This document shows positions 1-37,014 of a DNA stretch of 37,014 nucleotides, in pieces. The DNA is from Bacilli bacterium. GTDB lineage: Bacteria; Bacillota_I; Bacilli_A; RF39; UBA660. The DNA is taken from the NCBI GenBank assembly GCA_045613165.1, contig JAZLAK010000093.1, forward strand, positions 1-37,014. The letters are read 5' to 3'. The position numbers and the translations under genes were made by a program. Every line of letters begins with the position of its first letter. Positions within the stretch are counted from its first letter, which is position 1. The notes beneath the pieces were generated by a model, which did no database searches, was not told where the DNA came from, and saw nothing but the letters and a program-made list of their open reading frames with translations.

Positions 1-252
1 AAACATATAAATATATGGATTGGTATAATAATAGAAATATTATTTATCGTTAATATCATTGCATTGAATGGAATTAATATAGATTTAAATAACATAACAA
101 GTATTTATGAAAATGATTTATTGTTAAGTATATTTCAATTAACTGGAATTATATTTGTGATTTGGATAGTGATAAATGTATTAACATTTATTGTAAGTTT
201 ATACTTAACTGATAGATTAGAATTACCTAGATTAAGCGATGATTACGAATAA
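1..252 (+). CDS. C-terminal fragment of an integral membrane protein (5' end lies outside the window)
   Basis: Frame 1 is open from base 1 to TAA at 250-252, so the ORF-track TTG at 64 is an internal codon. The translation has two hydrophobic helices (IWIGIIIEILFIVNIIAL and LTGIIFVIWIVINVLTFIVSLYL). No family recognised. Confidence 0.55.
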   Translation, partial: KHINIWIGIIIEILFIVNIIALNGINIDLNNITSIYENDLLLSIFQLTGIIFVIWIVINVLTFIVSLYLTDRLELPRLSDDYE

Positions 253-290
253 AATAACTTATTTATAATAGGTTATTTTTTATTTTTTTA
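251..290 (+). terminator. AT-rich hairpin plus T-run after the partial membrane ORF
   Basis: Bases 254-263 pair with 267-276 (about 10 bp including one G-U, loop TAT). A T-rich run follows at 277-289. Only one G-C pair, so the hairpin is weak. Confidence 0.45.
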
Positions 291-366
291 AAATTTCAAA
301 AAAACCATTTACTAATTTATTAAAACTATGCTATACTATAATAGTAATCATAGGAGGATAGTTATT

Positions 367-780
367 ATGGCATTCGAAGGTATAAAGAAAGCTTTATTTG
401 ATGGAGATACAAAAGATAATGCTGTAGAAGATAATTTCTATACAGTTAGCAATAAACAATTAAAAGAGGAAGAAAGTAAAACTGGTAGCAAGATGATTCT
501 TGTTGAACCAAGAGCATATAGTGAAAGTCAACAAATTGCAGATTATTTAAAAAATAGAAATTCAGTTGTTGTAAATTTAAAAAGAGTTACAAGTGATCAA
601 GCAAAAAGATTAATTGATTTCTTAACAGGGACTATTTATGCAATTGGTGGAGATTTACAAAAATTAGGTAATGGAATATATTTATGTACTCCAAACAATG
701 TTAACGTTCAAGGTAAGATGAGCGAAGCTGAAGAAAAAGAAAAGAAACAAACAAAATTTGATAGCGAAATAGATTTCTAA
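367..780 (+). CDS. sepF: Cell division protein SepF
   Basis: The core VEPRAYSESQQIADYLKNRNSVVVNLKRVTSDQAKRLIDFLTGTIYAIGGDLQKLGNGIYLCTPNNVNVQG matches the Bacillus SepF (YlmF) core almost motif for motif. AGGAGG at 353-358 places the start at ATG 367 (MAFEG...), not at the ORF-track ATG 328. A candidate extended -10 (TGCTATACT) lies at 329-337. Confidence 0.9.
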   Translation: MAFEGIKKALFDGDTKDNAVEDNFYTVSNKQLKEEESKTGSKMILVEPRAYSESQQIADYLKNRNSVVVNLKRVTSDQAKRLIDFLTGTIYAIGGDLQKLGNGIYLCTPNNVNVQGKMSEAEEKEKKQTKFDSEIDF

Positions 781-803
781 AATAGTTATTAGGATGTGAT
801 TAT

Positions 804-1238
804 ATGGAGAAATTTAATACAACATTCTCTGGATATAAAAAAGAAGAAGTAAACAAATTTATTGATGATGTTATTAAGCAAGTAGAATCTATGATTAATA
901 ACATGAAATCTAAAGATTTAGAGATAGAAAAATTAAAAGCTGAATTAGAACATTACAAATCTTTAGAAAGCACTTTTAATAGAGCGTTATTAGTAGCAGA
1001 AGATGCTGGCCAACAAATAAGAAATAGTGCAAGAAGCGAATCAATGCAACTTATAGAAGATGCAAAAAGAAATGCTGATAGAATAATTAATAGTGCGTTA
1101 TTAGAAGCAGATACAGCAAGAAGAGATGCCGAAAGACTTAGAAGAAATGTAATTACATTCAAAAGAAGACTTAGAGATATTTTAGAAACTCAAATGAACT
1201 TAGTTGATGATATTGATAGATTAGATATGAATGAATAG
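804..1238 (+). CDS. divIVA: DivIVA-domain cell division protein
   Basis: The N-terminus FSGYKKEEVNKFIDDV is the DivIVA/GpsB lipid-binding signature. The rest is coiled-coil-like. It lies directly downstream of sepF, as in the Firmicute ylm-divIVA cluster. Confidence 0.8.
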   Translation: MEKFNTTFSGYKKEEVNKFIDDVIKQVESMINNMKSKDLEIEKLKAELEHYKSLESTFNRALLVAEDAGQQIRNSARSESMQLIEDAKRNADRIINSALLEADTARRDAERLRRNVITFKRRLRDILETQMNLVDDIDRLDMNE

Positions 1239-1332
1239 ACTTTAATTAGTCTTTTTTATTTTATAAAAAAGATTATAATTTAACTTTAAATTTATTAAAA
1301 AAAATGATACCATAATTAATAGTGGTGATAAT

Positions 1333-3501
1333 GTGAACTATATAAAAGGCAAATTTAAACAATCTATATTTAAAGGCGATACAGGATATAATGTTGGTTT
1401 ATTTAAAATAACTGAAACTAATGATCCTGAAATGGAAGAACTAGTAAAAAAAAGCGTAACTTTTACTGGTTATTTTGCCGATCTAACTATTGATGATACA
1501 TACATCTTCTATGGTTCTTTAGTTTATCATGATAGATATGGATATCAATATAGTGTAACAAGTTATGAAAAAATAGTTCCTACTGGACATGATGCAATAA
1601 TTGATTTCTTAACTAGTCCATTAATTAAAGGTTGCGGTGAAAAAACTGCGGAAAAGATAGTTAATATATTAGGTGACAACGCAATAGAAAAAATCAAAGA
1701 AAATATTAATAATTTAGATTTAATACCAAAACTTACTGATACTAAGAAAAAAAATATATATAATTCAATATTAAAATATTATGAATCAAATGAAACAATT
1801 ATAAAATTAAAAGAATATGGTTTTACCATAAAAGAAAGTATGAAATTAATAAATATTTATGGTAACAGCATATTAAATATAGTAGAAAATAATGTATATA
1901 GTTTAATAGATATAATTGATTTCAAAACGTTAGATAAAATCTACTTAAATATTTATAAAGAAACAACAAACTTACGTATTTTAGCTTGTATAGTTGAAAC
2001 AATGAAAAGAATAACTTTTAATAATGGAGATACTTACTCTTATAAGGATGAAATTATAAAAAGTTTATATGAGTATTTTAATATAAGTATAGATAGTACT
2101 GAATACTTTAGTATGTTATCTAATGAAGGTCAAATAGTTATTAAAGATGATAAGTATTATTTAAGAGATTATTATGAAGCAGAAATAAATATTGTTAAAA
2201 ATTTAGAAGCAATAAATAGTAAAGAAGTATATCCTGAAAAGAATTTAAAAAAATATCTAAAAAAACTAGAAAGTGAATTAGATATTAAATATAACGAAGA
2301 ACAAATAAATGCTATAACAAGCATATTTGAAAATAATATAACTATTATTACAGGAGGACCAGGAACAGGTAAAACAACTATAATAAATGGGATATTAAAT
2401 CTATATAAAATGGTTTATAAACTAACAGATAGTGGATTAACAAACAAAGTTGCACTTATTGCACCAACTGGTAGAGCTTCTAAAAGAATGAGTGAAACAA
2501 CTAATTTTGGTGCTTCTACTATTCATAGATACTTAAAATGGAATAAAGAAAATAATACATTTGGTATTAATGAATTTAACAAAAATAATCACGAGTTAGT
2601 AATAATTGATGAAACAAGTATGATAGATACGATTCTTTTTGATAGTCTTTTAAAAGGTTTAAAAAGAAATATAAAAATAGTATTTGTTGGTGATGAATAT
2701 CAATTACCAAGCGTATCACCTGGATTAGTGCTAAATGATTTGATAGAATCTAATAAATTTAAACATGTAAGACTTAATAATATTTATAGACAAAGCAATA
2801 ACTCTTATATACCACTATTGGCTCAAGAAATAAAAAACAAAGAATTAAGTGAGTATTTGGATAAAAAAGATGATTATAATTTTATAGAATGCAATACTAG
2901 GGATATAAAAAGAATAGTTTTAGATATTGCTAAAAAATCTTTAGATAAAGGATTAAATGATAATAATATTCAAATACTAGCTCCAATGTATAAAGGAGAA
3001 ATAGGTATAGATAATTTAAATATAAACCTGCAAAATATATTTAATCCACACGATGATAATTTAAACGAAGTAGTCATTGGAACTATTACATATAGAGTTA
3101 ATGATAAAGTCTTAAACCTAGTTAATGATGTAGATAAAGGTATTTATAATGGAGATATTGGTTATATTTATGATATTGATATAAATAGCAAAAGTGATTT
3201 TATTAGAATAAATTTTGATAATAATATTGTATCTTTTAAAAGAGATGAATTAGCAAGTATAAAACACGCTTATGCTATTAGCATACATAAAGCACAAGGT
3301 AGTGAATTTGATCATGTAATAATACCTATATCAAAAACTTATAGCAAGATGCTATATAATAAATTAATTTATACAGGGATATCACGAGCTAAGAAAAGTT
3401 TGATAATAATAGGTAGTAAAGAAGCATTTATATATTCAGTAGAAAATGATTATAGTAAATCTAGAAAAACCTCACTTTTAGAAATACTTACGAATAATTA
3501 G
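1333..3501 (+). CDS. recD2: RecD2-type ATP-dependent 5'-3' DNA helicase (SF1B)
   Basis: Walker A is GGPGTGKTT and Walker B is VIIDETSM. Also present are VGDEYQLPSV and the C-terminal AISIHKAQGSEFDHVII motif. The N-terminus YIKGKFKQSIFKGDTGYNVGLFKI resembles B. subtilis RecD2/YrrC. Start is GTG with an upstream GGTGA. Confidence 0.85.
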   Translation: MNYIKGKFKQSIFKGDTGYNVGLFKITETNDPEMEELVKKSVTFTGYFADLTIDDTYIFYGSLVYHDRYGYQYSVTSYEKIVPTGHDAIIDFLTSPLIKGCGEKTAEKIVNILGDNAIEKIKENINNLDLIPKLTDTKKKNIYNSILKYYESNETIIKLKEYGFTIKESMKLINIYGNSILNIVENNVYSLIDIIDFKTLDKIYLNIYKETTNLRILACIVETMKRITFNNGDTYSYKDEIIKSLYEYFNISIDSTEYFSMLSNEGQIVIKDDKYYLRDYYEAEINIVKNLEAINSKEVYPEKNLKKYLKKLESELDIKYNEEQINAITSIFENNITIITGGPGTGKTTIINGILNLYKMVYKLTDSGLTNKVALIAPTGRASKRMSETTNFGASTIHRYLKWNKENNTFGINEFNKNNHELVIIDETSMIDTILFDSLLKGLKRNIKIVFVGDEYQLPSVSPGLVLNDLIESNKFKHVRLNNIYRQSNNSYIPLLAQEIKNKELSEYLDKKDDYNFIECNTRDIKRIVLDIAKKSLDKGLNDNNIQILAPMYKGEIGIDNLNINLQNIFNPHDDNLNEVVIGTITYRVNDKVLNLVNDVDKGIYNGDIGYIYDIDINSKSDFIRINFDNNIVSFKRDELASIKHAYAISIHKAQGSEFDHVIIPISKTYSKMLYNKLIYTGISRAKKSLIIIGSKEAFIYSVENDYSKSRKTSLLEILTNN

Positions 3502-3541
3502 AAAAAAATTCTCCATAATATAATTAAAAGGAGAGAATATA

Positions 3542-3685
3542 ATGAAAAAGAAATCTAAAGTAATGACTACCATTGGTATTATGGGTGCTTGTGCTGGTAT
3601 AGGTATGGGTACTTATATGTATATGAAGAAGAATCAAGCTAAAGTAGAGAAAGCTATGAAAAAATATATGTCTTATCCAGAATAA
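3542..3685 (+). CDS. Small (47 aa) single-pass membrane protein, absent from the ORF track
   Basis: AGGAGAG at 3529-3535 lies 6 nt before ATG 3542. Translation by hand gives MKKKSKVMTTIGIMGACAGIGMGTYMYMKKNQAKVEKAMKKYMSYPE. A strong terminator overlaps the stop codon. Confidence 0.6.
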   Translation: MKKKSKVMTTIGIMGACAGIGMGTYMYMKKNQAKVEKAMKKYMSYPE

Positions 3686-3701
3686 TGGATAAGATTTTTT
3701 T
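3671..3701 (+). terminator. Rho-independent terminator
   Basis: TCTTATCCA (3671-3679) and TGGATAAGA (3686-3694) form a perfect 9-bp stem, followed by TTTTTTT (3695-3701). Confidence 0.8.
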
Positions 3702-3728
3702 GACTTAAAATGTATACTATGATATACT
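3700..3728 (+). promoter_or_regulatory. Sigma-A-type promoter for proS
   Basis: TTGACT (3700-3705), a 17-nt spacer, then TATACT (3723-3728), about 70 nt upstream of proS. The leader is too short for a T-box. Confidence 0.6.
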
Positions 3729-3799
3729 AGCCAACATAAAAATAATAGTTTTATAAAACTATATTTCGTGATATAATTTATTAGTCAAGAGGTGGAACA

Positions 3800-5227
3800 A
3801 TGAAAGATAATAAAAATATAACTAGTAGAGATATAGATTTTGCTAAATGGTATAACGATATAATTAGAGAAGCTGATCTAATAGATTATTCAAGTGTAAA
3901 AGGAAGTATGATTATTAGACCATATGGATATGCTATTTGGGAAAGTATGGTTAATGTATTAGATAAAAAGTTTAAAGAATTAGGACACGTTAATATACAA
4001 ATGCCTATGTTTATACCTGAATCTTTACTTAATATAGAAAAAGAACACGTAGAAGGTTTTGCTCCTGAAGTTGCATGGGTTACACATGGTGGAGAGAATA
4101 AGTTAGATGAAAGAATGTGTGTAAGACCTACAAGTGAAACTTTATTCTGTGATCATTTTAAAAAAGTTATTAAAAGTTATAGAGATTTACCTTTATTATA
4201 TAATCAATGGTGTACTATTGTTAGATGGGAAAAAGAAACTAGACCATTCTTAAGAAGTAGAGAAATATTATGGCAAGAAGGTCATACTATGCACGCAACA
4301 GAAGCAGAAGCAAGAGAAGAAACATTAAGAATGTTTAAAGTTTATGAAGATTTCCAAAAAAACTATTTAGCGATACCTGTTATAGTGGGAAGAAAAAGTG
4401 AAAAAGAAAAATTCGCTGGTGCTGAAGAAACTTATACTATTGAAGCTATGATGTATAATGGTGTTGCGCTACAAAACGGAACAAGTCATTATTTTGGTCA
4501 AAAATTTGCAAAAGCTTTCGATATTAAATTTTTAAATAAAGAAAATAAATGGGAATATCCATATCAAACAAGTTGGGGAGTTACTACTCGTATGATTGGC
4601 GGTTTAATAATGGTTCATAGTGATGATTATGGTTTAGTATTGCCTCCAAATATTGCTCCAATTAAAGTATCTATTGTTCCAATAAAAGAAACAGAAAAAG
4701 TTATAGAAACAATTAAATACTTCGAAGATGGATTGAAAGCTAACGATATTACATTTGTAACTGATAATAGTGATAAGTCTCCTGGATATAAATTTGCCGA
4801 AAGCGAAGTAAAAGGATATCCAATTAGATTAGAAATAGGACCTAGAGATTTAGAAAACAATCAAGTTACATTAGTAAGACGTGATACAAGAGAGAAAATC
4901 ACTTTAGAAAAAAGTGATGCAATAAATAAAATCAAAGATTTACTTATTGAAATCCAACATAACCTATATAACAAAGCTTTAGAAAGAAGAAACACAATGT
5001 TATATAACAATGTTAGAACTTATGAAGAATTAGCTGATATAGCTAATAATAAACCTGGTTTTGCCTTAGTAAACTGGTGTGGTGAAACTGCATGTGAAGA
5101 CAAAATTAAAGAAGATTTAGGTTTAAAATCACGTTGTATACCATTTGGACACGAAGATAGTGATGGCAACTGTGTTGTTTGTGGTAAACAAGGGAAACAT
5201 AAAATTTATTTTGGTAAACAATATTAA
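3800..5227 (+). CDS. proS: Prolyl-tRNA synthetase, archaeal/eukaryotic-like type (no INS editing domain)
   Basis: At 475 aa, it begins DFAKWYNDIIREADLIDYSSVKGSMIIRPYGYAIWE. Class II motifs are present (RPTSET, FLRSREILWQEGHT). The C-terminal region has a cysteine cluster (WCGETACEDKIKE...CVVCGKQG), typical of the short ProRS type found in Clostridia. Confidence 0.9.
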   Translation: MKDNKNITSRDIDFAKWYNDIIREADLIDYSSVKGSMIIRPYGYAIWESMVNVLDKKFKELGHVNIQMPMFIPESLLNIEKEHVEGFAPEVAWVTHGGENKLDERMCVRPTSETLFCDHFKKVIKSYRDLPLLYNQWCTIVRWEKETRPFLRSREILWQEGHTMHATEAEAREETLRMFKVYEDFQKNYLAIPVIVGRKSEKEKFAGAEETYTIEAMMYNGVALQNGTSHYFGQKFAKAFDIKFLNKENKWEYPYQTSWGVTTRMIGGLIMVHSDDYGLVLPPNIAPIKVSIVPIKETEKVIETIKYFEDGLKANDITFVTDNSDKSPGYKFAESEVKGYPIRLEIGPRDLENNQVTLVRRDTREKITLEKSDAINKIKDLLIEIQHNLYNKALERRNTMLYNNVRTYEELADIANNKPGFALVNWCGETACEDKIKEDLGLKSRCIPFGHEDSDGNCVVCGKQGKHKIYFGKQY

Positions 5228-5234
5228 AATTAAG

Positions 5235-5258
5235 TTACTCCAATGGAGTAATTTTTTA
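5235..5258 (+). terminator. Rho-independent terminator after proS
   Basis: TTACTCC (5235-5241) pairs with GGAGTAA (5245-5251) around loop AAT, followed by a T-run at 5252-5257. Confidence 0.7.
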
Positions 5259-5311
5259 TTGAAAAAATACTCATAATATAATATACTTATTAATAGAGAG
5301 TAGGAAAATAT

Positions 5312-6598
5312 ATGAATAAAACAAAAACAATATATTTTTTAAGTGCTGTAGTATTAATTATAGGATGTTACGCACTAAACTTGAGTTATAGTTTATTCGT
5401 TCAAACTGAAGATAAAGAAATAGTTAATGCAACTGTTCCTAGTTTATTATATAATTTAGAACAAGAAGAATTCTTAATAAAACCAAACGAAAAAACTATT
5501 ATTACATTAAATGTTAATAACGTAGGAAACGCAAATATAAATTATGGTATCTTATTAGATGAAACTAATTTAAATGAGAATATAAAAATAGAGTTAGTAG
5601 ATATTGAAAATAATAATATGACTGGAAATTTAAAAGCCAATAGTAAAGGCTTTGTTAAATTGTATATTGAAAATAATCAAGAAATAGAACAAACATTAAA
5701 ATTTAAATTAGAAGCTACATACGAAACGTTGAATTTTGATACAAGTAAATATATATCTAATACTAAAATAGATATTGAAAATAAATATAAAATAAAATTA
5801 AATGACAATATTTTATTAGATAATAGAATAATTAAAACAGAAGAAAATTCACAACTTTATAAAACTATTGATGATTATGGAGAAACATGGTATTTTAAAG
5901 GTGAACAAAATCATAACTACATCTCTTTTGCTAATCATATTTGGAGAGTAGTTAGAATTAATGGTGATAATACAATTCGTTTAATACTAAATGATGTATT
6001 AGAAAATAAAACTGTATTTAATAATGTTAATACAAACGCTATAGGTTATATGTATGGAAATACAATAGATGGCAATGGACTTATACAATATAATACATAC
6101 AGCAGTACAGTAAAAGAACTAGTAGATAAATTTTATGAAACTAATTTAAAAGAAAATTTTGATGAGTTTTTAGCAGATACAATATTTTGTGGAGAAAATA
6201 TCGATTTAACAAATGTAAATGATTTAAACCTTAAATGTGATGAAGGGGTTATCGAGAATAAAAATCGCTATACATCAAAATTAGATGAAATTGATTTAAT
6301 TAATAATGTAAGTATTAACAATGATTTAACTTATCCGATTGCATTATTATCTCGAAAAGAAATATTGTTAGCAGAATATAAAGATCAAGAAGAAAATATA
6401 GTTAGTTACTTAAACGATTTAGAATTAGATGATAATTGGTGGACACTGGCGCCTACAGAAGCAGAATATAATAAAGAACTTTATGTTAGACCTGTAATTA
6501 ATTTAAAATCAAATGTATTAATAAAATCAGGTAATGGTACAATAGATAATCCATATGAGATAATATTAGAGAAAGAATCAAGCGAAACGCTTGACTAA
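5312..6598 (+). CDS. Membrane-anchored or secreted protein of unknown function
   Basis: The N-terminal hydrophobic anchor is IYFLSAVVLIIGCYALNL. A beta-strand-like Asn-rich module follows, then a C-terminal region with WRVVRINGDNTIRLIL, DNWWTLAP and YVRPVINLKS...GNGTIDNPYEI. No family securely recognised. Confidence 0.7.
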   Translation: MNKTKTIYFLSAVVLIIGCYALNLSYSLFVQTEDKEIVNATVPSLLYNLEQEEFLIKPNEKTIITLNVNNVGNANINYGILLDETNLNENIKIELVDIENNNMTGNLKANSKGFVKLYIENNQEIEQTLKFKLEATYETLNFDTSKYISNTKIDIENKYKIKLNDNILLDNRIIKTEENSQLYKTIDDYGETWYFKGEQNHNYISFANHIWRVVRINGDNTIRLILNDVLENKTVFNNVNTNAIGYMYGNTIDGNGLIQYNTYSSTVKELVDKFYETNLKENFDEFLADTIFCGENIDLTNVNDLNLKCDEGVIENKNRYTSKLDEIDLINNVSINNDLTYPIALLSRKEILLAEYKDQEENIVSYLNDLELDDNWWTLAPTEAEYNKELYVRPVINLKSNVLIKSGNGTIDNPYEIILEKESSETLD

Positions 6599-6619
6599 AA
6601 TAGTAAAATAAAGTAAAAT
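6591..6619 (+). promoter_or_regulatory. Sigma-A-type promoter of the T-box/hisS transcription unit
   Basis: TTGACT (6591-6596, overlapping the upstream stop codon), a 17-nt spacer, then TAAAAT (6614-6619). Confidence 0.6.
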
Positions 6620-6625
6620 ACTTAC

Positions 6626-6835
6626 ATATTCTTATTCAAAGAAAAGTAGAAAAATAATATTTATTAAAGAGAGAGTTTGGTTGCTGAAAAAACTTATAAA
6701 TTTATTTTTTGAAGACACTTTGTATTATATAAGAAACGTGTTATTACGTTAAAAATTAAAGAGAGTACACTTGTAAAGTAAGGTGGCACCGCGGGAATTT
6801 TCTCGTCCTTACGATTCTCAAGTGTTTTTTATTTA
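6626..6835 (+). promoter_or_regulatory. T-box riboswitch leader upstream of hisS
   Basis: The T-box core AAAGTAAGGTGGCACCGCGGG lies at 6775-6795. The antiterminator folds as GUAAGG / 7-nt bulge UGGCACC / GCGGGA-AUUU-UCUCGU / CCUUAC (6778-6812). Stem I elements are an AGAGAG bulge (6668-6675), distal loop GGUUGCUGAAA (6679-6689), S-turn halves AGUA (6645-6648) and GAA (6711-6713), and lower helix CAAAG/CUUUG (6637-6641 / 6718-6722). ACACTTG (6767-6773) pairs with CAAGTGT (6819-6825), followed by T5 (6826-6830). Confidence 0.85.
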
Positions 6836-6850
6836 GAAAGAGGGATTATA

Positions 6851-8113
6851 ATGATAACAAAACCAAAAGGAACTTATGATGTTATAGGAACAGATGCAAA
6901 AAAACGTAAATATGTATGTGATGTAATTGATGCTATATGCGAAAAATATAATTACACTTATATAGAAACACCAATCTTTGAGGCTAGCGAATTATTTCAT
7001 AGAAGCGTTGGAGAAACAAGTGATATTGTAACTAAAGAAACATATGACTTTATAGATCGTGGTAATAGAAATGTAACTCTACGCCCAGAAGGTACAGCAG
7101 GTGTTGTAAGAAGTTTTATAGAAAATAAAATGTATGGAAATATGAGTGAACCTATTAAAGTTTATTATAACGGACCTATGTTTAGATATGAAAGACCACA
7201 AAGTGGTAGAACTAGACAATTTACTCAATTTGGTATAGAACTAATCGGTACTGATGATGTCATGAGCGATGCTGAAATAATTAGTTTAGTGTATAATACT
7301 TATAAATTATTAGGCATAAATATAAAAATTCAAATAAATAGTTTAGGAGATACAGAATCTCGTGATAATTATAGAAAGGCTTTAATTGAATACTTTAAAC
7401 CACATATGAACGAATTATGTGAAGATTGTAATAATAGATTAGAAAAAAATCCATTAAGAATATTAGATTGTAAAATAGATGCTGATAGTGATTTAATGAA
7501 AAATGCTCCAAAAACAATAGATTATTTAAACGAATCTAGTAAAGATAGATTTAATAAGCTACAAGAATATTTAGAATTGATGGAAATCGATTATGAAGTT
7601 AATACTAAATTAGTTAGAGGTTTAGATTATTATAATCATACAGTTTTTGAAGTAGTAGGGGATATTCCTGAATTTGGTAGTCAAAATGTACTAGGCGGTG
7701 GCGGAAGATACAACGGTCTAGTAGAACAATTAGGTGGACCTAGTATTCCAGCAGTAGGATTTGCAATGGGATTAGATAGAACTATTCTTGCTATGGAAAC
7801 ATTAGGAGTGAATTTCAAAGTTAGAGATAATATAGATATATTCATTATGTATGGTAATGAAGAAGAAAAAGAAACTGCAACTTATTTATTACAAGATTTA
7901 CGTATGAATGGTTTTGTTTGTGAAACTGACTATATGGGTAAAAGTTTTAAAAATCAATTTAAATCAGCTGATAGATTTAATAGTAAATATTTAATTATAT
8001 TAAATAGCGAAGATATAGCAAATTATCAAGTTAAATTAAAAGATAACGAAACAAAAGAAGAAGAATTAGTTAATATTAATGATTTAATAGATCATTTAGA
8101 TATGAAAATTTAA
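6851..8113 (+). CDS. hisS: Histidyl-tRNA synthetase
   Basis: KGTYDV, LRPEGTAGVVR, MFRYERPQSGRTRQFTQFG and the GGGGRYNGL class II HisRS motifs are all present. Length 420 aa. Confidence 0.93.
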   Translation: MITKPKGTYDVIGTDAKKRKYVCDVIDAICEKYNYTYIETPIFEASELFHRSVGETSDIVTKETYDFIDRGNRNVTLRPEGTAGVVRSFIENKMYGNMSEPIKVYYNGPMFRYERPQSGRTRQFTQFGIELIGTDDVMSDAEIISLVYNTYKLLGINIKIQINSLGDTESRDNYRKALIEYFKPHMNELCEDCNNRLEKNPLRILDCKIDADSDLMKNAPKTIDYLNESSKDRFNKLQEYLELMEIDYEVNTKLVRGLDYYNHTVFEVVGDIPEFGSQNVLGGGGRYNGLVEQLGGPSIPAVGFAMGLDRTILAMETLGVNFKVRDNIDIFIMYGNEEEKETATYLLQDLRMNGFVCETDYMGKSFKNQFKSADRFNSKYLIILNSEDIANYQVKLKDNETKEEELVNINDLIDHLDMKI

Positions 8114-8123
8114 GGGTGAGATT

Positions 8124-9494
8124 ATGGATATAAAAGAGATATTAAAGAATAAAAAAATAGGAGATAAAGTAACTGTTAGTGGATGGATAAGAAATCATAG
8201 AAAACAAGCTAAATTTGGTTTTATCGATTTAAATGATGGTACTTGTTATAACAGTTTACAAGTAGTTTATAATGATGATTTAGATTGTTTTGAAGAATTA
8301 ACTAAATTAAAATTAGGTGCTGCTATAACAGTTAATGGAACAGTTATAGAATCTCCTGCAAGCGGACAAGATGTAGAATTAGAATTAGAGAGTTTTGTTT
8401 TGGAAGGTGATTGTGATGATGATTATCCATTACAAGCAAAAGGGAGACCTACAAGAGAATATTTAAGAGAAATAGCATATTTAAGACCAAGAACTAATCT
8501 ATTTAGAGCGGTTTTTAGAATTAGAAGTGTTGCAGCATATGCTATACATAAATATTTCCAAGAAAACGGATTTGTTTATTTTCACGCTCCATTAATTACA
8601 GCAAGTGATTGTGAAGGTGCTGGAGAAATGTTTAGAGTTACTACTCTAGATCTACAAAGAGTTGCTTCATCAGGAAAAGTAGAAAATGATAAAGACTTTT
8701 TTGGAAAAGAAGCAGCATTAACTGTAAGTGGACAATTACAAGCAGAAACTTTCGCTTTAGCTTATAAGAAAACTTATACATTTGGACCTACATTTAGAGC
8801 TGAAAATTCAAACACTAAAACTCATGCAAGTGAATTCTGGATGATAGAACCTGAAATGGCTTTTACTGACTTAAATGGCGATATGGAAATTATGGAAAGT
8901 ATGTTAAAATATGTAGTTCAATATGTTTTAGATAATGCTAAAGAAGAAATAGAATTCTGTGATAAATTCGTTGAAAAAGGTTTAATTGAAAAATTAACTA
9001 AGTTAGTAAACAGTGAATTTACTAGAATTACTCATAAAGATGTTATAACTCTTTTAAAAAATGCTGATGTTAAATGGGAATTTGAGCCTGAATATGGTGA
9101 AGATATCGCTAAAGAGCATGAAAAATATATTACAGAATACTTTAATGGACCAGTGTTTATAACAAATTGGCCTAAAGATATTAAAGCATTCTACATGAAA
9201 CAAAATGAAGATGGAGAAACTGTTGCAGCAGTAGATCTAGAAGTTCCAGGAGCTGGAGAATTAATGGGCGGAAGCCAAAGAGAAGAAAACTATGAAAAAT
9301 TAGTTGCACGTATGAAAGAACTAGATATGGATGAAAAATCTTTAGAATGGTACTTAAATTTAAGAAGATTTGGTGGATGTACTCATTCAGGATTTGGAAT
9401 GGGATTTGAAAGATTACTTATATATCTAACTGGAGTAGAAAATATAAGAGATGTTATACCATATCCTAGAACTCCAGGAAATTGTGAGTATTAA
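8124..9494 (+). CDS. asnS: Asparaginyl-tRNA synthetase
   Basis: It has an N-terminal OB fold, then LRPRTNLFRAVFRIRS...FHAPLITASDCEGAGEMFRV, FGPTFRAENSNT and GGSQRE...HSGFGMGFERL. These are AsnRS-type class IIb motifs. The gene starts 10 nt after hisS, preceded by a GGGTGAG RBS. Confidence 0.9.
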   Translation: MDIKEILKNKKIGDKVTVSGWIRNHRKQAKFGFIDLNDGTCYNSLQVVYNDDLDCFEELTKLKLGAAITVNGTVIESPASGQDVELELESFVLEGDCDDDYPLQAKGRPTREYLREIAYLRPRTNLFRAVFRIRSVAAYAIHKYFQENGFVYFHAPLITASDCEGAGEMFRVTTLDLQRVASSGKVENDKDFFGKEAALTVSGQLQAETFALAYKKTYTFGPTFRAENSNTKTHASEFWMIEPEMAFTDLNGDMEIMESMLKYVVQYVLDNAKEEIEFCDKFVEKGLIEKLTKLVNSEFTRITHKDVITLLKNADVKWEFEPEYGEDIAKEHEKYITEYFNGPVFITNWPKDIKAFYMKQNEDGETVAAVDLEVPGAGELMGGSQREENYEKLVARMKELDMDEKSLEWYLNLRRFGGCTHSGFGMGFERLLIYLTGVENIRDVIPYPRTPGNCEY

Positions 9495-9513
9495 CACTAT
9501 ATATAAAAAGTTA

Positions 9514-9542
9514 TTGATATAAACTATAGATATTGTTATAAT
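9514..9542 (+). promoter_or_regulatory. Consensus-like sigma-A promoter (sense, drives the small hydrophobic ORF)
   Basis: TTGATA (9514-9519), a 17-nt spacer, then TATAAT (9537-9542). Confidence 0.7.
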
Positions 9543-9609
9543 TAAATTCAGGAACATTGAGTTGTTGGGTGTCTACCTCTTACTCAAATAGAGAGGAGGT
9601 TTGATAAGA

Positions 9610-9702
9610 ATGAATAAAAGAGTCTTTGTAATAGAAGTTCTCAAATATTTATCTATCATTTTATCGCTCCTTATCATTATGATAATAGCCATAAAAAAAT
9701 GA
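9610..9702 (+). CDS. 30-aa hydrophobic peptide, candidate type I toxin
   Basis: GAGAGGAGG (9591-9599) lies 10 nt before ATG 9610. Translation by hand gives MNKRVFVIEVLKYLSIILSLLIIMIIAIKK, ending at TGA: one transmembrane helix with a Lys-Lys tail. It has its own promoter and terminator and a convergent antisense promoter. It was not in the ORF track because it is too short. Confidence 0.55.
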   Translation: MNKRVFVIEVLKYLSIILSLLIIMIIAIKK

Positions 9703-9802
9703 CACTTAAGCATTTAGCTTAAATGTCTCAACCAATTTGGGTAGACATTCAACATGAAAAAACTGAATGTTCCCTTTTTTATTATATGAAGTTTCGCTTC
9801 AT
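9693..9802 (-). ncRNA. Predicted antisense RNA (~110 nt, ends approximate), candidate type I antitoxin
   Basis: It would start about 7 nt downstream of the minus-strand TATAAT. It would end at the minus-strand terminator: hairpin 9727-9701 (GACATTTAAGC-TAAAT-GCTTAAGTGTC, one mismatch) followed by ATTTTTTTA (9700-9692). It is complementary to the last 3 codons and the whole 3' UTR of the small ORF. Confidence 0.45.
9744..9781 (+). terminator. Hairpin plus T-run ending the small-ORF transcript
   Basis: ACATTCA (9745-9751) pairs with TGAATGT (9764-9770), followed by TCCC and TTTTTT (9775-9780). The 3' arm can alternatively pair with the 5' UTR (9551-9563). Confidence 0.55.
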
Positions 9803-9808
9803 AAATAC

Positions 9809-9837
9809 ATTATAACATAATTCTTTCTTTATATCAA
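9809..9837 (-). promoter_or_regulatory. Consensus sigma-A promoter on the minus strand, convergent with the small ORF
   Basis: Read on the minus strand: TTGATA (9837-9832), a 17-nt spacer, then TGT-TATAAT (extended -10; hexamer at 9814-9809). It sits only about 20 nt upstream of the aspS start and points away from aspS. Confidence 0.65.
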
Positions 9838-9856
9838 ATTAATAAAGGAGTATGTT

Positions 9857-11611
9857 ATGAAAAAAATATTTAATAATGAAATAAATGAAACTTATATTAA
9901 TCAAACAATTGAATTAACCGGATGGGTTAATCGTGTTAGAAATTTAGGTGGATTATTATTTATAGATTTAAGAGATAGAACCGGTATTATTCAACTTGTA
10001 GTTAATCCTGAAAATGAATTCTACGAAACTGCTACCAACTTAAAAAATGAATATGTTATAAGAGTTTCTGGTAAAGTAGTTGAAAGAATTAGTGCGAATG
10101 AAAAAATAGATACAGGTAAAATAGAAGTAATAGTAGAAAATTTAACAGTTTTAAATAAATCTAATGAAACACCATTTCAAATTATTGATGATGTAAATTC
10201 TACTGAAGAAACTAGATTAAAATATAGATATTTAGATATAAGAAGACCATCATTAACAAATAATTTAGTTTTAAGACACAAAATAACTATGTCTATTAGA
10301 AATTATTTAGATAAGTTAAACTTCTTAGAAGTTGAAACACCAATACTTTGTAAAAGTACACCAGAAGGTGCTAGAGACTATTTAGTACCATCACGTATTT
10401 TTAACGGAAAATTCTTTGCATTGCCTCAATCACCTCAAATCTATAAACAATTATTAATGGTTGGAGGAATTGAAAGATATTTCCAAATAGCAAAATGTTT
10501 TAGAGATGAAGATCTACGAGCAGATAGACAACCTGAATTCACACAAGTAGATGTTGAAATGAGTTTTGTTGAAGAAAACGACGTAATGACTCTATGTGAA
10601 AATCTAGTTGCAAATGTATTTAAAGAAGTACGCGGTATAGATATTAAATTACCATTACTACGTATGAAATATGATGATGCAATAAATATGTATGGTAGTG
10701 ATAAACCTGATTTAAGATTTGATATGCATATAAATGATATAACAAATATATTTGAAAATACTAATTGTGAATTCTTAAAAAATACTATTGAAACTAACGG
10801 AATTATTAACGCTATAGTAGTAAGAAATTTAGCTGATAAATATTCTAGAAAAGAAATAGATAAATTAACTGATTATGTTAAAAAATACAAAGCTAGTGGA
10901 TTAGCTTACATTAAATATGGTGAAGAAATTACCGGAAGTCTAGTAAAATCATTAAGTGAAGAAGAAATAAATGCTATCAAAGATAGTTTAGGTGTATTAG
11001 ATAATGATATTGTATTTATAATAAGTGGAAAGAAAAATATAGTTAAAACATCTTTAGGAGCATTAAGATGTAAAGTTGCTAAAGATAATAACTTAATAAA
11101 ACAAGACGATTACAAACTTCTATGGGTAACAGATTTTCCTTCATTTGATTGGAGCGAAGAAGAAAATAGATTTATGGCATGCCATCATCCTTTTACAGCA
11201 CCAAAAGATGAAGATATTGAAAAACTATTAACTGATAAAGCAAATTGTTATTCTAAAGCCTACGATATCGTAATTAATGGATATGAAGCTGGTGGTGGAA
11301 GCATAAGAATTCATGATGAGAATGTACAAGAAAAAATGTTTGAAGCTTTAGAGTTGACTAAAGAAGATATAAATGAAAAATTCGGTTTCTTTGTAGATGC
11401 TTTAAAATTTGGTACACCTCCGCATGGTGGTTTCGCATTAGGACTTGATAGATTAACAATGTTATTAGCTGGTACTGAAAATATAAGAGATGTAATTGCA
11501 TTCCCTAAAACAGCATCTAGTAGCGATTTAATGAGCGAAGCTCCAAATAATGTTGATGAATACCAATTAAAAGAATTAGGAATAGAAATAAGCGGTGACA
11601 AAAATGAGTAA
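9857..11611 (+). CDS. aspS: Aspartyl-tRNA synthetase, bacterial type
   Basis: It has 584 aa with an OB fold, FQIAKCFRDEDLRADRQPEFTQVD, the bacterial insertion domain, and GGGSIRIH...HGGFALGLDRL. RBS is AAAGGAG. Confidence 0.93.
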   Translation: MKKIFNNEINETYINQTIELTGWVNRVRNLGGLLFIDLRDRTGIIQLVVNPENEFYETATNLKNEYVIRVSGKVVERISANEKIDTGKIEVIVENLTVLNKSNETPFQIIDDVNSTEETRLKYRYLDIRRPSLTNNLVLRHKITMSIRNYLDKLNFLEVETPILCKSTPEGARDYLVPSRIFNGKFFALPQSPQIYKQLLMVGGIERYFQIAKCFRDEDLRADRQPEFTQVDVEMSFVEENDVMTLCENLVANVFKEVRGIDIKLPLLRMKYDDAINMYGSDKPDLRFDMHINDITNIFENTNCEFLKNTIETNGIINAIVVRNLADKYSRKEIDKLTDYVKKYKASGLAYIKYGEEITGSLVKSLSEEEINAIKDSLGVLDNDIVFIISGKKNIVKTSLGALRCKVAKDNNLIKQDDYKLLWVTDFPSFDWSEEENRFMACHHPFTAPKDEDIEKLLTDKANCYSKAYDIVINGYEAGGGSIRIHDENVQEKMFEALELTKEDINEKFGFFVDALKFGTPPHGGFALGLDRLTMLLAGTENIRDVIAFPKTASSSDLMSEAPNNVDEYQLKELGIEISGDKNE

Positions 11612-11897
11612 ATTTACAAAAGAAATGATTGATAATTATGCAGATAAACTACTTATTGGATTAACAGAAGAAGAAAATGAAACAGTTTTAAATGAATTTG
11701 AAATAATCGAAGCACGTATGAATTTAATAAATGAAATAGAAGGCTTAAGCGAAGTTGAACCAATGCATTATCCATTTACTATTGAATCAAAACCACGTGA
11801 TGGTAAAGAAATAAAGAATGATAATGTAGAAGACCTACTTAAAAATAGTGATAAAGTAAGCGATAGAGAAATAGAAGTTCCAAAGGTGGTGGGATAA
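11604..11897 (+). CDS. gatC: Asp/Glu-tRNA amidotransferase subunit C
   Basis: The 97-aa product is colinear in length and layout with Bacillus GatC. ATG 11604 overlaps the aspS stop (11609-11611). The ORF-track GTG 11595 is a possible but less likely start. Confidence 0.8.
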   Translation: MSKFTKEMIDNYADKLLIGLTEEENETVLNEFEIIEARMNLINEIEGLSEVEPMHYPFTIESKPRDGKEIKNDNVEDLLKNSDKVSDREIEVPKVVG

Positions 11898-13351
11898 TGG
11901 ACTCAGTAATATTAGATTTACATAATAAATTAAAAAACAACGAAATCACAAGCGAAGAACTTATTAAAGAAACTTTAGAAAAATCTAAAAATATACAAAA
12001 CGACTTAAATCCATTTGTCACTATTTGCGAAGAAACAAACATTCCTAAATCAATTGATAATGTACTATCAGGAATACCTTATGTAGCAAAAGATAACTTA
12101 TCTACAAAAGATATTTTATCTACAGGAAGTAGCAATACTTTAAAAGATTACGTTCCATTTTTTGATGCAACTGTTATAGAAAGATTGAATAAAAAGAACG
12201 CATGTTTAATTGGTAAAAGTGCTATGGACGAATTAGGACTAGGTGGTACAGGTACTACTTGTCATACTGGCGTCACAAAAAATCCTTGGGACAAAACAAG
12301 AATAACCGGAGGATCAAGTTCTGGTTCTGCTTGTTTAGTTGCAAGCGGTGTCGTTCCATTTGCATTGGGAAGTGATACAGGCGATTCAATTAGAAAACCA
12401 GCTGCATATTGTGGTATCGTTGGATACAAACCAACTTATGGTGCAATAAGTAGATTTGGATTATTTCCTTTCGCATCTAGTTTAGACCATGTTGGCGTTT
12501 TAACAAGAACTGTTAAGGATGCTGCTATAGTAGTTGACAATGTTGTTGGTATAGATGAGAATGATATGACTTCTATAGACTTAAAATCAAACTTAACTGA
12601 ATCTTTAACAAACAATATAAGTGGTAAAAAATTATTTTATATAAAAAATATGCTTGATATAAACAATTATGAAAATCCTAGCGATGATCTAAAAAATATA
12701 ATAAATGAATTTAATAAAACTATTGAATTAGCACGTTCTTTAGGCGCAACTGTGGATAGTGTTGAATTTGATCAAAATTTATTGAATGCAATTTTTCCAA
12801 TATATCAATGTATTTCTTGCGCAGAAGCTACAAGTAATGATTCTAACTTAACAGGAATAATATTTGGGCCTAGAGGTGAAGGCGAGAATTATATTGATAT
12901 GATTAAAAATCATAGAACTAATGGATTCTGTTCTTTAATAAAAAGACGTTTCATAATAGGCTCATATGTATTACAAAAAGAAAATCAAGAAAAGTATTTC
13001 TTAAATGCAAAAAGAGTTAGAAGATTATTAGTAGAAAAATTTAATGAATTATTTAAAACTTATGATGCTATGATTATGCCTGCTGCCGGATCAATTGCAC
13101 CAAAAATAGATAGTATCAACGAAGTAATTAATGGTACAGGTTCGATGCAAGAAGTATTAGAAAATTATATGGCAATCGGTAACTTTGGCGGATATCCTAG
13201 TATAACAATTCCAAATGGCTTTGTTAGTGGTATGCCTATAGGAATAAACTTAACTGGAGCAGTTTATGAAGATGCGAATGTACTTAATATTGCTTATACA
13301 TTAGAAAGTAATATGAATTATAGAAATCAAATAGCAAAGGAAGTGGAATAA
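11897..13351 (+). CDS. gatA: Asp/Glu-tRNA amidotransferase subunit A
   Basis: The amidase signature GGSSSGSA and GSDTGDSIRKPA are present. Its ATG shares one base with the gatC TAA (TAATG). Confidence 0.92.
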   Translation: MDSVILDLHNKLKNNEITSEELIKETLEKSKNIQNDLNPFVTICEETNIPKSIDNVLSGIPYVAKDNLSTKDILSTGSSNTLKDYVPFFDATVIERLNKKNACLIGKSAMDELGLGGTGTTCHTGVTKNPWDKTRITGGSSSGSACLVASGVVPFALGSDTGDSIRKPAAYCGIVGYKPTYGAISRFGLFPFASSLDHVGVLTRTVKDAAIVVDNVVGIDENDMTSIDLKSNLTESLTNNISGKKLFYIKNMLDINNYENPSDDLKNIINEFNKTIELARSLGATVDSVEFDQNLLNAIFPIYQCISCAEATSNDSNLTGIIFGPRGEGENYIDMIKNHRTNGFCSLIKRRFIIGSYVLQKENQEKYFLNAKRVRRLLVEKFNELFKTYDAMIMPAAGSIAPKIDSINEVINGTGSMQEVLENYMAIGNFGGYPSITIPNGFVSGMPIGINLTGAVYEDANVLNIAYTLESNMNYRNQIAKEVE

Positions 13352-14784
13352 TGGAACTTATACCTGTAATAGGTTTAGAAATGCACGCTGAGATGAAAAG
13401 TACAACAAAAGTATTCTCACCAGCAGAAAACACTTATAACGACATTTCTAACCTACATGTTAATAAAATAGATATGGCTTTCCCTGGTATACTTCCTCTT
13501 GTTAATATGGAATGTATGGAAAAAGCAATTGAAATGGCTCTAATTCTAAATTGTAATATTCCTAAAATATTTATGTTTGATAGAAAAAATTATTATTATC
13601 CAGATTTACCAAAAGGTTACCAAATAACTCAATTCAATAAACCAATTGGTACAAATGGTTATTTAACTATTGATGTAGATGGCGAAGAAAAAAAAGTAGA
13701 AATATTAGATATTCATTTAGAAGAAGATTCAGCATCTTTAGACCATTACTCATACTTTTCGCTAATCGATTATAATAGAGCGGGTGTTCCTTTATTAGAA
13801 ACTGTTTCAGCGCCTTGTATACATTCTAGTAAAGAAGCAGTAGCATTCTTAGACACAATGAAAAATATATTTAGATATACTGGAATAAGCGATGCTGATA
13901 TAAAAAGAGGACAAATAAGATGTGATGTTAACGTATCAATGATGGAAAAAGGTTCTAGTGAATTTGGTACTAAAGTAGAAGTTAAAAATGTAAATAATAT
14001 TGCAAATGTTGCAGCAACAATTGAATATGAAATAAAAAGACAAACCGAACTTATTTCAGCTGGAAGAAAAGATGAAATAGTACAAGAAACTAGAAGATAT
14101 GATGAAGCAACGAATACAACAATTTCAATGCGTAGCAAAGCTGATGCTATAGATTATAAATACTTTGTAGAACCAAACATCCCTCCTTTTAATATAAGTG
14201 ATGAATTAGTTGAAGAAATTAAATCAAGAATACCAGTTTTACCAAACGAAAAGAAATTAAAATATATTAATGAACTTAATTTAAGTAGCATAGAAGCCAA
14301 TATAATTGTTAAAGATAAAGAAGTAAGTGATTATTTTGATAAATTAATTGAATTAGGTACAGATATTAAACTAAGTACTAACTGGGTTATTAATCAAGTA
14401 ACTGATTACATAAATAACAATGATATAAACATAAGTGAATTATATTTAAATCCTGAAAGATTAAAATATATTATTGATCAAGTAATTAGTAATAAAATTA
14501 GTAATAAACAAGCTAAAGAATTATTTTCTAAATCATTAGAATTAAATCGTGAACCTAGCGAGCTAATTAAAGAACTAGGTATGGAACAATTAAATGATAG
14601 TGATGAATTAAGAACATTGATAATTAGTCTACTTGATAATAATAAAACACAAGTAGAGGAATACAAAAATGGTAAAACTAATATGTTCCAATTCTTTGTA
14701 GGACAAGTAATGAAAGAAACAAAAGGTAAAGCAAATCCAGTAATGGTTAAAGAAATTCTAACTGAAGAAATAAGCAACAGATAA
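13351..14784 (+). CDS. gatB: Asp/Glu-tRNA amidotransferase subunit B
   Basis: VIGLEMHAEM, KNYYYPDLPKGYQITQ, IHLEEDSA and RCDVNVS are present, and the C-terminus has a YqeY-like tail. Its ATG shares one base with the gatA TAA. Confidence 0.92.
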   Translation: MELIPVIGLEMHAEMKSTTKVFSPAENTYNDISNLHVNKIDMAFPGILPLVNMECMEKAIEMALILNCNIPKIFMFDRKNYYYPDLPKGYQITQFNKPIGTNGYLTIDVDGEEKKVEILDIHLEEDSASLDHYSYFSLIDYNRAGVPLLETVSAPCIHSSKEAVAFLDTMKNIFRYTGISDADIKRGQIRCDVNVSMMEKGSSEFGTKVEVKNVNNIANVAATIEYEIKRQTELISAGRKDEIVQETRRYDEATNTTISMRSKADAIDYKYFVEPNIPPFNISDELVEEIKSRIPVLPNEKKLKYINELNLSSIEANIIVKDKEVSDYFDKLIELGTDIKLSTNWVINQVTDYINNNDINISELYLNPERLKYIIDQVISNKISNKQAKELFSKSLELNREPSELIKELGMEQLNDSDELRTLIISLLDNNKTQVEEYKNGKTNMFQFFVGQVMKETKGKANPVMVKEILTEEISNR

Positions 14785-14800
14785 TGTTGCTTATTTAGTT
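14771..14800 (+). terminator. Hairpin at the end of gatB
   Basis: TAAGCAACA (14771-14779) pairs with TGTTGCTTA (14785-14793) around loop GATAA, which spans the stop codon. An interrupted T-run follows. Confidence 0.55.
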
Positions 14801-14828
14801 TGACGTTTATATATAAAAGTAATATAAT
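14800..14828 (+). promoter_or_regulatory. Sigma-A promoter for the DHH gene
   Basis: TTGACG (14800-14805), a 17-nt spacer, then TATAAT (14823-14828). The ORF-track TTG start at 14800 is this -35 box. Confidence 0.65.
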
Positions 14829-14847
14829 AATTTTTACAGGTGATAAA

Positions 14848-15843
14848 ATGCAAACGATCAAAGAGTTGAAAAGCATTATTGAAAATCAAATAAATGAATA
14901 CAATAACATTTTTATAACTTTTCATAATTGTTCAGATATTGATGCTATTGCGTCTGCACTGGGCTTAAGTTGTATATTAAAAAAATTAGATAAAGAACCT
15001 TTTATAATATTAAATGAAAATTATAGTGAATTAGAAAGCGGAGTAAAAAAAATTATAGATAACGAAACAAGAAATTATAATCTAATTTCTTTAAATGAAT
15101 ATAACGAAATAAAAAGTAGCGATGATTTATTAATAGTATTAGATGTTAATAAAGAAAAACAAATTTGCTGTAAAGATTATATTAAAGAATTTAAAGATGT
15201 AATTATTATCGATCACCATAAAGAAGATGAAGGTACAATAGCAACAAAATATAAATACATAAAAGAAGTTTCTAGCACTAGTGAAATAATAATTGAATTA
15301 TTAAATTTATTTAAAGTAAAAATAAAAGAAAATTTAGCAAATTATTTAATGGCAGGTATATATTTAGACACAAATAAATATTCCTTTAATTGTTCATATA
15401 GAACCATGGAATTAATATCTAAATTATTAAAAAATGGTGCTGACTCTAAAAAAATTAATGAATTATTTGAAGTTGATTTTTTTAGTGATAGAAAAATACA
15501 AGAATTAATTAGCAAAGCAACTTTTATTGCGGAAAATATAGCAATATGCATTGCTGATGAAAATGTTAGATATACTAAAGCTGAACTAGCTAAAGCAGCT
15601 GACTATTTATTACACTATAAGATAGATGCAGTTTTTGCCGCTGGATTTATAGACGATGAAATAATATCGATAAGCGCTAGAAGTAAAGGGGAAATTGATG
15701 TTAGTGACATTATGAAAAATTTAGGTGGTGGAGGCCATATTTATTCTGCTGCTACAGAACTTAAAAATATAGATTTTAATGACATTAGTAAAAAGTTAGA
15801 ATTAGCTTTAAAACCAATATCTAAAAATGATGAAAAAAAATAA
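14848..15843 (+). CDS. DHH-family phosphoesterase (NrnA-like)
   Basis: Present are DIDAIASALGL, the DHH motif IIIDHHKEDE, and the DHHA1 motif NLGGGGHIYSAA. AGGTGA precedes ATG 14848 (MQTIKEL...). Confidence 0.8.
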   Translation: MQTIKELKSIIENQINEYNNIFITFHNCSDIDAIASALGLSCILKKLDKEPFIILNENYSELESGVKKIIDNETRNYNLISLNEYNEIKSSDDLLIVLDVNKEKQICCKDYIKEFKDVIIIDHHKEDEGTIATKYKYIKEVSSTSEIIIELLNLFKVKIKENLANYLMAGIYLDTNKYSFNCSYRTMELISKLLKNGADSKKINELFEVDFFSDRKIQELISKATFIAENIAICIADENVRYTKAELAKAADYLLHYKIDAVFAAGFIDDEIISISARSKGEIDVSDIMKNLGGGGHIYSAATELKNIDFNDISKKLELALKPISKNDEKK

Positions 15844-15870
15844 ACGAACAAAAATAATGTTCGTTTTTAT
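15842..15870. terminator. Bidirectional terminator between convergent genes
   Basis: AAACGAACA (15842-15850) pairs with TGTTCGTTT (15858-15866). The hairpin has a T-run on the plus strand and an A-run before it. Confidence 0.7.
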
Positions 15871-15871
15871 A

Positions 15872-16681
15872 TTAAAGAAGATATTTATCAAAGAATTTTG
15901 CTATACCTTCATCATCGTTAGTATTTGTAACATATGTAGCTATACCCTTAATTTCGTCTAAAGCATTTCCCATAGCAATTTTTATACCACACGCATTAAA
16001 CATATCTATATCATTTATGCTATCTCCAAAACATATAGCATCATTAGAATCAATTTTTAATTCTTTCAATAAAAATTTTATAGCATTACCTTTATTTACA
16101 TTAATTTTTACAATATCAAACCAATGATTGCCATTATCTTTATTTTTTAAATAATCATGCGAATAATTTATAACATTAGTATTTTTTAAATCTTTGATTA
16201 TTTCTTCTAATTCTCTCATATTATTATAATTCGAATCCGCTATAACTACTTGAAATATATTTTCATTTTCTAAGAAATCTATATTATCTACAAAAACTTT
16301 AGAATCAGGTCTCAATGTATATTTATTTGCATATCTCTCACTTATAGTGTTAATAACAATAGATAATTTATTACTTTCGCAATAATTCCATAAATATTTA
16401 ACCTCTAAAAAATTCATTTTATCTTCAAATATATTTATTTTATTTTCATAATCGTATATTTCAGCACCATTTGATGATATAGCATACTTGGCTCCAGTCA
16501 ACTCTTTTAAATATTTGCATACATAAGTATTTGTTCTGCCAGAACATAATACTATCTCTATACCATTTTCATGTGCTTTCCTTAATGTTTCAATCGTATT
16601 TTTAGTTAATTCTTGTTTACTATTAGTTAATGTTCCATCTATATCAAAGAAAGCTATTTTTCTATCTAATTTACCCTTCAT
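15872..16681 (-). CDS. Cof-type HAD-IIB family hydrolase (sugar phosphatase-like)
   Basis: Present are the FFDIDGTLT nucleophile motif, LCSGR, and the C-terminal GDSINDIDMF...MGNA motif. Confidence 0.85.
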   Translation of the reverse strand: MKGKLDRKIAFFDIDGTLTNSKQELTKNTIETLRKAHENGIEIVLCSGRTNTYVCKYLKELTGAKYAISSNGAEIYDYENKINIFEDKMNFLEVKYLWNYCESNKLSIVINTISERYANKYTLRPDSKVFVDNIDFLENENIFQVVIADSNYNNMRELEEIIKDLKNTNVINYSHDYLKNKDNGNHWFDIVKINVNKGNAIKFLLKELKIDSNDAICFGDSINDIDMFNACGIKIAMGNALDEIKGIATYVTNTNDDEGIAKFFDKYLL

Positions 16682-16796
16682 TCATTACCACATCCATTAT
16701 ATATTATATAAATTAAATATTTTAATTGCAATAAATTAATAAATGTGGTACTATTGACTTGCTTAGTTTTTAAAGAAAAAGATATTTGGAGGTAAA

Positions 16797-18821
16797 ATGG
16801 GAATATCGAAAAGTGATCTTATGCTTGAAAACAAAAAACTTGAAAGTACTATTGATATTATAAGAAACGAAATATCAAATCTTAGTACAGATCTTTATGA
16901 TAAGGAAACTAAATTACGAGAGTTTCAAACAATGATGTGGGATAATAGGGCAGAACTAGACCCAGCTGAAATGAAAACATTACGTACATCTAATGATATG
17001 GAAGTATTCTTTCTTGAACAAAAGGCTAAAAAGTTCAAGAAATTATACCAAATACAAAATAAACCTTATTTTGCAAGAATTGATTTTGATGGTAACGAAG
17101 GGAAAAATGAAGTTTATATTGGTATAACAAATGTAGAAAAAGACTTGAATTATTATGTATATGATTGGCGTAGCCCAATTTGTTCTATGTTTTATGACTT
17201 TGGTGTCGAAGATGCCTTCTATATTGCACCAGAAGGTAGAATTGAGGGCAAAATAACATTAAAAAGACAATATCAAATAAAAGACGCTAAACTAGACAAT
17301 GTATTTGACACTACTATTAATATAGATGACGATGTATTACAAAATGTTTTAAAAGAAAATAGTGGCGAACATATGAAAAATATTGTTAATACTATTCAAA
17401 AAGAGCAAAACTTAGTTATCAGAGATGATAAAACCAATAATTTAATTGTTCAAGGTATAGCTGGTAGTGGCAAAACAAGTGTAGCATTACATAGAATAGC
17501 TTATTTACTTTATAAAATAGAATATTTAAATAGTAATAATGTACTTATATTCTCTCCAAACAATATATTTCAAGAGTATATATCAAACGTATTACCAGAA
17601 CTTGGTGAAGACAACACTTTAATAACTACATTTCACGAATTTGCATCAACTTACATAAAAGAATATTGGAGAGTAGAACCATACTCAATGTTTTTAGCAA
17701 GATACTATAAAAACGAGTATCAAAATAATGATTTAATAAAATTTAAACTTAGTGATGAAATAGTACCTATCCTAGAAAATTATGCAAATACTATAACTAA
17801 TCTTTGTAGTTTCACCAAAGATATAGAATATAAAGAAACTATAATTGATAAAAATGAATTAAATGATTTATTAAAATCTAGATATGACAAATTTAACTTA
17901 TTTGTAAGATTTGATTATATTGCTGAAAAACTAAATAATAGATATTTCAAAGGCAAAAAACAAGATCAAGTTAGGATAAAATCTCTATTACTAAAATCAA
18001 TAAATGTTACAACAAATTTAAAAGATATTTATAAAGAATTTTTTGATAGTCAAGAATTCTTAAATGCATACAATGGATATTTTAATAGAAATGAAAATCT
18101 TAAAAATTTAAACAAAAAAGTATTAAATTACGAAGATGCTAGTTTATTTATATACTTAAAATTCTTACTAACTGATATACCATATAAAGTAAGTACAAAA
18201 TTAGTAGTAATCGATGAAGCACAAGATTATACCTACCTACAATATAAAATCATTAAAATGCTATTTAAAAACGCTAATTTTACTATATTAGGAGATATAA
18301 ACCAAACTATTAATCCATTCTATAAATATGATAATTTAAATATACTAAACTCTATATTTAATAATGGTACAAAATATATAGAACTTACTAAAACATATAG
18401 ATCTAGTAAAGAAATAATAGATTACAGCAACAAAATATTATCTCTTGATCATACATGTGCAGTAAGAAGAGAAAATAACATACCAGTTAAGGAGTATAAT
18501 GATTTAGATCATAAATTATTAATTGAAGAAATAAATAGATTAAAAAGTAAATATAATAATTTAGCTATAATAACAAAAAGTATAGATGAAGCTAACAGTA
18601 TTTACCAAAATATTAACGAACATATAGAAAATATAAATTTAGTAGACATAGATACCGAGAACTTTAATAAAAACTTGATAATTATTCCAGCATATGCAGC
18701 AAAAGGATTAGAATTTGATTCAGTAATTATCATAAATAATTTTAATAAAGATAAGTATTTGTATTATGTTGCTGTAACTAGAGCACAACATGAACTAATA
18801 ATATTTAATTCGACAAATTAA
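16797..18821 (+). CDS. helD: HelD-like UvrD/Rep superfamily 1 helicase (RNA polymerase-associated helicase IV family)
   Basis: It has an N-terminal coiled coil, then PYFARIDF...EVYIGI. Walker A is GIAGSGKTSVALHRIAYLLY, followed by VVIDEAQDY and C-terminal AKGLEFDSVII...YVAVTRAQHEL. RBS is GGAGGT. Confidence 0.8.
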   Translation: MGISKSDLMLENKKLESTIDIIRNEISNLSTDLYDKETKLREFQTMMWDNRAELDPAEMKTLRTSNDMEVFFLEQKAKKFKKLYQIQNKPYFARIDFDGNEGKNEVYIGITNVEKDLNYYVYDWRSPICSMFYDFGVEDAFYIAPEGRIEGKITLKRQYQIKDAKLDNVFDTTINIDDDVLQNVLKENSGEHMKNIVNTIQKEQNLVIRDDKTNNLIVQGIAGSGKTSVALHRIAYLLYKIEYLNSNNVLIFSPNNIFQEYISNVLPELGEDNTLITTFHEFASTYIKEYWRVEPYSMFLARYYKNEYQNNDLIKFKLSDEIVPILENYANTITNLCSFTKDIEYKETIIDKNELNDLLKSRYDKFNLFVRFDYIAEKLNNRYFKGKKQDQVRIKSLLLKSINVTTNLKDIYKEFFDSQEFLNAYNGYFNRNENLKNLNKKVLNYEDASLFIYLKFLLTDIPYKVSTKLVVIDEAQDYTYLQYKIIKMLFKNANFTILGDINQTINPFYKYDNLNILNSIFNNGTKYIELTKTYRSSKEIIDYSNKILSLDHTCAVRRENNIPVKEYNDLDHKLLIEEINRLKSKYNNLAIITKSIDEANSIYQNINEHIENINLVDIDTENFNKNLIIIPAYAAKGLEFDSVIIINNFNKDKYLYYVAVTRAQHELIIFNSTN

Positions 18822-18859
18822 ATAATCAGTTCTCAATATAATATTAGTGGTGATATTAT

Positions 18860-19294
18860 ATGAGAACTTTTTATGTGTTTAAATTAAATAAAAATTACAT
18901 AACTCCAGCTAAAAAAGAACCTTATAATATCTATATACTCTTAAATAGTATATATACATATAAAAGAAACGACATAAATATTCCATTTAATTTATTTAAA
19001 GAAATATGCATTCCAATAAATAGAGATTTTTTTAATAAATATTTTTATGATAAATTAAAAAGTAACGAAGGATATACAAAGTTTAAAAGTATACATATGT
19101 ATCATGATTATTTTACTGGGGAAGATAGTAAAATGATAGTTAATATAAGTCATATAAAAATAAAATCAAATATTGAGGAAAATATCTTTATAACAAATTT
19201 AATAGATGGACTTTTTATATGTGATTTTAAAAATAGTATATGTTATTTTTGTAATAAAAGTTATGATAGTAGAGTAGGATCTAAAGTGGTATAA
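18860..19294 (+). CDS. Hypothetical protein, possibly a SirA/YneE-like protein (synteny only)
   Basis: At 144 aa with a GTGGTGA RBS, it lies immediately upstream of yneF, the position that sirA (yneE, 148 aa) occupies in B. subtilis. Sequence resemblance is weak. Confidence 0.6.
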   Translation: MRTFYVFKLNKNYITPAKKEPYNIYILLNSIYTYKRNDINIPFNLFKEICIPINRDFFNKYFYDKLKSNEGYTKFKSIHMYHDYFTGEDSKMIVNISHIKIKSNIEENIFITNLIDGLFICDFKNSICYFCNKSYDSRVGSKVV

Positions 19295-19305
19295 AGAATA
19301 ATTTC

Positions 19306-19334
19306 TTGTATATCTTAAGATTATTTAGTATAAT
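19306..19334 (+). promoter_or_regulatory. Sigma-A promoter for yneF-yceD-rpmF
   Basis: TTGTAT (19306-19311), a 17-nt spacer, then TATAAT (19329-19334). The ORF-track TTG start at 19334 begins at the last base of this -10 box. Confidence 0.55.
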
Positions 19335-19354
19335 TGAATGGAGGAGTGATGATA

Positions 19355-19564
19355 ATGTTACAAGATATATTATTAGTACTTGTTGGATTAATTATTGGTG
19401 CTGTAGCAGGATTTTTAATCGCTAAAAGTTATATGCAAAAATATTTCAAGAAAAACCCACCAATAAATGAAAAAATGATAGAAACTTTAATGAGTGGTAT
19501 GGGAAGAAAACCAAGTCAAAAACAAGTAAAACAACTAATGCAACAAATGAACAAAATGATGTAA
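19355..19564 (+). CDS. yneF: UPF0154 family membrane protein YneF
   Basis: It has an N-terminal transmembrane helix followed by YFKKNPPINEKMIETLMSGMGRKPSQKQVKQLM, characteristic of UPF0154. GGAGGAG (19340-19346) is spaced 8 nt from ATG 19355. Confidence 0.8.
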   Translation: MLQDILLVLVGLIIGAVAGFLIAKSYMQKYFKKNPPINEKMIETLMSGMGRKPSQKQVKQLMQQMNKMM

Positions 19565-19565
19565 T

Positions 19566-19979
19566 ATGAAGTTAGATTTAAATTATTTAAATAGATTTAG
19601 TAAAATTAATATAGATGAGGATATTTCTTTAGATGGTGAATATTATAAAAATACTGAAATTAGAGATTTAAAAGATATTCATGTGTCTGGTATAGCGGAA
19701 ATAGATTTTGAGGATAATATTAATTTAGAACTAAATATAAAAGGATTAATGATTTTACCATGTGCAGTCACATTACAAGATGTAGAATATGAATTCGAAA
19801 CAGATATTGAAGAAAGTATAGGGAAATTCGAAGAAATTTATAAAAATAACAAAAATACACTTGAAATATCTTCAATTTTATGGGAGAATATTGTATTGGA
19901 AATTCCCATTCGTGTTGTGGCTGAGTGTGTAAAACCTTCCAACACATCTGGGGATGGATGGGAATTAATTAGCGAATAA
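19566..19979 (+). CDS. yceD: YceD/DUF177 family protein (large-subunit rRNA accumulation protein)
   Basis: It occupies the conserved position directly upstream of rpmF and carries the LPCAVTLQDVEYEF core. At 137 aa it is shorter than typical and lacks the usual C-terminal cysteine cluster. Confidence 0.7.
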   Translation: MKLDLNYLNRFSKINIDEDISLDGEYYKNTEIRDLKDIHVSGIAEIDFEDNINLELNIKGLMILPCAVTLQDVEYEFETDIEESIGKFEEIYKNNKNTLEISSILWENIVLEIPIRVVAECVKPSNTSGDGWELISE

Positions 19980-19997
19980 CGAGGAAGGAGTGATAAT

Positions 19998-20189
19998 ATG
20001 GCAGTTCCATTTAGAAGAACTAGTAAAACTAAAAAGAGAATGCGTCGTACACATTTAAAGAAAGAATTACCAGGAATGACTACTTGTACAAAATGTGGTG
20101 CAGCTATAAGACCTCATAGAGCTTGTACTGAATGTGGTAATTATAAAGGAAAAGAAGTAATTAAAGTTTCTAAAAAAGAAAACGAATAA
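19998..20189 (+). CDS. rpmF: 50S ribosomal protein L32 (zinc-ribbon form)
   Basis: [19 protein letters not shown] plus CTKCG...CTECG. Confidence 0.93.
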
Positions 20190-20191
20190 TT

Positions 20192-20216
20192 AAAAGCCCA
20201 ATAAAAGGCTTTTTTA
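20192..20216 (+). terminator. Rho-independent terminator after rpmF
   Basis: AAAGCC (20193-20198) pairs with GGCTTT (20207-20212), followed by a T-run. Confidence 0.7.
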
Positions 20217-20237
20217 TTTTTTTAAAGGGGGATATAT

Positions 20238-20882
20238 ATGAGATTAAGAGAACATAATATAGAAATCTTAAATTCATTAAGAAAAACAATAGTAGATAAT
20301 AATTTATCTAACCCATTATTAGTTTCAAGCAATAAAGAATATGCAGATAATTTAAAATCGCAAAAAAGAATAATGTATATTGGACAAGAAACGAATGGTT
20401 GGGAACTAAAAGATAACATAGATAGTATTGAAGAATGTTATTTAAACTTCTTATATAATGGCGCTTCTAATAGAGAATTTTGGAGATTTTTAAAATTAAT
20501 ACGTAATAAAGAAGAGATAAGTTTAAATGATATAATTTGGTCTAATGCATTAATATGTGGTAGATACGAAGAAAAGGGTACTCCAATAACTACTGATTTA
20601 TTAGAAGAAAAAAGTTTAGATAATTTAAAGTTCTTATATGATTTATTTAATCCTAATATGATAGTTATGGTTACAGGGCCAAATAATCCATATTATGAAA
20701 TAATACAAGAGTTCTTAAAACATATAAATTCATCACTAATAAATTTATATCCTACAACAAAAGATATGTTATTAATTGATGAAACAAAAAATATACATTA
20801 TACATACCATCCAAATTATTTGAATAGAAGAGGTAAGTTATTAGAATTATCAAAAATAATAAATTCATATTACATAAAATAA
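20238..20882 (+). CDS. Hypothetical protein with uracil-DNA-glycosylase-superfamily-like motif order (uncertain)
   Basis: There is a strong RBS (AAGGGGGA). Motifs occur in the same order and roughly the same spacing as family-4 UDG GExPG / N..KCRPP / HP..LLR: YIGQETNGW, then IIWSNALICGRY, then YHPNYLNRRG. No Fe-S cysteines are present. Confidence 0.65.
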   Translation: MRLREHNIEILNSLRKTIVDNNLSNPLLVSSNKEYADNLKSQKRIMYIGQETNGWELKDNIDSIEECYLNFLYNGASNREFWRFLKLIRNKEEISLNDIIWSNALICGRYEEKGTPITTDLLEEKSLDNLKFLYDLFNPNMIVMVTGPNNPYYEIIQEFLKHINSSLINLYPTTKDMLLIDETKNIHYTYHPNYLNRRGKLLELSKIINSYYIK

Positions 20883-20905
20883 ATTTAAAAAATGCATTTT
20901 TAGTA

Positions 20906-20934
20906 TTGCAAACTTAACTTTTATATGATATATT
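20906..20934 (+). promoter_or_regulatory. Sigma-A promoter for the tRNA gene
   Basis: TTGCAA (20906-20911), a 17-nt spacer, then TATATT (20929-20934). Confidence 0.55.
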
Positions 20935-20951
20935 AATAATGCATTTGTGAT

Positions 20952-21028
20952 GGCGGTGTAGCTCAGTTGGCTAGAGCGACCGGTTCATACCCGGTAGGTC
21001 GGGAGTTCGACCCTCTCCGCCGCTACCA
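20952..21028 (+). tRNA. trnM: tRNA-Met (anticodon CAT), elongator type, CCA encoded
   Basis: The cloverleaf was folded by hand. Acceptor stem is GGCGGTG/CGCCGCT, D arm GCTC-AGTTGGCTA-GAGC, anticodon arm ACCGG-TTCATAC-CCGGT, T arm GGGAG-TTCGACC-CTCTC, discriminator A, then CCA. The 5' half matches Bacillus elongator tRNA-Met rather than the initiator or tRNA-Ile2. Confidence 0.9.
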
Positions 21029-21037
21029 TTTGAAATT

Positions 21038-21061
21038 AACTAGAGCAATCTAGTTTTTTTA
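21038..21061 (+). terminator. Rho-independent terminator after the tRNA
   Basis: AACTAGA (21038-21044) pairs with TCTAGTT (21049-21055), followed by a T-run. Confidence 0.7.
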
Positions 21062-21072
21062 TTTGTTATAAC

Positions 21073-21102
21073 AAAAAAACATTGAGTAATTTAAACTCAA
21101 TG
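21073..21102 (-). terminator. Terminator of the aminopeptidase gene (bidirectional architecture)
   Basis: CATTGAGT (21080-21087) pairs with ACTCAATG (21095-21102). A7 lies upstream (T7 on the minus strand) and a T-run lies downstream. Confidence 0.7.
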
Positions 21103-21107
21103 CTTTT

Positions 21108-22307
21108 TTATATTTTAAATGAACCTTTATCGATTATTTTTATTAATTTTTTGTCTTCCGTTTCAGCAACGACTTCTAGATCGTCAGTGCCAATCATAAA
21201 GTCTACATGTGTTTTACTAAAATTCATACCAACTTCTTCTAAAGTTTTATCTGTTTTAATACAATCTAAGAAACCTTCACCTAATGCTAAGTGACAACTA
21301 GCATTTTCATCGTATAAAGTTTCATAAAATAACACTCCAGATTTACTAATAGGCGAATTAACATCAACTAATGCAACTTCTCCTAAATAGTCACCATTTT
21401 CTATTTCAATGATACTTTTTAATATTTCTTTGCCTTCCTCAGCATCATAATCAACAACTTTACCGTTTTCAAATCTTAACCAAAAATTATTGATTAAAGA
21501 ACTATTATAAATTAATGGCTTAGAAGCATAAACGATACCATTCGCTGTATATTTATTTGGAGTGGTAAATATTTCTTCACTAGGCATATTAACTATTATA
21601 GGCATATCATCTGTTGAATGTCCTCCAGCCCCACACCAAACATTATCAGTAAAACCAATTTCAAAATCAGTTCCTAGTTTATTCTTATACATTAACTTTT
21701 TAATCTTCAAAGCATTCATTTTTTCTGTAACTAGTTTATTCATTTCAATTTTCTTATCCCAAGCTTCAATCGGATTTGGGGTATTAACTAAACACATTTC
21801 AAATATCAAATTCCATAAATCTTCTTTAGGAGTAGGCGAGTTAGGTAAAACTTTTTTAGCCCATCCTAAAGTAGACACTGATGATATACACCAAGGGACT
21901 TCATATTTTAGTTGTCTCTCTTTATATAAAGGTCTTGAAGTTCTAAATAATTTACCAGTATAAGCAATTTTATCTTTATCTATATCAGACATGATATCAG
22001 GATCATCGCCATATAACATTAAGAAAGCAGCATCTTTCTTAGCATATTCATCAAAAATTGATTTATTAAATAACTTAGAATCTGTTAATTCCTCATTTGT
22101 TAAATGTTTTAATTCTTCATGTTTTAAAACATCATCAGTAAAATCAAAATGAATATCTTTTACTCCAGCCTCCAATGCAGTAGTAGCAACAATTCTAACA
22201 AAATCAATACATTCTACAGGTGCTGAAATCAAAAGTGGTTGATTCGGTTTAACAGATAAACATCTATTAACTAATAAATCAGCATATTTTTTAAAATTTT
22301 CATTCAC
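21108..22307 (-). CDS. pepS: M29-family aminopeptidase (PepS/AmpS type)
   Basis: The 399-aa product begins KYADLLVNRCLSVKPNQPLLISAPVE and shows the typical thermophilic-metalloprotease (M29) layout. Start is GTG with an AAGGAG RBS. Confidence 0.8.
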   Translation of the reverse strand: MNENFKKYADLLVNRCLSVKPNQPLLISAPVECIDFVRIVATTALEAGVKDIHFDFTDDVLKHEELKHLTNEELTDSKLFNKSIFDEYAKKDAAFLMLYGDDPDIMSDIDKDKIAYTGKLFRTSRPLYKERQLKYEVPWCISSVSTLGWAKKVLPNSPTPKEDLWNLIFEMCLVNTPNPIEAWDKKIEMNKLVTEKMNALKIKKLMYKNKLGTDFEIGFTDNVWCGAGGHSTDDMPIIVNMPSEEIFTTPNKYTANGIVYASKPLIYNSSLINNFWLRFENGKVVDYDAEEGKEILKSIIEIENGDYLGEVALVDVNSPISKSGVLFYETLYDENASCHLALGEGFLDCIKTDKTLEEVGMNFSKTHVDFMIGTDDLEVVAETEDKKLIKIIDKGSFKI

Positions 22308-22360
22308 ATTAATCTTCTCCTTAAAAATATTATCTCAATATATTTATATTTTTTCAATAA

Positions 22361-22996
22361 TTAGTCATTATATGTGTTTAAAGTTATCCGTTTATTTTTT
22401 ACTTCTATTAAACCTTCTTCTTTTAAATTCTTTAATTCTCTATACATTGCTGATCTATCTATAGCTAAATAATCTGCTAAATCTATATAATTATATGGTA
22501 AATATATAACTCTAGAATTATTTTTTCTAGACATAATTCTAAAATAGGCTAGTAGTTTGTTTCTAATAGTTTTATTTGTTAAGATTTCCATTCTTTCGTT
22601 ATTACTATTTATTTTTTTTGTAATAATATTTAATAAATTTTTTAAAAACTGATTAAAGTATGGATAGTTTAAATCATTATTTATAATTTCATCAAAATAT
22701 ATAATTATTATTTTAGAATCTTCTTTAGTTATAATACTATATTCATCATTATTTATCGAAGAAATTGTAGTACCGAATATATCATTTTCAAATAATTCTT
22801 CCATTATAGTTCTATTTCCATTGTAGTCTGTTTTTATAATTTGCAAATGTCCGTTAACAATAATACTTATAATATTTTCCTGCTTTACACTTCCTAAAAT
22901 AGTCATATTTTTTTTGAATGTAAGCGTGTGCGCTTCTAAATATGCGAGTATTTTTTCTTTTTCTCTGTTACTAATTCCATAAAAAAGTTCATCCAT
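22361..22996 (-). CDS. Crp/Fnr-family transcriptional regulator
   Basis: It has an N-terminal cNMP-binding-like beta-barrel and a C-terminal HTH (DLADYLAIDRSAMYRELKNLKEEGLI). No N-terminal Cys cluster of the E. coli FNR type is seen. Confidence 0.8.
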   Translation of the reverse strand: MDELFYGISNREKEKILAYLEAHTLTFKKNMTILGSVKQENIISIIVNGHLQIIKTDYNGNRTIMEELFENDIFGTTISSINNDEYSIITKEDSKIIIIYFDEIINNDLNYPYFNQFLKNLLNIITKKINSNNERMEILTNKTIRNKLLAYFRIMSRKNNSRVIYLPYNYIDLADYLAIDRSAMYRELKNLKEEGLIEVKNKRITLNTYND

Positions 22997-23014
22997 TTTA
23001 CACCTCTTAAGGAA

Positions 23015-23043
23015 ATAATATCACTTTTATTAAAATGTTGCAA
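23015..23043 (-). promoter_or_regulatory. Candidate promoter of the crp/fnr gene
   Basis: Read on the minus strand: TTGCAA (23043-23038, inside the palindrome), a 17-nt spacer, then TATTAT (23020-23015). Confidence 0.45.
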
Positions 23044-23052
23044 TTGCAACAT
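23035..23052. promoter_or_regulatory. Perfect 18-bp palindrome, candidate Crp/Fnr-family operator
   Basis: The sequence is ATGTTGCAATTGCAACAT. Its inner 16 bp have the TGT-N10-ACA geometry of CRP/FNR sites. It lies between the divergent crp/fnr and nrdD genes. Confidence 0.55.
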
Positions 23053-23072
23053 AATGATTGTTTAAAATGTTG

Positions 23073-23078
23073 TAGAAT
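23073..23078 (+). promoter_or_regulatory. Candidate -10 box of nrdDG (no recognisable -35)
   Basis: TAGAAT lies about 35 nt upstream of the nrdD ATG. The palindrome centre falls about 41.5 nt upstream of the implied transcription start. Confidence 0.4.
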
Positions 23079-23112
23079 GAAAGTGTACTAAAAATAGAAG
23101 GGACAATGAAGT

Positions 23113-25272
23113 ATGAAAGTAATAAAAAGAGATGGACATATGGTTGATTGGTGTCCAGAAAAAATAGAAATTGCTATAGAAAAGGCAAATAAAGAGGTAC
23201 AAGAGGAAGAACAAGCATCAAGTATTCAAATTAAAAATATTATTAAATATATTGAAGGATTAGGGAAAAAACGTATTTTAGTCGAAGATATTCAAGATAT
23301 TATAGAAATGAAATTAATGTCTATAGGAAAATATAATTTAGCAAAAAAATATATAACTTATAGATATACTAGAGAATTAGTTAGACGTAGTAATACAACC
23401 GACTTAGCTATCAAAGAATTAATTGATGGTGAAAATGAATATTGGAATACTGAAAATTCTAATAAAAATGCAAAAGTTGTTACAACTCAAAGAGATTATC
23501 TTGCTGGTATAACATCAACAGATATTACAAGAAGATTTTTATTACCAGAAGATATTGTACAAGCTCACGATGAAGGTGTAATTCATTTCCACGATGCAGA
23601 TTATTTTGCTCAAAATGCATTACATAACTGTGATTTAATTAACTTAGAAGACATGCTACAAAACGGTACAAATATTAATGGAGTAATGATTGAAAAACCT
23701 CATAGATTCTTAACTGCTATGACAATCGCAACTCAATTAATAACTGCTGTATCATCAAGCCAATATGGTGGATGTACAATTACATTAACTCATTTAGCAC
23801 CATTTGTTAGAGAAAGTTATGAAAGATATTTAGCTAAATATAAAAAACGTAAATTCACTAAAGCAGATTGTGAAAAGTACGCTAAAGAAGATTTAGCAAA
23901 AGAAATTACGGATGGAGTACAAACTTTTCAATATCAAATAAATTCAATGACTACAACTAATGGTCAAGCTCATTTCTTAAGTGTATGTTTATATTTAGGA
24001 GTAACAGATGAATATAAAGATGAATTAGCTATGATCATTGAAGAAGTTTTAAAACAAAGAATTGAAGGAATGAAAAATGAAAAAGGTGTATATATTACTC
24101 CAGCATTCCCAAAACTTCTTTATGTATTAGAAGAAGACAATATTAATCCAAAAAGTAAATACTATTATTTAACTGAATTAGCGGCCAAATGTACTGCTAA
24201 ACGTATGGTTCCTGATTATATTTCTGAAAAAGTTATGAAAGAATCAAAAATTGATGCTAATGGAAACGGTAACTGCTATCCATGCATGGGATGTCGTTCA
24301 TTCTTAACTCCATATTTAGATGAAAATGGGAAACCAAAATATTACGGTAGATTTAATCAAGGTGTTGTAACAATCAACTTAGTAGACGTTGCTTTATCAG
24401 CTGATAAAGACATGGACCTATTTTGGAGAATATTTGAAGATAGATTAGAAATGTGCCATAGAGCTTTACAAATAAGACATAAGAGATTAAGTAAAGCTAC
24501 TAGTGATGTAGCACCAATCTTATGGCAACATGGAGCTTTAGCCAGACTAAAAAAAGGTGAATCAATACATGATTTACTACATAATGGATATTCTACTTTA
24601 TCGCTTGGATATGCAGGACTTTATGAATGCGTTAAATTCATGACTGGAAATAGTCATACAGACGGTGGAAAAGGGCATGATTTTGCTATAGAAGTTATGA
24701 AAAAACTAAATGATAAATGTAAAGAATGGAAAGAAACGGAAAAAATTGATTATAGTGTTTACGGAACTCCAATCGAATCAACAACATACAAATTTGCTAA
24801 ATGTTTAAAAGAACGTTTTGGAAAAATTAAAGGAATTACAGATAGAGATTACATTACTAATTCATACCATGTACCTGTATTCGAAGAAATAGATGCTTTC
24901 ACAAAATTAAAATTAGAAAGTGAATTCCAAAAACTATCCCCTGGTGGAGCAATATCTTATATTGAAACTCCTAACTTAACAAATAACATTCCAGCAGTAA
25001 TGGAAATAATAAAATTCATTTACGAAAACATAATGTATGCAGAATTAAACACTAAATCAGATTACTGTCAAGAATGTGGTTTTGAAGGCGAAATCCTAAT
25101 AGACGAAAATCTAGAATGGTATTGTCCAAATTGTGGTAATAGAAACCACGATAAATTAAATGTAGCAAGACGTACTTGTGGTTATATTGGAACAAACTTT
25201 TGGAATAAAGGTAGAACTCAAGAAATTAAAGAAAGAGTTATGCATATAGATAATAAAGACGCTGAGGAGTAA
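23113..25272 (+). CDS. nrdD: Anaerobic ribonucleoside-triphosphate reductase (class III)
   Basis: It has an N-terminal ATP-cone (VIKRDGHMVDW...), a C-terminal zinc ribbon (CQECGFEG...CPNCGN), and the glycyl-radical motif RRTCGYIG. Confidence 0.95.
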   Translation: MKVIKRDGHMVDWCPEKIEIAIEKANKEVQEEEQASSIQIKNIIKYIEGLGKKRILVEDIQDIIEMKLMSIGKYNLAKKYITYRYTRELVRRSNTTDLAIKELIDGENEYWNTENSNKNAKVVTTQRDYLAGITSTDITRRFLLPEDIVQAHDEGVIHFHDADYFAQNALHNCDLINLEDMLQNGTNINGVMIEKPHRFLTAMTIATQLITAVSSSQYGGCTITLTHLAPFVRESYERYLAKYKKRKFTKADCEKYAKEDLAKEITDGVQTFQYQINSMTTTNGQAHFLSVCLYLGVTDEYKDELAMIIEEVLKQRIEGMKNEKGVYITPAFPKLLYVLEEDNINPKSKYYYLTELAAKCTAKRMVPDYISEKVMKESKIDANGNGNCYPCMGCRSFLTPYLDENGKPKYYGRFNQGVVTINLVDVALSADKDMDLFWRIFEDRLEMCHRALQIRHKRLSKATSDVAPILWQHGALARLKKGESIHDLLHNGYSTLSLGYAGLYECVKFMTGNSHTDGGKGHDFAIEVMKKLNDKCKEWKETEKIDYSVYGTPIESTTYKFAKCLKERFGKIKGITDRDYITNSYHVPVFEEIDAFTKLKLESEFQKLSPGGAISYIETPNLTNNIPAVMEIIKFIYENIMYAELNTKSDYCQECGFEGEILIDENLEWYCPNCGNRNHDKLNVARRTCGYIGTNFWNKGRTQEIKERVMHIDNKDAEE

Positions 25273-25273
25273 A

Positions 25274-25768
25274 ATGAAATATAACAAAATACGTAAAATG
25301 GATATATCTAACGGACCTGGAGTTAGAGTATCAGTTTTCATGCAAGGATGTGTATTTAATTGTAAAAATTGTTTCAACCCTGAAACACACGATTTTAATG
25401 GTGGCAACGATTTTACCGATGAAACCATAGATAAAATATTAAATTTTTGTAATAACGATTACATAGTTGGACTTTCTATATTAGGTGGAGAACCATTACA
25501 CCCTAAAAATATAGAAGGTTCAACCAACCTTGCTAAGAAATTCAAGGAAACTTATCCAAATAAAAATATTTGGGTTTGGTCAGGATACTTATTTGAAGAA
25601 TATTTAAAAGATAAAGAAATAATAAATTATATAGATGTTTTAGTTGATGGGCAATATAACGATGATTTACATAGTCCTATCTTAAAATGGAAAGGTTCTT
25701 CAAATCAAAGAGTTATAGATATTAAAAAAACATTAAAAAAAGAAAAAATTGTATTATACGAAGATTAA
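25274..25768 (+). CDS. nrdG: Anaerobic RNR activating radical-SAM protein
   Basis: ISNGPGVRVSVFMQGCVFNCKNCFNPETH contains the CxxxCxxC cluster. The gene starts 2 nt after nrdD. Confidence 0.93.
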   Translation: MKYNKIRKMDISNGPGVRVSVFMQGCVFNCKNCFNPETHDFNGGNDFTDETIDKILNFCNNDYIVGLSILGGEPLHPKNIEGSTNLAKKFKETYPNKNIWVWSGYLFEEYLKDKEIINYIDVLVDGQYNDDLHSPILKWKGSSNQRVIDIKKTLKKEKIVLYED

Positions 25769-25776
25769 GGAGATTT

Positions 25777-26235
25777 ATGAAACAAAGAGGATTTGAAATA
25801 GCACAAGGATGGGAAGATAAAGATATTAATCTACCAGTTAGAAAAACAAAATATTCAGCTGCATACGATTTAGAGGCAGCTGAAGAAACTATAATACCAA
25901 GTTTTAAAAGCGGAATGAAACCAACGCTTATACCTACAGGGTTAAAAGCTTATATGCAAGGTGATGAAGTTTTAAAACTATTCCCAAGAAGTTCAGGGCC
26001 AAAAAAACAAGGAATATTATTCCCTCATAGTGTAGGTATAATTGATAAAGATTATTACGGAAACGAAGATAACGATGGGCATCTATTAGTACAATGCATT
26101 AATATTAAAGATGAAGATGTAATAATAAAAAAAGGAGAAACAATTGCGCAAGCAATGTTTCAAAAATATTTAATTATAGATGATGATAATGCAAATGGTA
26201 CTCGTACTGGAGGATTTGGTTCAACTGATAAATAA
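25777..26235 (+). CDS. dut: dUTP diphosphatase (trimeric dUTPase family)
   Basis: Present are AAYDL, PRSS, GIIDKDYYGN and the C-terminal RTGGFGSTD motif. Confidence 0.85.
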   Translation: MKQRGFEIAQGWEDKDINLPVRKTKYSAAYDLEAAEETIIPSFKSGMKPTLIPTGLKAYMQGDEVLKLFPRSSGPKKQGILFPHSVGIIDKDYYGNEDNDGHLLVQCINIKDEDVIIKKGETIAQAMFQKYLIIDDDNANGTRTGGFGSTDK

Positions 26236-26266
26236 AAGAGCTTACTTATTGTAAACTCTTTTTTAA
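26235..26266. terminator. Hairpin between convergent dut and the XRE gene
   Basis: AAAGAGCTTAC (26235-26245) pairs with GTAAACTCTTT (26251-26261) with one mismatch, followed by a T-run. Confidence 0.6.
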
Positions 26267-26496
26267 TTTTCAAAAAAATTCTTAATATCTACCTCTAACA
26301 CATCAGCTATTCTTCCTAGTGTAACTATACTAAAACTTTTATTTTTAGTAGGACTTTCTATTTCACATATATAATCAACTGACAAATCAGTAGCATCAGC
26401 CAATTGTTGTTGAGTAAGGTGCTTTTCTTTACGATACTTTTTAATATTTTTTCTTATAATATTATAGTAATGATCGTTAGTATTGTAGCTAGTCAC
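26263..26496 (-). CDS. XRE-family helix-turn-helix transcriptional regulator
   Basis: The HTH is LTQQQLADATDLSVDYICEIES. Start is GTG, 9 nt after AAGGTG. Confidence 0.8.
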   Translation of the reverse strand: MTSYNTNDHYYNIIRKNIKKYRKEKHLTQQQLADATDLSVDYICEIESPTKNKSFSIVTLGRIADVLEVDIKNFFEN

Positions 26497-26602
26497 ATTG
26501 TATCACACCTTTTCTATTAACATTTTCTCAAAAAGTCCTTAAATAGTGAACGGGCTTATAGTACGAGATATAATTATTATGTGTTCATATTTATAATTTT
26601 AT

Positions 26603-27298
26603 TCAATATTCTTTCTTTTCTTTTAAAAACTTCTTATATATTTTTAATAGTGCTCTTTTCTCAATTCTCGATACATAACTCCTAGAGATTTTCATACCAG
26701 AAGATATCTCCTTTTGCGTTAACTCGTCATTATTAAATAAACCATATCTTTTAATAATAATTTCTTTTTCTCTTTCATTTAAAATATTTAAATATTTAAT
26801 TAAAGTATTTATAGACTCTTTATTATGAAGAGTTGTAAGAATATCTTCATCTTCACTTTTAATGACATCTATTAAATTTATTTCATTACCATCTTTATCA
26901 AAACCTATAGAATCATTTAAACTAACATCATTTATATGTTTTTTATTATTTCTAAAATACATTAATACCTCATTTTGAATACATTTAGCACAATAAGTAG
27001 TTAATTTAATATTTTTATCATTCTTAAAAGAGTCTATTCCTTTAATCAGGCCAATTGTTCCTATACTTATTAAATCATCTATTTCCTTATCTTTCGTATC
27101 ATACTTTTTAACTATATGAGCTACCAATCTCAAATTATGTTCTATTAATTTAGCGCGTGCTTCTTTATTTCCTTGAGCTTTAAGTTCTAAACAACTTTTT
27201 TCTTCTTCAGGACTTAAAGGCTCAGGGAATACATTTATTGAATAAGAACCAGTAAAAAAATATAAACTTTTAAATATACTTAACAAACTCAAAATCAT
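26603..27298 (-). CDS. sigK: Sporulation sigma factor K precursor (pro-sigma-K), uninterrupted
   Basis: NVFPEPLSPEEEKSCLELKAQGNKEARAKLIEHNLRLVAHIVKKY, LISIGTIGLIKGIDSF and ISRSYVSRIEKRALLK track B. subtilis SigK rather than SigE. A short hydrophobic pro-peptide (MILSLLSIFKSLYFFTGS/YS) precedes them. Confidence 0.85.
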   Translation of the reverse strand: MILSLLSIFKSLYFFTGSYSINVFPEPLSPEEEKSCLELKAQGNKEARAKLIEHNLRLVAHIVKKYDTKDKEIDDLISIGTIGLIKGIDSFKNDKNIKLTTYCAKCIQNEVLMYFRNNKKHINDVSLNDSIGFDKDGNEINLIDVIKSEDEDILTTLHNKESINTLIKYLNILNEREKEIIIKRYGLFNNDELTQKEISSGMKISRSYVSRIEKRALLKIYKKFLKEKKEY

Positions 27299-27412
27299 TA
27301 AATCACCTAATATAATATATTTAACTTATTAAAAAATATAAATAAATTTGTCGATTACTAAAAAACTTAGTAAATAAGATTTTATAGACATAATATTTAA
27401 TAATTAATACAT

Positions 27413-27441
27413 TTGACATTGTATTTAAAATATTGTAATAT
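27413..27441 (+). promoter_or_regulatory. Sigma-A-type promoter for the duplicated-domain gene
   Basis: TTGACA (27413-27418), a 17-nt spacer, then TAATAT (27436-27441). Confidence 0.55.
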
Positions 27442-27472
27442 ATAATCTCTTTTGGAAAAGGGGAGAAATTTT

Positions 27473-28447
27473 ATGGAAATGAATTTAGAATTGCAAACAA
27501 GAAAAATAATTCAAAAAATAGATTTAATAACAAATTTAATAGAAACATTAGCAAATTATAACAGTATTGAAGGTTACACAAATCAAAAGAAATTTACAAT
27601 AGATATCAAATATAGAAAAGAAGACAATAATCCAAATTTTTACTATAGCATTAATATATTAAGAGGAACTAATGAACCAAAAAATATATTCAATATGAGA
27701 TTTGTTTCATATGAAAATATAAATTATATTTTAGAAAATTTAATAAATAGATTAACAACTAGTGATTATTTTTCACATACTACGTATAGTAGTGAATATG
27801 GTAAATATAGTTCTTATAATATAACTTTAAAAAATAACGTTGATGTCAAATTAGGAATCAAAACATTAGAAGATTTAGAATTTTTTAACAAAATAGAAGA
27901 ACGATTCAAACAAAAAATGATTAGAGTATATCCTCCTGAAGAATCTAATAAAACTAAAGATGAAATACAAAAAGAAAAAATGATAAATATAATAGATTTA
28001 ATGTATAAAGTTTTAAGTATTTTAGAACAATATAATACTATTGAAGACTACAACAACACAAAACCATTCAGTTTTAAAATAAAAAACTATTATGATAATT
28101 TAAAAGAATGTTATGTATTTAATTTTACAATAACAAGAGGAAATACAAATCCTGAAGTATTTTTAACTCTTAATGCAAATATTAAAGATAAAAAAGTATT
28201 CTATGAAAAAATTTATGATTTAATGCATCATTTTAAACAAAAACAAAGTTTCTTAATAAATATGCTGATTAATGATTTTAATGGTTCATATACTATATTA
28301 ACTAAAAATAGTATTTCTTTAGAATTTGCATTTTATGATGAATTAGATAAAACATTTTATATAAGTTTTATGAAAGAAACTGATAAAAAAAACAATGAAT
28401 ATGAATTAAATCCAAGGAAAGATAAATTATTAAAACCTATCGAATAA
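27473..28447 (+). CDS. Hypothetical protein built from two tandem ~160-aa repeats
   Basis: AAGGGGAG precedes ATG 27473, and the ORF-track TTG 27452 is unlikely. Repeat 1 (KIDLITNLIETLANYNSIEGYTNQKKFTIDIKY...SINILRGTNEPKNIF) aligns with repeat 2 (IIDLMYKVLSILEQYNTIEDYNNTKPFSFKIKNY...NFTITRGNTNPEVFL). No signal peptide and no known family. Confidence 0.7.
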   Translation: MEMNLELQTRKIIQKIDLITNLIETLANYNSIEGYTNQKKFTIDIKYRKEDNNPNFYYSINILRGTNEPKNIFNMRFVSYENINYILENLINRLTTSDYFSHTTYSSEYGKYSSYNITLKNNVDVKLGIKTLEDLEFFNKIEERFKQKMIRVYPPEESNKTKDEIQKEKMINIIDLMYKVLSILEQYNTIEDYNNTKPFSFKIKNYYDNLKECYVFNFTITRGNTNPEVFLTLNANIKDKKVFYEKIYDLMHHFKQKQSFLINMLINDFNGSYTILTKNSISLEFAFYDELDKTFYISFMKETDKKNNEYELNPRKDKLLKPIE

Positions 28448-28503
28448 AAAAGTTGTAATTTAAAAAATATTAAACTATAATATAGTCCCAAGGAAGTGGT
28501 TCT

Positions 28504-28854
28504 ATGGAAAATTTAGTATTAGATAAAAAATTTACAACATCAATTAACTTTTTCGATAATATATTATTTTTAGATTCTTTTGACAACGACAAAAAAGTAT
28601 ATAATATGGTAGTTGATTATTTAAGAAAAGATAATCACTATATATTAAAATTAAATATATTAGATAAAAATATAGAATTAGTTAAAACAGAATGTGTGCT
28701 AGCTAACAAAATTAATGGAAGTATAGTAATTAAAGATATAATTAATTTAGTAACCAAAAAATATAATAATGATCTTATAATAGATGTAAAAGAATTAGAT
28801 CAAAACAACAATTGTATAAAATTTGGTAGAAGAACGTATAATTCAAAGAATTAG
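28504..28854 (+). CDS. Hypothetical protein (116 aa)
   Basis: It has an AAGGAAGTGG RBS and a strong terminator overlapping the stop codon. No family recognised. Confidence 0.65.
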   Translation: MENLVLDKKFTTSINFFDNILFLDSFDNDKKVYNMVVDYLRKDNHYILKLNILDKNIELVKTECVLANKINGSIVIKDIINLVTKKYNNDLIIDVKELDQNNNCIKFGRRTYNSKN

Positions 28855-28875
28855 TAATATTTCTTTGAATTTTTT
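28841..28875 (+). terminator. Rho-independent terminator
   Basis: ATTCAAAGAA (28841-28850) pairs with TTCTTTGAAT (28861-28870) as a perfect 10-bp stem, followed by T5. Confidence 0.8.
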
Positions 28876-28876
28876 G

Positions 28877-28905
28877 TTGATAAATATTTAAAAATTTGTT
28901 AAAAT
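28877..28905 (+). promoter_or_regulatory. Sigma-A promoter of rpsB-tsf
   Basis: TTGATA (28877-28882), a 17-nt spacer, then TGT-TAAAAT (extended -10; hexamer at 28900-28905). Confidence 0.65.
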
Positions 28906-29018
28906 ATCAATGGTTTCAAAAACCAAATATACACATTTGCTGATCGTTAAACCTAGTGGCTATTGTTGGAGAGACGAGAAGAGGTAAATGGAAGAAAAAC
29001 GAAAGGAAGAGTGAAATT

Positions 29019-29942
29019 ATGGCTGTTGTTTCTATGAATAATTTATTAGAAGCAGGTGTTCAATTTGGACATCAAACAAAAAGATGGAATCCAAAAATGA
29101 AGGAATACATCTTTACTTCAAGAGACGATATTTATATAATCAATCTTGAAAAAACTGTAGAATGCATGGAAAAAGCATATGCAGAAATTAAAAAAATTGC
29201 TGAAAATGGAGGAAAATTCTTATTTGCTGGAACTAAAAAACAAGCTAGCGAAGTTTGTGTAGAAGAAGCTACACGTAGTGAAAGTTTCTATGTAACTGAA
29301 AGATGGTTAGGTGGAACATTAACTAATTTCCGTACTATTAGAAGACGTGTTAAACGTTTAGAAGAAATAGAAAAAATGGAACAAGATGGTTCTTTTGATT
29401 TATTACCAAAAAAAGAAGTAATTGGTTTAAAGAAAGAATATGATAAATTAAATAAAGTTTTATGTGGAATTAGAAATATGGATAGACTTCCAAACGCATT
29501 AATTATTGTTGATCCTAAAAAAGAAATAAATGCAATTAGAGAAGCTAGAAAATTAAATATTCCAGTATTTGGTATCGTTGATACAAACTGTGATCCAGAT
29601 GACGTTGATTTTGTAATTCCTGGTAACGATGACGCTGTTAGAGCAGTTAAAGTTGTATTAGGAGTATTAAACAATGCTATTTGTGAAGCTAAAGGTTTAG
29701 AAATAGTTGATTATGTTACTGAAGAAGAACCTAAAAAAGTAGCGAAAAAAGAAACTGAAGAAAAAGTAGTTGCTCCAAAAGCTAAAGTAGAAGAAACAAA
29801 AGTTGAAAAAGAAGAAATTAAAGAAACTGAAGATTTATCTAAAAAAACTGTTGCTGAATTAAAAGCAATGGCTAAAGAAGCTGGTATAACTGGTTATACT
29901 TCAATGAAAAAAGATGAATTATTAAGTGTTTTAAATAAATAA
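29019..29942 (+). CDS. rpsB: 30S ribosomal protein S2 with a C-terminal extension
   Basis: [27 protein letters not shown] is the canonical S2 N-terminus, and AGGAAGAG precedes ATG 29019. The ORF-track GTG 28956 adds a non-homologous purine-encoded extension. The last ~70 aa form a Glu/Lys-rich linker plus [33 protein letters not shown]. Confidence 0.9.
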
Positions 29943-29964
29943 TTAGAATTAAAGGAGATTTTAT

Positions 29965-30834
29965 ATGATTACTGCAAAACAAGTTAGTGAATTAAGAAAC
30001 ATGACTGGTGCTGGAATGATGGATTGTAAAAAAGCATTAGCTGAAACTAATGGAGACATCGAAGCAGCAGTTGATTGGTTAAGAGAAAAAGGTATTGCTA
30101 AAAGCGCTAAAAAAGCAAGTCGTATAGCTGCTGAAGGTTTAGCAAATATATACGTTGAAGGAAATAAAGCTGCAATCCTAGAAGTAAATAGTGAAACTGA
30201 TTTCGTTAGTAAAAATGAAGAATTTACTGGAATGATAGACACTATTGGAAATGCTATTTTAAATAGTGATGCTGCAACTTTAGAAGATGTTCTTGCACTT
30301 CCATGTGAAGAAGGAACTATTAATGATTTAATCATTGCAAAAACTGCTAAAATAGGAGAAAAATTATCTCTAAGAAGATTTGAATTAGTAACTAAAGCTG
30401 ATAATGAAGTATTTGGTTCTTATTTACATATGGGTGGTAAAATTGCTGTTTTAACTGTTGTTGAAGGAGCAAATGAAGAAGTTGCTAGAGAAGTATCAAT
30501 GCAAGCAGCTGCTATGAAACCTCAATACTTAAGCGAAAGCGATGTTCCTGCTGAAGTAGTTGCTCGTGAAAGCGAAGTATTCAAAACTCAAGCTATGGAA
30601 GAAGGAAAACCTGCTGAAATTGCTGAAAAAATGGTTGCTGGAAGAATTAAAAAATTCTATAAAGAAATTTGTTTACTTAACCAAGCATTCATCAAAGACG
30701 GAGATATAGATGTTCAAACTTACGTTAAAAATAACGGTGGAGTAGTTAAATCTATGGTTCGTTTCGAAGTTGGTGAAGGTATGCAAAAACGTGAAGAAAA
30801 TTTTGCAGAAGAAGTTATGAGTCAAATTAAATAA
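29965..30834 (+). CDS. tsf: Elongation factor Ts
   Basis: ITAKQVSELRNMTGAGMMDCKKALAETNGDIEAAVDWLREKG is the UBA-like N-terminus of EF-Ts. The gene follows rpsB directly. Confidence 0.93.
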   Translation: MITAKQVSELRNMTGAGMMDCKKALAETNGDIEAAVDWLREKGIAKSAKKASRIAAEGLANIYVEGNKAAILEVNSETDFVSKNEEFTGMIDTIGNAILNSDAATLEDVLALPCEEGTINDLIIAKTAKIGEKLSLRRFELVTKADNEVFGSYLHMGGKIAVLTVVEGANEEVAREVSMQAAAMKPQYLSESDVPAEVVARESEVFKTQAMEEGKPAEIAEKMVAGRIKKFYKEICLLNQAFIKDGDIDVQTYVKNNGGVVKSMVRFEVGEGMQKREENFAEEVMSQIK

Positions 30835-30853
30835 CCCTATGGGTTATTTTTTT
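30831..30853 (+). terminator. Rho-independent terminator after tsf
   Basis: ATAACCC (30831-30837) pairs with GGGTTAT (30841-30847) around loop TAT, followed by T6. Confidence 0.75.
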
Positions 30854-30910
30854 GTGTATATTTTTATAAAACTATGATAAAATTATTTTATAAGAATAGA
30901 GGGTATTTAC

Positions 30911-32137
30911 ATGACTATTATTGATATTATAAATAAAAAAAGATTAGGTAAAGAATTATCTTATGAAGAATTAGATTATGCTTTCACTGGATATCTAAAC
31001 AAAAAACATGAAGATTACCAAATGAGCAGCCTTTTAATGGCAATTGTTATTAATGGAATGACTTTAGAAGAAACAATAGATTTAACGGATATATTCATTA
31101 AAAGTGGGGATGTTTATGATTTAAGCGAAATAGGAGAGATAATCGTAGATAAACATTCTACTGGTGGCATAGGTGACTCAACAACATTAGTAGTAGGTCC
31201 AATAGTCGCATCATGTGGTGTTAAAATGGCCAAATTGAGCGGAAGAGGTTTAGGCATAACCGGTGGAACAATAGATAAATTAGAGAGTATTCCCAAATTT
31301 AATGTAAATTTAAATGAAAAAGAATTTATCAAAGCTGTTAAAAATGTTGGTTTTGTTGACTGCGCTCAAACAAAAATCTTAGTTCCTTTAGATAAAATAG
31401 TATATAATTTAAGAAATAATTCTGGCACAACTGAATCTCTACCATTAATAACATCAAGTATAATGTCTAAAAAAATTGCTAGTGGCGCTGACATTATATT
31501 AATTGATATAAAAGTTGGTTGTGGAGCATTAATAAAAACAAAAAAAGATGCTAATTTAATCAGTTCATGGATGAAAGAGATTGGTAAAAGATATAACAAA
31601 AAAGTAGTAACTATTATTAGTGATATGAATGTACCTTTATCCAATAGTATAGGAAACGCTTTAGAAGTAGAAGAAGCTATGAAAGTTTTATACGGAGAAA
31701 AAACAAGACTTTATGATACTTCAAAAGAAATAGCAAGTCTATTAATATCTTTAGCAAAGAAAGTAACAATACAAGAAGCCGAAGAAATGGTTGATTTATC
31801 AATTTCTTCAGGAAGAGCATATAAAAAATTCTTAGAGTTTGTAACTAATCAAGGTGGAAATATAAATAATTTAAAAATCAACGCTAAAATAAAAGTAATT
31901 AAATCAGAAAAAAGTGGCACTTTAAAAGATATTAACGCTCTAAAAGTAGGGGAATTAGCACTTAAGTTAGGTGCTGGAAAAATAAATGATAGAGAAACTA
32001 TTGATTATTCAGCTGGTGTTAAACTATATAAAGAAATAGGAGAAAAAGTTAAAAAAGGAGACATCTTAGCAGCAATATATACAAATAAAAATATAAAGTT
32101 GTCAAATGAAGATATTAATTGTTTTATAATAGAATAA
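30911..32137 (+). CDS. pdp: Pyrimidine-nucleoside (thymidine) phosphorylase
   Basis: Present are IINKKRLGKELSYEEL, DKHSTGGIGDSTTLVVGPIVASCGVKMAKLSGRGLGITGGTIDKLESIP, and the C-terminal PYNP domain. Confidence 0.9.
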   Translation: MTIIDIINKKRLGKELSYEELDYAFTGYLNKKHEDYQMSSLLMAIVINGMTLEETIDLTDIFIKSGDVYDLSEIGEIIVDKHSTGGIGDSTTLVVGPIVASCGVKMAKLSGRGLGITGGTIDKLESIPKFNVNLNEKEFIKAVKNVGFVDCAQTKILVPLDKIVYNLRNNSGTTESLPLITSSIMSKKIASGADIILIDIKVGCGALIKTKKDANLISSWMKEIGKRYNKKVVTIISDMNVPLSNSIGNALEVEEAMKVLYGEKTRLYDTSKEIASLLISLAKKVTIQEAEEMVDLSISSGRAYKKFLEFVTNQGGNINNLKINAKIKVIKSEKSGTLKDINALKVGELALKLGAGKINDRETIDYSAGVKLYKEIGEKVKKGDILAAIYTNKNIKLSNEDINCFIIE

Positions 32138-32172
32138 TTATGGTATAATCAAATAAAATAGAAGGTGAAAAT

Positions 32173-33927
32173 ATGTTTGGAAAAATTTTAAATATAACAG
32201 ATTCAACAGTAGAAGTAGAAATAAATAAAACAGCTGAAGTAATACCTAACTTAATGAATTTACATGTAGTATTTGTAGATAATGATACAAAATTATTAGG
32301 AGAAGTTAGAACAATATTAACTGATACAATTCACATTGATTTAAAAGGTCAATTTATTGGAGAAAAATTTATAGCAGGGACTATAAAAAAACCATCATTA
32401 TCTAGCACAGTAAGAGTAATAGAAGAAAATGAATTAAATATAGTTTTAGGAGACAATAATGAAGCTAGTATTTACTTAGGAAAAAGTCCAATTTATCCAA
32501 GTAAAAATGTATACGTTAATATAAATGATATTTTCTCAAATCACTTATCAATAATAGGTAATTCTGGTTCTGGTAAAAGTTGTAGCGTAGCAAGAATAAT
32601 ACAAAATATATTTTTAAATAAAAATTTCTTAACTTACAATGCAAATTTATTCTTCTTTGACGCATATGGAGAATACAAAAATGCATTCAAGAGTTTATCT
32701 CAAATAAATCCAAATTATCAATATAAATTCTTAACTACAAATCCTACTGAAGAAACTGACGGAAATTTAGTTATACCAATTTATTTACTATCTGTTGATG
32801 ATATAGCATTATTACTACAAGCAACTGATCACAACCAAATAACTATAATTGAAAGAATGTATAAATTAGTTAGAATATTCTCAAGAAATGATGATAACGC
32901 TAAAAAATTAAAAAATCATTTAATAGCAAAAGCAATAATGAACATATTCTTTTCTAATCAAAGTTCTACAGCAAAAAAAGCCGATATATTCTCTATAGTT
33001 ACAAGTTGTAGTACTGACGAATTTAATTTAAAAGCTGAATTGCAAGGAATAGGCTATACAAGAGTATTTAGTGAATGTTTTGGTATAGATAGAAATGGCG
33101 AATTTGGAGAAAGCGTTTTATTAAACGAATATATTAATAAATTTATAGATGACAATCTAGAAAGTAGTATTGTAATACCTGATCAAGCATTCTTTACTTT
33201 AAATGATTTATCTAAAGCTTTAAACTTTACTTTAATAGGTGAAGGTTTCCAAGAAAATAAAACTATTCAAGATTCAGCTGTAATATTAAAAGTTAGACTA
33301 AACTCAATAATTAATAGTTCAAATAGTGTATTCTTTAATGCTACCGAATATACAAATTTAGAAACATATATTTCTAATTTAATAATGAATAATAATAAGA
33401 GAAGCCAAATAATAAATGTAAATTTAGAAGGTGTTGACGATAATCTAGCTAAAGTTATAGTTAAAATATTATCTAAAATGTTATTTGATTTCGCTAAATC
33501 TAGAACAGACAGAGCAAGCATACCTTTCCATTTATTCATAGAAGAAGCTCATAGATATGTTGTAAAAGATAACGATGTGTTCTTATTAGGTTACAATATA
33601 TTTGAACGTATTGCTAAAGAAGGTAGAAAATACGGGGTTATTCTAGATTTAATAACTCAAAGACCAGTAGAAATAAGCGATACAGTAGTATCGCAAATGA
33701 GTAATTTCTTAATATTAAAAATGACTCATCCAAAAGATTTAGAATATATAGAAAAAATGCTACCTAATATCAGCGGAGATGTAATAGACAAATTAAATTC
33801 TTTACAAGCAGGGACTTTAGTAGCATTCGGTAACGCATTTAAAATACCGCTACTTATAAAAATGGATATGCCAGATCCTACACCATATAGTTCTAACTGT
33901 GATATAGTAGGTAGATGGAAAGGATAA
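32173..33927 (+). CDS. HerA-like (DUF87/FtsK-HerA superfamily) ATPase
   Basis: It has an N-terminal HAS-barrel-like beta region. Walker A is GNSGSGKSCSV, Walker B is HLFIEEAHRYV, followed by ITQRPVEISDTVVSQMSNFLILKM. An extended -10 (TGGTATAAT) lies at 32141-32149, the RBS is GAAGGTGA, and the gene has its own terminator. Confidence 0.75.
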   Translation: MFGKILNITDSTVEVEINKTAEVIPNLMNLHVVFVDNDTKLLGEVRTILTDTIHIDLKGQFIGEKFIAGTIKKPSLSSTVRVIEENELNIVLGDNNEASIYLGKSPIYPSKNVYVNINDIFSNHLSIIGNSGSGKSCSVARIIQNIFLNKNFLTYNANLFFFDAYGEYKNAFKSLSQINPNYQYKFLTTNPTEETDGNLVIPIYLLSVDDIALLLQATDHNQITIIERMYKLVRIFSRNDDNAKKLKNHLIAKAIMNIFFSNQSSTAKKADIFSIVTSCSTDEFNLKAELQGIGYTRVFSECFGIDRNGEFGESVLLNEYINKFIDDNLESSIVIPDQAFFTLNDLSKALNFTLIGEGFQENKTIQDSAVILKVRLNSIINSSNSVFFNATEYTNLETYISNLIMNNNKRSQIINVNLEGVDDNLAKVIVKILSKMLFDFAKSRTDRASIPFHLFIEEAHRYVVKDNDVFLLGYNIFERIAKEGRKYGVILDLITQRPVEISDTVVSQMSNFLILKMTHPKDLEYIEKMLPNISGDVIDKLNSLQAGTLVAFGNAFKIPLLIKMDMPDPTPYSSNCDIVGRWKG

Positions 33928-33937
33928 AATAATAATT

Positions 33938-33975
33938 AAAATACAGAAAAACAATATTTTGCTGTATTTTTTATT
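33938..33975 (+). terminator. Rho-independent terminator after the HerA-like gene
   Basis: AAATACAG (33939-33946) pairs with CTGTATTT (33962-33969), followed by a T-rich run. Confidence 0.65.
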
Positions 33976-34006
33976 TTTTGTGTTATACTTTTATTAGGTG
34001 GTAAAC

Positions 34007-35089
34007 ATGAATTCAGTTTATATACATATACCATTTTGTAAATCAATATGTAGTTATTGCGATTTTTGCAAACAACTATATAACGAAACTAACGTAAAAA
34101 AATACTTATGTTCTTTACGTGAAGAAATAAATGATAGATATAACGATGAAGAATTAGATACTATATATATAGGTGGTGGTACTCCTAGTGCTTTAAATTT
34201 TAATGAATTAAGAGAATTGTTTGATATATTAAAAACTTTAAAAACTAATAACTTAAAAGAATTTACATTTGAATGCAACGTTAATGATATTTCAGAAGAA
34301 TTAATTAAACTTTTAAAAGAAAATAAAGTTAATAGATTGAGTATAGGAGTAGAATCATTTAATAAAGAAAAATTAAAATTCATGGAACGTTTCTCATCAT
34401 TTGACGATGTAAAACAAAAAATTGAAATGATTAGAAGAGTAGGTATTAATAATATAAATCTAGATTTAATATATGGAATACCAGGAGAAACACTTAAAGA
34501 TTTGAAAAAAGATTTAAACTTAATATTAAAGCTTAAACCAGAACATATAAGTACATATTCTTTAATATTAGAAGAATATACAAAATTAAGTTTAAAAGAG
34601 ATTAACCCAATAGATGAAGAATTAGAATTAGAAATGTATAATTATATTAGAAAAAAATTAAAAAATAAAAAATACATACATTATGAAGTCAGTAACTTTG
34701 CACTTTCAAATAAAGAATCTATACATAATTTAAATTATTGGAATAACGAAGAATATTATGGTTTTGGTTTAGGAGCTCATGGATACATCGATGGAATAAG
34801 ATATGAAAATACTAAAAATATAAATAAATATATAGAAAATGAATTCGTAGCAAAACAAGAAATTGTTGGAATAAAAGAAAAACAAGAGAATGAATTAATG
34901 CTAGGTTTAAGAAAAATTAAGGGAATAAATTTGAGTGATTTTTTTAATAAATATGAAGTAAATATGCAAAATGTTTTTCCAATCAAGCCACTTATAAAAA
35001 ATAAAGATTTAATATATAAAGACGGATATATATTTATCAATCCTGAGAAATTATATATTATGAATGAAATATTATTAAAATTAATTTAA
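34007..35089 (+). CDS. hemW: Radical-SAM HemW-like heme chaperone (HemN-like, coproporphyrinogen III oxidase family)
   Basis: The YIHIPFCKSICSYCDFC cluster, IYIGGGTPS and the C-terminal HemN_C-like region are present. AGGTGG precedes ATG 34007. Confidence 0.85.
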   Translation: MNSVYIHIPFCKSICSYCDFCKQLYNETNVKKYLCSLREEINDRYNDEELDTIYIGGGTPSALNFNELRELFDILKTLKTNNLKEFTFECNVNDISEELIKLLKENKVNRLSIGVESFNKEKLKFMERFSSFDDVKQKIEMIRRVGINNINLDLIYGIPGETLKDLKKDLNLILKLKPEHISTYSLILEEYTKLSLKEINPIDEELELEMYNYIRKKLKNKKYIHYEVSNFALSNKESIHNLNYWNNEEYYGFGLGAHGYIDGIRYENTKNINKYIENEFVAKQEIVGIKEKQENELMLGLRKIKGINLSDFFNKYEVNMQNVFPIKPLIKNKDLIYKDGYIFINPEKLYIMNEILLKLI

Positions 35090-35100
35090 GGAGTAAAGAT

Positions 35101-35526
35101 ATGATAAAAGAACTTATACAAAAATATAAAAAATTAAAAATAGAAACAACTACAGTTAAGGAATATACTGCGCCAAAAGTAGAAACTGTAAATTTAGAAA
35201 GAGAGTTTCCAATAGAAATTATTGCATCAACTATGGAAAACAGAGCACTGGCCCCACTAGAAGATTTGGAAGATTTTTGGAGTTTTATTACAAATGAAGA
35301 AGTAAGTTTATCAAATATCCAAAGGTTTATACCTATTATTCAAAGAGAAATATTAAATCAATATCCTAACTTTAAAATTCTAGATTTATCTAGTGACGAA
35401 TGGTATTTAAAAGAAGATAAGGTTAAATGGTTAAAAAATTGGTATAGAGAACAAAATGGGGTTTCACTAACAATAAAATCATTAAAAAAAGGATATACAA
35501 AGACTTTAACAATACAAGACAAATAA
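35101..35526 (+). CDS. Hypothetical protein (141 aa)
   Basis: It has an AAGGAG RBS and starts 12 nt after hemW. The protein is soluble and Trp-rich (WSF, EWYLKEDKVKWLKNWY). No family recognised. Confidence 0.65.
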   Translation: MIKELIQKYKKLKIETTTVKEYTAPKVETVNLEREFPIEIIASTMENRALAPLEDLEDFWSFITNEEVSLSNIQRFIPIIQREILNQYPNFKILDLSSDEWYLKEDKVKWLKNWYREQNGVSLTIKSLKKGYTKTLTIQDK

Positions 35527-35542
35527 ATATCTTGTATTTTTT
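35513..35542 (+). terminator. Rho-independent terminator
   Basis: TACAAGA (35513-35519) pairs with TCTTGTA (35530-35536), followed by T6. The hairpin spans the stop codon. Confidence 0.65.
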
Positions 35543-35586
35543 AATTTTTGTGATAGAATTATTATTAGAATAAGGATGTGTTAATT

Positions 35587-37014
35587 TTGAAAAAGAATTT
35601 TAAATATTTATTATGTGCTTTAAGTATTACAATGTTGTGTCCTTTAATAACAAACGCAGCATCTTTAAGTTTCGAAGGTTCACCAAACAATAACGTTGCA
35701 ACTTATGAAATAAAATATACACCTGACGCAACACCTTTTGATACTATTAATATAGAATTAGAAAAAACAAATGATGACTTAACTTATAACTTAACCAGTG
35801 AATATGGTACATGTGAAAATCTAAAATGTAGTAATTTAATTACAAAACAAATTACAACCGAAGCTACAATAGCAACTTTAACTGTACAAAATACAACAAG
35901 TGAAAATCAAAAAACCTCACTTACTATAAATGGAAATGCAAATGAAACAGCAATTACAAGTGCTACAAAAGAATTCACTTTAAAACCTGTAGCAACAACA
36001 ACTACAACTCAAAGAGCATTAAATACAGATAATAACTTATCAGGTTTAACTATTTCAGTTGGAGCATTAGATCAAACATTTAGTAAAGATATAAAAGAAT
36101 ATAGCGTAACAGGAATAAAAGATACAGTAAACTCAGTAACAATTACACCAACATGTGCAGCTGAAGGATGTACTTGGGTAATGAGTTGCCCTTTAGGAGA
36201 ATGCTCAGTTACAAATCCTTCTGAAAGAGGTAGAGTAGCTCTACAAACAGGAGCAAATAAAGTATCTATAGTTGTTACCAGTGAAGATAAAAAAAGTAAT
36301 AAAACGTATATTTTAAATATATATAGAGGGGAAATTGTTGCAAGTTCAGCATATCTTTCTGGTCTCGAAATAACTGATGCAATATTAAGCCCTGGTTTCG
36401 ATTCAATGACTAATGATTATACATTAACTGTTGGATTAGATGTAGAAAAATTAGATATCATAACTACTACTGAAGATCCTAGCGCAAAAGTTTTAATTAA
36501 AGGAAATGAAGATTTAAAAGAAGGAGAAAATACTATTACTATTACTGTTACAAGTAGTGATGGTGAGAGCAAACAAGTATATACTCTTATAGTTACAAAA
36601 GAAGATATTGAAGAAGAACAAATTGAAGAAGATAAAGAAAATATTACAACAAGTAAAGTAGAAAAGAAAAAAAATAATACTTGGTTAATTATAGTTCTAT
36701 CTATTTTAGGCTTAACATTAATCGTTGTAGCTTTCTTAATTATATTTAAAAGAAAAAAGAAAAAAAATAAGAATGATAAAATCGATAAAAATAATAAGGG
36801 TACAAAATTAATAAACGATGATACTGAAATTTTAGAAAAAGCTTTAGAAGATGATTTAATGAATACAAATGAAATAGCAAAACAAAATACAGCAAATTTA
36901 CATATTTTAAACGAAACTAGAAAACAATTACATGAAGAACCAAAACAAGATATAGATGAAGCGTTAGATGATTTAATGAAAACAAAAAGATTAGAACTTG
37001 GAGATTTAGATTTT
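35587..37014 (+). CDS. Surface protein with cadherin-like beta-sandwich repeats, a transmembrane anchor and a cytoplasmic tail (3' end outside the window)
   Basis: The frame is open from TTG 35587 to the window end (476 codons, checked by hand); it is absent from the ORF track because no stop is reached. The signal peptide is MKKNFKYLLCALSITMLCPLITNA/AS. Two repeats begin LSGLTISVGALDQTFSKDIKEYSVTG and LSGLEITDAILSPGFDSMTNDYTLTVG. The transmembrane helix is WLIIVLSILGLTLIVVAFLIIF, followed by KRKKKKNK. Confidence 0.7.
   Translation, partial: MKKNFKYLLCALSITMLCPLITNAASLSFEGSPNNNVATYEIKYTPDATPFDTINIELEKTNDDLTYNLTSEYGTCENLKCSNLITKQITTEATIATLTVQNTTSENQKTSLTINGNANETAITSATKEFTLKPVATTTTTQRALNTDNNLSGLTISVGALDQTFSKDIKEYSVTGIKDTVNSVTITPTCAAEGCTWVMSCPLGECSVTNPSERGRVALQTGANKVSIVVTSEDKKSNKTYILNIYRGEIVASSAYLSGLEITDAILSPGFDSMTNDYTLTVGLDVEKLDIITTTEDPSAKVLIKGNEDLKEGENTITITVTSSDGESKQVYTLIVTKEDIEEEQIEEDKENITTSKVEKKKNNTWLIIVLSILGLTLIVVAFLIIFKRKKKKNKNDKIDKNNKGTKLINDDTEILEKALEDDLMNTNEIAKQNTANLHILNETRKQLHEEPKQDIDEALDDLMKTKRLELGDLDF

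Follow-up and report, generated by a model that had tools for sequence, protein, structure and literature searches.

The approximately 350-bp spacer between asnS and aspS in the window (the whole stretch of 37,014 nt that was analysed) is probably a self-contained type I toxin-antitoxin-like module belonging to an undescribed family. Judged by its sequence, its layout is the Gram-positive 3'-overlap combined with a hok/AapA-like fold-back. About 50 further loci beyond the window were found with all parts of the cassette in register, and 37 distinct intact copies formed the comparative set. The distribution is multi-copy, patchy and decaying, and conservation extends to the ORF, the two promoters, the two terminators and the helices. 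[quoted passage not shown]

Architecture of the cassette

The following features were assigned, with positions counted from the first letter of the window:

9514-9542, plus strand: sense (toxin) promoter, TTGATA (9514-9519), 17 nt, TATAAT (9537-9542), extended -10 TG at 9534-9535
9549-9780, plus strand: predicted toxin mRNA, about 232 nt, ends placed from promoter and terminator
9551-9577, plus strand: 5' strand of the long-distance helix, GGAACATTGAGTTGTTGGGTGTCTACC
9575-9599, plus strand: anti-SD/SD hairpin, ACCTCT (9575-9580) facing the SD GAGAGGAGG (9591-9599)
9602-9658, plus strand: start-codon helix, in which UGAUA..AUG pairs with codons about 13-16
9610-9702, plus strand: putative membrane toxin ORF, ATG at 9610, TGA at 9700-9702, 30 codons, peptide MNKRVFVIEVLKYLSIILSLLIIMIIAIKK
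9691-9802, minus strand: predicted antisense RNA, about 110 nt, three stem-loops, ends likewise predicted
9701-9727, no strand assigned: antisense terminator hairpin, GACACTTAAGC-ATTTA-GCTTAAATGTC, followed on the minus strand by ATTTTTTTAT
9740-9780, plus strand: 3' strand of the long-distance helix, which is also the sense intrinsic terminator hairpin, GGGTAGACATTCA..TGAATGTTCCC plus T6
9786-9802, minus strand: 5' hairpin of the antisense RNA, AUGAAGCGAAACUUCAU, conserved in all members
9809-9837, minus strand: antisense (antitoxin) promoter, TTGATA (9837-9832), 17 nt, TGTTATAAT (ending at 9809)

The seven sequence features on which the sequence-only reading had built its proposal were all located at these positions by direct reading of the window. 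The two cassette promoters were the top two among 31 promoter matches in 6.5 kb. The motif TTGATA-N14-TGNTATAAT occurs just twice in the whole 37-kb window, both strands counted, and the two occurrences are the cassette promoters (chance expectation 0.00 in 100 shuffles). The antisense promoter, TTGnnn-17-TGnTAnnAT, is found at a fixed position in 37/37 distinct copies, with a variable spacer sequence. The sense promoter of these copies is also fixed in position and variable in its spacer sequence; it has a TTG in the -35 element and mostly 17-nt spacing, and its -10 element lies six to eight nt upstream of a GGAAC conserved in the 37 members. Across the family it is weaker than the antisense promoter, and the TG is missing in some copies. 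As far as motifs can tell, the convergent antisense promoter is of a quality equal to or above that of the sense promoter.

Position within the aminoacyl-tRNA synthetase operon

The asnS-aspS gap of the window measures 362 nt and is filled by the cassette, which lies in sense orientation within the operon. A terminator scan of this region found none between asnS and the cassette, and a promoter scan found no separate promoter for aspS; transcription of aspS must therefore cross the cassette. This passage and the sense orientation would suit a cis-regulatory leader or attenuator of aspS-gatCAB acting on T-box hisS-asnS read-through, with the ORF being incidental. The orthologous loci of relatives argue against such a leader. 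The closest relative (L002, AspS 93% identical) lacks the cassette and has an asnS-aspS spacer of 15 nt, the spacers of other relatives measure 30-66 nt, and L001 is without asnS and has hisS directly against aspS. The cassette is also missing at the orthologous site of L005 and L071. It is intact in L007, where an unrelated 134-aa ORF parts it from aspS; this ORF was found at the L007 locus only and was rejected as a part of the family. In L003 the cassette is decayed (the ATG has become ACG, codon 2 is a stop, the ORF carries a frameshift, and the sense promoter is missing), and in L004 only a right-end remnant is left.

None of the about 50 other members lies next to aspS, and their orientation relative to the neighbouring genes varies. 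Together with the conserved reading frame and its coding signature, these sequence comparisons refute the leader as the primary function, and it was given a minimal probability; the cassette may have a secondary effect on aspS expression in the window lineage. The unusual position emphasised in the sequence-only reading is thus real for the window lineage and incidental to the family, as the other copies are inserted in both orientations between unrelated genes (rsgA/rpe, rpsD/clpP, uvrA/lgt, RNase J, and surface proteins).

Distribution and decay of the family

A DNA pattern scan of metagenomes yielded 65 loci from one scan, and a profile search of the window and all 144 fetched loci gave 53 promoter-to-promoter matches, including the window, L007 and L003. 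Metagenomes from the human gut and from other animal-associated sources commonly contain the family. Copies often come in tandem or in pairs, with at least 16 loci carrying two or three copies or a copy and a remnant, and one contig of 134 kb has several cassette sites; no second copy was found in the window. At least six independent toxin-less remnants retain an intact antisense promoter and terminator. Remnants with only the 3' part outnumber those with only the 5' part by 20 to 1, a count of little weight as evidence because the search pattern sits in the 3' half and several remnants represent one orthologous event. Apparently, the module loses its toxin first.

This pattern bears on a further alternative, namely a benign small membrane protein (a regulator or complex subunit) that is tuned by a cis-antisense RNA and is not part of a toxin-antitoxin pair. 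The coding and antisense features described below would fit any antisense-regulated small membrane protein, and the weak profile resemblances of the peptide are to the small membrane regulators MgtR (E = 0.13) and MacP (E = 0.39), both far below threshold. On the other side, close relatives differ in presence or absence at the same site and have progressively decayed copies, diverged copies occur several to a contig and in tandem arrays, the different contexts have no conserved partner gene in common, both SD and AUG are doubly sequestered, and remnants retain the antisense gene alone. A patchy, decaying, multi-copy pattern with orphan antisense genes is typical of selfish toxin modules and not of a housekeeping accessory protein, so that the benign protein was considered unlikely. 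The patchiness, the decay starting with the toxin and the orphan antisense genes support a toxic action of the peptide indirectly.

Coding signature of the 30-codon ORF

The homologous ORFs (n = 49, 28 distinct peptides) all have exactly 30 codons, and none of 31 distinct ORF sequences contains an in-frame stop. Indels are confined to the UTRs across the family. The third codon position is the most variable (0.32, 0.23 and 0.42 for the three positions), and pN/pS is 0.48 in the ORF frame versus 0.82 and 1.14 in the other two. In the homologues, the SD lies 7-9 nt upstream of the start codon. The family consensus, MKKRxFxIKVLRYISIILxLLTILVxVIKK, comprises a basic MKKR-like N-terminus, one hydrophobic helix and a Lys-Lys tail, with I17, L18, L20, I28, K29 and K30 being invariant. 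The hydrophobic core spans residues 14-28, the transmembrane stretch being judged from sequence.

Multiple, short (about 350 bp), strongly structured intergenic copies might also be expected of a non-coding repeat, MITE-like or REP-like, without gene products. This was regarded as very improbable, given the invariant ORF length without in-frame stops, the variable third position, a low pN/pS in the ORF frame only, the placement of the SD, and two promoters that are conserved in position with variable spacers. Furthermore, no terminal inverted repeats or target duplications were visible when filled and empty sites were compared. The sequence-only reading had named conservation of RNA structure without the reading frame as a sign of an aspS leader; both the frame and a covarying structure are conserved.

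Two other small ORFs were rejected. A 46-aa ORF on the minus strand (9713-9573) lacks conservation, with at most 23 codons in the shortest open stretch of its frame class, and a 30-aa ORF on the plus strand (9723-9815) is present in just 4/37 copies.

Fold of the predicted toxin mRNA

The 5'-3' fold-back and the sequestered SD noted in the sequence-only reading were reproduced by folding of 9549-9781, which gave -72 kcal/mol (z = -7.3) with the 5'-3' helix closed and the SD paired. The predicted mRNAs of 37/37 homologues fold with -65 to -84 kcal/mol and 23-29 bp of 5'-3' closure. In the window, 9551-9563 is complementary to 9761-9773 at 12/13 positions, and the heptamer GTCTACC (9571-9577) has its complement in GGTAGAC (9740-9746); the sense terminator hairpin folded alone has -10.4 kcal/mol. 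RNAalifold placed the long-distance helix between alignment columns 5-31 and 216-249 (22 pairs), with 97.6-99.5% of cells paired and both-side changes at 5 pairs, most of these compensatory changes being in one subfamily (6/34 sequences) and therefore stemming from few independent events. For the RNA structure, 95.4% of cells are paired compared to about 41% with the partners slid, both-side changes occur at 17 pairs, and the observed structure scores were reached in 0/500 shuffles.

Locally, the start-codon helix (columns 59-69 with 105-115) is paired in 95.4% of cells with both-side changes at 4 pairs, the window's own AUGAAU pairing slightly differently. The anti-SD/SD helix in fixed columns is paired in only 74%, since the anti-SD is shifted in a subgroup. 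The predicted fold sequesters SD and AUG in 37/37 mRNAs, with mean pairing probabilities of 0.78 and 0.91, respectively, in the 37 members.

Activation was modelled thermodynamically with the 3' region blocked, two 3' truncations, one 5' truncation and transcripts of nascent length. SD and AUG remain paired in the full-length, antisense-bound, 3'-truncated and 5'-truncated mRNA, and removing or blocking the 3' strand of the long-distance helix leaves their pairing unchanged. The AUG is exposed only in nascent RNAs ending before about codon 13, and the SD is exposed in none of the modelled forms; thermodynamics therefore offers no activation route. According to these models, translation of the primary transcript is restrained by mRNA structure, as is characteristic of type I toxins.

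Predicted antisense RNA

Support in silico for a separately transcribed antisense RNA is strong, as a conserved intrinsic terminator lies 110-120 nt downstream of the conserved promoter and a 5' hairpin starts 6-8 nt past the -10 element. The predicted RNA (9802-9690) has a fold z of -4.5. Its predicted overlap with the mRNA (9691-9780) covers codons 28-30 and the entire 3' UTR, and its terminator U-tract is complementary to the Ile-Lys-Lys codons (ATAAAAAAA), which never vary in the family. On the plus strand, 9701-9727 is predicted to form an exposed mRNA hairpin and, by analogy, is likely to be the first contact site for the antisense RNA. Its stem is conserved with compensatory changes, and indels occur in the hypervariable apical stem and loop. 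No significant complementarity was found between the antisense RNA and the 5' UTR or start region, the duplex energies being about 0.5-2 sd from shuffled controls.

Database and literature searches

The sequence-only reading could name no family for the peptide, and this holds for Pfam, NCBIfam and Rfam. Searches of Pfam and NCBIfam at E up to 10 returned sub-threshold noise only, with weak resemblances to MgtR and MacP, no toxin family and nothing homologous to a proven toxin; in Rfam, likewise at E up to 10, eukaryotic snoRNA-type noise was returned and no antitoxin family. Phage and plasmid collections gave no match by blastn, and the single match of the pattern scan in viral contigs was not a cassette. 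An exact-product look-up of the 30-aa peptide found no gene on record. A phmmer search against 1.84 billion representatives gave 0 matches, as is to be expected when the query has 30 aa and such ORFs are seldom called; this is no evidence of rarity. In the literature searched, no report of a type I system in these uncultured gut Bacilli was found.

Comparison with known type I systems

Type I toxins are typically peptides of less than about 70 aa that contain a transmembrane stretch and end in a short polar or charged segment (Fozo et al. 2010, PMC2887945; T1TAdb, PMC8594479). The candidate peptide conforms to this on sequence, with 30 aa, a core at residues 14-28 and the invariant Lys-Lys end. 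Toxin mRNAs of the class are short (150-400 nt) and have their own promoter and terminator (PMC2887945, PMC8594479), in line with the predicted length of about 232 nt and the promoter and terminator positions kept in 37 members. Tandem and multiple intergenic copies, a further trait of the class, are also found.

The layout matches the Gram-positive 3'-overlap class as defined in T1TAdb (PMC8594479). With bsrG/SR4, txpA/RatA, bsrE/SR5 and yonT/SR6 the cassette shares a Firmicute host, convergent promoters, a small hydrophobic peptide with a basic C-terminus, and a partly sequestered SD; its predicted antisense RNA, like theirs about 100 nt long, would cover the 3' end of the toxin mRNA including the ORF end (layout in PMC8594479). 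In bsrG/SR4, the loop of the antitoxin terminator makes the first contact with a loop of the mRNA (PMC3834814), and the equivalents of these loops are the hypervariable part of the cassette family. Silencing of txpA and yonT depends on RNase III (PMC3531473). However, profile searches gave no peptide or RNA sequence match to TxpA/RatA, BsrG/SR4, BsrE/SR5 or YonT/SR6. In contrast to the location of the TxpA/RatA group on prophages or prophage-like elements, the cassette is flanked by housekeeping genes, without phage or plasmid match. Its peptide is shorter (30 aa) and of fixed length, and a long 5'-3' helix, with the antisense target as its 3' strand, is predicted to close the mRNA.

Such an inert, compact full-length mRNA held by a 5'-3' long-distance interaction is reminiscent of hok/Sok of Enterobacteria and aapA/IsoA of Helicobacter, as are several anti-SD options and the occurrence of multiple copies on the chromosome whose antisense RNAs are module-specific (PMC6733600); the peptides of the AapA type likewise have about 30 aa. 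In those systems, however, the long-distance interaction hides the SD, whereas SD and AUG of the cassette are hidden locally. Their antisense RNA targets a 3'-processed mRNA in its 5' region, whereas the predicted one of the cassette is complementary to the 3' UTR only, would pair with the 3' strand of the long-distance helix and mimics the mRNA 5' end in sequence. They belong to another phylum and show no homology to the cassette.

Fst/RNAII (par of pAD1) and Fst-like/Ldr systems resemble the cassette, as predicted, in that they occur in Firmicutes, encode a membrane peptide of about 33 aa, are transcribed convergently with a shared terminator region, have their translation limited by 5' structure, and are known as tandem chromosomal copies (PMC2887945). 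Fst RNAII pairs with repeats in the mRNA 5' region outside the overlap (PMC8594479), whereas the duplex energy of the cassette antisense RNA with the 5' UTR is near that of shuffled controls and the two RNAs would overlap by about 105 nt. The peptide matched none of the Fst or Ldr profiles in Pfam or NCBIfam.

Type I toxins of Clostridioides difficile have about 50 aa, and the systems are located in prophages. These systems (e.g. CD2517.1/RCd8; PMC5961336, PMC6563280) have in common with the cassette, as predicted, a gut Firmicute, a small hydrophobic toxin, a convergent overlapping antisense RNA and several paralogous copies per genome. They adjoin CRISPR arrays (PMC5961336), in contrast to the housekeeping genes next to the cassette. 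Comparison through profile libraries revealed no sequence similarity.

Proposed mechanism

In the mechanism that we infer, with its two transcripts, a toxic peptide, neutralisation by RNA, a nuclease and a route of activation, a constitutive promoter would yield the approximately 232-nt mRNA for the 30-residue peptide. The first approximately 30 nt of this mRNA would pair with the last approximately 35 nt, so that the molecule is closed and its terminator hairpin opened. With the SD held by the upstream anti-SD and the AUG by codons 13-16, the mRNA would be built silent. The convergent promoter would produce the approximately 110-nt antisense RNA, which is the full complement of the final three codons and of the 3' UTR over its whole length. 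Its terminator loop may first touch the exposed, family-variable mRNA hairpin at 9701-9727, in analogy to bsrG/SR4 and txpA/RatA, and the RNA may then zip along the 3' UTR and displace the mRNA 5' end that it mimics. The duplex would be degraded, so that little or no peptide would be made while the antisense RNA is present. Upon loss of the antisense RNA, residual translation would put the peptide into the membrane and growth would stop.

Nucleotides 30-64 of the antisense RNA are near-identical to nucleotides 3-30 of the mRNA, loop excepted, because both pair with the same 3' segment. This leads to the tentative idea that the antitoxin might be a mimic of the mRNA 5' end and act by strand displacement of the covariation-supported 5'-3' closure, which would expose both mRNA ends to nucleases. 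If true, a hok/AapA-type fold-back would be joined with a Bacillus-type 3'-overlap, a regulatory logic that is not known from any type I system.

Implications

[quoted passage not shown] It is carried by uncultured gut Bacilli with small genomes that are related to 'Clostridium sp. CAG:433', 'Mycoplasma sp. CAG:611' and Candidatus Faecimonas, and it is invisible to annotation, with no gene called for the peptide. More than 30 aligned natural variants provide covarying helices, paralogue-specific loops and decay intermediates. They are suited to study the interplay of long-distance mRNA folding with a 3'-overlapping antisense RNA, the avoidance of cross-talk between paralogous modules, and the loss of modules, apparently toxin first.

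In the window, the cassette accounts for the 362-nt gap in the aminoacyl-tRNA synthetase operon. Expression of aspS-gatCAB runs there through the putative toxin terminator and against the convergent promoter. Since the module lies in the sole transcription path to aspS-gatCAB, T-box read-through and synthesis of the toxin mRNA might be coupled.

Cassette layout in the asnS-aspS spacer

The asnS-aspS spacer holds a conserved, translationally restrained gene for a small membrane peptide together with a conserved convergent antisense gene. All cassette features listed in the sequence-only reading were present at the coordinates given there when the sequence was read directly, and they lie in the following setting.

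Features of the operon and the cassette in the window
6630-6813: T-box leader upstream of hisS (Rfam, 103.5 bits)
6851-8113: hisS
8124-9494: asnS
Spacer between asnS and aspS, 362 nt: holds the cassette
9514-9542, plus strand: sense promoter TTGATA-17-TATAAT with extended -10 TG
9610-9702, plus strand: 30-codon ORF (putative toxin)
9727-9701, minus strand: antisense terminator followed by ATTTTTTTAT (terminator scan)
Sense hairpin, plus strand: GGGTAGACATTCA..TGAATGTTCCC plus T6, fold -10.4 kcal/mol
9837-9809, minus strand: antisense promoter TTGATA-17-TGTTATAAT
9857-11611: aspS
Downstream of aspS: gatC, then ORFs 11897-13351 and 13351-14784

The two cassette promoters were the top two promoter-like sites in 6.5 kb scanned, and TTGATA-N14-TGNTATAAT has just two matches on both strands of the whole 37-kb window, facing each other (chance expectation 0.00). 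The predicted sense RNA (9549-9781) has a folding energy of -72 kcal/mol (z = -7.3), with its first ~30 nt paired with its last ~35 nt and its Shine-Dalgarno sequence (SD) paired, in line with the fold-back and the sequestered SD proposed earlier. Three stem-loops are predicted for the antisense RNA (z = -4.5). A second potential anti-SD lies inside the ORF (9644-9690; CUCCU in codons 19-21, TCGCTCCTT), and the SD of the window mRNA remains paired after in silico removal of the 5' anti-SD.

The 30-codon ORF

In 49 copies, the ORF has exactly 30 codons, ends in Ile-Lys-Lys-stop and is preceded by GGAGG 7-9 nt upstream. The 28 distinct peptides share the consensus MKKRxFxIKVLRYISIILxLLTILVxVIKK with I17, L18, L20, I28, K29 and K30 invariant. 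Homologues conserving RNA structure but not the reading frame had been named as a sign of an aspS leader instead; the reading frame proved to be conserved. No in-frame stop occurs among 31 distinct ORF sequences, whereas the other two frames are interrupted in 31/31 and 18/31; pN/pS is 0.48 in frame and 0.82 and 1.14 in the other frames. Variability at codon positions 1, 2 and 3 is 0.32, 0.23 and 0.42, and indels among aligned family copies are confined to the UTRs. Judged by its sequence evolution, the 30-codon ORF is a gene. Two other ORFs of the cassette region were rejected as genes, as they are not conserved across copies. Peptide and RNA matched no Pfam, NCBIfam or Rfam family, as had been suspected for the peptide.

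RNA structure and promoters

RNAalifold analysis of 34 sense transcripts yielded a long-distance helix joining columns 5-31 to 216-249, a second one between the start-codon region and codons ~13-16, a small hairpin within the ORF and the hairpin that, read on the opposite strand, is the antisense terminator. Standard pairs fill 95.4% of cells, compared with 39-43% for slid partners, and both sides have changed at 17 pairs; the observed percentage, cell count and covariation score were each reached by 0/500 shuffles. Compensatory changes were found at five pairs of the long-distance helix (e.g. CTAC/GTAG to CGTC/GACG), which represent few independent events since most changes come from one subfamily. 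Folding energies of all 37 mRNAs lie between -65 and -84 kcal/mol, with a 5'-3' closure of 23-29 bp and mostly paired SD and AUG. Within the transcript, variability is greatest in the apical section of the 9701-9727 hairpin and in the linker that follows.

Codons 28-30 and the entire 3' UTR (~105 nt) are covered by complementarity to the antisense RNA, whose terminator U-tract complements the invariant ATAAAAAAA encoding Ile-Lys-Lys. Towards the 5' UTR and start region of the mRNA, the antisense RNA shows no significant complementarity. Nucleotides 3-30 of the mRNA and 30-64 of the antisense RNA are nearly identical save for the loop, because one and the same 3' segment also pairs with the mRNA 5' end.

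Both promoters keep their positions across the family. The antisense promoter (TTGnnn, exactly 17 nt, TGnTAnnAT) is found in 37/37 distinct intact copies, 6-8 nt before a conserved 5' hairpin and with a freely variable spacer sequence. The sense promoter keeps the -35 TTG and mostly 17-nt spacing, with its -10 element 6-8 nt before a conserved GGAAC. It is weaker on average (7-11/12 matches, TG in most copies) than the antisense promoter (8-11/12, TG in all copies). Directly upstream of the sense -35, the motif TTTGTTCG(A/C) was counted by eye in many of 36 aligned cassettes from unrelated contexts (e.g. L088 ~2880-2900, minus strand; L132 ~4530-4545) and may be a UP element or operator; neither the window nor L007 has this motif.

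Proposed mechanism and known systems

The 30-aa peptide would act as a membrane toxin and the antisense RNA as its antitoxin. In SR4/bsrG, contact starts at the terminator-hairpin loops (PMC3834814), and complementary terminator-hairpin loops might likewise make first contact here. The duplex would then extend and displace the mRNA 5' end, leading to degradation, in which RNase III has a role for txpA/RatA (PMC3531473). The SD was paired in all modelled mRNA forms tested, and the AUG was exposed only in nascent RNA below ~codon 13. The cassette shares its layout with the Gram-positive 3'-overlap class (PMC8594479). Its fold-back is similar to hok and aapA (PMC6733600), in which, unlike in the cassette, the SD is hidden by the long-distance interaction and the 5' region is the antisense target. 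No literature on type I systems in these gut Bacilli hosts was found.

Distribution of the cassette

The section conserved among the window, L007 and L003 supplied a search pattern (CTGAATGTTCC-N8-16-ATGAAGTTT) that retrieved 65 metagenome stretches, ~52 with the cassette. A profile search of the window and all 144 fetched loci gave 76 hits: 53 ran from promoter to promoter (L003, L007 and the window among them), 20 covered just the 3' part, one, truncated at a contig end, covered just the 5' part, and two were others. No metagenome cassette locus adjoins asnS, aspS or hisS. Neighbours include rsgA/rpe, rpsD/clpP, uvrA/lgt, RNase J, thyX, an O-methyltransferase with U32 peptidase, and large surface proteins, and the cassette's orientation towards them varies. 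Frequent arrangements are tandem copies (L106, L119, L128) and pairs ~1.4 kb apart either side of a 275-aa ORF, and one 134-kb contig has several sites. Phage and plasmid records gave no match. The cassette is distributed like a selfish element.

Two diverged subtypes flank the conserved 275-aa ORF, which has no Pfam match, in L132 (4512-6315), L098, L110, L111, L116, L131 and L140. Their peptides (a, ending ..IIMI(I/V)VIKK; b, MK(T/I)KTF..LLSTLLVLAIKK) belong to cassettes ~70% identical, with compensatory changes separating their long-distance helices. In L081 (4269-4664), rsgA and rpe, a further pair of housekeeping genes, enclose a cassette in sense orientation whose ORF ends ..IKKDI, two residues beyond other members. 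At L083 (2359-4910) and L091 (6582-8702), which differ in sequence context, cassettes directly adjoin RNase J genes.

The site in relatives and decay of the cassette

As had been suggested for checking, hisS or asnS lies close to aspS in several relatives.

State of the site in AspS relatives (AspS identity to the window)
L002, 93% (closest): 15-nt spacer, no cassette
L005, 80%: spacer ~30 nt, no cassette
L071, 76%: spacer ~14 nt, no cassette
L001, 81%: no asnS; hisS abuts aspS
L007, 83%: whole cassette, 82% nucleotide identity, ORF intact (MKKRTFIVNVLRYICIILSLLIIMINAIKK); unrelated 134-aa ORF, then aspS
L003, 80%: decayed cassette
L004, 80%, sister of L003: cassette reduced to its right-hand ~60 nt

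Hence the cassette can be dispensed with, decays and has no fixed link to the start of aspS, which excludes an aspS leader as its primary function. In L003, the sense promoter is lost, ATG has become ACG, and a stop at codon 2 and a frameshift are present, so that sense promoter and toxin start are gone; the antisense promoter is retained (TTGATT-17-TGTTACAAT). Six further remnants lack the toxin 5' half.

Toxin-less remnants with antisense promoter and terminator intact
L130, 5753-5998
L102, 1794-2026
L086, 10188-10377
L133, 103-277
L143, 89-245
L128, 5953-6170

These may be orphan antitoxin genes, and their count is biased because the search pattern sits in the 3' half. A toxin-antitoxin pair predicts such an asymmetry, with the toxin losable first and the antitoxin not.

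The 134-aa ORF of L007 (3574-3978) has its own SD; it matches nothing in Pfam and recurs in none of the other fetched loci. The aspS ribosome-binding region of the window is closer to that before this ORF than to the aspS ones of L002 and L007, which hints at deletion of the ORF in the window lineage. L006 (4001-6957) and L008 (4001-7506) carry tandem aspS-like genes, the second ~40% identical to the window AspS.

Operon setting and host

The scans of the window found no terminator between asnS and the cassette, nor did a plus-strand promoter turn up from there to aspS. T-box-controlled read-through would therefore carry the toxin ORF, as previously claimed, and aspS-gatCAB transcription must get past the toxin terminator and run counter to the antisense promoter. 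Both effects are probably incidental to the module's insertion site; the closest relative (L002) copes with a 15-nt spacer. Among the ORFs downstream of gatC, gatA was recognised by match to relatives and gatB is assumed by position.

Nearly all AspS relatives are metagenome-assembled genomes labelled uncultured Bacilli, Erysipelotrichaceae, Tenericutes, 'Mycoplasma sp. CAG:611', 'Clostridium sp. CAG:433' or Candidatus Faecimonas, from human, primate, ruminant, rabbit and chicken gut. Within 6591-6813, the T-box leader follows a TTGACT-17-TAAAAT promoter. At the expected specifier-loop place (~6711-6718), GAAGACAC contains overlapping GAC (Asp) and CAC (His) triplets, an overlap that would suit an operon with hisS and aspS.
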